From IMG/VR virus record IMGVR_UViG_3300021092_000047, positions 1-59,539 of that record: a stretch of 59,539 nucleotides of DNA. One strand, 5' to 3'. Made by a program: the position numbers and the translations under genes. The stretch is from a virus. Lineage: Duplodnaviria; Caudoviricetes. The notes below the pieces were generated by a model. The model was not told where the DNA came from, did not search any database, and saw only the letters and a list, made by a program, of their open reading frames with translations. Shown here in pieces: positions 1-59,539 of the stretch (position 1 is the first letter of the stretch; every line of letters starts with the position of its first letter).

Positions 1-147
1 GTCGTTTAGGTTGCGGTAATAATCATACACTACCACGACGCTGCGTAGCTCAGGTACGTTTAAAAATGCGCGGTGTGTTGTGTCTCGAAATTCTTTGTTG
101 AGCTTCTCGTCAAAAAACATCGCGTTTTCATTAATATTGTCTGCCAT
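1..147 (-). CDS. hypothetical protein (partial, runs off window)
   Basis: ATG at 147, purine-rich upstream (GAAAGAGA), open frame MADNINENAMFFDEKLNKEF... to window edge. Confidence 0.5.
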   Translation of the reverse strand, partial: MADNINENAMFFDEKLNKEFRDTTHRAFLNVPELRSVVVVYDYYRNLND

Positions 148-164
148 CACATCTCTTTCAAAAA

Positions 165-503
165 TCAACCAATTGAATTAGTGTCGTCCCAATCTTCAAA
201 TGTAACGTGAGGTGTGCGACAATACGATTTAAAAACGTCGTTACCAAGATTGGCCAGCCGAGAGATAGCAAAGCCGTAAACAGCGATACTACCTACTCGG
301 CTAAGCCAAAAGGCATCTTCGCTAACTAGTAGCACCCCGCAAAGCATGCCGACCCAAATTGACAAGCACCAAGGACAACCTAATAGTTCTCCCAGTTTAC
401 CTGTCCACATTTCAGTTCGAGCGCGCAGCGGAGCCATTAACGATGAATGGTGCCAGATTTCTACGATCTGCCATGTTGCTAGTGTTGCGATGATTAAATC
501 CAT
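165..503 (-). CDS. DUF1360-like membrane protein
   Basis: Hydrophobic helices with LGELLGCPWCLSIW motif typical of DUF1360. Confidence 0.6.
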   Translation of the reverse strand: MDLIIATLATWQIVEIWHHSSLMAPLRARTEMWTGKLGELLGCPWCLSIWVGMLCGVLLVSEDAFWLSRVGSIAVYGFAISRLANLGNDVFKSYCRTPHVTFEDWDDTNSIG

Positions 504-512
504 GAGGTTTTA

Positions 513-647
513 TCATTCTCCTGCAACGATTAGGCCTACTGTTAAAATTAGGAGTGCAATCATTGCAAGTCCAATATTTCCGGTAAACACAAGGGCTATT
601 GCTGTAAAAACATAGCAAAGACCCCATAACGCAATGTCATCAGCCAT
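513..647 (-). CDS. small membrane protein (44 aa)
   Basis: Read by hand: MADDIALWGLCYVFTAIALVFTGNIGLAMIALLILTVGLIVAGE; fills the gap between neighbours; GGAG upstream. Confidence 0.5.
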   Translation of the reverse strand: MADDIALWGLCYVFTAIALVFTGNIGLAMIALLILTVGLIVAGE

Positions 648-861
648 CAGCTCCACCCCCTGAGGGAGGAGACCAATTATTCAGTTTAACACGATCTGCA
701 GGAGGTGCCCCTTCACCAGCAATCAACTCACCTATAGGTTTTCCGGTAGGATCCGGATACTGGTGGATGAGCAGTTGTCTGGGCGCAAAAGTTGGCGACG
801 GCCAACCGAGCGGTCGCATTTGTTTGCGCCGTTGGTAAGCGAAAGGGCTACGAGATGGCAT
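640..861 (-). CDS. hypothetical protein
   Basis: GGAGG RBS upstream, tightly packed with neighbours. Confidence 0.5.
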   Translation of the reverse strand: MPSRSPFAYQRRKQMRPLGWPSPTFAPRQLLIHQYPDPTGKPIGELIAGEGAPPADRVKLNNWSPPSGGGADG

Positions 862-885
862 ATTGGCCTCCCCCGCGTTAACGTG

Positions 886-1065
886 TTAAGAATCAGAATT
901 AGTATCAACTGTTTTTAAGTTTTCTGGTGTTTCAAACAGCATTTTATTAAGGCTTGTACCGACATACCAGAGACTTTTGGCAATGATTTGAACTGCCAGG
1001 GCTGCCGCTACCACTATAGCGGCCATAAACGTCAGAATAATCTGACTAGGTTTGAAATCCTTCAT
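886..1065 (-). CDS. small membrane protein (59 aa)
   Basis: Read by hand: MKDFKPSQIILTFMAAIVVAAALAVQII...; AGGGAG RBS. Confidence 0.55.
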   Translation of the reverse strand: MKDFKPSQIILTFMAAIVVAAALAVQIIAKSLWYVGTSLNKMLFETPENLKTVDTNSDS

Positions 1066-1079
1066 GAAAGTTTACTCCT

Positions 1080-3056
1080 ATGGTAACAGATTACAAAAAA
1101 CTAAAACTAAGCCGACAGACTTCTAGTCAGACGCTGGCGGCAGAAGAACAAGAAGGCGGCGGTTTTGACCATGATTTAAGTACGTTGGAAAAATCACCAC
1201 TATTAGCTAACTACAAGCCTATAGCTAGCGACAATCCAATGATCAAGCGGCTGCACATGGCGCAGCATGTCATGAAACAATCAGGCTATCTGACAGTAAA
1301 GCCGTTGCTGCCGCTTTTTCTTTCTATTCGCGGTAAACCTTACCACCTACACGACCACTTTCCTTTTGCTCCTTTCTTTAGAACAAGAATGCCAACAAAG
1401 ACGCTATTAAAGACTGGTCGTCAGGTCTCTAAAAGTACGTCGTTAGCTGCGCAAGGCGTTTTGTTTTCTAATTGCATTCCTTACTTCTCGACGCTGTACA
1501 TCACACCGCTGTTTGAGATGGTTCGACGTTTTAGCCAAAACTATGTAGCCCCGTTTATTGAGACTAGCCCGGTAGGCAGGCTCTTTAGCGGAGAATCAAC
1601 AATTAATAATGTGCTTCAACGCAGTTTTAAAAATTACTCGCAGATGCTTTTTTCGTTTGCATATTTGGATGCAGAACGTACCCGCGGTATTTCTGCCGAT
1701 AAGAATGTTATTGACGAAGTTCAAGACATGGACATTACGTTTTTACCTATCATTCACGAAACTATTTCAGCGTCTCGCGACTGGGGCATCATCCAGTATG
1801 CCGGTACACCTAAAACTCTCGACAACACGATCGAGCGGCTATGGGTTGATAGCTCTATGGCAGAATGGGTAATTAAATGCCCACACGGAGGCTGTGGTCA
1901 CTGGAACATACCGGCACTCGAATTTGACCTGATTAAAATGATTGGTCCAGTCCATGACGGCATTAACGATCAGTGTCCTGGTGTTGTTTGCGCTAAGTGC
2001 CAAAAAGCAATCAATCCAAGACCGCCATCTCAAGGCGGAACGGGTCGATGGATTCATCGCGTAGAAGACAAACGATGGACTTTTGCAGGCTACCATATTC
2101 CACAGATCATCATGCCAATGCACTATGCCAGCGTTGAAAAATGGTCAAAACTTGTCGATAAGAAAGAGGGAAGAGGAAATGTTCCGATTCACGTTTTCTA
2201 CAACGAAGTTTGCGGTGAAAGCTGGGATTCTGGTTCTAAGTTAGTCACGGTTACAGATTTGAAACGCGCGGCTAATCTTGGTTGGAGAAACAGCGTAGAT
2301 AGCGCTTCAAAACAAATTAGCGGCTATGTCCATCGGTTCCTTGCCGTTGACTGGGGTGGCGGCGGAGTCAATAAAGGTAAAAGCGATTTCGCGTTGCAAT
2401 CTTATACGGTTATTGCAGTGTGCGGTTTAGCGCCAAACGGACAAGTTCACGTGTTGTACGCTCACAGGTGTTTGACACCAAACGCACACATTGCGGAGGC
2501 TAAGTTAATTCTCAACCTAATGACCTTGTTTGAATGCAGTCACGTAGTGCACGACTACACTGGAGCAGGTACGGTACGAGAAACCGTTTTGCTCCAATCA
2601 GGTTTACCTGCGCATAGCCTACTGCCTATAGCTTATACTGGACCAGCAAAAGGTGACATTATCGTATACAAGCCACCAACACAAACGCACACGCGCGGTC
2701 ACTACACAATGGACCGCAATCGCGCGTTAAACTATTGCTGTCAGTTTATCAAATCAGGTGTGATTCGATTTTTTGACTACGATTACCGTGGTGCAGAAAA
2801 TGTAGGTCTTTTGCATGACTTTTTAAATCTAATCGAAGACAAAACAGAATCTGGCACCGGAAGGGACAACTATAAAATTCTGAGAGACCCGGCAGGCCCT
2901 GATGATTTTGCTCAAGCAGTCACTATGGGCACTATGATGCTGTATCAGCTTTTAGGGCGATGGCCAGATTTGGCTTCTTACGAAGACGTTACAATCGACG
3001 AACAAGCTTTAATGGCATCTCGCGGGCAGGTCGCGCTGGACTGGGAAGGTAGTTAA
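1080..3056 (+). CDS. terminase large subunit, lambda GpA-like
   Basis: Walker A-like KTGRQVSKST, Walker B VIDEVQD, GTPK coupling motif, CPHGGC...CAKC zinc ribbon, RNase H-like nuclease LAVDWG and C-terminal DD; true start may be downstream. Confidence 0.85.
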   Translation: MVTDYKKLKLSRQTSSQTLAAEEQEGGGFDHDLSTLEKSPLLANYKPIASDNPMIKRLHMAQHVMKQSGYLTVKPLLPLFLSIRGKPYHLHDHFPFAPFFRTRMPTKTLLKTGRQVSKSTSLAAQGVLFSNCIPYFSTLYITPLFEMVRRFSQNYVAPFIETSPVGRLFSGESTINNVLQRSFKNYSQMLFSFAYLDAERTRGISADKNVIDEVQDMDITFLPIIHETISASRDWGIIQYAGTPKTLDNTIERLWVDSSMAEWVIKCPHGGCGHWNIPALEFDLIKMIGPVHDGINDQCPGVVCAKCQKAINPRPPSQGGTGRWIHRVEDKRWTFAGYHIPQIIMPMHYASVEKWSKLVDKKEGRGNVPIHVFYNEVCGESWDSGSKLVTVTDLKRAANLGWRNSVDSASKQISGYVHRFLAVDWGGGGVNKGKSDFALQSYTVIAVCGLAPNGQVHVLYAHRCLTPNAHIAEAKLILNLMTLFECSHVVHDYTGAGTVRETVLLQSGLPAHSLLPIAYTGPAKGDIIVYKPPTQTHTRGHYTMDRNRALNYCCQFIKSGVIRFFDYDYRGAENVGLLHDFLNLIEDKTESGTGRDNYKILRDPAGPDDFAQAVTMGTMMLYQLLGRWPDLASYEDVTIDEQALMASRGQVALDWEGS

Positions 3057-3144
3057 TTCGGCACAACCAGTCCAATTTTGTCTGCGATTTCGCGATACGG
3101 CCCACTCGACTGTTTTTACAAATGTTCCTTTAATTGAAGGTTGG

Positions 3145-5394
3145 CTATCGCAAGTCAAGTCGTTTGATGGCGGCGTTAATCCTTTCTTGCGACGCGAAAT
3201 GAAATACTTCACGAAATTGTTGCGACGTAAACTCAAGCCAAGCTTTCCAATCTTTAGCTTTTGGTTTAGGTAGCTGAGTAAAATGCCTCAAATAATTGAG
3301 CACAATTTTGTCCGCACTGTGCGAAAACAATCGAGGCTCAAGCATAAGGTCAACCAAATCAATTAGAATCAATTCTCGTCGAACTGCATTTTTTGGTGTC
3401 TTGCCTGCGGTAACAAAAAAACCTGTAGCGTCGTACTTTTGGATGTTAGTCCAATTGTCTAAACGCCGTGGCCACTTGTGGATCCATTGGTTATAGCCTC
3501 CTCTACGAATGTCCATACGGTGGTATAGCATAGACAGCCCTGCATCAACTTGCTTACGCTCAATCCAGATACCTTGAGTTGTTAATCCAGCACAGCTAGC
3601 CGTAACTTGCAAGGCAACTGCGAGAGCTAAAGCCCAAGTAGCTTCCATTTCTGGATTGTCACGAGATAGCGACGTACAGACTTCATCCGTCAAACGACAT
3701 TGGCTTTGTTGCGGCCCAGGTACATCTTCGGCAAACGTAAAATCTGGAATTTGCCGAAATGTGCCTTGAACAAGTTTTGTATGTTGAAACTGAAAGCCCT
3801 CACCGTCCCAGCCGACTTCTTCTAATCCGCGAACAACCTCAGGTGCTTGAAAACGGCAAGCTGCATCAAACGGACAAAAGTTTTCACTTTTAAGATTGTT
3901 GTACTGATTCATAAAGATATCAGCTTGTAACAGTATTTGGTTTTCCAGTGCAAAATTGCGTAACCAGGTCCAGTTTGCTTTTTTAATTGGCACGCGAAAA
4001 TTTGCAGTTTTTTTACCGCTGGTTAAGGTGCCTACGTATTCTCGACTGTTTTTGCGAACAACAATGTAATTAATTCGAAGAACGCCTGCTAACCTTACAT
4101 GACCGCTGCGACTGTACCACTTGCCTTTGCGTTCAATTAAGACTGTGTTCCCGCCTACACCTTGCACGCCTCCGCGTGCCGTGACAGCTACAGTGATTCT
4201 GCGACCAAAGTTTGACTGCGCACTTGGTTGAACTGTTTTATGCACAAAGTCATACACTTGCGTTGAATACTGCTCTGCGTCTTGCAATAGATTAATTTTT
4301 TCTTTTGGAGTAGCAGTTCTTGCCCAGTTTTTCAATGCGCGTTCGTAGGGACTGGCGTTACGAATCAGCTTTGATATCCCGTCAGTTGCGGGTTGATGAT
4401 GTACCCAACTCCACCAGCGACTGCCTGATACCTCTTCTGGTTGTTGTCGCGTACTGTCTGGACCTAAAAACGTTAGCGAAGCATCTGTCATCATTGCCTG
4501 ATGCAAGATATTTGCCGTTGGTTTGCGTTCCCATAAGACAAGATTTCGACCACTAAAAACTGACCATTGTTTTTCACGATAACGCCATACACCAAAACGC
4601 GAACCCAAAAGCGGTAGCGGTATGCGGCTGTTATTGAAGTTGTGCATTTGCAACATGAGCATTGGACTTAACATCGATGTTACAACGATGTGTTGCGACT
4701 GACTTTGATCTAGCAACGGTAAACCGGCAAAGCCAACTTCTCCTGTAAGGTATGCTGAAGAATACCCAGTAGGGCAGGTTATAAAGACTTCACGATGCTG
4801 AGGGAAACAGGCAAATGCGCCAATGTCTGTAGGTGTACGAAAATACGGTACAACTGCCATCATGCTTTGAGTTTTGCCAAAGATATTGCGAAAGTGTTTG
4901 TTTGCTACGTCAGAAGAAAGCAAACCGTACAACTGTCCTGGTCCTTCTAGGAAACGCTCTAGTCCCATTGTCGAAGGCCGCTGCCAGCCTAGACTTTGCA
5001 GATACTGATGCTGTTCTCGCCGGATATACCTCATGTTTTCCTGAGCCTCAGCCCAGGCTAGCTTGAAGCGACGCCGGAAGTCTTGGTTTTTTTCAAACGC
5101 TTTACGGTCTGTTGAAGAGATGTTCAAATTAAGTTTTTCGGCCAGGTAGTCTAAAGCGGCTGACTCTGTCAAGCCTAGATGCTCAGCTGCCATTGCCAAA
5201 ACACTTCCAGAGACTTTACACTGAGAACAATAATGCCATTCTTCAAGATTTCTGTTATCTTGATAAATGGTCCAAGCGTTTGATCCGCAATATGGACATT
5301 TCGCATTAACTGTGTATTTTGCAGTTGGTTCCAGCCCTAGTAGCGGAGCAACTGTTTGAAATTGTAACCCTGCATGGATGTCTAGGAGACTCAC
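3145..5394 (-). CDS. large protein with N-terminal primase-type (CHC2-like) zinc finger
   Basis: CPYC...WHYCSQCKVSGSVL...AALDYLAEKLNL resembles a DnaG zinc-binding domain; remainder unrecognised; GTG start chosen to avoid overlap with the divergent gene. Confidence 0.5.
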   Translation of the reverse strand: MSLLDIHAGLQFQTVAPLLGLEPTAKYTVNAKCPYCGSNAWTIYQDNRNLEEWHYCSQCKVSGSVLAMAAEHLGLTESAALDYLAEKLNLNISSTDRKAFEKNQDFRRRFKLAWAEAQENMRYIRREQHQYLQSLGWQRPSTMGLERFLEGPGQLYGLLSSDVANKHFRNIFGKTQSMMAVVPYFRTPTDIGAFACFPQHREVFITCPTGYSSAYLTGEVGFAGLPLLDQSQSQHIVVTSMLSPMLMLQMHNFNNSRIPLPLLGSRFGVWRYREKQWSVFSGRNLVLWERKPTANILHQAMMTDASLTFLGPDSTRQQPEEVSGSRWWSWVHHQPATDGISKLIRNASPYERALKNWARTATPKEKINLLQDAEQYSTQVYDFVHKTVQPSAQSNFGRRITVAVTARGGVQGVGGNTVLIERKGKWYSRSGHVRLAGVLRINYIVVRKNSREYVGTLTSGKKTANFRVPIKKANWTWLRNFALENQILLQADIFMNQYNNLKSENFCPFDAACRFQAPEVVRGLEEVGWDGEGFQFQHTKLVQGTFRQIPDFTFAEDVPGPQQSQCRLTDEVCTSLSRDNPEMEATWALALAVALQVTASCAGLTTQGIWIERKQVDAGLSMLYHRMDIRRGGYNQWIHKWPRRLDNWTNIQKYDATGFFVTAGKTPKNAVRRELILIDLVDLMLEPRLFSHSADKIVLNYLRHFTQLPKPKAKDWKAWLEFTSQQFREVFHFASQERINAAIKRLDLR

Positions 5395-5395
5395 A

Positions 5396-6568
5396 ATGCC
5401 TTCACCTTCTGTTGTGCTCGATCCGGCTTCGGACAAAACCCGCACCGAGCTTACTAAACTTGCTAGTCGATACGACTTCCCGCAGTTTGTGCGAGCTGCC
5501 GATCTGGATAGTACTATGAATCCAGGTGAAATTGCTGTAACAGCTTACGCCGATCCGGTCAATAAAAAGTACGCATGTCATTCCGCAGCTGCCACCTGGC
5601 TTTCAGCCGCGTACTTCCATGAGAAGTCGGCCGAATACCATCCTAAACATCAGTCGCGCATTTGTGAACGGCTAGAACGCTTTGCAGACTATTTTGGTAT
5701 TCGTCCGGCTTACGAAGCAATAGTAAAACAAGCTAGTGCACTTCGAGATCAAGATCACTTGCCCGACAGCAGTTATGCTTATGTTTGGCAAGCAAACGAC
5801 GGTTACAAAGAGCGATACTATCCGCTAACATCTGCACTTGAAGTCAAGGTAGCAGCTGAGTGGTTACGAGACAACCGAGATCGCATTCCTTTTGCCGATC
5901 GCAACGTGATTAGCAATCGCATTCTTGAAAAGGCCGCACGTTACGGCGCAGGCCTTGGTGATGAGTTGACCGACTTTGTTGAAAAGCAAGCGGGACGCGG
6001 TATTCCTGACCCACCCGAGCTTTACACAATGCTCGAGCGACGAGCAATGCTTGCTAAAAAAGCCGATCATCGCGAAGCCATCACAAAGCTAGCAGAATCG
6101 GTACGCAACACGCCGCGAGTCGCTTTGCAGCCTAACGAGCTTATTAAGCTCGCAGCAACGGTAGACTTGGTAGATCACGCTTTGGGGTTGAAAGGCAAGT
6201 ACACTGAGATTTTGCCGCGACCTGAAGATGTGATTTTCAAAGTCACATTTACTAAGGCCGCATCAGATCACGGTAAGCTTTGCACACTTCAAACCGGCAG
6301 CATCTACGACAAATCGCAGTTAGCTAAGTTGGCGCGCGAAGATGTTGCAAGCGTATTTGGCGATGACTTTGCAAATGAAGTTTGCACCGGGTTTGACGTA
6401 GACCCGGAAAAGATTGCAGAGCTTGCACATACATTACCACGACCAGATGCTGAATTGCTTGAGCATCTACTTTCAGAGGCAGGTCAACGGCCGCAGCTGG
6501 CGAAATCCGCCAGCTACGAACCGCTTGACACTGAAACACTGGAAGCGCTGGCTAACGCTTACCGCTAA
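5396..6568 (+). CDS. hypothetical protein (possibly head-associated)
   Basis: AGGAG RBS before ATG 5396; 390-aa ORF with recurrent KQAS/KAAS/KSAS motifs. Confidence 0.6.
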   Translation: MPSPSVVLDPASDKTRTELTKLASRYDFPQFVRAADLDSTMNPGEIAVTAYADPVNKKYACHSAAATWLSAAYFHEKSAEYHPKHQSRICERLERFADYFGIRPAYEAIVKQASALRDQDHLPDSSYAYVWQANDGYKERYYPLTSALEVKVAAEWLRDNRDRIPFADRNVISNRILEKAARYGAGLGDELTDFVEKQAGRGIPDPPELYTMLERRAMLAKKADHREAITKLAESVRNTPRVALQPNELIKLAATVDLVDHALGLKGKYTEILPRPEDVIFKVTFTKAASDHGKLCTLQTGSIYDKSQLAKLAREDVASVFGDDFANEVCTGFDVDPEKIAELAHTLPRPDAELLEHLLSEAGQRPQLAKSASYEPLDTETLEALANAYR

Positions 6569-6816
6569 CGAACAGAAGGCGGATCAAACTCGTCGGTATC
6601 TTCGAGCTCGTCCTCATCCACCTCAAATGGTTCAAGCTCGATACCCAGTATTTTAGCAAGTTCTTCGCAATCATTTGCCATTGGCTCAAACGACTCTCGC
6701 CCTTCGTCGTTTGAGCAATCCCAAATCTGCAGCAATCCGTCTAGGCATGAGTCGCGCAATCGTGTTAGGATTTTTTTTATTTTTTCTTTTTCTTCCGCGG
6801 TTGCCATTGCTAACAC
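6565..6816 (-). CDS. small acidic hypothetical protein
   Basis: ORF with acidic tail, convergent with previous gene. Confidence 0.55.
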   Translation of the reverse strand: MLAMATAEEKEKIKKILTRLRDSCLDGLLQIWDCSNDEGRESFEPMANDCEELAKILGIELEPFEVDEDELEDTDEFDPPSVR

Positions 6817-6924
6817 CTTAATCGTAAAGTTTTGCTTGTTTCAAAAGCCCAACAATAGTTTCTTCTGGAACGTCTAGTCGGGACAAGTCACCCATCATCT
6901 AACCCTTTCTTGGTATATCTTGCA

Positions 6925-6960
6925 GAACCCGCACCCGAAGGTGGCTGCATTACACGCGTA
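6925..6960 (-). ncRNA. twister ribozyme, 5' half (split copy)
   Basis: UACGCGUG UAA UGCA GC CACC-UUCG-GGUG CGGG UUC, after which homology stops. Confidence 0.75.
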
Positions 6961-6990
6961 TGTTTAACGTCTTCACCAGGACGGTGCCGA

Positions 6991-7293
6991 TCAAATGATT
7001 TCCCATTTCTTATTTGAAAATGGGTGGGCAACGAGCGTGTGCTCGTTGCTTGATTTAGGGGTAGCGAGCAGAAAAATTCCATAGTTTTCCACGTTCCAGT
7101 TTGCTGCTTTAATAGCCGCGGTGACTGCTGCTCTTTTACGGAGTCCGGCGTCACTGAAATTTACGTTTCCGTAACCCGGCTCGTTACTTGGCAACACACT
7201 TTGACAAACAACTACAACTCCAAGCACACCACTAACTGTAGCATACAATGCGACAGCAGCAGAATGCAGGATTCGACAGATGAACAACATCAT
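6991..7293 (-). CDS. cassette cargo: membrane-anchored hypothetical protein (100 aa)
   Basis: Start after the repeat leader (AAGAAGAAAAGUC-AUG); N-terminal hydrophobic stretch. Confidence 0.65.
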   Translation of the reverse strand: MMLFICRILHSAAVALYATVSGVLGVVVVCQSVLPSNEPGYGNVNFSDAGLRKRAAVTAAIKAANWNVENYGIFLLATPKSSNEHTLVAHPFSNKKWEII

Positions 7294-7327
7294 GACTTTT
7301 CTTCTTGTGGCCGTAGTATAAATGAAA

Positions 7328-7364
7328 AGAGCCCGCCAAACCATTTACGAATCTGACGGGCTCT
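7328..7364 (-). promoter_or_regulatory. repeat leader hairpin (H) followed by U-tract
   Basis: AGAGCCCGUCAGA...UUUGGCGGGCUCU UUUC; G-U pairs favour the minus strand. Confidence 0.7.
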
Positions 7365-7404
7365 ACGCGTGTCCTCTGCATTTACCAGGGCTTGGAACCC
7401 GCAC
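7364..7404 (-). ncRNA. twister ribozyme, 3' half (split copy)
   Basis: GUG CGGG UUCC AAGC CCUG GUAAA UGCA GAGGA CACGCGUA. Confidence 0.75.
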
Positions 7405-7428
7405 TCGCGTCGCTCGTTAAACCTGACG

Positions 7429-7692
7429 CTAGCACATGATTTCGTAGACAGTTCTACCTTCTCTACCTTCGCTTTTTTTCTTTGTTTGCCCACCTAACGG
7501 CATATCGTGAAAACAACCGCCGTTGACTGTTTTGTTGCTTACGGCCTTTGTGATTTTGTCTGCAGATTTTTTAGACTGCACCTGAATACGGTCATAACAA
7601 ATACCGCTGTGAAACCAGACAATGTCTTTGGCTGGAATGTCAAAGCGTTTGGCAAGCCACGTTCTGGTTTCGTCGTCAATTGTCGCATTCAT
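7429..7692 (-). CDS. hypothetical protein
   Basis: GAGG RBS before MNATIDD; overlaps upstream gene end. Confidence 0.55.
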   Translation of the reverse strand: MNATIDDETRTWLAKRFDIPAKDIVWFHSGICYDRIQVQSKKSADKITKAVSNKTVNGGCFHDMPLGGQTKKKSEGREGRTVYEIMC

Positions 7693-8257
7693 ATGATACC
7701 TCGTAGATTCTTGGATCTGGACCTTCCCATTGGCGCAATAACGTTTTGAGAGTGGCGATCGCTGCGTGCAGCATGTTGTTTTGCAAAACTTGAGCGTGTC
7801 CTGCGAGAAAGTTACCAGCGTTTTCTTTGCTCCATCCAGGTTTCCACTCGTCAAGTGCCATCAGCACATCAATGCTGATGTTGGGCATGACCAACAAGTC
7901 CGGGTGGTACAATAAAACATCATTCAACGTCACATGCACAAGAGCTTGTTCGTTTAACGAATAGTTATCTGTGCAGATTTCTATTAACGGAAATGCGTCT
8001 TCTTGAGTTTTACGCACCAACACTGAAACGTCCTCAGTCTCGATGAGTTCATCGTGCGGATGCCCGTGCATTCTTAGAAAACAACTTCCGCAAGTCCCGT
8101 CACTAAGCAAATGACGTTCTGCGGGCGTCAGCTCTGGAAAAGCGTCTTGCACAAACATTTCTCGCCTAATCCACTTTTTGTAACTGTCGTGATCCAGGTT
8201 GAACGTTGTTTTGTTGAGGCAATGTTGGCAGACTACAGACTTGTCGATTCTTTCCAT
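7676..8257 (-). CDS. hypothetical protein with Cys-rich N-terminal domain
   Basis: CQHC...QDAFPELTPAERHLLSDGTCGSC, a recurrent phage Zn-binding-like motif; GAGG RBS. Confidence 0.6.
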   Translation of the reverse strand: MERIDKSVVCQHCLNKTTFNLDHDSYKKWIRREMFVQDAFPELTPAERHLLSDGTCGSCFLRMHGHPHDELIETEDVSVLVRKTQEDAFPLIEICTDNYSLNEQALVHVTLNDVLLYHPDLLVMPNISIDVLMALDEWKPGWSKENAGNFLAGHAQVLQNNMLHAAIATLKTLLRQWEGPDPRIYEVSYECDN

Positions 8258-8918
8258 AATTTTTCCTCGGTAAAGGTTTATCTCGAAAACAAAGCTGACA
8301 ATGGCTGCAGGTCATTTTGGTGATGCCGTTCTCAGCAGGACAAACTAGTGCAGAACCTACCCACTTCAAAATAGTCGCATCTTTATCTCGAAAGATAAGA
8401 TCAACTTCGTAGGCAGGTATGTCGGTATCGTCTGTCATCAGGAATGCTCTGCGAACATTATCAACTTCAGGCGGCGGACCAGATTCGCGATCACAACTAA
8501 ACCAAAGCATTACGTTTGGCAGTTGTGCGTATTCGCGAAGCCGCTCTAGTACAGCCGAATCTGTCCAGCTGCGGGTGTAAGCATAAAACAACAAGCGCTG
8601 ATTTCGTTTTGCAATCTCAATCCATTTTTCGGTGTATTCGACGGAGTAAAAATCTCCACTAACATGCACTCGCAAGATGCGAACGTACAGGGCATATAAC
8701 CAACTGTTCACTCGCTGAACAAAGTCGGGTTTTAGCGACTCTGCATAATTAGATGCCAGCGAATTTTTAACATTTGTTTGATTGAAGTGTCCATGGGTAG
8801 CGTAACACAGCTTCAAACAAAGAGTAGTTGCGCCGATGCAAATTGAACGAACCGCAGAAGGGATAGACCAATGGTGAATTAGTGATCCGAGCTTTGTATT
8901 TCCTGGCCTGATTGGCAT
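8166..8918 (-). CDS. GP88-like (radical SAM-related) phage protein
   Basis: GNTKLG...WSIP...CIGAT..C..LCYA, RVHVSGDF, YAYTRSW, C-terminal CPA...TCSHCQLC; AAGGA RBS before MPIRPG. Confidence 0.75.
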   Translation of the reverse strand: MPIRPGNTKLGSLIHHWSIPSAVRSICIGATTLCLKLCYATHGHFNQTNVKNSLASNYAESLKPDFVQRVNSWLYALYVRILRVHVSGDFYSVEYTEKWIEIAKRNQRLLFYAYTRSWTDSAVLERLREYAQLPNVMLWFSCDRESGPPPEVDNVRRAFLMTDDTDIPAYEVDLIFRDKDATILKWVGSALVCPAENGITKMTCSHCQLCFRDKPLPRKNYGKNRQVCSLPTLPQQNNVQPGSRQLQKVD

Positions 8919-8997
8919 GGGATTCCTTTCAAAAAGAAACGCCAGGGGATGCCTGGCGTTTTGGTGCCTAAAACATGTCGTGCAAGCTTGGCACAAG

Positions 8998-9228
8998 TTA
9001 ATCGTCGTCTTCAATGAAACCTTTCTGCTGAGCGATCCACCCGGTCATGATGATGTAGCCCTTGTCGCCGTCGGCGAGGCAGTCGGTCTCCCTGATCTGG
9101 CTCTTGGGCAGCCACATCTCGACGGGCTTGCCCTCGTCGTCGGTCAGCGAGATCAGGAACGCCTTCTCGGTCACACGCTTGACCAGCACGTCTTCGAGCG
9201 TGAAGGTGTTTTCTTCTTTTTTAGCCAC
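8998..9228 (-). CDS. small phage protein
   Basis: GGAGG RBS, GTG start, TEKAFL...WLPKSQI motif, GC-rich codons. Confidence 0.6.
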   Translation of the reverse strand: MAKKEENTFTLEDVLVKRVTEKAFLISLTDDEGKPVEMWLPKSQIRETDCLADGDKGYIIMTGWIAQQKGFIEDDD

Positions 9229-9562
9229 GGGTCGCTTCCTCCGTTTCGTCCTTGGAGATCCAGACCCAGGCACGTACCCAGGTTCCATCGTCAGTGACTG
9301 AAAGATCTGCTGACGTCAGCCGGTCGATTTCAATTTCAGTACTTCCGTATTTGTCTTGTGCTCGTTGTCGCAACACATCCAGTTCTTGTTGTAAATGTGA
9401 AGAGGCTTCAAGCAGGTGACACAAACAGCCACAAACTGCGCATTCTACGTCGGTATAAGGTTCGCCTAATTCCAAGCGTTCATGCAGGTCTTTGGCTTTT
9501 GGCAGTTCGTTATACGGCTTAATCGAAGGGCAGTTACTGCATTGCATCATTTGTAGTTGCAT
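9221..9562 (-). CDS. hypothetical Zn-ribbon protein
   Basis: CSNC...ECAVCGCLC; AAGGA RBS. Confidence 0.55.
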   Translation of the reverse strand: MQLQMMQCSNCPSIKPYNELPKAKDLHERLELGEPYTDVECAVCGCLCHLLEASSHLQQELDVLRQRAQDKYGSTEIEIDRLTSADLSVTDDGTWVRAWVWISKDETEEATRG

Positions 9563-9773
9563 AACGTATCCTTGTAGCTGTCGCGGGCCGCCTGGATGTC
9601 GTCCCAGGGCGGCCACGGCGGGTTATGGTTCCATTCGCGGGCGAGTCGACGAGCTTCCCCCCGGGAGCCAACGTCAGTGCGACGTTGGCTTCCCAGGGGT
9701 CGGCGTAGCGGTCGACCACGTAGTGCCAGCGGTGACCGTCGCGGTCACCGTCGCTTTCGTGGTAAAAACGCAT
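9534..9773 (-). CDS. hypothetical protein
   Basis: GC-rich ORF packed between neighbours. Confidence 0.4.
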   Translation of the reverse strand: MRFYHESDGDRDGHRWHYVVDRYADPWEANVALTLAPGGKLVDSPANGTITRRGRPGTTSRRPATATRIRYATTNDAMQ

Positions 9774-9777
9774 CGAA

Positions 9778-10047
9778 TTACGTTCGGAAATAAACGTCCT
9801 CCGGTGCAGGTTTCTCTGTAACAAAATACCCCATTCGATTTACGAAGTGGTATCCGCTACTGATGACCAAGCGGCCATCGCAATCTAACAACGTCCAGAC
9901 TGAATTATCAGAAACTTTAGTTTTGACAAAATCGAGTTCTGGTCCGTAGGTTTCAAACATGCAACCATCAAAACTGGCGTTGAACGCCAGATGGTTTTTA
10001 ATCGGCTTGTACTTTTCCCAAAAAGTATTCGCCATGATTCTAGGCAT
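9778..10047 (-). CDS. hypothetical phage protein
   Basis: GGAGG RBS; FETYGPELDFV...WT...SGYHFVNRMGY pattern seen in small phage proteins. Confidence 0.65.
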   Translation of the reverse strand: MPRIMANTFWEKYKPIKNHLAFNASFDGCMFETYGPELDFVKTKVSDNSVWTLLDCDGRLVISSGYHFVNRMGYFVTEKPAPEDVYFRT

Positions 10048-10285
10048 TGTTGTCCTCCTTTAACCAAACAGGCGATTTGTCCTTTTCAGGTGTCATGATG
10101 CAACTGTCGCCGTAACAAATTCCCGGCAGGAAATAAGGACAAGGTTTGCCCTCAATTGCCTGGGCAGGCGGACCCATCATGGACACGTTTCGGTGTCCCG
10201 AAGGTGCCTGCGCCGTAAAGCGCAGGCACGCATCGCGATTAGGACAGCTTTCACCAGTGCATCGTGTGATGTCGGCTAATGGCAC
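10040..10285 (-). CDS. small Cys-rich phage protein
   Basis: ADITRCTGESCPNRDACLRF; AGGAG RBS with GTG start. Confidence 0.6.
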   Translation of the reverse strand: MPLADITRCTGESCPNRDACLRFTAQAPSGHRNVSMMGPPAQAIEGKPCPYFLPGICYGDSCIMTPEKDKSPVWLKEDNNA

Positions 10286-10294
10286 GAAATGCTC

Positions 10295-10861
10295 CTAGAG
10301 TTCGTCAACTTTTTTAATAACACGCTTTGCAGCCACAACCTTGGTTGGGCTGCTGCGCTCCAAGTTTGACACGACGACAGTATTGCCTGCCCGTGCGGCT
10401 TTAGGCGTAACTGCGCGGAACTTTTCTTTCGCGTCTTCCTCGCACTTATTGTACAAGGCCACAAGCGTTGAATCGCTGGTCTCGAGAACTTTATCCGCTC
10501 CAAGCTGAATAATCGCTCCCAAAGCGCCGTTGACGTTCATCATGGTCTCTAACCATGCTGTGCCCGGCTTTACGCCATCCTTCTTCGCTGCTTTGGGGTT
10601 CGATTTGCTTTCAGCGTCATACTCCTTGTTAAGCGTTGAGGCATAGCTCAACAACAAAGGCTTGAGGAACTTGTCCATGTAAAAGTTTGGACTTTGAGTA
10701 GTATCGACGCCCCGACTCAGCGAACCGTCTAGGTGAATCACGACATCAAAATCATGATTGCCTGGGGTCACTTTTTCGCCGCCGTCCGTGCAGCGTTTCA
10801 GCTCTTTCTCAGCAGTCTTCAGCAGTGCAGTAGCTTCAATAACATTCAATGGCTTACTCAT
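10295..10861 (-). CDS. hypothetical protein
   Basis: Long ORF within a coupled operon. Confidence 0.65.
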   Translation of the reverse strand: MSKPLNVIEATALLKTAEKELKRCTDGGEKVTPGNHDFDVVIHLDGSLSRGVDTTQSPNFYMDKFLKPLLLSYASTLNKEYDAESKSNPKAAKKDGVKPGTAWLETMMNVNGALGAIIQLGADKVLETSDSTLVALYNKCEEDAKEKFRAVTPKAARAGNTVVVSNLERSSPTKVVAAKRVIKKVDEL

Positions 10862-11177
10862 TGGGCACATTTCCTTCAATTCTGGAATTTACAAGCTCAA
10901 TCTCGGCGGCAATCGCATCGGCGCGCCGCCAAAACGGCCCCAACGTGGGGCCGTTAAAAATACGAGCCTGCCAGCGACAAGGCCAGCGGCGAGTGAACCC
11001 TGCTAATGCAGAGTCGTCAGACACGCGTCGCCTGATCCAGTGGAACCAGCAACGCAACAACGGATTAACCGGCTCGACATGACTGACTCGATGCCGGTTA
11101 CTCAACCCAAGGAGCTGAGTAACCGGACTTTCGAGACCAATCATGTTGCCGTCGGTGTCAATGAACACTTTTGGCAT
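10854..11177 (-). CDS. hypothetical protein
   Basis: TAATG coupling to upstream gene; RVSHVEP motif. Confidence 0.6.
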   Translation of the reverse strand: MPKVFIDTDGNMIGLESPVTQLLGLSNRHRVSHVEPVNPLLRCWFHWIRRRVSDDSALAGFTRRWPCRWQARIFNGPTLGPFWRRADAIAAEIELVNSRIEGNVPNE

Positions 11178-12442
11178 TACTCAGAGGCTCCACCAACCTT
11201 GATCTTGCGACGAGGGCCTTTTCCTTGCTCTCGGATTTCCATCTCCGTGCTGGTCAACTTGTCCAAAAAGCTTTGGAACGAAGCTTTGGCTTGCTGTCTC
11301 GCAAAGCCGCTGTTGCGCAGCTGCTTTGTGATTTCAGCAGCAGAGCCGCCCATGTTGCCAAGCGTAGATGATACTTCTTCAGCCAGCTTAGTCAGACTGT
11401 CTGAGCCAGTAGCCGAACCTAGCATGCTTTTCACGGACTGAATCTTGTTTGCCAACCAGATGAGGTTGTCAAACGAAGACTGAGTTAGCACTCTGGACTC
11501 GTCGGTTTCGTAAGGCTTGAGTGCGTTGTATTCTTCCTGAGTCAGCAGAATGTCTTCTGCCTTGCCAGTCTGAATGAACTTGCTCGCATCGCTGTCTTTT
11601 GGCTGTGCTCGCTGCACAGTTATCAACAACTTATCCGCAGGAATCGAATCCGGATCATCAGCATGACGCAGGATTTGCTGAACCTCAGCATGCCGAAGAT
11701 CTTGCTGAGGATGACCTAGTGATGGCAACAAGCGAACACGTTTTCCACAATTTTGTGCAACGCTTTTCACCATCTCTTGGAATTCCCACACAAGCTCTCC
11801 AACGGCACCGTCAACAGACGCAGCCAAGCGAGCTTCGGCCTGCTCTCGCAGCATCTTTGCTGTCGCCGGAGCCACGTCTGCCAGTGTGAAACTGGCGTTG
11901 AATGGCTCGATACGCGGCAAGTCACAGCTAACAGCATCGGCCATTTGGAAAGATGTAGGATACTTGGGTTCCACAACTTTCCAGTCAGAACCAAGCGCGG
12001 CTTGGTCAGCATCTTTGATTCGCTGATAGTTTGAAAACTCAGCAACTTGTTTGCCCCAGTTGAGATAGTGTTCACGCACGTCATTAAAACGCGCAATGAA
12101 CTCTTCAACCTTGCAAGCCTCGATCAAGTAGCTACCTGCTACCTTTTCTGACTTGAAGTTGCTTTCTTCTGATTTGTTAGCGGTCGCTACCAGAGTGTAT
12201 TCTGGAATAGTGTACTGGTTGCGAATCGTTGTCAGCAACCGTTTGAGAGCAGCGCCCTGCTGGATGAGCGGATCTCGACTTGCGCCAAGAATGGCGTACG
12301 AGCCGCGAATCACTCGTTTATCAATGTTAAGTTGATTCGCAAGTGCGCTTTTTGCTGCATCCGTGAAACCGATTGCGCCCGGGAGCCAACCGATTTGAAA
12401 CTTAACGGTGCAGTAAGTGATTTGTTTTGTGTCTTCACTCAT
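11177..12442 (-). CDS. coiled-coil protein, DUF3150-like position in AAA module
   Basis: 421 aa, helical, AAGGA RBS; family assignment from context only. Confidence 0.5.
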   Translation of the reverse strand: MSEDTKQITYCTVKFQIGWLPGAIGFTDAAKSALANQLNIDKRVIRGSYAILGASRDPLIQQGAALKRLLTTIRNQYTIPEYTLVATANKSEESNFKSEKVAGSYLIEACKVEEFIARFNDVREHYLNWGKQVAEFSNYQRIKDADQAALGSDWKVVEPKYPTSFQMADAVSCDLPRIEPFNASFTLADVAPATAKMLREQAEARLAASVDGAVGELVWEFQEMVKSVAQNCGKRVRLLPSLGHPQQDLRHAEVQQILRHADDPDSIPADKLLITVQRAQPKDSDASKFIQTGKAEDILLTQEEYNALKPYETDESRVLTQSSFDNLIWLANKIQSVKSMLGSATGSDSLTKLAEEVSSTLGNMGGSAAEITKQLRNSGFARQQAKASFQSFLDKLTSTEMEIREQGKGPRRKIKVGGASE

Positions 12443-12725
12443 GGTTTGAATTTTTCCTTGTTAAATGTGATACAGCAATTTCTTGCGCTTGACGATACTC
12501 CGCAAGATGAGTTTGGTTTTGCTTTTCAAGTTTAGCCATGACTATCAAGGCTTGATCAAAAGAAGACAACTGAATAGTTTCCAAATACTTCCAGTAGTCT
12601 GAATCAACCCAGCGGTCACGCGAACCCAGCGTTACCTGGGTCGCGTGACCGTTGGAGTTGCAATTGTAGAACACCTTGTACACATCGTACGTGTTCTGGT
12701 CTCTATGTATCAGCAGATTAGCCAT
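12435..12725 (-). CDS. hypothetical protein
   Basis: ORF overlapping both neighbours. Confidence 0.55.
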   Translation of the reverse strand: MANLLIHRDQNTYDVYKVFYNCNSNGHATQVTLGSRDRWVDSDYWKYLETIQLSSFDQALIVMAKLEKQNQTHLAEYRQAQEIAVSHLTRKNSNHE

Positions 12726-14583
12726 CTAAGCCGTCTACGCCTTTCTTAACTTTACGCGTGACCTTTTTGGTGTCTGTCATTGACACACTGGTCAGCTTGT
12801 TTTTGGGGTGCTTGTAACGCTCACCAGTTTCAGCACAAATGCAGCCCGCAGCTTCAGCCCAATTCATCAGATCGTCCATTTGACGCTGATTTTTTTCGTA
12901 CGATGGTGTGATCCATCGCGATGCAGCTTTCAGGCACACACCCTGAAGCTCTGCCAAACGGCAGCAGCTCATAATGTCGGCAGGAGTCCAGAAGTTGTCC
13001 GCTGGGATGTCAAAATCCGCGATCTCATGTCGCTTCATGTACATCTTCCATGCAGCATCCTTAGCCTCGCGACCCGGGAAACCAACAAACATCAAAGCGT
13101 CAACACGACCAGAACGAGTGATCTCGTCGGGCAGGTTGGCAATGTTGTTTGCAGCTGACAGTACGAGGTTACTCTGCTGATTGTTGAACCAGGTCAACAA
13201 GGTGCCTAGCAAACGGTTCTCGACGCCGCCTGACTCGCTACCGGATCCGCCTTGCGGCAGGAAGCGTTGAAACTCGTCGATGGCAAGAATGCCACCGATC
13301 ATTTCAGCAGTGCTGAGCATACGAGCAAGAATCTTGTCCGTATCGCCCAGCCACTTCGAGTAGAGGTTGCTGGCTTGCATGCTACTGAGCGGCGTGTTGA
13401 ACTCGCCAGAGCAGCATTGCATAGTGAAAGACTTACCGGTGCCAGGCACGCCCAGCATCAGCACGTGTTTCATCTTGGAACGTTGCGGTACATTTGGACG
13501 CATACCGTTTCGCAGAAAGGTTTTAAGCCCTTCCAAACCTACAACCGACTTGAACGAGTAAAAATCTCGCTCAGGTCGATATTGACTTTCAAAATCGACC
13601 TGCGGCATAGGATCCAGCCAGCGCTCTACGGACTTACCGCCATTGTCAATGTAGCGCAACCTGGCTCGAACAAACCCAGAGTCAAGCTGCGAATTAACCG
13701 CGTGGTTTTCTTCCTGCAGCAGCGTTACGTCAGTCGCGTTTTGCAAGTCTTCAACTTTAGGTGTAGGCCAGAGCTTAATCTGGCTTACGAACTCTGGCGA
13801 CCAGACGTCCAGCTTGCTGGCCCGGCTCAGGTGCATCGCTTTTTTCTGGAATACCGCCATCGGTCGAACTGCACCGTATGTTGCCATGGTCTCAGCAACA
13901 TACTGGGCAGTCTTGGCCCGGGACAAACCAGCTGTTGCGCTCATCAAAGCAGGCGTGATGACATTGTAAGGGCTGTCAATCAACTCCGAAATGATGCTTG
14001 TCCTCTCTTCGGTGTTGGGAAGGTCGTGACGAACATATTCGCAATGCTCATTAAGTTCGAGCGGAAGCTCAAAATCTGGCGTAGTCTGCATAATCAAAAA
14101 CACGTTGGTTGCCTGACCTTCCAGGATCACCTTCTGAACCAAGGTTAGCAAAAGATAATCCACAGGACCTTGCGAACCTTGCGGACACAACATGCGATCG
14201 AAGTTTCGGACAACCAAGATTCGCATGCTTTTGTCTGCCTCAGTATCTTCATTTGCAGCTTCGCGATACTGCCGACCACGGCAAGTATCCAGCACAGCTT
14301 CAAGAGTGCTGTGCAGGTTCATTTTTTGCGGCTTTTCATTTAGACCCAACGCCGCCATATCGTCATCAGAAGCGTCTTCTTTTGACAACGTTACTCGACT
14401 CCCGTAGGAATCAGTTAGACCGTCAGCTGCATCCCAAAAGTAAATCTCGATGGGATCGTCGGTCGCGAGAGACGAGCGAGCCATATCCGCAAGTTCTCTC
14501 AGACATTCCTCGGGCTCAACAGAAGTCAGAACCAAACCGGCCTGGCCGGAAGCAAGATACGACCTAATTTTTGATAGAATCAC
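12718..14583 (-). CDS. AAA+ ATPase, Ycf46-like
   Basis: Walker A GVPGTGKS, Walker B ILAIDE, second region of homology AANNIANLPDEITRSGRVD; degenerate N-terminal ATPase-like domain. Confidence 0.85.
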   Translation of the reverse strand: MILSKIRSYLASGQAGLVLTSVEPEECLRELADMARSSLATDDPIEIYFWDAADGLTDSYGSRVTLSKEDASDDDMAALGLNEKPQKMNLHSTLEAVLDTCRGRQYREAANEDTEADKSMRILVVRNFDRMLCPQGSQGPVDYLLLTLVQKVILEGQATNVFLIMQTTPDFELPLELNEHCEYVRHDLPNTEERTSIISELIDSPYNVITPALMSATAGLSRAKTAQYVAETMATYGAVRPMAVFQKKAMHLSRASKLDVWSPEFVSQIKLWPTPKVEDLQNATDVTLLQEENHAVNSQLDSGFVRARLRYIDNGGKSVERWLDPMPQVDFESQYRPERDFYSFKSVVGLEGLKTFLRNGMRPNVPQRSKMKHVLMLGVPGTGKSFTMQCCSGEFNTPLSSMQASNLYSKWLGDTDKILARMLSTAEMIGGILAIDEFQRFLPQGGSGSESGGVENRLLGTLLTWFNNQQSNLVLSAANNIANLPDEITRSGRVDALMFVGFPGREAKDAAWKMYMKRHEIADFDIPADNFWTPADIMSCCRLAELQGVCLKAASRWITPSYEKNQRQMDDLMNWAEAAGCICAETGERYKHPKNKLTSVSMTDTKKVTRKVKKGVDGLDG

Positions 14584-14610
14584 TGTGCATTCCCTTTCAT
14601 AAAGAACTCA

Positions 14611-14808
14611 TTACTCGTGTTCAGCAATGCGCACTTGCACGTCTGCTTGGTAAAACTCAGGCTTTTTCTGGTCTGAGTCTGGTTTGGCACCAATCAAGGC
14701 CTTGGTCAAAGGCTCGGTGGCTTTGGTGCAAGTGCCACCTTTGTAGCCGTGGGCTTCAACTTGCGTCTTACCCTCGGTGTCAATTGTGATTGTGATTTTT
14801 CGGTCCAC
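14611..14808 (-). CDS. DUF2997 family protein
   Basis: ITITIDTEGKTQVEAHGYKGGTCTKAT...KKPEFYQ; AGGAGG RBS with GTG start. Confidence 0.75.
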   Translation of the reverse strand: MDRKITITIDTEGKTQVEAHGYKGGTCTKATEPLTKALIGAKPDSDQKKPEFYQADVQVRIAEHE

Positions 14809-14818
14809 AAAAACCCTC

Positions 14819-15940
14819 CTAAAAGGCATATCGAATTGTGCAGTACGGAATGTGTCGGCTCATGATTTGACATAGTTCCTCAATTCCAGAGCGCTTGTAA
14901 TTGTTCTTGTAGCGCAGATTGACCATCCCATTTTGAGATAGTTTTCTTTGCTGGATGACTTCGTGACCAAAGCGATTGTGGTCCTTGTCTGATTCCTTTT
15001 CCCAGTGTCGCCAGAGATACTGTTCTTCTGCTTGCGGATGCCACTGCATATTGATTTTATGCAGCGACTCGTTGTGCGTTAGAAAGATTACCTCAGCTTT
15101 GAGTTGCTGCTTGGCTTTGTCTGACAACACGTTGTCGATTTGCAGGCACAGGTCCGCGTAATCCGTTTCCCACCCGTCGTAAATGATTACAGGCGAAAGG
15201 TTTACGTGAACTTCGTAACCTGCGTCTACAAAGTCGTTGATAGCGGCAATACGCTCTGGAATTGGCGAAGTACGTACGTCTACAACGCGAGCCACATGCT
15301 CAGGCATCAGTGAAAACCGGATTCGAGTTTTACCTTGCGGATCGTAGTTTAGAAGTTCGCGATTCACGAACTTCGTAGCAAACGACGCTTTGGCATTAGG
15401 AATCCGTCGAAACAAATGAACTAGGTCTTTGACGTTGTCAGAAACAACAGCATCGACGCTACAGTCATTGTTCTCACCAATGTCCCAAGTCCAGTAAACC
15501 GGATCGGTTTGTTCATTTTCCGTCGTTATGACTTTCGGTCCTAACTTTGCGCATTTACGCTCAATGTGTGCAAGCATCTTGTCAATGTTTGCAAACACAG
15601 TGATAGGATTTGCGTATCCTTTACGTCTTGCGACGTAACAGTAGGCACAGGCCATCGTACAGCCAGAAGAATGACTCGGAGCTATCCAGTCCGTGCTACG
15701 GGAGTTTGGTCTTGATGCGATCGACGACTTTACTCCCAACACGAGGAAATGGCTTTTAACCTGGTTCCACTGAGAAACCATTTCTGGATTCTTGTTTAGC
15801 TCTTCAATTTTCCAGTGAGAGTCGACTTCAACCTTTGTCGCATCAGGATATCGATCAAAGACTTCACGGCCGCGCGAGAATTTTAGCGCGGCCGGGTCGT
15901 AGTAGAGCGTATTGATACGCAACAAATCATCTAGTCTCAT
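14819..15940 (-). CDS. spore photoproduct lyase family radical SAM protein (SplB-like)
   Basis: CxxxCxxC (GCTMACAYCY), WDIGENND, ASFATKFVN, RIRFSLMP, GYEVHVNLSPV. Confidence 0.85.
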   Translation of the reverse strand: MRLDDLLRINTLYYDPAALKFSRGREVFDRYPDATKVEVDSHWKIEELNKNPEMVSQWNQVKSHFLVLGVKSSIASRPNSRSTDWIAPSHSSGCTMACAYCYVARRKGYANPITVFANIDKMLAHIERKCAKLGPKVITTENEQTDPVYWTWDIGENNDCSVDAVVSDNVKDLVHLFRRIPNAKASFATKFVNRELLNYDPQGKTRIRFSLMPEHVARVVDVRTSPIPERIAAINDFVDAGYEVHVNLSPVIIYDGWETDYADLCLQIDNVLSDKAKQQLKAEVIFLTHNESLHKINMQWHPQAEEQYLWRHWEKESDKDHNRFGHEVIQQRKLSQNGMVNLRYKNNYKRSGIEELCQIMSRHIPYCTIRYAF

Positions 15941-16644
15941 CAGGGATTCCTCGGGGTTACGTTAAGAACGATTCGACCGTCCGGTAATGTTGTTTTGGTA
16001 TACGAACCAAATTCTGGATTACCTGCTTCCATTTGTTTAACAATGGCACGCTCGGCCGCGCGTACGGCGTATGACTGCTTGAGCTCTCCTCCCCAAGTGT
16101 CTCCTCCGTTCTTTTGTTTGTGCTGGCCAACACCTCTCGCTTCCAGCAAGCCATTACCTTGCCTGTAGAAGTCTGTCATCATGACGTACTCGCCCTTGCG
16201 AATTGGGTGCGGCACCAGGCCAATCTCGTACGCGTCGCGGTTACCTTTGCCATCTTTGTATCGGATGACAAACTCAGCGTCTTTACCGACAACAGCCTTC
16301 GTTAGCTTGTCGTACGCCGCCGCAAAATCGGCGTCAGCTAGTAGCTTTTGCTGTTGCTTGAGATCCCAGGGCTTTTGTTCGAGTTCGATCAAATTTGCCG
16401 GAAGCTCAACGCCTCGAGCTTTAGCCTTTGCGTGAACGTCGACGCCTTGTTTCTTCAGTGCTGCCATCATCTTGACCTGATACAGGCCAGGCAACGGGTA
16501 GTCTCCAACCAAACCACCGTGGTCGGATATCCAGGTTCGGTAGGTGTTTTGCTTGACCAATTCAAGATCCGGACACTGGGCTTTGACAGTCAACGCCAGT
16601 GCCGCAATATCGGTAACACAAAAACCAGCTGCGATATGACTCAT
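15940..16644 (-). CDS. DUF1257/Ycf35-like protein
   Basis: MSH...TD..AL, YEIGLV, LKQSYA, C-terminal LPDGRIVL; AAGGAG RBS; context with DUF2997 and AAA. Confidence 0.65.
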   Translation of the reverse strand: MSHIAAGFCVTDIAALALTVKAQCPDLELVKQNTYRTWISDHGGLVGDYPLPGLYQVKMMAALKKQGVDVHAKAKARGVELPANLIELEQKPWDLKQQQKLLADADFAAAYDKLTKAVVGKDAEFVIRYKDGKGNRDAYEIGLVPHPIRKGEYVMMTDFYRQGNGLLEARGVGQHKQKNGGDTWGGELKQSYAVRAAERAIVKQMEAGNPEFGSYTKTTLPDGRIVLNVTPRNP

Positions 16645-16659
16645 CGCATTCTCCTTATC

Positions 16660-16693
16660 AAAAGAAAAAGGACCGGTGCTTTCGCACCGGTCC
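16660..16693 (-). terminator. intrinsic terminator-like hairpin
   Basis: GGACCGGUGC-GAAA-GCACCGGUCC followed by UUUUUCUUUU. Confidence 0.7.
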
Positions 16694-16749
16694 CTATAAA
16701 AACAAAATCACCATTTTTAGACTTCGTGGGTGGAAACCTTTCCTGAAAA

Positions 16750-17517
16750 TTACCGGGTTATTCCGGCCCGTTCGACTATGGACAGCAGCTGACGAACGGC
16801 TTCAACTGTGCTTCCGTTTTGCAACGGTAGCGCTTGGAGTTGCTGTGTCAACGCTGCAACATTTTCCAAATAGATTTGGCGCAACTCATCGGTTTTTGCT
16901 TGTTGCATAGCATAGATTGCAGCGTACATTTCCGGATCATCCGCATACTCAACACTCACTCGACTTGCTTGATCGCCGTCAAAGGCGAGTCGAAGTATAT
17001 CGAACGGCTTGAGAATGCCTTGCTCCCCGAGTACTTGTTTGATGTACTCGCGGATTTCGGCTGAAAACTCCGTGTCTTCAGTGTTATCATCCGGCGGCCA
17101 GAGCAGCATAGCTTCTGTGATAGCAATCAACATCTCTTCAGCATCTGCTGGCTCAAACTCATCTGGTTGGAAGTCGTCTCCGGCCAGGATATTACACAGC
17201 TCAATAAATCGTGTCACGTCTTTATAGAAGTAATTGCTCGTGACGATCGTAATAGCCGCGTAAATTTTGTCTATGGTTGCTTTTGGCAAGCGAAGCTGAA
17301 AGTCTTGCTCCAGTTCCATACGCAACGTTTCGGGAGCCCAATTAAGAGCCTCTGGCCCATAAAGGTCCATGACAAGTAAGAACAAAGGCGTAGCGTACGC
17401 ATCTTCAGATAAAAGTAGCGATCGCTGAACTGCTTTAGGTGCTGACGGATGGGTCAACTGGCTGGAGTTGGCCTTTTTCATCAACAAGTTGAGCATCCGA
17501 TTTGCTGCTTCGGTCAT
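16750..17517 (-). CDS. hypothetical protein
   Basis: Acidic helical 255-aa ORF; AGGGA RBS. Confidence 0.65.
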   Translation of the reverse strand: MTEAANRMLNLLMKKANSSQLTHPSAPKAVQRSLLLSEDAYATPLFLLVMDLYGPEALNWAPETLRMELEQDFQLRLPKATIDKIYAAITIVTSNYFYKDVTRFIELCNILAGDDFQPDEFEPADAEEMLIAITEAMLLWPPDDNTEDTEFSAEIREYIKQVLGEQGILKPFDILRLAFDGDQASRVSVEYADDPEMYAAIYAMQQAKTDELRQIYLENVAALTQQLQALPLQNGSTVEAVRQLLSIVERAGITR

Positions 17518-17902
17518 GGGCTGTTCCCTGACGATAGTGCATCCTAGCCCACAACGCAGTGACGTCACAGATGATATGAGTCACTGCTCGCTGCGGCAAT
17601 TCATCAACTTCATCAAGCGTAGTCACATCTAAAAACTTAGTTTGACCCGTGAAAGAAATCCAGCGGGAATCTGCTACGCCCAATGATGCAACCGGAACCT
17701 TGCCCGATTGTGCTAAACGGTCGAACTCGCAAATTACGGATTTTGCGAAGCTTAGTATACCATAAATTTGAGCATCCGAAAAAAGATTTAAATGCGTCAA
17801 CCATTCACCCAAATAAACTAGGAGGTCTAGGTCACAACCGACGGAACGTACCAAACGACGAACAGCCGCTTGGTCTAACAATACCAATCCACGATCGGTC
17901 AT
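17435..17902 (-). CDS. hypothetical protein
   Basis: ATGA coupling to upstream gene. Confidence 0.55.
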   Translation of the reverse strand: MTDRGLVLLDQAAVRRLVRSVGCDLDLLVYLGEWLTHLNLFSDAQIYGILSFAKSVICEFDRLAQSGKVPVASLGVADSRWISFTGQTKFLDVTTLDEVDELPQRAVTHIICDVTALWARMHYRQGTAHDRSSKSDAQLVDEKGQLQPVDPSVST

Positions 17903-18228
17903 TGCCGCGCTGTCACCTCATACCGAGCGCGATAAGCTGTCGGCTGCGCGCGCGGGTGTTGTGGAGGCAATGCGTTGCCTTCCTCATCTTTGAGGTTCTC
18001 AATCGTTTCGCCGTCTGAGTTAATCGGGTACGGTGGATCGACAGTCCGCGAAATGCCGGGGAGGCCTTTGATACCTTCTTTAACCGTTGCGGACAAGACG
18101 TCTTCTCTCGCTTTAGAGCTAGTTAGCTCCTCAATTTGCATAGAGAATTCTTTAAGGTCGCTCTCAATCGTAACCGCACCTCGGCTACCATCGCCAGGTA
18201 GCTCAACCTTAACTATTTTGATTGCCAT
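17899..18228 (-). CDS. hypothetical protein
   Basis: AAAGG RBS, 109 aa. Confidence 0.6.
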   Translation of the reverse strand: MAIKIVKVELPGDGSRGAVTIESDLKEFSMQIEELTSSKAREDVLSATVKEGIKGLPGISRTVDPPYPINSDGETIENLKDEEGNALPPQHPRAQPTAYRARYEVTARQ

Positions 18229-18326
18229 CTTTTACCTTTCAATAGCTAAAGAAAACCGGAAGGATATCAGAACAACTAAGAGAAAGAAAAGGTCACATTA
18301 CATGAACTTGCGAATTGATTCATAGT

Positions 18327-18383
18327 AACGAACGTCCTGGAACGAGTCAACCAAATAGATTGACTTGTTCCAGGACGTTCGTT
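18327..18383. repeat. 24-bp inverted repeat with 9-nt loop
   Basis: AACGAACGTCCTGGAACGAGTCAA / TTGACTTGTTCCAGGACGTTCGTT, one G-T pair; downstream of csrA. Confidence 0.8.
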
Positions 18384-18437
18384 CAAGAATCGCATCACAA
18401 GTCACGTAATGTGACCTGACCCTGCATTCAGGGCAGT

Positions 18438-18629
18438 TTAAGCGTCTTTCTTTGACGCTTGCAAAATTATTTCTTTCCGGAGCACGGAAACCCCCGGAGG
18501 GGCTTCGAAGGCAAGCTGAATTTGCTTGCCTTTAATCTTCAGTACTTTTACAAGTACTGAAGATTTTAAAGTTTGAGGCAGGCCGGAGATTACGACCTCC
18601 TCGCCTGCTTTGCGACTGAGGACTAGCAT
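18438..18629 (-). CDS. csrA: carbon storage regulator CsrA/RsmA-like RNA-binding protein
   Basis: MLVLSRKAGEEVVI...VKVLKIKGKQIQLAFEAPPGVSVLRKEI matches the CsrA fold; GGAGG RBS. Confidence 0.85.
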   Translation of the reverse strand: MLVLSRKAGEEVVISGLPQTLKSSVLVKVLKIKGKQIQLAFEAPPGVSVLRKEIILQASKKDA

Positions 18630-18913
18630 AGCAAGTCCTCCGCGACAAAGCAGGCTGCCTCAGTGTCCCAGTTGAGGGTCCTGGGACGGCCGTGGGTTCT
18701 GAGGAGCTCCTCGTGGAGGAGCAGAAGCTCCTCCGGAGAGAGCGTGTCAACCACACTCTCCTCAACCCCGACCAACTCAGGTCGGGCTTGAGGAGATTCA
18801 ACTTGAAATCCGTCGTTGAGGAGCGACGGATGTTGTTTCATGATCTTGCGACTGCGGATCAACCGCCGCGCAAAATCCGCGTTGTAAAACGCGGCGTTGG
18901 AGACGCTACTCAT
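18623..18913 (-). CDS. hypothetical protein
   Basis: AAGGA RBS; coupled to csrA. Confidence 0.6.
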   Translation of the reverse strand: MSSVSNAAFYNADFARRLIRSRKIMKQHPSLLNDGFQVESPQARPELVGVEESVVDTLSPEELLLLHEELLRTHGRPRTLNWDTEAACFVAEDLLC

Positions 18914-19006
18914 ATCGTTTCCTTAAAATGGTAGAGACATGGTCGCTACCAGGCTGCGTAACAGGAGACACCTACATTGGCGCCTCCAGGACAAACCTCG
19001 CCGCGG

Positions 19007-19108
19007 TCAACCGCGGCGAGACCACACGTAGTCGACCAGCGCGGTGCCGGTCAACATAAACCCCACCGTGCAGAGCACGGTGAGGCAACATGTTTCTATG
19101 CAACACAT
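19007..19108 (-). CDS. cassette cargo: 33-aa Cys-rich hydrophobic peptide
   Basis: AGGAG-8nt-ATG; MCCIETCCLTVLCTVGFMLTGTALVDYVWSRRG; stop sits in the loop of a perfect 10-bp hairpin (18997-19020). Confidence 0.55.
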   Translation of the reverse strand: MCCIETCCLTVLCTVGFMLTGTALVDYVWSRRG

Positions 19109-19141
19109 CAGCCTTACTCCTGTGAATGTTGTGAATGAAAA

Positions 19142-19175
19142 GAGCCCTTGGACCATTCACGAATCCGACGGGCTC
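19142..19175 (-). promoter_or_regulatory. repeat leader hairpin (H)
   Basis: GAGCCC...GGAUUCGUGAAUGGUCC...GGGCUC UUUU CAUUCAC. Confidence 0.7.
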
Positions 19176-19180
19176 ATTTT

Positions 19181-19237
19181 GTGTCCTCTGCATTTATCAG
19201 GGCTTGGAACCTGCACCTTGCGGTGGCTGCATTACAC
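19181..19237 (-). ncRNA. twister ribozyme (type P1)
   Basis: GUG UAA UGCA GC CACC-GCAA-GGUG CAGG U UCC AAGC CCUG AUAAA UGCA GA GGA CAC: P1, P2, P3, P4 and both pseudoknots (UCC/GGA, GC/GC); predicted cut U19234/A19233. Confidence 0.9.
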
Positions 19238-19279
19238 GCCGAAGTTTCATCGGCACCCCATTGCGCAGAGTGGGTTTCT
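19238..19279 (-). repeat. repeat module C (two hairpins 5' of ribozyme)
   Basis: AGAAA CCCA..UGGG GU GCCGA-UGAAACU-UCGGC; second copy at 20472-20512. Confidence 0.7.
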
Positions 19280-19484
19280 CCAGGTAGGTAACCTGTATAC
19301 ACGCAGAGTCTAACACTGCGGTATGGGCGATTCATTGCAGAAGATCTGCAATGCTACGGTTCCTCCCCGTACTTTACACCAACGCTACAAACCCATACGC
19401 TAATCCACCGCAGCCGGGTTCCGCTGCGGGCTCGAGGAGACGTACTCCCATCTTCTCGCATTCTCTGACCGCGTCTAAGCCATG

Positions 19485-19730
19485 TCAGCCGGTTGCGACG
19501 ACCGGTGTAAAAAGCCACGGCCTTGTCGCACGCCACTGTTGCAGTTGCTCCTGCCGTTTTAACTCTTTCTCGTGTTTTACGAGAAATATAGGCAAAAGTT
19601 CGAGCAACATAACACCAGCCACGGTGTCACCAGCGGCCACAGCACGTTCCAGTGCTGCCTTACGCTTTACAAGCCTGTAATAAGCCTGTGTCTTTAACGC
19701 TTGTGGGGTCATTGATCTTATTGTTGACAT
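19485..19730 (-). CDS. cassette cargo: hypothetical protein (81 aa)
   Basis: AGGGAG RBS in repeat leader, MSTIRSMT... Confidence 0.65.
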   Translation of the reverse strand: MSTIRSMTPQALKTQAYYRLVKRKAALERAVAAGDTVAGVMLLELLPIFLVKHEKELKRQEQLQQWRATRPWLFTPVVATG

Positions 19731-19765
19731 GTATGATCTCCCTGTGAATGATGTGTGAATGAAAA

Positions 19766-19800
19766 GAGCCCACCGGATCATTCACGAATCCGGTGGGCTC
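19766..19800 (-). promoter_or_regulatory. repeat leader hairpin (H)
   Basis: GAGCCCACCGGAU...AUCCGGUGGGCUC UUUU, compensatory stem changes relative to other copies. Confidence 0.75.
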
Positions 19801-19805
19801 AGCAC

Positions 19806-19862
19806 GTGTCCTCTGCATTTATCAGGGCTTGGAACCTGCACCTTGCGGTGGCTGCATTACAC
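19806..19862 (-). ncRNA. twister ribozyme (type P1)
   Basis: Core identical to 19181-19237, P1 extendable to 6 bp; predicted cut U19859/A19858. Confidence 0.9.
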
Positions 19863-19890
19863 GCGTATGTTTAATGTCCTCGCCAGGACG
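19863..19890 (-). repeat. repeat module B (hairpin + UUAAACA)
   Basis: CGUCCUGGCGAGGACAUUAAACAUACGC; other copies at ~6956-6990, 20574-20607, 22154-22182. Confidence 0.75.
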
Positions 19891-19900
19891 CGCGCACATC

Positions 19901-20335
19901 TCACCGGCAAAACCGGTTGATGTAGATCTCTTTTGTCTGGCGATCCTTCACGCAAATCGTACCGACCTTAAGAGCCTCCTCCAGGAGGCTCTTACCGGTT
20001 TCCCGCTTGGCGTTTCGCAACGCCTCCAGTACGGGAAACGGTATCAACACGATGTCGACCCTGTCGTCATTCTCCAGGTCCATCAGCAGGTTCCAAACCT
20101 GCTCGGACAGCGAGAACTTGGGGACGACCGCGACGATATCGTCGCGGTCCCACATGCCCCAGGGGCGGGTCTCCTCTTCCCGCTCCAGGGCACCGGCTGC
20201 CACCCTGTCGGGCTGGCACGCTTCGAGGACACTGCCGTCCTCGAAGTTAAACGGGTGGGGGGAGCTAAAATTCGCTACCCTGAGTCCGTTGCTGAGGGTA
20301 ACAACGGGCGCTGTTGAAATAACTGCTGTGGACAT
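19901..20335 (-). CDS. cassette cargo: hypothetical protein (144 aa)
   Basis: AAGGA RBS in repeat leader; VANFSSPHPFNFEDGSVL; GC-rich codons. Confidence 0.7.
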   Translation of the reverse strand: MSTAVISTAPVVTLSNGLRVANFSSPHPFNFEDGSVLEACQPDRVAAGALEREEETRPWGMWDRDDIVAVVPKFSLSEQVWNLLMDLENDDRVDIVLIPFPVLEALRNAKRETGKSLLEEALKVGTICVKDRQTKEIYINRFCR

Positions 20336-20370
20336 ATCTCTTTTCCTTGTGAATGAGGTATGAATGTAAA

Positions 20371-20403
20371 GAGCCCTCGGACCATTCACGAATCCGAGGG
20401 CTC
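20371..20403 (-). promoter_or_regulatory. repeat leader hairpin (H)
   Basis: GAGCCCUCGGA...UCCGAGGGCUC UUUA. Confidence 0.75.
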
Positions 20404-20408
20404 CACAT

Positions 20409-20471
20409 GTGTCCTCTGCATTTATCAGGGCTTGGAACCTGCTGTTTTTTTCAGAACAGGCTGCATTACAC
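20409..20471 (-). ncRNA. twister ribozyme (type P1)
   Basis: Same core, P3 replaced by CUGUU-loop-AACAG (covariation); predicted cut U20468/A20467. Confidence 0.9.
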
Positions 20472-20607
20472 GCCGAAGTTTCATCGGCACCCTATTTCCA
20501 CAGTAGGTTTCTGCGTGATTCACAGTGAAGCACAACCCCGCTCTTTTCGTAAGAACGGTTACGCTAGTCCTTACACGCGTGTTTAACGTCCCGCCGGACG
20601 GTGCCGA

Positions 20608-20688
20608 TCATCGGCCATAAATTGCGTAAATTACTAGATACAGATAAGCTGCCACCACCATGGCCTCAGCCAACCGCTTGCCATTCAT
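20608..20688 (-). CDS. cassette cargo: 26-aa single-helix membrane peptide
   Basis: AAGGAG RBS; MNGKRLAEAMVVAAYLYLVIYAIYGR; stop abuts module B as in the 6991 gene. Confidence 0.6.
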   Translation of the reverse strand: MNGKRLAEAMVVAAYLYLVIYAIYGR

Positions 20689-20716
20689 GGTCTTTCTCCT
20701 TGTGAATGAAAAAAAA

Positions 20717-20742
20717 AGCCCTTGGACCATTCACGAATCCAA
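20717..20742 (-). promoter_or_regulatory. truncated leader hairpin (H)
   Basis: UUGGAUUCGUGAAUGGUCCAAGGGC U9; outer 5' arm and ribozyme absent. Confidence 0.65.
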
Positions 20743-20743
20743 A

Positions 20744-21040
20744 TCATAGCCCGTACCACTGACCGGCCATGCCGATCATTATGCGGTGTGAAGCGTCTTT
20801 GTCTTCGGCAAACTTCACAATACCGCAATCCAGGATTTCCCAATTCCGCGTCCCCAAATACACCCCGGCTAGGGTCTTTTGGAACGCTCCGGAGTCGGAC
20901 TGCCACGCGACGTTCTGTAAGTTGGGTGGCGCCGCCGGAGGCGGGAACAAAAACCCAAGGCAGAAGCACGCAACCACCGCGGCTACAACCAAAACCGCCA
21001 CCAATTTAATAATTTCTCGTACGAAAATTACAGCTTCCAT
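20744..21040 (-). CDS. cassette cargo: membrane-anchored protein (98 aa)
   Basis: GGAG RBS; N-terminal TM helix followed by a Pro-rich linker. Confidence 0.7.
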   Translation of the reverse strand: MEAVIFVREIIKLVAVLVVAAVVACFCLGFLFPPPAAPPNLQNVAWQSDSGAFQKTLAGVYLGTRNWEILDCGIVKFAEDKDASHRIMIGMAGQWYGL

Positions 21041-21074
21041 GATCTTTTCTCCGTGTGAATGATGTGAACGAAAA

Positions 21075-21107
21075 GAGCCCTTGGACCATTTATGAATCCA
21101 AGGGCTC
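21075..21107 (-). promoter_or_regulatory. repeat leader hairpin (H)
   Basis: 33-bp copy identical to 21375-21407. Confidence 0.75.
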
Positions 21108-21130
21108 AACATGTCTCAAGCTCAGGCTAT

Positions 21131-21360
21131 GCAATTTCCGGCCTTTCCGCCCCGTCGCTACCCTCCCTCTGACCTGCCGGTCTGAGAGAAGGCAATCGGT
21201 GGCCCGGGCAGGATTCCGACTTGGGGAGTCAACCCAAGTGGATTATCCTACTGTACCGTCCGTACCACCCATGGGCAGAGTATGAACTCAGCATGGTGGC
21301 AACCCGAATCTCAGTGGTGACTAAACCACCTGTCGGCGGGGCGGGAAGACCTGAAACTGC
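21131..21360 (-). ncRNA. putative structured ncRNA (~230 nt)
   Basis: ~27-bp closing stem plus four internal stems, no RBS-led ORF; strand inferred from operon. Confidence 0.6.
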
Positions 21361-21374
21361 CACAACTAGGAAAG

Positions 21375-21407
21375 GAGCCCTTGGACCATTTATGAATCCA
21401 AGGGCTC
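21375..21407 (-). promoter_or_regulatory. repeat leader hairpin (H)
   Basis: Identical to 21075-21107, 300 bp apart. Confidence 0.75.
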
Positions 21408-21414
21408 TAGTGCG

Positions 21415-22047
21415 TTAGGTGGACACTGCTACCTTCACGGTCCAGTACCCACCGCCCATGCCGGGCGCATGGGTCGAGTCCAGAATGCTGGCCCCTTGCG
21501 GAGACAGCACGACTGGGGATTCCCATCCATTTACCTCCCCAGGAGCGACCGTCACGGTCACTCCAGTGGAAGTGGCAGCCGACTTTGGGCTATCCCAAAA
21601 TCCGTCTGCCCGCTGGCGGCGGGTCGGCGAGCCGAAGCATACCACCACGACTTCGACGACACCCCCGGACGCCTCGGCCTCGGCGGCAAACGCCTCCAGG
21701 GCGTCCAACCGCTGAGCTGTCGAGGCAAACTCGGCGCGCACGATCTCGCGCGCAACGGCCAACGGGAGGCCGATCGCGGCGATGAGCTCGCCCCATGAGG
21801 CGAACGAATCGCCCCAAGTTCCATGCATGGGGCTGACGAGCTCGACTGCTCGCACTCCTGGTGCGAGCAGTAGGGTGTAAGTGGTATTGCTCCACTTACC
21901 ACTTTTCTGGTAGTCCGCGGCCGCGATGGCCACGAACCCGGGGATATTCTTGCCTACAAACTTGCAGGCCTCCCCGGCTTTCGTCAGATAAAGCCGGGGG
22001 TACCGGCCTGCCGGGAGCAAACCGTCGTTCCACTTCAGTGTATTCAT
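21415..22047 (-). CDS. cassette cargo: hypothetical protein (210 aa)
   Basis: AAAGGA RBS; much more GC-rich than the backbone; KSGKWSNTTYTL motif. Confidence 0.75.
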   Translation of the reverse strand: MNTLKWNDGLLPAGRYPRLYLTKAGEACKFVGKNIPGFVAIAAADYQKSGKWSNTTYTLLLAPGVRAVELVSPMHGTWGDSFASWGELIAAIGLPLAVAREIVRAEFASTAQRLDALEAFAAEAEASGGVVEVVVVCFGSPTRRQRADGFWDSPKSAATSTGVTVTVAPGEVNGWESPVVLSPQGASILDSTHAPGMGGGYWTVKVAVST

Positions 22048-22079
22048 TTCTTCCGTTCCTTTATGTGGCCGTGGCAGAT

Positions 22080-22156
22080 TGCCGTGGCCTGTGGACTTGG
22101 GACCACCTACCCACGCTGGGTAGGCGCATTACGGCAGCCGAACGGCTGCATTACAC
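22080..22156 (-). ncRNA. twister-like variant/degenerate ribozyme
   Basis: Aborted GUGUAAUGCAGCC start, then UGCCG UAA UGC GC [7-bp P3] GUGG UCCCAAGU CCAC...CGGCA lacking the GA-GGG strand. Confidence 0.5.
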
Positions 22157-22193
22157 GCGTATGTTTAACGTCCCGCCGGACGTACGCTCGAAC

Positions 22194-22649
22194 CTACCGG
22201 TTTAGGCCGTAGGCGTCTACGGTCGCTTTGAGCGCCGCTAACTCCTCAGGCGAAGCTTTTCTCCAATCCTTCCAGTGCTCGGGGAATCGCCGCGACAGCG
22301 CCGTCGCAGCCGGATGCCGACCATACTTCGCCTCGAACAGACGAAGTTTTACCAGCAATAAGCTGGCCACTTCGGGATCCTGCGTCGCGGCTGCCAACCG
22401 CAACAGCCGCCGGATATCGCCCCACGCCGCTTGACTCCATCCCTTCCAGGGCATGCTGCCCTGGTCGTAACATTCAGCCAGGTCGCGCAACACCTGGGGA
22501 TGAGCTTGACAGTAATTGACGAGCACGTACGTGCTGGCATCACCGGGTACTTTAATCCCGTCGCCGTCGCCGTCGGCTGCATTAGCCGCGAGGGAGGACG
22601 GCACGACACCACTCAGAGCAACCAACAACGCTACATAAACAGTCTTAAT
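22194..22649 (-). CDS. cassette cargo: putative secreted protein, apparent ATT start
   Basis: AAGGAGAAAGATC-ATT then KTVYVALLVALSGVVPSSLAANA, signal-peptide-like. Confidence 0.6.
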   Translation of the reverse strand: MKTVYVALLVALSGVVPSSLAANAADGDGDGIKVPGDASTYVLVNYCQAHPQVLRDLAECYDQGSMPWKGWSQAAWGDIRRLLRLAAATQDPEVASLLLVKLRLFEAKYGRHPAATALSRRFPEHWKDWRKASPEELAALKATVDAYGLNR

Positions 22650-22684
22650 GATCTTTCTCCTTGTGAATGAGGTATGAATGTAAA

Positions 22685-22718
22685 GAGCCCGTTGGACCAT
22701 TCACGAATCCAAGGGCTC
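22685..22718 (-). promoter_or_regulatory. repeat leader hairpin (H)
   Basis: GAGCCCUUGGA...UCCAACGGGCUC UUUA CAUUCAU. Confidence 0.75.
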
Positions 22719-22723
22719 CACAT

Positions 22724-22781
22724 GTGTCCTCTGCATTTATCAGGGCTTGGAACCTGCCTCACTGTGAGGGCTGCATTACAC
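22724..22781 (-). ncRNA. twister ribozyme (type P1)
   Basis: Same core, P3 = CCUCA-CAG-UGAGG; predicted cut U22778/A22777. Confidence 0.9.
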
Positions 22782-23470
22782 GCCGCAACTCTATAAAGAC
22801 CCTCACTGATCTTTACGCTTGCGGCAATGTGGTCCTGTAACTGGACCGCTTAGAGAGTGAGCTCTGCATTTTTCTACCTGTATGCTCAGGCTCTTATCGT
22901 AGGAATACGAGCAGTTTCCGCTTGCTAAGCGATCCGGAACTTCCCCGAATTAATTACAGGCCCCTACGCGGTAGCTTTGCGTATCATTTTACGTTTGACA
23001 AAACGCCAGACTCACACTGGGTGTCTTAATCGTTTTTGATCAAAACATCTGCTAACTTTATTTCAGTGGAGTTAGTAACCACGTCGCTTATCATTTAACG
23101 AGGAAGTTCTCCTCGGGACGTTCACTGTTTTTCAGCTTCACCGCAACTCGTAAAAGAATGAGTCGCAGCGCTGGTCAAGACTTCAGTGACTTAGAAGTAG
23201 TGCCAGACAGTTTTTCGTTTTCTGGGGGATTAGTCCAACCCCGAAACTGTGCCATGTGTACTCATACACACCCCACAGTAATGCTTACATCAGATCTCTT
23301 ATAGAAGCAAGAGATCGAGCTAAAGACGACTCAAACGCTAGCCGCCTGCGAATAGTCTAGTGACAAAAAGAACGCGGTTACACGCGGTCACTAGATTACT
23401 CGACTTTAGCCGGTGAAAGTGTTTTTGCTTACACACTTCGTCCGACCAGAGGAGACTTAAGTCTTTCCTC
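22782..23470 (-). ncRNA. putative large structured ncRNA / leader (~690 nt)
   Basis: No ORF of 60 aa or more in any frame; near-continuous tiling by stem-loops; ends at a twister. Confidence 0.5.
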
Positions 23471-23479
23471 ATCTTATTC

Positions 23480-23567
23480 TGACACGTTTTGTATCAGAAT
23501 TTAGATTTGGAATAGGTAGGTTTTGCCTCAATCAATAATGACACGATTTTGATTAAAATTTAGATTT
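23480..23567 (-). promoter_or_regulatory. tandem 29-bp imperfect repeats, candidate promoter/operator
   Basis: 23480-23508 and 23539-23567 share 24/29 nt (minus strand AAATCTAAATT-N11-CGTGTCA). Confidence 0.5.
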
Positions 23568-23577
23568 ATTTGCAGGC

Positions 23578-23880
23578 TTAGAAAGTGTACTCAGTGACGC
23601 GCCCGTTATTAGCAGCGCGAATGCGTACCTTTTCGGCATTCAACATTTTTTTGAGTCGTTGTTTCTTTTCAACACCCATGGCGATTAGAGAGCTCTTGAT
23701 GCCGTTGATAGCGTTGACTCGCCTAGAGCTGCTTCTATTGCAGCGGCCACAACCTGACTTAGTTTTCTCTGCCAGTTTCAAACCGGAAAGAAATGGAAAC
23801 TCTTTAAGAAACGTAGGATTGCCTGCCATTGCGACCAATACTGACTCTTCGATAATCATTAATTTGGTTGGTTCAGCCAT
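23578..23880 (-). CDS. small basic protein with CxxC
   Basis: AAGGAG RBS; SGCGRC. Confidence 0.65.
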   Translation of the reverse strand: MAEPTKLMIIEESVLVAMAGNPTFLKEFPFLSGLKLAEKTKSGCGRCNRSSSRRVNAINGIKSSLIAMGVEKKQRLKKMLNAEKVRIRAANNGRVTEYTF

Positions 23881-23890
23881 GCTTGTCTCC

Positions 23891-24358
23891 TTACAGGCTT
23901 TGAGAGGACTGAGAGGACTCTGATCCTGGATCGGGAGGACCAGGACACCATACGTCTTGAATAGCTTGAAGCTGCGTTAGGCGTTCCATTGCTGAAATTA
24001 AAACACAAACTTCAGATTGTATTTCTGTCCAAATTGAATCTGCTTGTGCTGTAGACGCTACGTCCAACTCGACATAAGGCAAGCGGTAAAAAGGCCAGCT
24101 TTGATCCGGATCAGGCTCACCGGCAGGAATTGCAGCTAACTGTGGCGGTCCGGCGACGGCTTCAAACGTGTCACAAGATTGTTGCGTGTATGGGCTAGGT
24201 AGATTTCGCCGGTAAACAAAAATGTTAGAGTCAATGTCTGGACCTTCTACTGCGGTTACTTCGACTCGCAAACGGTAAGCTCCATAGTTGTTGAAGTTTA
24301 CGGTGTTAGCCGCATATCGCGTTAATCGAATCCGTCGAATGCTCATGCTACTCTCCAT
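23891..24358 (-). CDS. hypothetical (probable virion) protein
   Basis: End of structural operon; Ser-rich C-terminus. Confidence 0.65.
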   Translation of the reverse strand: MESSMSIRRIRLTRYAANTVNFNNYGAYRLRVEVTAVEGPDIDSNIFVYRRNLPSPYTQQSCDTFEAVAGPPQLAAIPAGEPDPDQSWPFYRLPYVELDVASTAQADSIWTEIQSEVCVLISAMERLTQLQAIQDVWCPGPPDPGSESSQSSQSL

Positions 24359-24662
24359 CCCAAATAACAGTTAGACCAGCCCGCGTATGCAGTTGGATGC
24401 GTTCTTTCTGTTTTCGTTTTTGTTGAATGTAATCAATCAACGGCTGCAAACTTTCAGGTTGAGTCTTGGCGCGGCAAGTTAATTCTTCCTGCCATTGATT
24501 ATACAGCGGTTCTCTTGCCAATCTTAGAGTACTTTTATCTTGTTCGGATATTGCAATTAGTTCTTCAGCTTTTTCTCGATACGGCTCAGCCCAGTTGACG
24601 ACTTCCCAGAACAATAGATCATTCCAAAGCTGCATTGTAACATTGTGGTCTAGAATAATCAT
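24348..24662 (-). CDS. hypothetical protein
   Basis: ATGA coupling. Confidence 0.6.
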   Translation of the reverse strand: MIILDHNVTMQLWNDLLFWEVVNWAEPYREKAEELIAISEQDKSTLRLAREPLYNQWQEELTCRAKTQPESLQPLIDYIQQKRKQKERIQLHTRAGLTVIWDGE

Positions 24663-26662
24663 CGACTAGGATCCCAAGGAAACTTCTCAGAATAACCGCG
24701 TCGCCCGCCTTGCTCTCGACTAGGACAGGCGATAAAACTTTTTCCCCTGTTCCACTGTCGAATCATAAAACCGGCTTGATGCAGTTGTTCGCCGATTGTT
24801 ATGTCTCCGCCATTATGCCCTAATCGACGGTCTGGAATATCGGCTAATCGCATTGCTTCCGTTGAAAGTGCCCAACACCAGCCAACGGCAAAATCGATGA
24901 TACTACCATTTGTTGTTTCCTGTTGACCTCCGCGCGTACGGAAAAACTTACCTCGATGCCACGGCGATTCGCGGAACCAAATATCAGGCCTTCCACCGCC
25001 TTTGCTATAAATTGAAATGTCGTGGTACATAATGTTACCAAACATGCGGTAACCGTAAGGATGACCGGCAATGATTGTCTGAGCCAAGTCAGATAGCCAA
25101 TGCGGTTGCACTACCCAAGTATCGTCATCAAGCCAAATGATGTAGTTAGTCTCAATCGGCTTATTTGGGTCCCAAAACATATCCCGCATGACGGGATATT
25201 TGTGCTTGTTAGCAACATTTACGTACAGCTTGGAAATCGGCAATGTTTTAAGAAAATCTAACGTAGCTGGTGCGGCTTCATTAGTAGCTACACGCAAGTC
25301 CATTCGCTCTGGAGGTACTGTCGCTAACAAACTTGAAAGACATTTTTTGGCAATGTCAGTATGTGGACCATAGCACAGAACACACACAGTAAACTTACCG
25401 CCAATTATGGCATGATCTAGAAGTGGAAGTTTTTTCTGAATCGTGCCGACACCGGCCCGCGTAAGCTCACGCGGGTGTACTTGATGATGCGGCTTTTGCT
25501 CGCGACTTTCAGTTGAAGGTTCACGTACAACTTTAACGTCTGGTATTGCTTCAACGGCACAATCTCGCACTCGAATTAGTTCTACCTTTGGAATTTGAAT
25601 TGCAGGCGCAGGATCTGCCTTCAATTCCGGAATTGAAGGCATTGGAAATTCTTTTGGGGTGCCAATAGGTGGAAGTATTTTCTTGTCGTAGTAATCCATG
25701 ACAGCCTCAACAACATGATCAGATAAAATGAGATCCTGGCATTTAGCTACAGCGTGCGTAACTGCGGGACGCACTGGGTTACGGCACAACGTGTAGCTCT
25801 TGCGAGTTAAGTCTGAAGGATCTAGCGGTATTGTACGCTTCTTCCAGCAACCTTGTTTGTCACAGCAATCTAGTAGTCCAATGGTATGCAGAAACTTGTG
25901 CTCGACATTTACTGAATTTGCTTGCACACCAAAAGCTTGAAAGTTATTTACATAGGCTTCAAACCAAGGTTCTTCTCGTCCCCCTGCGTAAACCACGCAA
26001 GGTTTCTCAAACGCAGCAGCAATGTGCATAGCTCCGGTAACCCCGCAGATGACACCGTCCGCATGCAGAATGATATTCCATAAGTCTCTTACGTTCTCTG
26101 TTTGTCCTAGCAAGTTTGTACAATTATGCAGAGGTGGATGGACATGATTTGAGTGTACTGCACCAACTTGTACGCAATGAATACCCTGACTTAGAAGTTT
26201 ATCTACGACTTCTTGAGCTCGATGCGCGTGCCAGTGCTTAGTGGTCAGATCTAGTTTACCGCCTGACAGGATTACCCAGTACCGCCCTTGTATTCGACGT
26301 ATGCGTTCTTCTGCGGTTAGATGCAGATCGGGCTTAGGCTCAGTTACCGGTACTTTGATTCCGGTTTTGCGCCAGAAATCGTAGTGATACCAAGCAAGGA
26401 TGTGCGTCATTACACGCTGCTGTCCGTAATGCGCATATCCGTTCCACTTAATCGCATCACCCCAGCTAACTTCTACGCGCGTTGCTTGTGTCTTGCTGTC
26501 AAATCGAGCAATATATGGGTTGTTCCACCACACATTGGTGAAGTGCGTATCAACCTGTATCTCGTACTCGCCTGGATAGGCTTTGTGGATGTCTCGAATT
26601 AGTGCCGTTAGTAGTATCGTGTCTCCAAGCGCCCACTTGTGGCGTATCGTCAGACGCTTCAC
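24659..26662 (-). CDS. glycosyltransferase fusion: GT9 (heptosyltransferase-like) + GT-A/GT2-like
   Basis: ALGDTILLTALIRDIHKAYP and TGAMHIAAAFEKPCVV (GT9); IIWLDDD DxD motif (GT-A). Confidence 0.8.
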   Translation of the reverse strand: MKRLTIRHKWALGDTILLTALIRDIHKAYPGEYEIQVDTHFTNVWWNNPYIARFDSKTQATRVEVSWGDAIKWNGYAHYGQQRVMTHILAWYHYDFWRKTGIKVPVTEPKPDLHLTAEERIRRIQGRYWVILSGGKLDLTTKHWHAHRAQEVVDKLLSQGIHCVQVGAVHSNHVHPPLHNCTNLLGQTENVRDLWNIILHADGVICGVTGAMHIAAAFEKPCVVYAGGREEPWFEAYVNNFQAFGVQANSVNVEHKFLHTIGLLDCCDKQGCWKKRTIPLDPSDLTRKSYTLCRNPVRPAVTHAVAKCQDLILSDHVVEAVMDYYDKKILPPIGTPKEFPMPSIPELKADPAPAIQIPKVELIRVRDCAVEAIPDVKVVREPSTESREQKPHHQVHPRELTRAGVGTIQKKLPLLDHAIIGGKFTVCVLCYGPHTDIAKKCLSSLLATVPPERMDLRVATNEAAPATLDFLKTLPISKLYVNVANKHKYPVMRDMFWDPNKPIETNYIIWLDDDTWVVQPHWLSDLAQTIIAGHPYGYRMFGNIMYHDISIYSKGGGRPDIWFRESPWHRGKFFRTRGGQQETTNGSIIDFAVGWCWALSTEAMRLADIPDRRLGHNGGDITIGEQLHQAGFMIRQWNRGKSFIACPSREQGGRRGYSEKFPWDPSR

Positions 26663-26677
26663 ACATCACTCCTTGAG

Positions 26678-27022
26678 TCAATGTTCATGAGGAACTGCAT
26701 TAGATAATTGAGGATGTCTTGCGATACACCAGTCTCGAACTCGAGGGCCAAGCTGACAACCAGCACCGTCAATTCCAAACTTAGAAAAAAAGTCTTTACC
26801 TCCTTCTTCTGGTTTTACGGTTACTTGTACTGCCGTCATCGGTTGGCGTCCTGCTTGGTATGCTTCATTAGAACGCCAAATTTTGAAGACACCAATGAAA
26901 GCCTGAAGCTCAAAGTTTAGATGTACTTCAGTCAACACTGCGTAAGCGTTTGAAATGTCTTCTGTTCCCTGAGGATCTTCAATCGTTAGGGAACAGGCCA
27001 TTGGATAAAGATCTACAGCCAC
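26678..27022 (-). CDS. hypothetical protein (possible fibre chaperone)
   Basis: Directly downstream of the collagen-like gene. Confidence 0.55.
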   Translation of the reverse strand: MAVDLYPMACSLTIEDPQGTEDISNAYAVLTEVHLNFELQAFIGVFKIWRSNEAYQAGRQPMTAVQVTVKPEEGGKDFFSKFGIDGAGCQLGPRVRDWCIARHPQLSNAVPHEH

Positions 27023-27037
27023 AACATTACTTTCTTG

Positions 27038-28662
27038 CTAAAGCGTTATTGATTCCAAGACAAAGCGAAATAACTTTCCGCTACTTTCTTTGTAAACCAA
27101 CGTTTGTTGATTTACCGAATAGTATAGTGTGTCGTTAGCCGCTTCGTCATCTAGTAGCTGTGTAATTTTTAGTCCACCCGCGGCATCTGTCGCCGATCGA
27201 CCAGGAGGGCCTTGCGGTCCAACAAGTGTTGAAATAAAGCTGGAGTCAAGAAACGGCGTAATGTCAAAGTTTTTAGACGGTAAGTAAGGATTAAAATTGT
27301 CGCCAAGGCGCATCTCGGGAACTGTTGTTGGGTTAGGTGGTTGCGGATTTCCAGTAGCGCCGGATGACCCTGTAGCCCCTGGAGGCCCTGTATCCCCTGG
27401 AGGCCCTGGAGGCCCTGGAGGCCCTGGAGGCCCGGAAGGACATTCTGTACAACCTCCGGGTGCGCCCTGCGGTCCCGGATAGCCTTGCGGACCTTCAGAA
27501 CCTTGCGGACCTGACGGGCCTTGCGGACCCTGCGGACCTGCAGAACCTGGCAGGCCTTGCGGACCTGCAGAACCTGGCAGGCCTTGCGGGCCAGGAAAGC
27601 CGTAAGGTCCAAACGGCCCAGGAGGACCTTGCGGACCCTGCGGACCTGCAGAACCTTGCGGACCTGCAGAACCTTGCGGACCCTGCGGGCCGCCCAAACC
27701 TTGGGGGCCGCTCAAACCTTGGGGGCCGTCTACCCCCTGATGTCCTGCGGGACCCGCGGGGCCTGGAGGGCCGTTTGGGCCTGGGGGGCCGTCTGGGCCT
27801 TGAGGACCGTCTGGGCCTTGAGGACCGTCTGGGCCTTGAGGGCCTTCTGAGCCGTCTTGGCCTTCTGGGCCTGGAGGGCCGTCTGGGCCTGGAGGGCCGT
27901 CTGGGCCTGGGGGGCCGTCTGGGCCTGGGGGGCCGTCTGGGCCTGGGGGTCCGTCTGGGCCTGGAGGGCCGTCTGGGCCTGGGGGTCCGTCTGGGCCTGG
28001 GGGTCCGTCTGGGCCTGGGGGGCCGTCTGGGCCTTCTGGGCCTGGAGGGCCGTCTGGGCCTTCTGGGCCTTCTGGGCCGTCTGGGCCTTGGGGGCCTTCT
28101 GGGCCTTGGGGGCCTTCTGGGCCTTGGGCGCCGATATCTCCGCCAGGCGGGCCTGGCGGACCTTGCGGACCTTGAAGTCCGACTTGAGGACATGGAAATA
28201 CGATGTCTAAATCAAATTCATAAGTACAATCATCCTTTTTGATAACATTCAAAAAAGCTGAAGGCGGACCACAAGGGCCAATTGAATTGCCGTTACTGCC
28301 GCCAATACTGCTAGAGGTAATACTAGGACACGGAAAATCAATCTCTAAATTAAAGTCGTAGTCACAGCATTCGCCTTTAATTACAGAGAAAAAAGCGCGC
28401 TCTTGTCCGACTGGAACAATACGTACCTCTGCCTCAGCGCCAGAAGCCTCACCGTCAAAGGTTATGAGCGGGCATAAAGGCTCCGGCTCAAGCAGTGGTA
28501 TTAAATACGGCGGACAATCCCATATCGTTTCCGGCGAGGTAAGCACCTGCGGATTAGTAATCCAATCACCTTCCGGTATTGGAAAAATACAAGGAACGTC
28601 ACACTTGATGATGTCAAATACAGGTTCTTGTGATCCTTGCGGGCAAGGCGTTGTTGGAGCCA
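27038..28662 (-). CDS. collagen-like tail fibre protein
   Basis: Long Gly-X-Y run (GPDGPP, GPQ); Cys-containing YxFxLxIxFPCP N-terminal repeats; GGAGGAG RBS before MAPTTP. Confidence 0.8.
27360..28175. repeat. 9/18-bp coding tandem repeats (collagen)
   Basis: CTGGGCCTGG(A/G)GG(G/T)CCGT-type and CCTTGCGGA units. Confidence 0.9.
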
Positions 28663-28679
28663 TGATAAACTGCTCCTCC

Positions 28680-29702
28680 TTAAATCGACTCAGAAACTGC
28701 GGAGTAAAGACAGAGCGACAAATCAACTAAGTTAATATCAACAATCAACTTGTTGGCGTTCGTATCTGCCGTGATAGCAACACCTGTACCCGCAAACAAA
28801 GTCAAATTTGGTCCCGCCAATCCATTAACCGTACGCAGCACTTCATCGCAGTAATAATCACCCGAAAATAGATTATTTTCAGCGCCAATAGGTGGTGTTT
28901 CTTCTAGGAAAAGTGGAATTTGTTCACACGGCTCACCCCGCCCTGCATTAATTACCGCAGTGAGTTGAATAGTGTTGGCTAGATTGTTTTGACTGATTGA
29001 CATGTTGTAGCCCGCGCGCAATCGTAAATCGCCTTGTAAACATTCTTGATTTACATAGATAATCCCTGTCGGAAAAGGCCACTGATTAGGCGGGCAATCC
29101 GCAGGACGCGAAGCTCGCGTTCGATCGGCGTTAGCTATATTGATTGATACCAGTTGGTTTTGGTCTAAGTTCTGAATTAACGCAGGCTCTACAACTGCTT
29201 CGTCACTACTGGTGCGCGTAATCGTTTCGCTGATGCCTAAACGAACCACAATCTGCTCAATTCGTCCGGTAACTAAATAACCTGACCAAAAAGGCTCACC
29301 GCATTCTGCGTCTAGAATAGATTCAGACAATGACAGCGACAGCGATTGACTTACTGGAAAAGGGTTAGGAATGTCGCTGTCGACAAACTCCCGTGCGTAT
29401 AGCGGGTCTGAAGTATCTCGACTAAAAATAATTGGAGTGTTTACTAAATTAGGAGCGTCAGAACGAAATTCAAAATCAAGACGAGTCGCATTTAATCGAG
29501 ATATTTTGTACAGAAAAACCGAATGTACACCTTCAACAAACCCGGATTCGGGACCCATAACAAAACCACAATCAGCAATAAAGTCATCAGGTAATTGCAG
29601 CATCGTTACCGGACCGCTAGGCGGAGTATTTACACCAGCAGTTCCTTTCTGAAAAGGAAATGTTCGATTGATGTTGTCGTTAAAAAAGTTAGGACGCGGC
29701 AC
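28680..29702 (-). CDS. tail/baseplate-associated structural protein (paralog family)
   Basis: [10 protein letters not shown] start; LRTVNGL motif; Cys-rich C-terminus. Confidence 0.6.
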
Positions 29703-29711
29703 GATTTAATC

Positions 29712-30530
29712 TCACTGCAGATTGTCGTTGTTGTTAGGTGTATTTCCTTCGACCGTAAGCACAATTCCTTCCGCCGTAGTTCTTACTCGCAAGGCGGCAT
29801 CAGCCGCTAAAGCGTCATTCATTTGAAGGTTAAAATTGCCATACGCATCTGGCTGACAGTCATACATTGTAACTCCATTCAACACGCGAATTGTACGAAT
29901 AGGGTTAATCGGAACAAACAAATCGTCAGGAGAGCAGAGTCGTTGAAGGTACAACGGATCCCCTATAACATCAACTCGTAGACGTAACACCGGATTGTTG
30001 TCTTGATCGGTTGTTACTTCGGTACGAAGCAAGACACCATCCTCGCCAACAAGCCAAACGCGACCGGAAAGTATTTCACCAGTTTCTAGTCGTAATCCGC
30101 TGACTCCTGGATCCGGAACAGGCATTTGACAGGTAACGCAAAACTCAGTCTGGCTTCTTTCAAACGCATGCGTACCTACGCCCCAAGCCGATACTAATGA
30201 AAGCCTATCTGGTTCACTAACAAGCACACCACCAGGTCTTCCATTTATATCCTTGAGCTGAATCACACCTTCAGTTGCAGGGATACTCACAGTACCGGAT
30301 AGTCTTAACGGATCTACACTGTCGCCTACATAAATAGTGAACTGATCAGAGCGAACGATAACCCTAGAAACATAGTAACGCCCGCCGCTAGCTACTGAAT
30401 ACAAATGGGCATCTAAAAAAGTACCTTCTAAGAAGCTAACACGCCCGTTAGACAACCGTGCTGTAGCGATAAAAGGGTACTTAGTATTTTCTAGCGAGGC
30501 TATGAACTCAGGAAAGCGAATGTTATCCAT
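29712..30530 (-). CDS. tail/baseplate-associated structural protein (paralog family)
   Basis: LENTKYPF; IRTI...PDAYGNFNL. Confidence 0.6.
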   Translation of the reverse strand: MDNIRFPEFIASLENTKYPFIATARLSNGRVSFLEGTFLDAHLYSVASGGRYYVSRVIVRSDQFTIYVGDSVDPLRLSGTVSIPATEGVIQLKDINGRPGGVLVSEPDRLSLVSAWGVGTHAFERSQTEFCVTCQMPVPDPGVSGLRLETGEILSGRVWLVGEDGVLLRTEVTTDQDNNPVLRLRVDVIGDPLYLQRLCSPDDLFVPINPIRTIRVLNGVTMYDCQPDAYGNFNLQMNDALAADAALRVRTTAEGIVLTVEGNTPNNNDNLQ

Positions 30531-32230
30531 TAAAGAATCACCTCATCGACTCGCCAAAACGAGAAGTAGCTTTTTGATCTGTTTGTGTACAGCCCAGCAA
30601 GTCCAGAGTCTTCTACCCACCGCCTTGAAGACAAGCTGCTGTTTATTGTGACGCTAATAGCTGGATCTGTGATTCCGGTAAGCGTTGCTGTTAATAAAAC
30701 TGTTGTCAGATTCGCCGGATTAGGTCTAACCGTAAAACGAATGCGATACCAGTCTTCAATTCTTGCGTCAGCTACTTCGCTCTGCGCCAGTGGCAACAAG
30801 TTCAGTCCGTTAAAAAAGTAAATTCCAAAAGTGCTGTTGTCGATGTTCAACAAAGCTACAAGGTAGTTAGCTAAAGTTGACGTAGCTAAGCGGTAATTTA
30901 CTAACACACCTGCATTTTTTAAGCTACCCAGCTGACCTTGTACTATTTTAAAGTCTGTAGTGTACGTGCGGAACAGTGTTTGAACGTCAAGCGACCACAC
31001 GCTGATGTTAGTCACCGACTGTGCTTTTGCGCTGAGTGTTCCATAAGAACTAAACACTTCAATCGGCGGAACTAGATTTCCACTTTCCGAAATAGAGCTA
31101 AACGAACAATCATTTGTGCTAGATTCTGGTGGTCCTTGGCAACAAAAATTTTCGTCTGGACTATCATCAACAATAAAGCTCCAAGACGATTCGGCGATTT
31201 GGAAGAATCCATGCGCCGTCGCATCGTCAAACGTCTCACAGTACGGCAAAGATAAAATAGTCTCAACGGATTCGCTAATGCTAAACGGAGGTACGATAGG
31301 TGGCTGTGGTGGTATTGGTGGCACGATAATTACCGGAGGCAGCTCATTTGGAAGCTCGCCGGTTTGTAGATTCGGCAAGTAGGGCGGCTTGCAACTTTGA
31401 GATAGCCCTAGCTCGCAATCGATAACAACACCGCAGTCAACGGTGTTACGGCCGACAGTAGCGCAACCACGGAAATCTAAAGTAATTACACCGTCACAAT
31501 CAGGGCCTACGCCGTTAATTGATTCGATAGGCTGAGGATCTCCGCACGTTCGAGAACCCACCCGTTTACCGCAAGGGCCTGCAAATGCTTTGAAGACTGA
31601 AGTGGCACTAGTAGCAGCAAACGCCTGAATTTCCACGGCAGGCTCTACTAAACTAAACACAATAACATTGTCATACTCGACTCCGTTTATTGTGCGAGTT
31701 GCTTTTGTCAGCTTTAGAGGGGGAGTTGCAAGCAAGTCTACTAAACCAGTTAGAGGTTTAGCTGCGTTCTCAATGCCAATTGAACGCACAGGAGGACGCC
31801 GACTTGGCCTAGCCGCGCGAGGCGTTAAAAGAGACTGCTGCGGACTACTAAATTTTCCTGTGTATGGTGGTATGTCTACATTTCCAAAGACAATAAAACC
31901 ACCGGCTCCTGCTATAAAAGATTGAAGTGAGTAAGTCCTATTTGGAGTGAAATCAGCTAAAGGCAAAGTAACACCAGCAACAAGTTGCGAACCTGAGCTG
32001 TTGTCTAAAGTATCGCTTACCTCAATCAGTGTCGTAACGAGGTGCGGCGTCAACGAAGCAGCACTGACAAACGCATATCTACCTAATTCAATAGGCCAAC
32101 GTAAACGCAAATCTACAATCAACGCAGACGGCAATAACTCTCCCTGATCTGAAATGGCTGAAGCGGTATCATCTAAAGGATAGTACCGCTGCTCGTTAAG
32201 GTTGTACCAGTGGTTGTTACGAATCGCCAT
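30530..32230 (-). CDS. tail/baseplate-associated structural protein (paralog family) with C-terminal beta-rich domain
   Basis: NLNEQRYYPL; IESINGVGPD. Confidence 0.6.
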   Translation of the reverse strand: MAIRNNHWYNLNEQRYYPLDDTASAISDQGELLPSALIVDLRLRWPIELGRYAFVSAASLTPHLVTTLIEVSDTLDNSSGSQLVAGVTLPLADFTPNRTYSLQSFIAGAGGFIVFGNVDIPPYTGKFSSPQQSLLTPRAARPSRRPPVRSIGIENAAKPLTGLVDLLATPPLKLTKATRTINGVEYDNVIVFSLVEPAVEIQAFAATSATSVFKAFAGPCGKRVGSRTCGDPQPIESINGVGPDCDGVITLDFRGCATVGRNTVDCGVVIDCELGLSQSCKPPYLPNLQTGELPNELPPVIIVPPIPPQPPIVPPFSISESVETILSLPYCETFDDATAHGFFQIAESSWSFIVDDSPDENFCCQGPPESSTNDCSFSSISESGNLVPPIEVFSSYGTLSAKAQSVTNISVWSLDVQTLFRTYTTDFKIVQGQLGSLKNAGVLVNYRLATSTLANYLVALLNIDNSTFGIYFFNGLNLLPLAQSEVADARIEDWYRIRFTVRPNPANLTTVLLTATLTGITDPAISVTINSSLSSRRWVEDSGLAGLYTNRSKSYFSFWRVDEVIL

Positions 32231-32248
32231 GAGTTAAGCCTGCTAGTA

Positions 32249-33904
32249 TCATTCACAATCGCAACGGTTACAGTAAGGATTAGTTTCGTCAACGACTGTG
32301 AGCTCGCCAATATATTCGCTGTCTACTTCAATTGGAGGTATATATCCTGCCAAGTCTAACATCGTTTCTGCGTCAGCAAAAATAGGATTGATCCACTGTA
32401 CACTGCAAGGAAGCGCTGTTGGCGGACAGGGAGTACTGTCAAAGTAACTAGCACTCCACAAACGAATTTTAACTGAACCTGGCGGCAATGATTTTGCAGC
32501 GGGAATGCAGATTCGTCCGTTTATTGTAATGGTGTCCCCGGCTGCTAAAGGGTACACAGAATAAGTGCGGACATTATAACCCCAGAAAAAAGGACTAAGC
32601 GGTGGAATAGGCAGGATTGGTACAGGTCCATTGCATTCTTGAGGACCTTCCACGTAAGCCGGTTCACAATCAATAATTTGTTCATCCGGCGTGTACACGC
32701 CGTTGACGTAAACCAAAAACGCAACATAGAAATAACCATTAATTGCAATGCAACTACGAGCATTGCAGTAACCAATACCCCATCTAAACTTTCCGTCTCC
32801 GTCAACGACTACACGACCTCTAAGTCTAGCAGATTCGCGAATTTGCTTTTGGATCAGCCAACGTTCTCGATTGGAGTTGTAAGTGTTTCTTGTTATTTCT
32901 GCTAAACTAGCGACATCCTTGTATAGAAACCATTGTCGTTTAAGGCCTTGATAGGTCTGGGCGAAATACGTACAGTCGCAACAGTTAGTACAATCGTTGC
33001 TCAGCTGTATTGCAGATCTTGCTTGCGTTGTAGGTAGTCCAAAAGCGGCATACGCAACTTCGCGAGGTAGCAAACTAGTTACACTTACAGGTCTTTGATT
33101 ACGAATACAGCTTTCTGTGTCGTAATTAAAATTTTGGTGAGCGTTACTGGCTACGCGGTTAATTGTGCGTAACTGTACCTCTTCATCTACGCAGCCAGGA
33201 AAAGTTCCAAGCCCCGCACCGGGAGTTGCGTCTAGTTCAATTCGATTGACAGTACGTTTACCTGGTTTTAATGGCTTGACGTTAATCGACGACACTAGGC
33301 TTAGCTCTGGAATTGTTTGCTCTGTTAGTTGTGTGAGTGCTATATTGTAGCCCTCTGAAAATATAACAGCAGTTTTTCCTACAGAAGTAAGTCCTATCTG
33401 TAATGACGTTACTCGCCTGGGTAACTTGTACCAGCAGTCAGCTTGTAATTCTCCGTTAACCGGCTCAATGTATTGATCGTAAGTACGCGTTTGTCCGCTT
33501 GCGATGTCTGCGGCAGTCCATTCTGTGAACTTAGTGCAACGACACACTCGGTCTGCGTTGGTCCATTCAAGAATAAGCAACCGATTATCCCACAAGCTAC
33601 TTGTGAAAGTTTCTGCTTGTGTAGAGTCAAACACAACAACGTCGTTTGCATCAACAACAACAAGGTCATGCGAGTTTACAGGTGTTGGCCAACCCGGAGG
33701 AACAGGCACACTTACAGCACCAAAGCCATATAACCAGGCGACACGAAGAGGGTAAACAATTTCATGAGACATGTCGTCAAATGAAACAAAGAAATCACCA
33801 AGTAACTCTTGGATATCTGTAGATGGTTGAACAAACGGATAAAGCGAACCACTACTAGGTGGTTGATTTAAACCAATTGCTTGTCGTCCTCTTGGATTAG
33901 GCAT
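32249..33904 (-). CDS. tail/baseplate-associated structural protein (paralog family)
   Basis: SLYPF; LRTINRV; NDCTNCCDC followed by coiled coil. Confidence 0.6.
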   Translation of the reverse strand: MPNPRGRQAIGLNQPPSSGSLYPFVQPSTDIQELLGDFFVSFDDMSHEIVYPLRVAWLYGFGAVSVPVPPGWPTPVNSHDLVVVDANDVVVFDSTQAETFTSSLWDNRLLILEWTNADRVCRCTKFTEWTAADIASGQTRTYDQYIEPVNGELQADCWYKLPRRVTSLQIGLTSVGKTAVIFSEGYNIALTQLTEQTIPELSLVSSINVKPLKPGKRTVNRIELDATPGAGLGTFPGCVDEEVQLRTINRVASNAHQNFNYDTESCIRNQRPVSVTSLLPREVAYAAFGLPTTQARSAIQLSNDCTNCCDCTYFAQTYQGLKRQWFLYKDVASLAEITRNTYNSNRERWLIQKQIRESARLRGRVVVDGDGKFRWGIGYCNARSCIAINGYFYVAFLVYVNGVYTPDEQIIDCEPAYVEGPQECNGPVPILPIPPLSPFFWGYNVRTYSVYPLAAGDTITINGRICIPAAKSLPPGSVKIRLWSASYFDSTPCPPTALPCSVQWINPIFADAETMLDLAGYIPPIEVDSEYIGELTVVDETNPYCNRCDCE

Positions 33905-33906
33905 AT

Positions 33907-34860
33907 TTAATCACCCTGTAAACAGGTACGATCACCTAACCGAGCACCAAGAACTGTACTATCAAAAGTCGCAGTTTCTGCCGCTAGCTGGTTTATAAAC
34001 AACTCCAAGGAAGTGCGCTGAGCTGCAAAACGTTCTAAATCTCGGGTTATGGCTTCCAGTTCTGTACAGCCGCAGCAAGGTTGACAACAAGAATCGTTTA
34101 GCTTTAATCCGTTTGAAACGGGCGTAAAGCTCAAACAGTCATCTCCGATGAAGTTGAAATTACCATCAGACGTTGGTCGGATGCCGTTAATCGTTTTGAT
34201 GCAAGGTATCGCTGCTGCGTCACCTTCGCAAACACATTGCTCAACAGTACCTTCACCACTCAAAGCACTGATAACTACTTTAGTTTCGCTGGCAGTCACT
34301 ACGGTTGACAACTGAATGTTGTTACCCGCAACCAACTCAATATCACCATACAGTCGTTCACTCGCTGTTCCGGCCGCATTTGCAATACTAAAAGATGAAA
34401 TACCTTTAATCATTGGTCTGACAGCTTGAGGCTCAATTCGGCTTCCAGCTAAATCAAATTCAAACAAACCACTTGGCTGTAATTGAATAGTATCGACGCG
34501 TCCGATAACTATTTTCCCCGCGATATCATCATAGGGATCAATTCCGCCTAACGTAAAAACCTTATTACGCACATCACCTGTTGTCGGAATTAGCCCGGAA
34601 GCAACATCGTAAATTTCTGATCCTGTATCGTACGCCAGAATCAGTTGAATGCCAGAAGCGAACAAACCTAATTGCCGAATAAAAAATCTGCCAGTTTCCA
34701 TATCCATTGCCGGAGAAACAGGCAAGTCCAGGCCCACTAGGAAATCATTGGGTATTGTAAACGACGCTGTAACATCTTGCTTTGTAGCGTCAGTAGTTAA
34801 TGGATAACTTCGCTGTGCGTTGTGATTCAGGAACTCAAGGTTCCACTGTGAGAGCGGCAT
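33907..34860 (-). CDS. tail/baseplate-associated structural protein (paralog family)
   Basis: NHNAQRSYPL; IKTINGIRPTSDGNF; CCQPCCGC followed by coiled coil; GGAGG RBS. Confidence 0.6.
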   Translation of the reverse strand: MPLSQWNLEFLNHNAQRSYPLTTDATKQDVTASFTIPNDFLVGLDLPVSPAMDMETGRFFIRQLGLFASGIQLILAYDTGSEIYDVASGLIPTTGDVRNKVFTLGGIDPYDDIAGKIVIGRVDTIQLQPSGLFEFDLAGSRIEPQAVRPMIKGISSFSIANAAGTASERLYGDIELVAGNNIQLSTVVTASETKVVISALSGEGTVEQCVCEGDAAAIPCIKTINGIRPTSDGNFNFIGDDCLSFTPVSNGLKLNDSCCQPCCGCTELEAITRDLERFAAQRTSLELFINQLAAETATFDSTVLGARLGDRTCLQGD

Positions 34861-34872
34861 CCCTACCTCCGG

Positions 34873-36687
34873 TTAAATTGAAGTCAACACACCTACTTGT
34901 TGCATAACTCCTAACTCGCCAGCGTAGGCATCACCAACAGCACTTGGAGTACGTTGCACTTGGATATAAATAATATCGCCTGGGTTTACAGCAAAAACTG
35001 AACTAGTAGCTTCGACGGCTTGATTCGCGCTAACCGCTGCAACTGTGGTAATAGTCAAACTCGTGTAACTTTGAGTTACGTTAACAGGAGTAGCTAGCCC
35101 GGCAGGTGGTCTGCTTGACTTATAGTAAGCCACAGTCAGCTGCGGTAATGTACCAGCAGCACGTCCTAAAATCCGCAATCTAAGTTGGAAGTTGGAACTT
35201 GCTGGCGCATCAGAAGGTACTTCAAACTTAACGACATAGCTTGTAGTTACGTCGTCAGGCATTCCCAAATACAGTACTGGATAGTTTTCTTCTGTAACAC
35301 CGTCAAGGCGCACTAATTGGCTAGATAGCTCTTGAGTGTCTGAGCTTAATACGCCAATACCGACAGGGCCTTGGAAAACTTGCTCACCGCCAATCGTTTG
35401 ACTTGTACCAGTCAACAACACGTTAGACGATGTTGCATAGACTCCCTCACAAACCGGACCAAACCTAAATGTGTTTGTTGTTGGGTTAAATGACTTGATT
35501 ACCTGAAAGCCGCCTTGATTTGGCGCGCCAATCATAAAGCTCAAGTCCAGGTCAATCTCCAAATCGCCAGTAGTTGCCGGATCCGGTTGACCGGCGCACG
35601 TAATCACAAGACGAGGGTCAAGTGAACGCAGACTTGTGACGGTTGAATTGTCCGTAGCAAAGCCAACTCGAGTGTAATAAAGCTTGAGGTCGTATTCTTG
35701 CCCTAGCGGGTCACACTCACTGTAACTGACGCTAGACGGACTTGCAGTATCTAAAGTAGTTGACCAAGGTACCTCATCATAACAGTCACTCATCCACCAA
35801 ATACCGTTACGATCAATGACTATCAAATCCGACATCAGTTGTTGCCCGTACCAACGGTGCTCACTGGCAGTATCGTATACGCTTGGTCGTTGCATGATTA
35901 CACAAGCCGACTGAAGCGGTACAGGAGGATACAGATTACGCAGCTGATCGTCTTGACTGAGATTGTAACCAAACTTAGCCCCCACAGGAGCTAAGCCATC
36001 AAAAACAGGATCATTAGCAGGTAACCAACCCGGTAAGTTTTCATCTGGGTTGGTAATGACGTGCGTTCCGCCAGGCAATGGAGGACTAACATCACCTGCG
36101 GGATACATCAACAACGGGAAAACATAGTGACGATGACTTTCTAAGAAGTCAACAAACCGAGGATTGACATAAACGCCACCGCTATTGTCTGTCTTGCAGA
36201 CGGGGATGGTTACGGGTGGAAGCTGCTTCGTAAGTCGTCCGACACTTTGCCCGGACAGATACCAAGTTCCGGCAGGTACGCTGCCATCTTGGTTAACTTC
36301 TGTTCCAATGGCTTGTGCGATATTAATTTTGGCATAACCGAATAGCAAAATGTCCGCCAGCGTTGCATTCAGTTTTTGCGCAACAATACCCCAGACTTGT
36401 GCTTGATCCGGGACGACTAAATATCCAGTAGCTTGATCTGACACTGCCGCAGCGTATGCCGGTTCAAACTGGCTAGTCGTAGCGTTGAAGTAGACCGGCT
36501 GACCTACTTCAAGAGTAGAGAGAACCGTCTGAGCTCTTGCGTAAACGGTTGAGCCTAGTGATGCGGCTTGAATGACTTCCCAAAGATAACGAAAGTTTTG
36601 ATCCAGTTGCTGCAACGGGCGGTTTGTTGTGCCCGGCGATACTGGTTCACCTTCTTTAATAAACTTGATAAAGCGTTCCCAACTCAT
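34873..36687 (-). CDS. putative tail structural protein
   Basis: IKEGEPV..GTTNRPLQQL N-terminus typical of fibre-attachment domains. Confidence 0.55.
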   Translation of the reverse strand: MSWERFIKFIKEGEPVSPGTTNRPLQQLDQNFRYLWEVIQAASLGSTVYARAQTVLSTLEVGQPVYFNATTSQFEPAYAAAVSDQATGYLVVPDQAQVWGIVAQKLNATLADILLFGYAKINIAQAIGTEVNQDGSVPAGTWYLSGQSVGRLTKQLPPVTIPVCKTDNSGGVYVNPRFVDFLESHRHYVFPLLMYPAGDVSPPLPGGTHVITNPDENLPGWLPANDPVFDGLAPVGAKFGYNLSQDDQLRNLYPPVPLQSACVIMQRPSVYDTASEHRWYGQQLMSDLIVIDRNGIWWMSDCYDEVPWSTTLDTASPSSVSYSECDPLGQEYDLKLYYTRVGFATDNSTVTSLRSLDPRLVITCAGQPDPATTGDLEIDLDLSFMIGAPNQGGFQVIKSFNPTTNTFRFGPVCEGVYATSSNVLLTGTSQTIGGEQVFQGPVGIGVLSSDTQELSSQLVRLDGVTEENYPVLYLGMPDDVTTSYVVKFEVPSDAPASSNFQLRLRILGRAAGTLPQLTVAYYKSSRPPAGLATPVNVTQSYTSLTITTVAAVSANQAVEATSSVFAVNPGDIIYIQVQRTPSAVGDAYAGELGVMQQVGVLTSI

Positions 36688-36703
36688 CCTTGAGCCCTCT
36701 CAA

Positions 36704-37318
36704 TTATTCCAGGGTGATCTGCCATTCAAGTCCGATTTGGCTGGTAGCCAGCTTAGGCTGTTGATCGGCTAGGTCGAAATAGAAGCAGCTAAAAAGTAGG
36801 TCTTGAGTTGCGTCGGTAGCGTCGATGTAAGCTACAAGCGCTGCGCCGTAAATTACGGAATTTGCCGCATACGAAAAAGGTTTGCCGTGTACTCCGACCA
36901 ATCCGCTTGAGCGAGCAAAACAGGTAAGTATGTTCTGTTCAAGCCCATTGCCGGAGGATTCTGTGGTGATGGCAGTCATCGGCACGCGTAAATAATCAAC
37001 CGACGGACTGCTGACTAAATCGTTGTAGTAAGTAATCGTGCGATCGCGACCAAAACTCGGAGGGCTAACAGTGTCTCCAGGGCTAGCTACGTTTGCAAAC
37101 TCCAGATACATACCACCAATTCGATAGCGGCTATCGCCGGTAGCCAACAACTTGGCAGTAATTTCGGCCCACTGGTACAGTACTAGGTTTTTACGCCACG
37201 GCACGGATTTTGCGCCGTGTACCTTCCTGACGGTATCTACGGTATCTTGCGAAACCTGCGGAGAAAGTTGAAACGCCCTGACGCGTCCTTTTACACGATT
37301 CAAACCTATCAAATCCAT
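36704..37318 (-). CDS. putative baseplate/tail collar protein
   Basis: KNLV...IGLEWQITL pattern; context. Confidence 0.5.
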   Translation of the reverse strand: MDLIGLNRVKGRVRAFQLSPQVSQDTVDTVRKVHGAKSVPWRKNLVLYQWAEITAKLLATGDSRYRIGGMYLEFANVASPGDTVSPPSFGRDRTITYYNDLVSSPSVDYLRVPMTAITTESSGNGLEQNILTCFARSSGLVGVHGKPFSYAANSVIYGAALVAYIDATDATQDLLFSCFYFDLADQQPKLATSQIGLEWQITLE

Positions 37319-37331
37319 ATTTCACCTGTAG

Positions 37332-38885
37332 TTATACGCACCGACCGCCAATTAGGCTGGTGCGAACGCGTTCGGACACAAAAACAGTTACGTCAATTGA
37401 ATCTGAGTTGACCATACACTCAAATACACCAATTGTTTCTTCATAGCCAGGCTTTACCGCTGTTCCGGAAGTCTCCATGATAACAGGGCTGTCCTGATAG
37501 ACCAATTCAACTACAAAAATCAGTAGAGATTGTGGAGGTTGAATCTTGCGTAGCTGCTCAACCGGAACAAAAGTTAACCTGTTACCTAATTGACTGCCCG
37601 GTTTTATCTTGACAATTACAGCATTGTTCCGCAGTAGGTTCTGTGTCAAGAATTGCAATGGATTAATAGTTACAGGAAGCGATGCCGCAGTCGGTTGACC
37701 TAAAGGCAAGGCGCGTACGTCAAGAAGCATTGCCAGCGTTTGAGTTTTTGCAACACCGGACGCATGCACGTCATTCCAAAACTTTTCTACGTCGTATGGA
37801 AAGCCACCTAACTCCCACGAGACCTTGGTGTATCCGTCAACATCCAATTCCACAACAACAGGTACCTCAACATTTTCAAAAGTCAAATCACCGTAATAAC
37901 CCCAGGCAAGAATTCCAGGACCTACGGTAAGTGCTGAGATGTTTACAGGTTCACCGCGATTCAACTCAAAAACTTGTAACAAGTCAGTCAGAGGATCTCC
38001 TGCTTTTAGAGCTTGTCCAGGATTTACAATTGCAGTTGTACCTACCGGAAACTGATAAACATGTTGATCTGTAATAACGTTGAGGTGCCTACTGTCGGTA
38101 ACTACAGTTTCGACTGTTTCGCTTGTTTCGACTACTAGAGGTACACCAAAAGCCGCAGCAATCGCTAGTTGCTGTTGGCGGATGGCCGTACCTGCGGTAA
38201 AGGCGTCAAAAATTGCGTTGATAAACTGTTTGTAACTTTCACTTGTTTGCAGCTGTAGTCTAAGCGCGTAACCAAACTGTTCGTAGATATACTTCCAGTC
38301 CCACTGTCCTCGATACAACCAAAGCACAAGCTCTGTATCGCTAACCTCGCCTACCGCGTTTAGTAGTTCACGCTTAGCAATTTTAGGGTTGCTAAAAGGA
38401 TTCTCTCGAAAAACTATCTGATCGGTTGTCAACAAATAATCAATGCCTTCAATTAGCTCTACAGAAGGATCTACTAATCGGTTAAAGACAGTTCGGACGT
38501 TAACCAAATCCGCAGGTTTGGCGACGGCATAATGTTGAGTTGAAGCAACCGGTGCACCGTAATAAATTTCCGCGTCATTGCTATACTGGTAAGCAGATCC
38601 AGTTAGATATTTCGCGATACTAAGCGACGCGGCATTTACCTGAGACTGCCTAATGGTAAGAGCATACCAGTTGTCCTGGTGATAAAGCGGCACGTTAAAT
38701 CGCGAAACGCTATTGATGAGTTCCAACAGTTGCAAATAAGACTGCTGTGCCATCTGCCCGGCAGTTGCTGCAAGATCTTCAAGCAAACCGTTTCCTTGAT
38801 AGGTGGTTGCCCAAAAACTGCCGAGTACGTTTAGCAATACATTCGGACGATCAAAGTCATTTTGCGGGTAGCGGTACAGTGTCAT
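37332..38885 (-). CDS. putative baseplate wedge protein
   Basis: LGSFW...YEQFGYAL pattern; position downstream of baseplate J. Confidence 0.5.
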   Translation of the reverse strand: MTLYRYPQNDFDRPNVLLNVLGSFWATTYQGNGLLEDLAATAGQMAQQSYLQLLELINSVSRFNVPLYHQDNWYALTIRQSQVNAASLSIAKYLTGSAYQYSNDAEIYYGAPVASTQHYAVAKPADLVNVRTVFNRLVDPSVELIEGIDYLLTTDQIVFRENPFSNPKIAKRELLNAVGEVSDTELVLWLYRGQWDWKYIYEQFGYALRLQLQTSESYKQFINAIFDAFTAGTAIRQQQLAIAAAFGVPLVVETSETVETVVTDSRHLNVITDQHVYQFPVGTTAIVNPGQALKAGDPLTDLLQVFELNRGEPVNISALTVGPGILAWGYYGDLTFENVEVPVVVELDVDGYTKVSWELGGFPYDVEKFWNDVHASGVAKTQTLAMLLDVRALPLGQPTAASLPVTINPLQFLTQNLLRNNAVIVKIKPGSQLGNRLTFVPVEQLRKIQPPQSLLIFVVELVYQDSPVIMETSGTAVKPGYEETIGVFECMVNSDSIDVTVFVSERVRTSLIGGRCV

Positions 38886-39207
38886 CCGAGTTTTCCTGTG
38901 AAGTAAAAATTTGATCCAGGAACCACTCGATAACGTACTTTATAAAAGCAGTCAACAAAACCTGAACCAGTATCAGCAATACAGCACTACCCACAAGAGA
39001 CTTGTACGTTTCTCTGCGCAACTCTTTTCGACTTGCTTTTGGATTTTTTTCGTACGCTTCTCGCACAGCTTGAGCAGCAGATCGAATTTCGGTTTGCTTT
39101 TTCAATAACTTGCGATTTTTTTTGGCGGCTCCAGGTAAACTACTTAGTTGTGCTGGGTGACAATCGTGGAGCGTGCACAGTTCGGCCGTCATTGCATCCC
39201 AGTTCAT
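38857..39207 (-). CDS. membrane protein
   Basis: C-terminal TM helix, basic N-terminus. Confidence 0.55.
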   Translation of the reverse strand: MNWDAMTAELCTLHDCHPAQLSSLPGAAKKNRKLLKKQTEIRSAAQAVREAYEKNPKASRKELRRETYKSLVGSAVLLILVQVLLTAFIKYVIEWFLDQIFTSQENSDDTVPLPAK

Positions 39208-39488
39208 TTTGGTTTGAGCTCCAAATCAATAGGTGAGTTGTCAACCTCAATACGTATCCCGCTAGACTTTGCTGTCAAAGTAGAAACCGTTGTTTGTATT
39301 TTAACTAGACCGCAGTCTGCAATTATTTTAGCAGGCGGGTTGAACGTCATGACACCGTCTCGAATAGTGATTTCTTGTACCGGGGAAACATCCAGTGTCT
39401 TGCCGTCTTGCGTAACGATGCCGTTAAGTAGCAGTCCACGTAACAATTCGTAAAGTGTTGGTTCCATTTTGATAGGGTACTTTATCAA
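39204..39488 (-). CDS. hypothetical protein
   Basis: GAGG RBS, coupled to next gene. Confidence 0.55.
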   Translation of the reverse strand: MIKYPIKMEPTLYELLRGLLLNGIVTQDGKTLDVSPVQEITIRDGVMTFNPPAKIIADCGLVKIQTTVSTLTAKSSGIRIEVDNSPIDLELKPK

Positions 39489-39502
39489 GGGAGTAACCTC
39501 GG

Positions 39503-40102
39503 TTATTTGAGCGAGTTTAGTACGTTTAAGGGTAGGTAACCTTCATGTTTGTACTTTTTGCCTGACACAATAATGTCAAAGTGCGGAACTCTTTTATTTT
39601 CGTCTTTGATTTTTTCAACAAGCCATCCGCGTTGCTTTACGACGGGAAAAACTTCGCGTTCCCATTGCTCACAAGGCGGACAAGCCGCGCGATAATACCA
39701 AACTATTTTTCTAGTAGATTCCGGTTCTCTGCCAGGCTCGATAGTGGTAGGGGCTTTTGATGGTTCGTCCTTTAACTTCAAAGCTTGCGGCTCACTTTCA
39801 ACTTCTGTTTTCAAGTCTTGCTCGTCAATCTTACCGTCGCCTTTACACAACGGACAAGTATCGCAAACAACACCATCTCCGACTTTTCCTACACCACACT
39901 TGCCCGGAGGATCATTACATTGTGGGCACTTGTCACCTACTTGTAGCTCATCCGGGGTTACAGGTGCGTCAGGCACTAGAGCACTATACTTTGCAATCAG
40001 CGCTGTCGCGTGTGCATGGCTCGTCGAGCCTGCCTGCGTTGTGTGAGTCTTCGTCACACAACCCGGACAAAGCAACAACGACATAAAAATTAAAATGCGC
40101 AT
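39503..40102 (-). CDS. putative lipoprotein with Zn-finger and thioredoxin-like CxxC domain
   Basis: MRILIFMSLLLCPGC lipobox-like; CPQC...CPLCKGDG; YYRAACPPCEQW...VPHF. Confidence 0.6.
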   Translation of the reverse strand: MRILIFMSLLLCPGCVTKTHTTQAGSTSHAHATALIAKYSALVPDAPVTPDELQVGDKCPQCNDPPGKCGVGKVGDGVVCDTCPLCKGDGKIDEQDLKTEVESEPQALKLKDEPSKAPTTIEPGREPESTRKIVWYYRAACPPCEQWEREVFPVVKQRGWLVEKIKDENKRVPHFDIIVSGKKYKHEGYLPLNVLNSLK

Positions 40103-40104
40103 AG

Positions 40105-41229
40105 CTATCCCCACAAAGAGAGACCCCAATTTTCAATTTTTTGTCGTTTCCAGCCGTTGAACCCGGCATAGACCAGGCGTTCTCGTTGCTTCCAATCCTT
40201 CCAACGAGCCCAAAAAGAACCCTTTGGAATCATGATGTTTCCTGTCTGCGGATTAACAATGTCAAGTTTAATCCACAAGTCTTTCTTGTCTGCAGGTACA
40301 TATTTGGCGCTGTCTCGAATATCTCGAGGACCTTTATTCCAAACTGCCCAACTGTTTAATACAAGAACCAAAGGACCACCATAAAGCTTCTTAGTGTCTT
40401 CACGATCGTCCGCACCAATTTCTGCCATGGCGTGAGCCCAGGTTCCGCGCCTGCACGCAACACCGTTAGCGTCTCGCGTGTTGGAAAACCCTTCTCCACC
40501 GCACGTAGACAGGAATCGACCTTGACCAAGTGCGTCACGCGAGGCCTCAAAGGTTGACACACGAGCTGCGGTACGAATCAAGTTACGATTCAACACTTTT
40601 GTAACCTCAGGCGGTGGTTCAGTTTTGCCCCACTTGCCTGCGGTTGCAGCGCTATACTTTGTAAGATCAATTCCAAACTCTGGATAGTTTTTACGGATAA
40701 CGCCACCGCATTTGCTCATGCTGATGTTAGCAGCGGCACCACAAAACCAACCGTCGCCTCCGTGATTTCGGTACCAATAAACAGCTTCAGTTGAGAAGGC
40801 ACCATTCTTTACGCCTAATGTTCCAATCTCAGGAAACGCTTCTAGGTGACCGGAAACTTCATCTGGAGCGTTAGCGATGACATCACCAACCATCGTGCCG
40901 AGCTTAGCGTTCTTGTCGCTATGGCTGACACAATCCCCGCGACCTTGTGCAGGACCAGGCCAAACACCGGGAAATTGCTCCATCACGTAAATGAATGGAA
41001 TTACAAGCTGACCGGCAAAAGCGTCTGCCCAACCAAAGGCTTGAGCAGCAGCTTCTACATCAGAATAACCACCGGTTGCTCGAGATAAGTCTGTAAACTT
41101 GTCGTACTCTTCCGTGTCTAGATAGCAACCAGCGTAGCCGCTGTCATAGCGAGCGATCAACTCGTTAATCGGAAGCGTGACACTTTCTTTTTCTTGCCAA
41201 GCAAAAGTGCCCTTTTGGTAAATTTTCAT
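40105..41229 (-). CDS. papain-like (C1) cysteine peptidase
   Basis: AQGRGDCVSH (Gln, Cys), WAHAM (His), VLNSW (Asn). Confidence 0.7.
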   Translation of the reverse strand: MKIYQKGTFAWQEKESVTLPINELIARYDSGYAGCYLDTEEYDKFTDLSRATGGYSDVEAAAQAFGWADAFAGQLVIPFIYVMEQFPGVWPGPAQGRGDCVSHSDKNAKLGTMVGDVIANAPDEVSGHLEAFPEIGTLGVKNGAFSTEAVYWYRNHGGDGWFCGAAANISMSKCGGVIRKNYPEFGIDLTKYSAATAGKWGKTEPPPEVTKVLNRNLIRTAARVSTFEASRDALGQGRFLSTCGGEGFSNTRDANGVACRRGTWAHAMAEIGADDREDTKKLYGGPLVLVLNSWAVWNKGPRDIRDSAKYVPADKKDLWIKLDIVNPQTGNIMIPKGSFWARWKDWKQRERLVYAGFNGWKRQKIENWGLSLWG

Positions 41230-41239
41230 TGCGCACTCC

Positions 41240-41704
41240 TTATTGCTGCAAAGCCCAACCGACGACGTAATACAGATCGCTCAGTTTCGTGCAATCGTCT
41301 TTTGTTAGCGGTCTAGGGTGCTCTCCAATTACTTTTGAGAACAACTTGTCTACCGCAGCAGAAAAACCAGGGAACGCGCCAGCTAGCTCTGGGTACTTTT
41401 TGCCGTAAATCGCAAGGAGGTCTTTGTTGAAGTCGACAACCTTGTCTGAATTTACATTTACGTCGGCTAACGCCCACATGTCGCTCGCCCCTAACCAAAG
41501 GTCAGAGGCAAGTAGTTTTTTTTCTTTACTGACCGTAGCCGCTTTGACCAGTGCAAGAATTTCGGAAGCTTCTTCAACAAGCGCTTTGTCTGGTGCAACA
41601 ATTGCGTCCGTAGGTTTATTTATCTGCTCAACGCTGGCTGTTGGCCAAAAAAGCAAGAGCAAACCAAGAACACCACAAACTAAACCAACAACAGAAGGTT
41701 TCAT
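41240..41704 (-). CDS. exported/membrane-anchored protein
   Basis: AGGA RBS before MKPSVVGLVCGVLGLLLLFWP. Confidence 0.6.
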   Translation of the reverse strand: MKPSVVGLVCGVLGLLLLFWPTASVEQINKPTDAIVAPDKALVEEASEILALVKAATVSKEKKLLASDLWLGASDMWALADVNVNSDKVVDFNKDLLAIYGKKYPELAGAFPGFSAAVDKLFSKVIGEHPRPLTKDDCTKLSDLYYVVGWALQQ

Positions 41705-41753
41705 AATAGTTTTCCTAAGATTTGTGCCGCTGTGAACTTGCCATCTGCTGTTT

Positions 41754-42101
41754 CTAAGGTCGGCGTGCGAGCTTGGCTTCAGCTTTAGCTGCTTCAATTT
41801 CAGTCATCCCAGCTTTTGCGTATTCCCACCAAACCTGCGGCCCAGCGTTTGGTGCGGTAGCTTCAATAATTTCAAGGTGCTCGATAAAACCAGCAGGAGG
41901 CGGCGAGTCACTAGTTCGCGTGGTTTTTGCCGGGGATATCGGCAATTGTGGTGCTTTTGTTGCAACAGCAACCGCAAGTTTCCGTAGTAGCGGCAAAACG
42001 AAGCTGAAAAAAGCAACAGCAACAAGCACCCCGGCCAACACATCCTTAATCAAGCTGCTGGCAGTTTCGAGATCCAAAGTCATCAGTTGAGCCAAAAACA
42101 T
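41754..42101 (-). CDS. single-TM membrane protein (holin-like position)
   Basis: One TM helix; AAGGA RBS. Confidence 0.55.
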   Translation of the reverse strand: MFLAQLMTLDLETASSLIKDVLAGVLVAVAFFSFVLPLLRKLAVAVATKAPQLPISPAKTTRTSDSPPPAGFIEHLEIIEATAPNAGPQVWWEYAKAGMTEIEAAKAEAKLARRP

Positions 42102-42111
42102 AAATTAATCC

Positions 42112-43023
42112 TTATTTCTTACAGGTGATTATTAGACGCTGCCCCAAATGCATTTCGACAGCAAGTTCGTTTCCGATTTGCTTAACGCCGCGCACAGGAG
42201 CAGGATTACAATTTGGTCCGTACAACTTCTGTACGCGCACAATATCGTCATCTTGTTGCGGCGCAGCGATAAAGGGGTTGTAATAAGGAGCCATCAAAGC
42301 TCCTAACTTTTTTGAATGAGTCAGGCCCAGTAAATGGCCAAACTCGTGACAAGCAACATTCAACATTTGAATCCCTCGTTGCTTAGGTTGAGTTACCCAA
42401 GTTTCGTCGAGGTCAAACTTCATTGTAAGTTGATTGTCGTTGCCTGTTGGTAAATAAGCCCAAGCCAGCGTTCCTCCACGGCCATCAAAATTATGCTGTG
42501 GACCTCGTCCAGTAGCAATAACAATATCGGCTTTAGCTGCCGACTTCGCAGGTGAAATGTGCAAACCGCAAACGTCATCCCAGGCCTTAAAAGCGGCAAC
42601 AATGATTTGTTGTTGTACGTTTTTTGTGACCCCTTCAACGTGCTGCGCGATATAGTACGTCAGCCCCTGTTTGTTCCAACGATCGCGTTTTTCTGCAGTA
42701 ATTTCCTGCGCGCGAATAAATTTAAGGTGCTCTTTGTTGCCCTTGTCTATGTGATCGGGACAGCCGCAACGCGGACACTCCATTGCTCGAAGTGTTTTGT
42801 GGTCAACAACACCGTCGGCCTTGAGTCCAAACATACGCTGAAAGGCTTTTACGCCTTTTTTAAGATCTTCGTACGAGACATTCTTAATAAGTTCGGCACT
42901 GATGTAACCAAAGAATAACAAATAGTTGACGGCAAACGTCATCTCTTGCCTAGATGTTTGGTCGCTTCCGTTCTTCTTGAACAAACGAACTGCTTCGGCT
43001 CGTCCTTTAGCCTCTGTTGTCAT
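42112..43023 (-). CDS. matrixin (M10) metalloprotease with peptidoglycan-binding-like prodomain
   Basis: VKAFQRMFGLKADGVVD, cysteine switch PRCGCPD, FDGRGGTLAWA, HEFGHLLGLTH, Met-turn ALMAP. Confidence 0.9.
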   Translation of the reverse strand: MTTEAKGRAEAVRLFKKNGSDQTSRQEMTFAVNYLLFFGYISAELIKNVSYEDLKKGVKAFQRMFGLKADGVVDHKTLRAMECPRCGCPDHIDKGNKEHLKFIRAQEITAEKRDRWNKQGLTYYIAQHVEGVTKNVQQQIIVAAFKAWDDVCGLHISPAKSAAKADIVIATGRGPQHNFDGRGGTLAWAYLPTGNDNQLTMKFDLDETWVTQPKQRGIQMLNVACHEFGHLLGLTHSKKLGALMAPYYNPFIAAPQQDDDIVRVQKLYGPNCNPAPVRGVKQIGNELAVEMHLGQRLIITCKK

Positions 43024-43039
43024 AATTTAACCTCCTGTC

Positions 43040-44701
43040 TTATCTAGCTGTCGGGATAGTAGACGCGACACTGACCGTCACATTAGCAGCCTCTGCATAA
43101 AACTGCACCGTCTTTGCCGTCACCATCTTGGCAGGCTGTTCCGGAATCACAATGGTATCGGAATCCCTAAGGTATTGTACTGTGCCATCCGGGTTGCGGA
43201 TACGCCCAAATATGTCAAGATCCGTCACTGAAAGGTTATCTTGCAGGAAATTGTGTATCGCATCTACGATTCGAGAGCCATCTAGTCGGCCGATGAAGTC
43301 AGTTTGATTGATTACTGCAACTATTGCATTCCGGATACCGTTTAAGTCCGGTTCAGCGTCACCCGCCGCTTTATTGATAACCAGATTTACCTGCACAAAA
43401 CAAGGCACCGGCGCTTTTATCAAGGCATCTGCAGCGTAACTTCGAATATCGCGGCTACTTACCAAGGCTTGAATTTCCTTGATTAACGGTGTACCAGTGA
43501 TGTCGCACACGTAACTAGCGGTAGCCCCTACAACTAATCCGGTAGTTGGTGTAGCTGTGTCGGTAAACCGAATAGTTGTAGTTTGGTAAGCAGTATAGGC
43601 TCCTTCTGTCACGTTTATGATGTCAGGAATGAAATCATTGCCAGTTAGATCATTACCTCGCTGATCTAGGATGATTTCAAATCCGGAATTTAAGTTGGCA
43701 TCTACCTGCCTGCGTATTCTGGAAACCTCATAAAAGCCCGGCGAAACGTTTTTGTCTAACGAAAATTGCCAAACACTAGTCGCACTAGAAACGGAAACGC
43801 AGGTTGCCACAACTGTATGCGCCAGTCTTTGAAGTGCCTCTTGTCCTCGAATGTACCAATCAACCCGTCCGCCAAAACTGATAGGAAAAATTGTATGCTG
43901 ATCCCGCAACATCTCAGGATCACCATATCCGACAATGGACTGGTTAGTTACAGACTCAAATTCTGGAATAGATCTTAAGTAAGCCCGCATGTTTGTGCGG
44001 TTAGATAAAGCTTTTGCCGCGATACCTAGTTGCAACTCTTCCAGCAGTTGACTGTTAGTTTCAGTGTTCGTGCCGTCAGTAAACGTGGAAGTAGCGTAAC
44101 TAGTGACGTAACCAGCTATTGAACGATCAGGAACAATCAAGTCTCCCGCGTTTAACTTTGCTTCTGCACCTACGTCAACAGCTTCAACAGTAATAGTAAA
44201 TGCCCAGTTTCCATTACTAAGCTGCACTAGAAGCCTGTCTGTATCACTTGAAACCTGGTTTGCTGAAGTTCTAGAAATGAATGTTGCCGTGGAAGTATAG
44301 CTTTGCCCATTAGCTTCAAAGGTCATTCCATTAGGCACAGTAACTGAACGGGCAGCGTCTAGTTCAATAGTCACTGGACCAGTTGCTTTAGTTCCTAGCT
44401 TCCTATTTACACCCCAATTCGACAACACTTCGTTAACGACTTCTTCGTCAGCAAGAGTCGGGTCTGCTTGGATTTGCTGGAGGCTGCGAGCAGACTGATA
44501 TCGTTGCAAGTTGGTACGAATAGCAGCTTCAAGCACGGCATGATAGTAAACCAAGGTATCTTTGAAAACACCGCGTTTCAAATCTAATTCAGGATTCAAC
44601 TCTTGAAGCTGAGCCGCCAACCTGTCCAACAGTTGTTGGACATCTTCAGCGTTAAGTGCATTTAATGCTGGCACTTCAAAATCAGAAATAGTCAAAGCCA
44701 T
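43040..44701 (-). CDS. baseplate J-like (gp47/gp6) protein
   Basis: KATGPVTI...TVPNG, VEAVDVGAEAKL, FTDGTNTETN, GYGDPEMLRD. Confidence 0.7.
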   Translation of the reverse strand: MALTISDFEVPALNALNAEDVQQLLDRLAAQLQELNPELDLKRGVFKDTLVYYHAVLEAAIRTNLQRYQSARSLQQIQADPTLADEEVVNEVLSNWGVNRKLGTKATGPVTIELDAARSVTVPNGMTFEANGQSYTSTATFISRTSANQVSSDTDRLLVQLSNGNWAFTITVEAVDVGAEAKLNAGDLIVPDRSIAGYVTSYATSTFTDGTNTETNSQLLEELQLGIAAKALSNRTNMRAYLRSIPEFESVTNQSIVGYGDPEMLRDQHTIFPISFGGRVDWYIRGQEALQRLAHTVVATCVSVSSATSVWQFSLDKNVSPGFYEVSRIRRQVDANLNSGFEIILDQRGNDLTGNDFIPDIINVTEGAYTAYQTTTIRFTDTATPTTGLVVGATASYVCDITGTPLIKEIQALVSSRDIRSYAADALIKAPVPCFVQVNLVINKAAGDAEPDLNGIRNAIVAVINQTDFIGRLDGSRIVDAIHNFLQDNLSVTDLDIFGRIRNPDGTVQYLRDSDTIVIPEQPAKMVTAKTVQFYAEAANVTVSVASTIPTAR

Positions 44702-44711
44702 GTTGAAATCC

Positions 44712-45200
44712 TCAAATTGCGATAACGCGGAGCGGATAGACTACAGTACGAGACTCTCCCGCTCGACTAGTTACTTGAATGTTCAATGTTGCCTGGTCAC
44801 CAAAAAGAGATGCAGACAACAACTGAGCTTTTAAGTAGCGTTCATCGCTCGGATCTGTATTTAATTCTTCCAGCATTAAGTTGTTTTTTAATTCAAGCTC
44901 GGCAAGAGAAAATTCGCTGAACAAGTCTTGTGACGTGCGAACTATACCTGCGCGTATTCGGGTTAGAAAAAACGTACCTCGCGCCGGTTGATATTCCAAT
45001 GAACCACGTTCTGTAAGCAACTCCAATAAGAAACGTTGTACTAACTTTTGAATGCCTGCAATTAACGCGCCTGATTGTTTCGGTAAAACTAAAGCAGGAA
45101 TTAGCTGTGCCTCTCCTAAGGCTTTAGCTCCATTAAAAGCAAGTAAATCAACCGTCCGGCCTGCATAATCACGCACAGAAGCTGAAAGTAATTTAGCCAT
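44712..45200 (-). CDS. baseplate wedge gp25/GpW-like protein
   Basis: GIQKLVQRFLLELLTERGS...P.RGT; adjacent to baseplate J. Confidence 0.6.
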   Translation of the reverse strand: MAKLLSASVRDYAGRTVDLLAFNGAKALGEAQLIPALVLPKQSGALIAGIQKLVQRFLLELLTERGSLEYQPARGTFFLTRIRAGIVRTSQDLFSEFSLAELELKNNLMLEELNTDPSDERYLKAQLLSASLFGDQATLNIQVTSRAGESRTVVYPLRVIAI

Positions 45201-45201
45201 A

Positions 45202-45777
45202 TCAATCAGCTCCTTGCTTTAATAGCGTTGTGAAGTATTTCAAAGCTTGACCTAAAAACGCACCGTTCGGTTGTCCATGACCCCGTTCACGACTGGCTAC
45301 GTGAGCCACAGCTCTTGGAAAACTTTGTGAGACTCTGGCGCGATATGCTCTTTCTGCTTGCATCATGTAATCAATTTGCAAAGGAAGAACCACATTATCA
45401 CCAACATTACCTGCATTTCCGGGCGTGTAGGCTGCAATCAACTGTTTTTCTGCTTCATCGGTTTGAAAAGCCTTATGGATTGCAATTAGGTCTTTTTCTG
45501 TCTGTAGTGCACCTTCCCACTTGGGAGTACTATCGTCAGATGGCTTTCCTTGATCGGCTTTTACGTCCGCGGTGTTTTCCGCAGAATGAGAACCTTCAGT
45601 CGCCTCTTCTGTACTAACTTCCGGTCGAAACCAAGGGACAGCATCACTAATAGTGCGCTGGAGGTATGCTTCTTCCTTTAGTTTCGCAAAATGTTCAATC
45701 ACTTTTTGCAGATTCTTGTCAATGACTGCTTTTTGTAATCCTGGCGTTGGCGGCGGCGGAAGTGCTGGTGTTGTCAT
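45202..45777 (-). CDS. hypothetical protein
   Basis: ORF in operon. Confidence 0.6.
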   Translation of the reverse strand: MTTPALPPPPTPGLQKAVIDKNLQKVIEHFAKLKEEAYLQRTISDAVPWFRPEVSTEEATEGSHSAENTADVKADQGKPSDDSTPKWEGALQTEKDLIAIHKAFQTDEAEKQLIAAYTPGNAGNVGDNVVLPLQIDYMMQAERAYRARVSQSFPRAVAHVASRERGHGQPNGAFLGQALKYFTTLLKQGAD

Positions 45778-45780
45778 TGG

Positions 45781-46521
45781 TTACTCGGCAATGAAAGGAG
45801 AAAGATCTTGTTCTTGGTTTAGTAACGCCTGTATGCGTGCTTTTCTTTGAGTGATTGCTCCAGGAGATCGTCCTAATACTTTTGCAATTTCTTGATTTGA
45901 GCGTTTAGATTGTCCGTTTAGTCCGAGAGACATCTCAAGAATTTTCTGATCTATAGGATTCAGATCTTGATGTACGATTTGAACCCATAAGTCAGAAGCT
46001 TCATTGTGAAAGCCGGGTAACCTACCAGCGGTGCCGCCAGACAACGGGTCGATTGTTTCAATTTGACCGGAAGTCATGCCAGGTTGGTAAGTTCGTATCT
46101 TAGTTAACCGCTGTGGGCTAACGCCTAACCGATTGGAAAGCTCAGTATCTGACGGCTCTCTTCCAAGCTCATCGGCCAATTCTTGTTGATAAGCCCTTAA
46201 TCGCTGACTTTCGAGCAAAATCTTTTCAGGGACGCGCAACACGTTGTGCTGTTGCTGTGTTACGCGACGCAAGCCTTGCATGTGAGTAAGCAAGTGCGAT
46301 TGTATTCTTGAACGCTTAGGGTCGTATTTGCGCATAGCGTCTAGCGCCATTAGTCGTCCGCGACTAGCCGATAACGGACTATCTCCTCCGTACATTTTAA
46401 TGCCCTTCTGAACGACAGGATCAATTGCCTGCAAAAATGCAGCATTACCTTCTGGCGTTTGATTTTGTTGCCAGGTTTCGTATGCCGGACGGTATTCGTC
46501 TTCAAGGTAATCGCCGTTCAT
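45781..46521 (-). CDS. RNA polymerase sigma-70 family factor
   Basis: AMRKYDPKR (region 2), LRVP, LGREPSDTELSNRLG (region 3), SNQEIAKVLGRSPGAITQR (region 4 HTH). Confidence 0.8.
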   Translation of the reverse strand: MNGDYLEDEYRPAYETWQQNQTPEGNAAFLQAIDPVVQKGIKMYGGDSPLSASRGRLMALDAMRKYDPKRSRIQSHLLTHMQGLRRVTQQQHNVLRVPEKILLESQRLRAYQQELADELGREPSDTELSNRLGVSPQRLTKIRTYQPGMTSGQIETIDPLSGGTAGRLPGFHNEASDLWVQIVHQDLNPIDQKILEMSLGLNGQSKRSNQEIAKVLGRSPGAITQRKARIQALLNQEQDLSPFIAE

Positions 46522-48299
46522 GAAACCACCGGAGGTAAAGAAAGTTCAGGAACAATAGGAGCGTACTTGAAATAGTTTTGCCCAAAAAAGGGATGTTCGT
46601 CTAGAGAAAAACGATCAGTCTCGTTTTCTTTAGCCGTCCGCAAATTTGTCAGTTCAAAAGTAGTCACAGCAGAAGCTTGTTCTGCGTTAATAGAAATTGT
46701 AACGCGCGCTACAAATCCCAGCATGTCTGTCGCTAAAGTATCCACGCCTGCGGATAGCTGGTTACCTTTTGCAGAAATCAATATCGTAGTTCCTGGAGCA
46801 ATATCAAATCTAAGCTTACCAACTAGCGTTCCTTCTCTACCGCGCAAAGCTTGAGTGGCATACATCATTTGAGCGTATTTGCTCATACCAGTGTTCCATT
46901 CTGGAACCTCAGAGCCTATATCTCTGTCGACAGCAATGTCATTTACGCCTACAGCATCGTGTGACACGTCGTTAAGTACTTTAGTCACATCAGCATCACC
47001 TGTAACTGCTTTAGGGTCAAAGTTAGCAAAATCTTCTAACCAAGGTGGTGCATTTACAAAAAGCCACATACCGTCAGTAACTGGCGGACCATTTTTAGCT
47101 GACGCAACAAAAGCAGCACCAACGCATTGTTTTGGGTCTTTGTCCGTTAATGTACCCATGATGTAATTTGCCATGACACCTACACCGTACAACGGTCTCT
47201 GGCTTTGTGCACTTAGGTTAAAGTCAGCATAGTCTCCCGGAAAAATTGTAGCCTGATGCTTCCGGGCCATTGGAAGAACAGGCGCTAAGATAGCCCCACG
47301 AGCCATGGGAATAATGCCAGCACCAAAACCAGGAAGTACAGAATAAATTAACGTTCCCCACATGCTTGTAGCGGCTATGGAGTTACCAATCTGACTGCTA
47401 ATGACTTTAGATGCTAATTGATAACCGTTACTAAACAACAATAAAGGACAAGCACTAGCATACGGAGCCATGTAACGGCTACTAGAAAACGTAGCAATTC
47501 CTTCCCAAGTACCGAATTGCTCAATAACATTCAAAGCCCGATTATTCGCTTCAATTAAACTTATCGGACCTGTCACTACATTTTTACACCAAATACCTTG
47601 GTCATGAGTTTGCAACTGATTGTTGCTGGCAATCCAATGTAGACTCTCTAAAATAGCATTACTGAAATTGCGTTCTAATAGTGGCGGTAAATCCTGACTA
47701 AGTTTAGTCTCTGCGGTCGTATAGTATGTACCTCCAGGGCCTGCTTCTAATATTCCTTGCATAAAAGAATGAGGCGCACCTGGAACAACATCTTTACTAC
47801 CACCAGAAGAGACTGATAGGTCGAAAAGTTTATTGACAAAGTTAACGATCATTGTCACACGACCAGCAGACCGCCTGTAAGTTAAACCAGAAACATATCC
47901 TTTGAAAATCACAGCATCCTTGCCCAGATCTTTTTCTCTTGCTTCCTGTGCTTTTTGCTGTACCTTTGCTTGCGGAAACTGCTTTCTAACTCCTCCAGTC
48001 CCACTGGTATCAAAGTCACCCAGCGCACCGCTCACCAAAATTTCAGCTTCTGCCATTTGTTTAATCAAGTTTACTATCTTATAGACAGAAGAATCGCTTT
48101 GTGTCCGCGCATCTCGACCTAAAGCGATTTGAGCACTAGCTGTTGGAATATCATTAAGGCCGTACGTAATGCTTATTTGTGATGCAGGCAAAAAAAATCC
48201 AGCTACTTTAACCTTAACCTCAGCGCCTGCAGTAACTAAGCCTATTTCATTTGTATTGCCAGATAGATCAACAAGAGCCCAGCTACCTGCTTGAGACAT
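46518..48299 (-). CDS. putative baseplate hub protein
   Basis: Beta-rich, YGLNDIPTA...IFKGYV...GKLRFDIAPG; follows tape measure. Confidence 0.5.
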   Translation of the reverse strand: MSQAGSWALVDLSGNTNEIGLVTAGAEVKVKVAGFFLPASQISITYGLNDIPTASAQIALGRDARTQSDSSVYKIVNLIKQMAEAEILVSGALGDFDTSGTGGVRKQFPQAKVQQKAQEAREKDLGKDAVIFKGYVSGLTYRRSAGRVTMIVNFVNKLFDLSVSSGGSKDVVPGAPHSFMQGILEAGPGGTYYTTAETKLSQDLPPLLERNFSNAILESLHWIASNNQLQTHDQGIWCKNVVTGPISLIEANNRALNVIEQFGTWEGIATFSSSRYMAPYASACPLLLFSNGYQLASKVISSQIGNSIAATSMWGTLIYSVLPGFGAGIIPMARGAILAPVLPMARKHQATIFPGDYADFNLSAQSQRPLYGVGVMANYIMGTLTDKDPKQCVGAAFVASAKNGPPVTDGMWLFVNAPPWLEDFANFDPKAVTGDADVTKVLNDVSHDAVGVNDIAVDRDIGSEVPEWNTGMSKYAQMMYATQALRGREGTLVGKLRFDIAPGTTILISAKGNQLSAGVDTLATDMLGFVARVTISINAEQASAVTTFELTNLRTAKENETDRFSLDEHPFFGQNYFKYAPIVPELSLPPVVS

Positions 48300-49083
48300 T
48301 ACGTAACTCCTCGGTTCGATAGATTAGCGCCAAAACCAAACCGCCAAGCTGGTAAGCAAATTCTGGATGTTTGTTCCAGCAGTTACGAAACGTGACAAAA
48401 GGCTCTACATCGGCAACTCCAAATAGCTGCAATAAGTAAGGTTCACCAATGCTGCGTAACCCTTGAGCTATCTCTCCTAATGAAAAGGTCGGACGTAAAA
48501 ATCCGCGGATAGCCCAACGTGCTGGATTAACTGTGTTAACTCGAAAGCTGTACCCAGAATAAGGTAATGCGATTATTTGACTCAAGCTGTTTGTCAGCAC
48601 AACAGGTTCAGTGGTTGTTGTCGCAGGAAAACTTAAGCGTTGTACGGTAACATCTCCGTCTGCAATCTCCACTTGAAACTGGTACATAGACTGCCCGCTA
48701 GCGTCTGGCGATATTGTGCTGCCAAGTAAGGTAAGTTGCCCCGTTCCTTGTGTACGTTTTATTCTGGGTTGAAACAAATTTTCGTGAATCAAGTCACGCG
48801 AAACATCGTAGGTCAATCTTGGATCTAACGCTGACACATAATATTGCAATTCAGTCGCTGCAATTAGTTGTAGAAGCTGGGCTGTTCTGTAATTCAGCAT
48901 AGCCCTATCGGGGCTAGCGCCAAACAAACGCATGCGAAAAATATCCAAGTAAGTCGGTAACTCTATTTGAGCATAATCAGCAGGAATCAATTCATCTCCA
49001 GGATAATCTGGAAAATAACCGCTAGTACCTGACAGATTTACGAGTAACGTACGAGCATGATTGAACATATAAATCCTCGTCAA
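48283..49083 (-). CDS. hypothetical structural protein
   Basis: Coupled ORF in tail operon. Confidence 0.6.
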   Translation of the reverse strand: MTRIYMFNHARTLLVNLSGTSGYFPDYPGDELIPADYAQIELPTYLDIFRMRLFGASPDRAMLNYRTAQLLQLIAATELQYYVSALDPRLTYDVSRDLIHENLFQPRIKRTQGTGQLTLLGSTISPDASGQSMYQFQVEIADGDVTVQRLSFPATTTTEPVVLTNSLSQIIALPYSGYSFRVNTVNPARWAIRGFLRPTFSLGEIAQGLRSIGEPYLLQLFGVADVEPFVTFRNCWNKHPEFAYQLGGLVLALIYRTEELRNVSSR

Positions 49084-49598
49084 ACTCCAGGCAGCGTCGC
49101 AAGAGTCAATTGGAACTGAATAGTACGATGCAGTGGGTCTTGTACATCACCACTAAGCGCAGTCAAAAAACCTTCAAAAGATGAGTCTAAACCAATAGTT
49201 GCAGTTATCGGTAACTTACGCGCCGCAATTCTATTCCTTTTGTACCATTCATAAAGAAGCTGAAAACCGTGTTTTGAATCTTGCGCCCCTATAAATGCTT
49301 GTTGCGTATTTTGTGCTCCCCGTACAGCTTGAGGACAAGCTTGAGCAAAGCTTAAACCGTGTAGCACAATTTGCCCCATGCGATCGCCAAAAACATAAAC
49401 ATACACATCGTTTCCAACAGTATGCAAAAATTGAAAGTTACCTGCGGCAGATAGGCCTATTCGAGTAATAATTGTCTTTTGTAAGACGTAGCTAATTTCC
49501 TCATCTCCTTCAACTCTTCCAAGAGATATCGAACCGGCAGCTACTTCGTCTGTAACCGCGCTAACTCTTCCAGCGTTTTGTGAAAATACTACAGGCAT
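49080..49598 (-). CDS. putative tail tube initiator-like protein
   Basis: YVYVFGDRMGQIVLHG; immediately after tape measure. Confidence 0.45.
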   Translation of the reverse strand: MPVVFSQNAGRVSAVTDEVAAGSISLGRVEGDEEISYVLQKTIITRIGLSAAGNFQFLHTVGNDVYVYVFGDRMGQIVLHGLSFAQACPQAVRGAQNTQQAFIGAQDSKHGFQLLYEWYKRNRIAARKLPITATIGLDSSFEGFLTALSGDVQDPLHRTIQFQLTLATLPGV

Positions 49599-49611
49599 TT
49601 TGGTTCCTTAT

Positions 49612-52600
49612 TTACCTCGAAGGGTAGACACCTGAAAGTTCGCCAACATTAGCTACGCCGGTAATGTCCCCTCTGACTTCAATTGTACCGGTCAAACGCA
49701 TGGTTCGCTCTTCTTCTTTTTTGACTTCTTCTTCAACGTTACGGCCGCTAACAGATTTCAACCCTTCTTCAAGTCGCTTGGTGTCAAACTTGTTTTCACC
49801 CGCCAAGTCCAAGAACTCTGTTTGCTTCATCATTCGCTCAAGCTGCTGTTCGTCTAAGCCATACTTCTTCGCTAGTGCTTTTTTGTCTTCAACAGTTTTA
49901 GTTGCAGCATACTCATCAGTAATTTGATTGAGTCTGTCACCTTTACTCATACCCTTTTCAAACAGTAGATTTCCATCTTTGTCCTTTGTAGATGCATCAA
50001 TCTTGCCGACTTGCTCTAGTACGTTAGAAACCATTTGCAGATTTCTCTCGTTACTCTTACCGCCAAGATTGACCTTATCTCTAAACGCTTGACGATCTTC
50101 TTTTGTAGTTAAGCCTAAATCGTCTGCCAGTTTGTTTAGGCTTTCATTGCCCAGATCTTTTTCTCTTGCTTCCTGTGCTTCTTGCTGTACCTTTTCTTCA
50201 AGCTGCCGCATGGTTTCTAACTTTTCGTCAATCTGTTTTTCGCTCATACCAGAAGCAAGCATAGAGTCTTGCTGCGCCATGTACTCTGTTCGTCGCTTCT
50301 CAAGTAGTTCAACTTGCCCTTGGTTATCTAATCGAGTGTGGTAGATTGCAACGTCTTCTTTTTTAGAGCTATCCAGTCCCAGAGCTTTCATGCGTTCGGC
50401 TTTTTTCTCCTCGCCTGCTTTGATCGCAGCACGACTAAGTTCTACTTGTGTCTGCGCGTTGGAATCCAGTGGCATAGCTTTTAACGCATCTTCTTCTGCG
50501 CGTTTAAGTTTATGCTTATCTGCGTAAAGCTTGTTGTTTTCATCTCTCGCATTTTTCAATTCCTCCGTACTGTCGAACATTCGGAGGTTAGGATCAATGT
50601 CCTTTTCACCGCGTACCATTTTCTTATAGTCTTCTTCAGATACTCCAAGACGTGTTGCAGCGTCCTTGTCATCACGTGTATCTGCTTTAGCCATCGTTTC
50701 CAGAGAACCTAGCTGTTCTTTTGTCAGCCCAGTTAGTCCCTTCATACCTTCAGCCATTTCAACCAGTTTTTTGTTTTCTGGTGACATCTGGCTTGTATCA
50801 ATCTTTTCTCCAGCAGCAATACGAGCTGAAAGGTCTTTAAGATCAAGACCAGACTCGTCAAGTTTAACGTCACTAAGAGATGCCGCTGATTCAAGTGCCT
50901 GAAGGCCTGCTGCTTGTTCTTCAGTAGCAGTTCCTTCAAACAGTCGGTTTGCTTTTTCTTGTACCGCTTCCGTAGGTTTCAACAGATTGGCATATGTTTG
51001 ATCCGCAGCTCCGCCCATAGTTTTATGCGCCGAAGTCATGGTGTCTTTAGCATCTTTAGCTTGCAGCGCTATGTAGTTTCTGTAATTAGCTTCAGTCAAA
51101 TTAGCGCTATCACCAACGTCAATCCCTTCAGCTTTCAACCTTGCCGCAATCTTATCTTTTTGTTCGGTCGTTAAATCTCTAAACTCTTCGTTTGCTTTAA
51201 CAATACCTTCGTCTGTCATGGCCACGCCGCCCGACACAAGCATACTTCCCACACTACTGCCGTAATAACGATTTGCTAACGTTTGAAGCTCTTCTTCTGC
51301 TTGTTGGCTTTGCGTTACAGCCAACATGCCTCGAGCACCGCCACGTGCGATAACTTTATCGTCAGACAAATACTCACGTCGCTTGTCTGTAAGTACAGCC
51401 AAGTTCTGTTCTGTTACTTTCATTTGCTCTATCCCTTCGGACTGCCGCAAAAAAGCACGCGCTATCTCTCGTTTCTTTTCAATGTCAGCCGCATCAACCC
51501 CATAAAACTGCTGTTGCTGCTGTTGATCAAGGTATTTAAAAACAAGATTAGCTCGCTCTTCTGGCTTTACTGCAGCAAGCTTATTGCGTAATTCAGCGGG
51601 CAAGGAAGCCATTTTTGCCGGATCAGTGAGCAGTGTTTCCTTCTCACCAAGTTGTCCCAACGCACGCAATTGGTTTTCAGCTAACAACTGATCTTCGGCT
51701 TGATTTTCGAGCTGACGCTCTGTCTTCAAGTAATCTCGCTTTTCCGTCTCATTTAACTTGTCAATTTCTTCTTGCGTCTTTTTTGCTTGACCTTCGCCTC
51801 GACTGCGAAATTCATCGACTCGATCCTTCAATTGCTGATCGGTCGGAACCATATCAATATTAGCTCGGCGGCTGCGAATTATTGTGTCAACACTTTCAGC
51901 ATCAGCCAGATCAGCAACAGTTACATTCTCACCTAATGCTTCTCGTTTTTTGGCTGCAATTTCCTCTACCGTACTTACACCGGCTCGAAGCTTTTCTCGC
52001 ACTAGTGCACGAGCTTTTTCGGGAGTACTTCCTTCCCGAATAGCCGCATCGTAGACTTCTTTTGCCTCTGGCGACATGACGTTCTCAGCCGCTTTATCGG
52101 CTTCTGCTAAGGCTTTTTGCCGATCTGCAACCGCTAAAGTCCTAAGGTCTGCGTCTGTTACTTTGGTCTTAGTTGCGGCTAGTCGCTCTTCGTCACTTAC
52201 TGTTCCGGTCACAGACATAGCACGAACTTGGCTCATTCGATTAAGCTGTTCGAGTTCATTTGCTGCTCTATTTCCTTCCGCAACATCTGCTTTGTTATAT
52301 GTGTTTTCCTGATCTATCAGCCCCAAGCTTGTTGCAACATCGCGCGTCTGTGCAACCTTAGCGGTAAGTTTTTTGTTCTCCTCTGTAATTTGAAGTTGAA
52401 GCTCAGCTCGCTTAGCAGGGTCTGCACCTTCCAGTTGTGCTGTAAGATTTTCAACCTTGTCTTCTTGTTCTTTTACTTCTCGCATTACAGGCGTAAGCTT
52501 TTCTGCTGCTTGAGCCATATCCGCAGCAAACATATCGCCTAACAATGTACTTATGTCTGCGGTTGTACCTCGATCACCTTGTTTTTGTAGTGCCGTAAAC

Positions 52601-54768
52601 AACCGTTGAATAATACCGCCCTTCGGTCCCATACCAGACATGGCTTCGTTCAGGCCAGCCTGTGCTGCTACAATTGCCTGCTTTTCTGCCCGACTTTCAC
52701 GAACGGTTTTGCTGTTGACCTGTGCGTAACTAGTAGCGTTATACTCAAACTTACCTAATGTGTTTTCGCGCTGACCAAAACTAATAGCTGCCATGTTCAA
52801 AGCATCTTTTTCTTCAAGTATCATGCCTTGGCTAGCTGCTTCTGCCATTAATGCTTCAGCAACTATTTGATTTCTTTGTTTTGGATCTTGCAACTGCTCC
52901 ATCGTTAAATCATCAAATGCAGCAGTAGCGGTACGTCCCAATGCTTTAGCTACACGTCTTTGATCGTTTGAGTCTGCGAACTGCCTTTCAATTTCGTCGT
53001 TGGTAAGTAGTACGTTTGCCGTTTCCTTTTCCAATTGTCGAGTAATTTCATGCGGCTGCTGACGATATGCTGCCATTTGTCGTTCTTGATTTGTAGCTAA
53101 TGCTCGGATGTTTGAGGTACGTTGCATGAGCATCTGATTGAATTCACCGGCACCCATACCTGAAATAGCACCACGACCTATAATTGCTCGAAACTCTTCT
53201 TCACGAGTTGGTGTTTGTCGCGTAACTGCATTTCCGGCGTCATCCATGAAAGTGTAAGTTGCAGCGCCCGCATCAGAAGCAGCTAAAACTGCTTTCATTT
53301 CGCGACCAGCTGCGTTATCTGCAAATCCGCCAGCTTCTTCGATACGGGTTAATGCACCTAACGCGTTTGCCATTTGAGAACCCATACCGCGGCTAAACAT
53401 ATTCATTGCAGTTTGCTCTGCTTGCTCTCTGGATAGAGCTCCAAAACCGGTGGCTCCGCCGCTTTCAGAAAAAGCCATACCTGTAGTCACACCGACATTT
53501 GTTGCAGCCTGATTAAAGTGAACACCATGCTGTCCAAGGATTTGAGTATTGGCTGCGTTAGCTGCCTGATTCATCATCAGTAACTGGTCAATACTTTTAC
53601 CAGACATCTGGCTCATGGCCTGCATGTCTCGAACCATTGTGTTTAATTGATTAGCGTCAAACTTTTGCATCTGCCCTGATGTTAACGCTTTCAACGCATT
53701 GATCAGTTGTGGAACAGGAGCATTAGGATTTCCATTCTCACCGAATACTTCACGCATAGCAGAGATGGAAGACACATAACCTTGAAGCTGATCTGTGATT
53801 TGACGTGCATCTGATTGTGTCAACCTTGACTGAATACCTTTGTTTTGTCGTAGATTCATCAAATCTTGGTTAGAGAGTGACTCAAGATTTTGATTAGCAC
53901 CTAGCTTAACTCCTTGCTCGTTAGCTATTGCCGTTAGATCGACACCCTCGTCACGAGCACGTTGTAATGTTTCAATTGTCCTGGCTCGTAACCCACCGCG
54001 AGGTCCAACTAAACCTTCAGGCGCTAGTTGTCGATACATCTGACCAACATCACCTGCTCGCAAGCCTTGCATGCGAGCCATGTTGTCATCTGCAAACATG
54101 GTTCCAAAAACCTGTTCCACCATGTCTCGGTTAGCAGCTACACCGTAACCCATGCGCCCTGTGACGGGGTCTACTCGATAACGATTAGTCTCAAGCATTT
54201 GTGACGCCATTGCCTGAACGCTACCTCGTTCACCTGCAATCGCATCCGCAAATTCAGGGGCAAACATAGCTAAATTAGGCATGTATCCTGCTGCTGTTGC
54301 TGCAAAATTTCTAGCCGCGGCTTGTTGTTCGCGGTTAAATGGCATGCCTGCCATAGCTGCGGCTCCGCGAAGCGTTCTGTAAATTCCTTCGGTGTCTTGC
54401 GAAGAAACTGCCTGCGCCACTTGCTGTCGCATATTCAAATGCTCTCGCGTTCGATACGCCTGCATGTACGAACCGGCATTACCTATAGGCAGTATCCCTT
54501 GTTGCTGCATCGTACCAGTAAGCGCAACATTACCGGCAATATGGGCAAGTGTGCCAAGCAACCCGTACTGCTGCAAATTTAACGGAGCAATTGGCGAGAC
54601 ATCCGGTAACGTATTTCCAGCTATGGGAGGAGCGTAAGCTGTCTGCGCCATCTGCATCAGCATGTTGGCTCCACCGGTTGTTGCGGGAGCATAAAGCCCT
54701 GGAAACATTCCTGGCGTGCCAACCCTAGACGCTTCTTGCATCATTTGCAGTTGGAATGGATCCATCAT
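49612..54768 (-). CDS. tail tape measure protein
   Basis: 1718 aa, Ala/Gln/Glu-rich helical; preceded by a chaperone pair. Confidence 0.75.
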   Translation of the reverse strand: MMDPFQLQMMQEASRVGTPGMFPGLYAPATTGGANMLMQMAQTAYAPPIAGNTLPDVSPIAPLNLQQYGLLGTLAHIAGNVALTGTMQQQGILPIGNAGSYMQAYRTREHLNMRQQVAQAVSSQDTEGIYRTLRGAAAMAGMPFNREQQAAARNFAATAAGYMPNLAMFAPEFADAIAGERGSVQAMASQMLETNRYRVDPVTGRMGYGVAANRDMVEQVFGTMFADDNMARMQGLRAGDVGQMYRQLAPEGLVGPRGGLRARTIETLQRARDEGVDLTAIANEQGVKLGANQNLESLSNQDLMNLRQNKGIQSRLTQSDARQITDQLQGYVSSISAMREVFGENGNPNAPVPQLINALKALTSGQMQKFDANQLNTMVRDMQAMSQMSGKSIDQLLMMNQAANAANTQILGQHGVHFNQAATNVGVTTGMAFSESGGATGFGALSREQAEQTAMNMFSRGMGSQMANALGALTRIEEAGGFADNAAGREMKAVLAASDAGAATYTFMDDAGNAVTRQTPTREEEFRAIIGRGAISGMGAGEFNQMLMQRTSNIRALATNQERQMAAYRQQPHEITRQLEKETANVLLTNDEIERQFADSNDQRRVAKALGRTATAAFDDLTMEQLQDPKQRNQIVAEALMAEAASQGMILEEKDALNMAAISFGQRENTLGKFEYNATSYAQVNSKTVRESRAEKQAIVAAQAGLNEAMSGMGPKGGIIQRLFTALQKQGDRGTTADISTLLGDMFAADMAQAAEKLTPVMREVKEQEDKVENLTAQLEGADPAKRAELQLQITEENKKLTAKVAQTRDVATSLGLIDQENTYNKADVAEGNRAANELEQLNRMSQVRAMSVTGTVSDEERLAATKTKVTDADLRTLAVADRQKALAEADKAAENVMSPEAKEVYDAAIREGSTPEKARALVREKLRAGVSTVEEIAAKKREALGENVTVADLADAESVDTIIRSRRANIDMVPTDQQLKDRVDEFRSRGEGQAKKTQEEIDKLNETEKRDYLKTERQLENQAEDQLLAENQLRALGQLGEKETLLTDPAKMASLPAELRNKLAAVKPEERANLVFKYLDQQQQQQFYGVDAADIEKKREIARAFLRQSEGIEQMKVTEQNLAVLTDKRREYLSDDKVIARGGARGMLAVTQSQQAEEELQTLANRYYGSSVGSMLVSGGVAMTDEGIVKANEEFRDLTTEQKDKIAARLKAEGIDVGDSANLTEANYRNYIALQAKDAKDTMTSAHKTMGGAADQTYANLLKPTEAVQEKANRLFEGTATEEQAAGLQALESAASLSDVKLDESGLDLKDLSARIAAGEKIDTSQMSPENKKLVEMAEGMKGLTGLTKEQLGSLETMAKADTRDDKDAATRLGVSEEDYKKMVRGEKDIDPNLRMFDSTEELKNARDENNKLYADKHKLKRAEEDALKAMPLDSNAQTQVELSRAAIKAGEEKKAERMKALGLDSSKKEDVAIYHTRLDNQGQVELLEKRRTEYMAQQDSMLASGMSEKQIDEKLETMRQLEEKVQQEAQEAREKDLGNESLNKLADDLGLTTKEDRQAFRDKVNLGGKSNERNLQMVSNVLEQVGKIDASTKDKDGNLLFEKGMSKGDRLNQITDEYAATKTVEDKKALAKKYGLDEQQLERMMKQTEFLDLAGENKFDTKRLEEGLKSVSGRNVEEEVKKEEERTMRLTGTIEVRGDITGVANVGELSGVYPSR

Positions 54769-55301
54769 TGTTTGCGTCCCTGCTGGTTAAATCGTTTCAA
54801 TCGAATTTCTTCTGCCTTGCGACGAAAAGCTTCTTGCCGATCTTTCTCTTCTTGTTTTGACTTTGCGAAGGCTTCAGCGCTGGCGCTAGTTAAATTTTTG
54901 ATTTCTTCAGCCCATTTAGCTACTGCCAATTTATCTGAAAGATCAAAACCTGCCATCTCTTGCCATAGTTCTCGGACAATCTGGTTTTGTTGTTGCTTAC
55001 GTTCTTCGCGACTACGTCCATGCCAAGGCCGTAAACAACCTTCCATGTCTGCAAAAATTTCCTTTGCTTCTTTTTGTGTAGCACTAAAGTCATCGGCTGA
55101 GATACGTGGATTTGAGACCAGAGCTAACTGAAATTGGAACATGTCGCCAAGAAGTTTTTCATAACTTTTCTCGTCAAGTGTTCTAATCAGGTATCTCCAT
55201 CGCTTCCACCACATCGGACTGTGCCAATCAGCATCTCGATAGTCGATGATGCCGAGCACCGCCGAACGTAGTGTTAGTGCCGCGGCTCGGTCTCGTTCCA
55301 A
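54765..55301 (-). CDS. tail assembly chaperone, frameshift extension (gpT-like)
   Basis: -1 frame relative to the upstream ORF, begins at a slippery site, no clear RBS. Confidence 0.6.
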   Translation of the reverse strand: MERDRAAALTLRSAVLGIIDYRDADWHSPMWWKRWRYLIRTLDEKSYEKLLGDMFQFQLALVSNPRISADDFSATQKEAKEIFADMEGCLRPWHGRSREERKQQQNQIVRELWQEMAGFDLSDKLAVAKWAEEIKNLTSASAEAFAKSKQEEKDRQEAFRRKAEEIRLKRFNQQGRKQ

Positions 55302-56221
55302 AAATTTGGGTTGTCAACACATGCCTCTAATTTGACAACTAGTTGATTGAATTTGTTACAGGTATGAGTAACCGTTCTTTGTAAATGTTCGGTTTTCAAA
55401 ACATTTGTCAGTATGAAATCTTGGATCTGTAGCAACAACGTCGGAACATCAGGATTTGCAGCATCAGGTTCCTTAAAAACACCAGCATCACGCAAGTGCT
55501 TTTCCCAGTAGCTGTTAGCCTCTGGATGTGTTTCAGGTGTCAAACCTTCCGGAAGTTTGATCTGCATAGCAGTTTGCGCAGATGACATAGAAGTCAACTG
55601 AAGATAAAGCCGCAAGCGGTTTAGATACTCGTAATAGTCAACGGCGGTAGATATCAGTCCTGCCTTTTGAGCACGAAACGTTTCCTGGTATAGCGCATCA
55701 ATTTCTCGAATTGTTAGCGTTCGGAAAGTCAGACGTAAGTGTCCGCCAAAAATTGCAAATCGCTTGCTGAACACTTTTTGACCTAACACCGCCTGGAGAA
55801 ATGCAATCTTGTCTTGGTGTTCCGGCTCCGGAATAGTTGGGCGTTCTTGATCCCAGCCGCACTGTACGCAAATCTGCCGTAAAGTCCCTGGCTTCAGCTC
55901 TTGAGCCGCGGCTTCACCTTCGTCCGCTTGTTGCGGCTGTTCCGGGGCAGGTGGCGGTTCAAACTCAGGTTGAATTGTTTCTTCAAAGTTAGGAATGTTA
56001 TTGTCACCTACCGGCAATACCGGCGCAGGAGTAGGCTCTAGCGATACCTCAGCTACCGGTTCCACTACAACAGCCTGACCTTTGAATTCTACTTTAGTGT
56101 CAGGTTGCGGTGGCTTGATATGACCAAGCTCAATAAGCAAGTCCTCCAGCGTTTTGCCTTTCGCTTGCGCAATTTCTGCGAGAAGATTTTTTTCCTCGTC
56201 AGTTATTTTGTTTAGATCCAT
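55274..56221 (-). CDS. tail assembly chaperone (gpG-like)
   Basis: AAGGA RBS; LTFRTLT..EID motif; position before tape measure. Confidence 0.6.
   Translation of the reverse strand: MDLNKITDEEKNLLAEIAQAKGKTLEDLLIELGHIKPPQPDTKVEFKGQAVVVEPVAEVSLEPTPAPVLPVGDNNIPNFEETIQPEFEPPPAPEQPQQADEGEAAAQELKPGTLRQICVQCGWDQERPTIPEPEHQDKIAFLQAVLGQKVFSKRFAIFGGHLRLTFRTLTIREIDALYQETFRAQKAGLISTAVDYYEYLNRLRLYLQLTSMSSAQTAMQIKLPEGLTPETHPEANSYWEKHLRDAGVFKEPDAANPDVPTLLLQIQDFILTNVLKTEHLQRTVTHTCNKFNQLVVKLEACVDNPNFWNETEPRH
55301..55307 (-). other. -1 ribosomal frameshift heptamer A AAU UUU
   Basis: X XXY YYZ in the correct phase (CCA AAT TTT TGG) at the ORF overlap. Confidence 0.65.
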
Positions 56222-56233
56222 TCTCGTTTCCTT

Positions 56234-59083
56234 TTAAAGTGTGTAGTTGCCGTCACATACTCGTTTTTTCCAGTCTTTGAATTTAGGTTCTTCATATTCT
56301 TCACGATGACCGGATCTGCTCTTGGCTCTGTCTGGGCCGAACAACAAGAAACCATCGTATTGAAGCATCGTAGGATTATCGACCCAGTGTAACTTGCCAG
56401 GCCAAGGATAAAGTTTCTGACCCTGATACTGCACAGGCTTTTCTGTCCAGGCATGCGGCATCGCTTCGGCTAAACCTGTACGCTCTAGCTGCTGCCAACG
56501 AGACTCGAGTAGCGCAAACCCTGTCGAACCGTAAGTGTAAGCGTAGCCGCGACTAGACTCGTCGCGATAAGAAAAACCTAACTCGTTTTCAAGTAACTGA
56601 GTATTTCCTGGCTCTTTATCTTTCCAGTAAAAGTCAGGATAAAACGATGGAAACAAACCGGTGCCAATTTGCGTAATCTTATCTGAAAACGAAGCAAAAG
56701 CCGAAATAAAGGCATTAACCCCTTCTGGGATTTTAGCTGTCTGGCTGTCACCAATAGTTGGAAAGCCGCCGCGACAAGCCATAGAGCTTAGAGCAAAAAT
56801 CGCGCCTTTGGCATAAACACCTCTATCTACACCTAAGTTGCCGCCTTTAACAATACAAACATCTTTATCCATTACGGTGGGTCCGTGAATTTTAGAAAAA
56901 TCTGGACCTAAGTAATTGGATTCCGTCATCGTAATTTCGTCTTGTCCGCGAGGAGAATGCCAAAGGCCTAGTCCTTCTGTGTTAAAAAATGTGTGCCCCA
57001 ACGCATAGGACACCATACGCGAACGTCCGTTGGCACAGTCAATGACTAGGTCTCCTGTACCTTCTGCAAATTGGGGCGATGACCCTACTGGGCTTGGAGA
57101 GCCGTCTGGGCCTGGAGGGCCGTCTGGGTCTGGAGACTCCACGCCAGTCCGAATATACGCCGTTTTACTTAACAAATTAACAGAGCCACCACGGCTGAAC
57201 AGTACGATACCTGAGCCCTGTATTTCTTCACCAATTTTCTTCTTGTAATCCTGCTTAGTGCCCTTACCTTTAGACTCAATCAAGACAGTGCCTTTACCGC
57301 TGTTACCGCCGAGTACTTGCACGTTGCGTTCAGCTTTAATGCGAACATCTGCTTCGCTTGACGAAACATCAACAGATCCTTTTGCTCGAACAATTGCTTC
57401 GTGCGCCAATGTGACTACCCGGGAACCTGACATAAGCATCACGTCACCACCAGCTTCAAGCCGTATTTGTCCGCCTGCCATGGTTATTTGAGAACCGTAA
57501 CCGTCGGCAATTGTGATACTGCCGTCTTCATTCAATGTAAAAAATGAAGCAGTGTTGTAGTAATTAACATCTTGGTATCTGTCGTCAATTTTCAACTTTT
57601 GAGGTGTAACAGAGACGTAGGCTTGGCTCATATTTCCGCGGTAAAACTTGACCTCATTTAGCGGACTATCATTATCGCCTTCTTCAGGATAAGCATAGTC
57701 TTTGGTGTGGTAATAAAACGGGTGTGTACTTTTCCAGTTAAAATGCCGCGTCAGCAAGTCAATAACGCCCGCAGGACGAAGCATGTTCGGAGTTAGACTT
57801 ACAGCGGCATCGTTCCATTCAAGCACCTTGTGCTTTCGTCCAGAACCGTACAAACCACTGAAGCGGTAATCGTTCTGGACAGATAGATCGTCGCCCTTTG
57901 CATCTTCGGCTAGACGCTTACGTGTTGGGCTAGGTATTACAGGATACTTAGCAAATAAAATTTGCTTGGCGGAACGAATTCCGTAACTGCCGTCTAAAGT
58001 CAAAAATTCATTGAACAGGCCAATGTCTTTTTCTTTATCTGTGTTGGTTCGTAACCTTGGTCCATCCTCTTTCGCAGGCTTAACTAACGTACGATTAAAG
58101 CCCTGACCTAAGTACCCGGTATAATCGGATAATCGATAGACGGGAGAAATATCTTGATTTTCAAGGTCTTCTTTGGCAAACGGAAATTCTCTGTCAAGCT
58201 GTACTTTTTTTGCTTCATTTTCTTTTGTGAATTTTTCGCCAAAGCCGTACATCCCTACAGCTTCCCAAGGATAAGTCGCGTATCCTCGGAAAGAAAGAAG
58301 TTCACCTTCGTCGTACTGCTGCGTTACATGTTCGCAGTAAGATTGAATTTGAAGCGATAGACCAGCCAGCTTGGCATAACTATCAAAGTAGTTTAACCAT
58401 AAACCGCAAGCCTCGTTTGCTCGAAGATAAGCCTGAAACGAATCAATCAACAGACCGATGCCGGTCTCTGACATTCGCACATATTCACCTAATGCTCCAT
58501 CCATCGGTCGACCGCAAGACTGAGAAACCCAACCGTGAGCTGCGGCCGTTGCTTTTGGAATATTGCGGTAAGCTTCTACCTTTTTAGGTCCTGAGTTACC
58601 GCCTTGCTGTATCATGTCCGACGCGTTAAACAAGTCTGTCACAGTCGGATGCGGAAGTACTGCAATGATGTAAGCTAGCCCAGCATTTGCAGGTTTCCAA
58701 ACTAAAACAGATGAGTTTGGAGGAATAGCATCGCCTGCTTTAACCCCTAAGGGACTATGAGAATTACGCGCTGCCGCGGTAGCAATGCAAGAGCCCTGAC
58801 GACCTGTCAGTTGAATCTTGTAACAATGAATGTATGGCATCGCTAAAACAACACGACCAACACGTAACGGAGTATCCTCCGAAATGTTGGCTTGTTGCAT
58901 TGCTGCGCTGAGATGCGTATCGCTTACCTGACCCCCAGTCATTAACTGGGTCCAAGAATCCTGCGATTCATGTGCTACCATAAGGTCATGAATCTGACCT
59001 TGATCGCTTGGTAGAACGCCAAGACTGCGTTCATTATAGACCGCAGGTTTACTGTTGGCATTTGCGCCATGATTTATGCTCAT
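56234..59083 (-). CDS. gp5/VgrG-like baseplate spike protein
   Basis: N-terminal OB-fold-like GRVV...VLV, beta-helix-like ITIADGYGSQITMAGGQIRLEAGGD. Confidence 0.55.
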   Translation of the reverse strand: MSINHGANANSKPAVYNERSLGVLPSDQGQIHDLMVAHESQDSWTQLMTGGQVSDTHLSAAMQQANISEDTPLRVGRVVLAMPYIHCYKIQLTGRQGSCIATAAARNSHSPLGVKAGDAIPPNSSVLVWKPANAGLAYIIAVLPHPTVTDLFNASDMIQQGGNSGPKKVEAYRNIPKATAAAHGWVSQSCGRPMDGALGEYVRMSETGIGLLIDSFQAYLRANEACGLWLNYFDSYAKLAGLSLQIQSYCEHVTQQYDEGELLSFRGYATYPWEAVGMYGFGEKFTKENEAKKVQLDREFPFAKEDLENQDISPVYRLSDYTGYLGQGFNRTLVKPAKEDGPRLRTNTDKEKDIGLFNEFLTLDGSYGIRSAKQILFAKYPVIPSPTRKRLAEDAKGDDLSVQNDYRFSGLYGSGRKHKVLEWNDAAVSLTPNMLRPAGVIDLLTRHFNWKSTHPFYYHTKDYAYPEEGDNDSPLNEVKFYRGNMSQAYVSVTPQKLKIDDRYQDVNYYNTASFFTLNEDGSITIADGYGSQITMAGGQIRLEAGGDVMLMSGSRVVTLAHEAIVRAKGSVDVSSSEADVRIKAERNVQVLGGNSGKGTVLIESKGKGTKQDYKKKIGEEIQGSGIVLFSRGGSVNLLSKTAYIRTGVESPDPDGPPGPDGSPSPVGSSPQFAEGTGDLVIDCANGRSRMVSYALGHTFFNTEGLGLWHSPRGQDEITMTESNYLGPDFSKIHGPTVMDKDVCIVKGGNLGVDRGVYAKGAIFALSSMACRGGFPTIGDSQTAKIPEGVNAFISAFASFSDKITQIGTGLFPSFYPDFYWKDKEPGNTQLLENELGFSYRDESSRGYAYTYGSTGFALLESRWQQLERTGLAEAMPHAWTEKPVQYQGQKLYPWPGKLHWVDNPTMLQYDGFLLFGPDRAKSRSGHREEYEEPKFKDWKKRVCDGNYTL

Positions 59084-59122
59084 ATTTATCTCACCTTACG
59101 GTGCGTTTGGAGCTTTTAGCTC

Positions 59123-59160
59123 AAATAAGAAAGGCTGGCCCGGCAGGGCCGAGCCAGCCT
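59123..59160 (-). terminator. intrinsic terminator
   Basis: AGGCUGGC...GCCAGCCU stem followed by UUCUUAUUU. Confidence 0.65.
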
Positions 59161-59198
59161 CCTAAATTCCGGAATTTACTTCCAGCGTAGATTTAGCC

Positions 59199-59539
59199 TT
59201 AAGCTTTGTTGCACTTCATGTTGGCAAACATGAGCGTGATGTTTTCATTCACGATCATATCTTGCGATCCGACTGACACGCCCATGTTAGTCATCACAGC
59301 GGCTTCAATCGTGTACTTCACCGAGCTGAACGGTTCGGTGCCGACGGCGTTGGCGAGGGGCAGCTTCTTGGTCGGTCTGCCGGTGGTGCCCTGCGAACCG
59401 CAGCCACCCTGGAAGGTGAACTGCAAGTCTTGAGGCGAGCAGACGTTGCCCATCATCTCGTAGAAATCGCAAAGCGCACCGGACTGGGGTCCGAGCACGC
59501 GAGCGATGGTCGCGTTACCCTGGGTACGACCACCTACGT
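59199..59539 (-). CDS. probable tail tube protein (partial, starts outside window)
   Basis: Open frame to the window edge, C/G-ending codon bias, followed by terminator, GVSV...NENITLMF beta pattern. Confidence 0.45.
   Translation of the reverse strand, partial: VGGRTQGNATIARVLGPQSGALCDFYEMMGNVCSPQDLQFTFQGGCGSQGTTGRPTKKLPLANAVGTEPFSSVKYTIEAAVMTNMGVSVGSQDMIVNENITLMFANMKCNKA

Follow-up and report, generated by a model that had tools for sequence, protein, structure and literature searches.

A circularly permuted one-gene cassette bracketed by the two parts of a twister ribozyme in a Caudoviricetes genome

The regulatory PeSL (promoter-early stem-loop) cassettes of T4-type phages flank ORFans, and recombination between their repeats reshuffles the genes of hyperplastic regions and gives rise to one-gene mini-circles (Arbiol et al., 2010; PMC2839356). 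The same report proposes these mini-circles as vehicles of transfer (PMC2839356). In bacteria and phages, twister or hammerhead ribozymes located between small genes are thought to process polycistronic transcripts, and the reason for the association is given there as undetermined (PMC6765202). According to a further source, twister ribozymes cleave at a U-A step, can dispense with stem P1, and have natural permuted forms (PMC5408937). The locus described here has an array in which twister ribozymes stand between small genes, and a single ectopic unit of the same type in which the twister is split into two parts on either side of the gene.

The window, i.e., the whole stretch of DNA that was analyzed, is a linear record of 59,539 bp with a completeness estimate of 27% of the genome. 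A Pfam scan of 28 ORFs, array neighbors included, found a gpA-type terminase, a GP88-like protein, a baseplate-J protein, and a collagen-repeat protein, and no integrase, recombinase, reverse transcriptase, or RNA ligase. Nearly all window genes from 3 to 59 kb are carried by the minus strand. The features of the array and the ectopic unit, in order of transcription, are as follows.

22782-19180, minus strand: twister array with four twister-P1 matches (RF03160), 11.8 kb from the ectopic unit
7405-7428, minus strand: filler of 24 nt between the stop codon of a conserved 87-aa gene (7431-7429) and the cassette
7395-7404, minus strand: copy 1 of the 10-mer GTGCGGGTTC, which takes in the final 3 nt of the 3' strand of P3, the P4 5' strand, and 4 nt of L4
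7364-7404, minus strand: twister 3' part, with the entire P4 hairpin and L4, the P2 3' strand (7380-7377), and the P1 3' strand (7371-7364)
7329-7363, minus strand: hairpin H, which resembles a terminator, has a conserved loop, and precedes a T run (15 pairs plus TTTTCATT in the terminator scan)
7294-7328, minus strand: leader with a weakened RBS, GAAG versus GGAG in the aligned array copies
6991-7293, minus strand: 100-aa ORFan with a hydrophobic N-terminus, from the ORF reading
6961-6993, minus strand: module B, with the stop codon, a short hairpin, and TTAAACA (74-76% identity to three array copies)
6925-6960, minus strand: twister 5' part, with the P1 5' strand (6960-6953), the U-A step (6952/6951), the P2 5' strand (6949-6946), and the entire P3 hairpin
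6925-6934, minus strand: copy 2 of the 10-mer GTGCGGGTTC, which closes the twister 5' part
6878-6924, minus strand: right flank, where the 3' end of a 138-aa gene persists as a non-coding remnant and a 26-aa ORF starts

The four array twisters score 57.7-62.3 bits against RF03160 (E-values of 1e-11 to 2e-10) and narrowly miss the gathering score of 67.2. A covariance model built from these four twisters (R1) scores the same four at 82-91 bits. The order within the array is twister, terminator-like hairpin H with its T run, leader with a GGAG-type RBS, and small gene. Module B, consisting of a short hairpin and TTAAACA, stands behind only some of the array genes and leads into the next twister. 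Hairpin H and the leader occur together seven times in the window (six copies in the array and one in the ectopic unit). Partial twisters are also found elsewhere in the array, namely a stub near 20585-20576 and a copy at 22157-22083 with its core replaced. For promoters, a scan of the array returned six promoter-like sites with 2.6 ± 1.7 expected; none of these lies where it could drive a cassette, and two of them coincide in part with start codons. The promoter scan at the ectopic unit found no site on the cassette strand.

The ectopic cassette (7404-6925, minus strand) comprises one whole array-type unit plus 10 nt, in circularly permuted order. The first-pass annotation of this DNA had described a unit of 470 bp, some 12 kb from the array, that begins with the 3' half of the twister and ends with the 5' half. 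This description is confirmed by the minus-strand reading and the motif scans, and the distance is 11.8 kb. The annotation had also reported the same 10-mer at both ends, at the P3/P4 junction of the ribozyme, and this is where the two copies are located (7404-7395 and 6934-6925). Counting both strands, GTGCGGGTTC has exactly two copies in the 59,539 bp, and 0.11 chance copies are expected for a given 10-mer. The observation of a permuted cassette with a split twister is confirmed, and the interpretation that accompanied it is partly supported.

Neither ectopic part has a contiguous match at the Rfam twister gathering score. The twister 3' part scores 23.9 bits against RF03160 (threshold 67.2) and 32.2 bits against R1 (E about 1e-6), and it agrees with the array core at 24 of 25 positions, with one mismatch. 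The twister 5' part scores 12.8 bits against R1 and has no Rfam match alone; 18 nt of this part (TACGCGTGTAATGCAGCC) are identical in two array copies. Joining the two parts by their coordinates yields a sequence that is in register with each of the four array twisters and deviates from them only at two positions of the 35-nt 3' core (one of which gives P4 a G-U pair) and in the P3 loop. Stems P1, P2, and P4 and the conserved L1/L4 nucleotides are all present, but only when both parts are counted together. The P1 stem formed across the two parts has eight contiguous pairs; those of the array twisters have three, three, six, and three. The claim that joining the ends rebuilds a twister with a perfect 8-bp P1 is borne out by these alignments.

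The U-A step at 6952/6951 aligns to the twister cleavage dinucleotide in both the RF03160 and R1 alignments and would be the cleavage site, going by the account of twister cleavage in PMC5408937. Thermodynamic folding of the 541-nt transcript 7440-6900 gave the eight P1 pairs a mean probability of 0.93, and shuffling the interior in eight trials yielded 0.93 as well. The P2 pair probability in the same fold is 0.18, a value obtained by a type of folding that cannot model pseudoknots. Based on the P1 probability, assembly and cleavage of the split twister across the gene are plausible in silico. The first-pass annotation had gone further and proposed that the halves assemble as a permuted twister of type P3. 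The P1 pairing in the fold is consistent with the assembly, but the type does not fit: a cmscan search of 6850-7480 with E-values up to 10 gave no match to type P3 or type P5 twisters, and the permuted twister opens after the complete P3 hairpin, not inside P3 or P5. Among the runs found to carry the stretch, there was no RNA run. For the gene itself, the weakened RBS suggests that it may be decaying.

Because repeats such as the twister can give rise to chimeric joins, the ectopic unit could in principle be an assembly or amplification artifact. The probability of this explanation is negligible in our view. The stretch common to the junctions has only 10 nt, which is below assembler word sizes and therefore too short for a word-based misjoin. 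In addition, among 24 lake-water or sediment runs that carry part of 6300-8100, 18 carry at least half of the sampled words of this segment. Logan contigs were aligned for four runs (X10, X15, X16, and X17), none of which is flagged as a possible source of the window. Junction 7404/7405 is spanned by contigs of X10 (7370-8100) and X17 (7355-8041), and junction 6924/6925 is spanned by contigs of X15 (6845-7259) and X16 (6845-7153). The misassembly that the first-pass annotation had warned of was not seen, with each junction spanned in two independent runs. No other letters, indels, or joints are listed for the stretch in the contigs of the four runs, and coverage gaps in X15-X17 carry no meaning. 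An apparent joint from 7404 to 6940 (with five extra letters) was rejected, being the array twister pair itself, with two other letters and at twice the phage depth. Loose contig ends at 6983, 7358, and 7399 are array copies as well, and a 96-nt contig at 2-5 times the phage depth stems from a 288-bp stretch in common with another phage (G001, described below).

The only syntenic relative found is a JGI metagenome contig (L012), of which 8,252 of 26,726 nt were compared. The synteny spans window positions 11797-4410, with three long blocks of 88.7-95.4% identity and one 239-nt block of 69%. The long blocks match L012 2-1713 to window 11797-10086 (95.4%), L012 2478-4254 to window 9214-7430 (88.9%), and L012 5789-8251 to window 6878-4410 (88.7%). 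Moreover, L012 5501-5540 corresponds to window 6917-6878 with 95% identity (blastn). Homology to L012 ends exactly at the stop codon of the 87-aa gene and resumes at window position 6917 (blastn). The slot after the 87-aa gene has 1,246 nt in L012, with a 277-aa and a 138-aa gene, compared with 512 nt in the window, where it holds the filler, the cassette, and a few bases. The L012 slot has no twister, no hairpin H, and no cassette, and GTGCGGGTTC is absent from the 8,252 nt of L012 at up to one mismatch.

Relative to this contig, which has two other genes and no ribozyme in the slot, the cassette is an insertion or replacement. The 138-aa gene is intact in L012; in the window, about 27 nt of its 3' end are kept as non-coding sequence just before the next start codon. 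This remnant suggests that the L012-type genes were first in the slot and were later replaced. Because there is a single syntenic relative and its slot is filled with other genes, we infer, rather than observe, the polarity of the event. The surroundings are also hyperplastic and mosaic, as judged from two further features. First, a 248-nt in-frame deletion turned a 109-aa gene of L012 into the 26-aa ORF of the window. Second, 288 bp at 6874-6587 have 87% identity to G001, an otherwise unrelated phage of 57.5 kb. The G001 copy of this stretch is flanked by a 20-bp direct repeat that is present only at those two places. As a separate, post hoc observation, an 8-nt match was seen between this direct repeat and the array twister junction.

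The junctions bear on two alternative explanations. At the left junction, the 24 nt are without any match; the filler does not recur in the window, and L012, G001, and another contig (L013) lack it at up to five errors. A likeness of the filler to module B, noticed by eye, was rejected, as it was not significant against the background in a comparison with module B plus the twister 5' part. At the right junction, microhomology amounts to at most 3-6 nt. The homology to L012 plausibly reaches only TTCTGC (6927-6922), allowing a 4-nt indel, with a 3-nt overlap with the cassette.

The first alternative is decay, in which the cassette would be the remainder of a larger insert or of a second small array that had complete twisters on both sides and lost the outer halves through two independent deletions. 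The region does have other deletions (one of 248 nt in the neighboring gene, and one that took out the body of the 138-aa gene), and a divergent hairpin H and leader (see below) and the weakened RBS would befit an old or foreign cassette. Moreover, both RF03160 and R1 align a weak pseudo-5' part in the upstream flank. However, this pseudo-5' part has no UAA cleavage loop and lies partly inside the 87-aa gene that is common to L012, and the flanks have no significant likeness to the missing halves. When the 45-nt flanks were aligned locally to the missing twister parts, the share of about 4,977 background windows with an equal or higher score was 0.90, 0.05, 0.67, and 0.72 in the four tests. 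These scores are within the genome-wide background, and the missing twister halves are absent from the flanks. L012 also lacks a ribozyme at the site, and relatives with full ribozymes on both sides, which the first-pass annotation had named as the mark of a decayed second array, were not seen. Finally, decay would require that the two deletions stop within 10 nt of one ribozyme position. Taken together, decay appears quite unlikely.

The second alternative is the version given in the first-pass annotation, in which a one-gene circle was integrated through a single crossover at a pre-existing 10-bp microhomology and the site was otherwise left intact. An exact 10-bp direct repeat does bound the unit, with 0.11 chance recurrences expected per window. 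Nevertheless, in L012 the site is occupied by 1,246 nt with other genes, the 10-mer is missing even when one mismatch is allowed, and so are the 24 nt to the left of the cassette; moreover, a single crossover cannot account for replacement. The empty site predicted by this version, a joint skipping the cassette, was found neither in L012 nor in any contig of the four runs, and the 470-bp circle junctions that had been proposed as a further check did not appear in those contigs either; both results should be read with the caveat that contigs drop rare forms. What stands of the earlier proposal of an integrated one-gene circle and a mobile cassette is the permuted unit and the insertion relative to L012, but the crossover at the 10-bp microhomology is disfavored by L012 and by the filler, and we regard it as very unlikely.

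The cassette was compared with the resident array with respect to its origin. Hairpin H and the leader of the cassette have 69-75% identity to the five full array copies and 51% to the sixth, short copy. The five full copies have 77-93% identity among themselves, and the cassette is the most diverged member of the set. Its twister differs at two core positions that are common to all four array copies, in addition to the P3 loop. The GC content is 48% in the cassette, 45-48% in the backbone, and 56% in the array. Judging from these three lines of comparison, the cassette is not a fresh copy of the resident array, and the donor was probably a different one.

For the 100-aa ORFan, an exhaustive HMMER search of 1.84 billion representatives found one true homolog, P0004, which has 86 aa and is encoded on a 589-nt ENA contig. 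The two proteins have 54% identity over the matched stretch and 50% in the alignment. Two long repetitive matches from HMMER were regarded as spurious. The ORFan also shows a weak likeness to the array gene at 21040-20744 (pair E of 2e-4), and it has no Pfam family and no usable ESM Atlas match. In IMG/VR, there was no match for the cassette protein, either alone or aligned with P0004, or for a 193-aa flank protein, and searches with exact patterns found neither the cassette variant of the twister 3' core nor hairpin H. Among GenBank phages, nothing was found for the DNA at 5000-12000, a 667-aa protein, or the cassette (distant mode). A word-based protein search returned the query protein itself as its sole result, and an alignment search with an 83-aa protein gave G001 again and nothing further. 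A donor array was not found in the IMG/VR or GenBank phage searches.

In the best reading of these findings, a unit-length, probably circular, intermediate was joined in by illegitimate recombination. We hold this reading tentatively, with a probability slightly short of even. The two breakpoints coincide at one repeat position, with a terminal redundancy of 10 nt, which argues for a unit-length intermediate. By a rough, uncomputed estimate, no more than a few percent of independently placed random breakpoint pairs that leave the gene, its leader, and its 3' hairpin intact would agree in ribozyme position to about 10 nt. Furthermore, the two copies of the 10-mer agree throughout, including the 3 nt from the variable P3 stem, which fits the copying of both ends from one twister.

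Alternatively, a linear piece of the donor array may have been copied in through two template switches or breaks at the foot of the P3 hairpin of successive twisters, with no circle involved. Both breakpoints are located directly 3' of a P3 hairpin, and the filler and short microhomology are typical of copy-choice or illegitimate joining. The other partial twisters in the array also suggest that twister DNA breaks or recombines repeatedly here. However, those partial twisters break elsewhere (after GTGTAA and after GCAGCC), with no single hot spot evident. In addition, an overlap that is identical in the three variable P3 nucleotides would need like P3 stems in successive twisters, as found in one pair among the four array copies. 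We consider a linear piece unlikely.

Under the preferred reading of a unit-length, probably circular intermediate, the sequence of events may be outlined as follows. In the donor array, the two twister repeats that flank a cassette would recombine to give a one-cassette DNA circle, which would then be opened, or copied once round, from the P3/P4 junction of the twister. Illegitimate recombination would place the resulting piece in the slot, leaving filler at one junction and about 3-6 nt of microhomology at the other, and approximately 1.25 kb that are still present in L012 would be lost in the event. The split ribozyme would be a by-product of this process, in which the core positions all survive and which has the longest P1 in the window. 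Its RNA may assemble across the gene of about 400 nt and cut at 6952/6951, which would separate the cassette mRNA from downstream genes, and the intact array twisters presumably also do so.

The intermediate may also have been RNA. In this scenario, a cassette RNA cut by the twisters would be circularized by an RNA ligase or by the reverse reaction of the ribozyme, reverse-transcribed slightly over one round, and inserted as cDNA in a retrozyme-like manner. Copying a circle once round yields unit length with a short terminal redundancy, and the cassette's own ends form a perfect 8-bp P1, as if they had met in a circle. Retrozymes of eukaryotes are described as moving in this way (PMC7761336). 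On the other hand, the 28 scanned ORFs, from about 27% of the genome, include no reverse transcriptase or RtcB-like family. To our knowledge, movement of cassettes by such an RNA route has no precedent in tailed phages. We regard this scenario as highly improbable.

A broader interpretation would be that twister-delimited cassettes constitute a mobile system, in which the repeat doubles as an RNA processing site and as the linker for one-gene circles (of DNA or RNA) that ferry ORFans between phages, and that the ectopic unit is a landed circle whose twister is now discontinuous and still cleaving. As a whole, this interpretation is speculative and rather doubtful. The literature treats the placement of twister and hammerhead ribozymes between small phage-type genes as an unsolved question (PMC6765202), and the movement of one unit offers a testable idea. 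Cleavage by the split form, if it occurs, would make this the first natural twister with parts that bracket a coding region, extend the known permutations, and provide a design for long-range, P1-tethered ribozymes. If neither the mobility nor the cleavage holds, the unit would be a one-off scar of illegitimate recombination in a hyperplastic region, and would still be a useful dated marker of cassette movement.

Several known systems resemble the locus in part. Integron cassettes are promoterless one-gene units with structured repeat borders that move as circles and are stacked in arrays. The window likewise has one-gene units with structured-repeat borders, stacked in an array. However, the 28 ORFs scanned, in a record that covers about 27% of the genome, gave no tyrosine-recombinase integrase, no attC/attI was found, and the insertion here is not site-specific. 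A discontinuous hammerhead ribozyme was reportedly described by Martick and colleagues in 2008 in mammalian Clec2 3' UTRs, with parts that lie hundreds of nucleotides apart and assemble in cis (cited in PMC7761336). The ectopic unit is similar in that the two parts of a small ribozyme are hundreds of nucleotides apart in one mRNA. The ribozyme class differs, and the parts are in one UTR in Clec2, whereas here they bracket a coding region.

With regard to the twister class itself, the ectopic parts have the core, P1, P2, P3, P4, L4, and the U-A step of type P1 (RF03160). They differ from types P3 and P5 in that the opening is at the P3/P4 junction and not inside P3 or P5, and in that P1 is closed by a short loop in those types but by a loop of about 400 nt with a whole gene here. 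As encoded, the split twister falls into none of the Rfam twister types, and its RNA looks like a twister with an opening at a new position. By the features examined, the unit is likewise neither an integron nor a retrozyme. A layout of twister, small gene, and twister-like element as in the window is also found in L013, a Bacteroidaceae contig. Searches of openly available full texts turned up no account of a relocated, permuted ribozyme cassette.

The PeSL cassettes of T4-type phages, as far as described in PMC2839356, share with the window a repeated module with a terminator-like stem-loop that flanks small ORFans. Close relatives with PeSLs differ in which of these ORFans are inserted, deleted, or replaced, and the contents of the slot differ between the window and L012 as well. 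There are also differences. The core of the repeat is a self-cleaving ribozyme (twister) here and a promoter in PeSLs, and the circles that PeSL recombination yields are, for this locus, a feature of the proposed mechanism. Moreover, the ectopic unit landed in non-homologous DNA and not in a resident repeat, which would explain why the repeat is split. Besides a presumed role in mRNA processing, the ribozyme-containing repeat may be a linker through which genes are shuffled in modules, a part that PeSLs play in T4-type phages. By analogy, the ectopic unit looks like a PeSL-type cassette that missed its homologous target.

Two twisters in the array of small-gene cassettes (19863-19805 and 19238-19180, both on the minus strand) differ only at the last base, and even their variable P3 is identical. 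On sequence comparison, this near-identity suggests a recent duplication or gene conversion inside the array. Other array elements lie on the same strand:

22159-22081, minus strand: module B (short hairpin plus TTAAACA) and the 5' part of a twister, canonical, then a divergent twister-like 3' region
20585-20576, minus strand: twister stub, ending after GTGTAA, within 20590-20473
21374-21108, minus strand: GC-rich, ORF-less stretch between two array copies of hairpin H, the terminator-like stem-loop

The first of these elements scores weakly against twister models (23 bits for Twister-P5 and 16.8 bits for RF03160, the Rfam type P1 family). With R1, the covariance model built from four array twisters, it reaches 16.6 bits, and its core is replaced by 46 nt. 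Either the element belongs to a second subtype of ribozyme, or it is a further twister that has undergone recombination. The stub is followed by about 100 nt of non-coding sequence, which terminates in GGGTGCCGATGAAACTTCGG and leads into the following twister, an intact one. This end motif also occurs before the twister at 19238 (stretch 19330-19239, minus strand), and the short word CGTGTA(A) is repeated on both sides. These stretches may belong to an additional RNA element that is conserved, or a twister may have received an insertion here. The GC-rich stretch has a predicted folding energy of -125.5 kcal/mol, compared with -96.3 +/- 5.3 kcal/mol for shuffled sequences (z = -5.46; none of 200 shuffles folded as well), and has no match found in Rfam. 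This stretch is a candidate structured RNA filling a cassette slot.

Near the ectopic cassette, genes differ from those of L012, a syntenic metagenome contig that lacks this cassette. The 26-aa ORF at 6898-6818 (minus strand) corresponds to a 109-aa gene after an in-frame deletion of 248 nt, whereas this gene is intact in L012 (5520-5849). Moreover, the 87-aa gene has near its 3' terminus (about 7470-7445, minus strand) a 9-nt tandem duplication, with GAAGGTAGA present twice, that is absent from L012. A 288-bp module (6874-6587), comprising the tail of the 109-aa gene and an 83-aa gene, is common to the otherwise unrelated 57.5-kb phage G001:

L007 13096-12760, minus strand (G001 57018-57352): 288-bp module with bounding repeats

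In G001, a 20-bp direct repeat flanks the module on either side and occurs nowhere else. A 96-nt contig (6779-6874) has two to five times the depth of the phage in three runs and continues differently past 6874, because a G001-type phage co-occurs. The G001 repeat includes GGTGCAGG, an 8-mer that two array twisters also have at their P3/P4 junction; this match was noticed post hoc and may be due to chance.

A contig from a Bacteroidaceae MAG (L013, 5200-4640, minus strand) carries a twister, a small gene, a second twister-like sequence, and another small gene, in that order. The general layout is the same as in the lake phage's cassettes, and ribozyme-separated small genes are therefore not unique to this phage.
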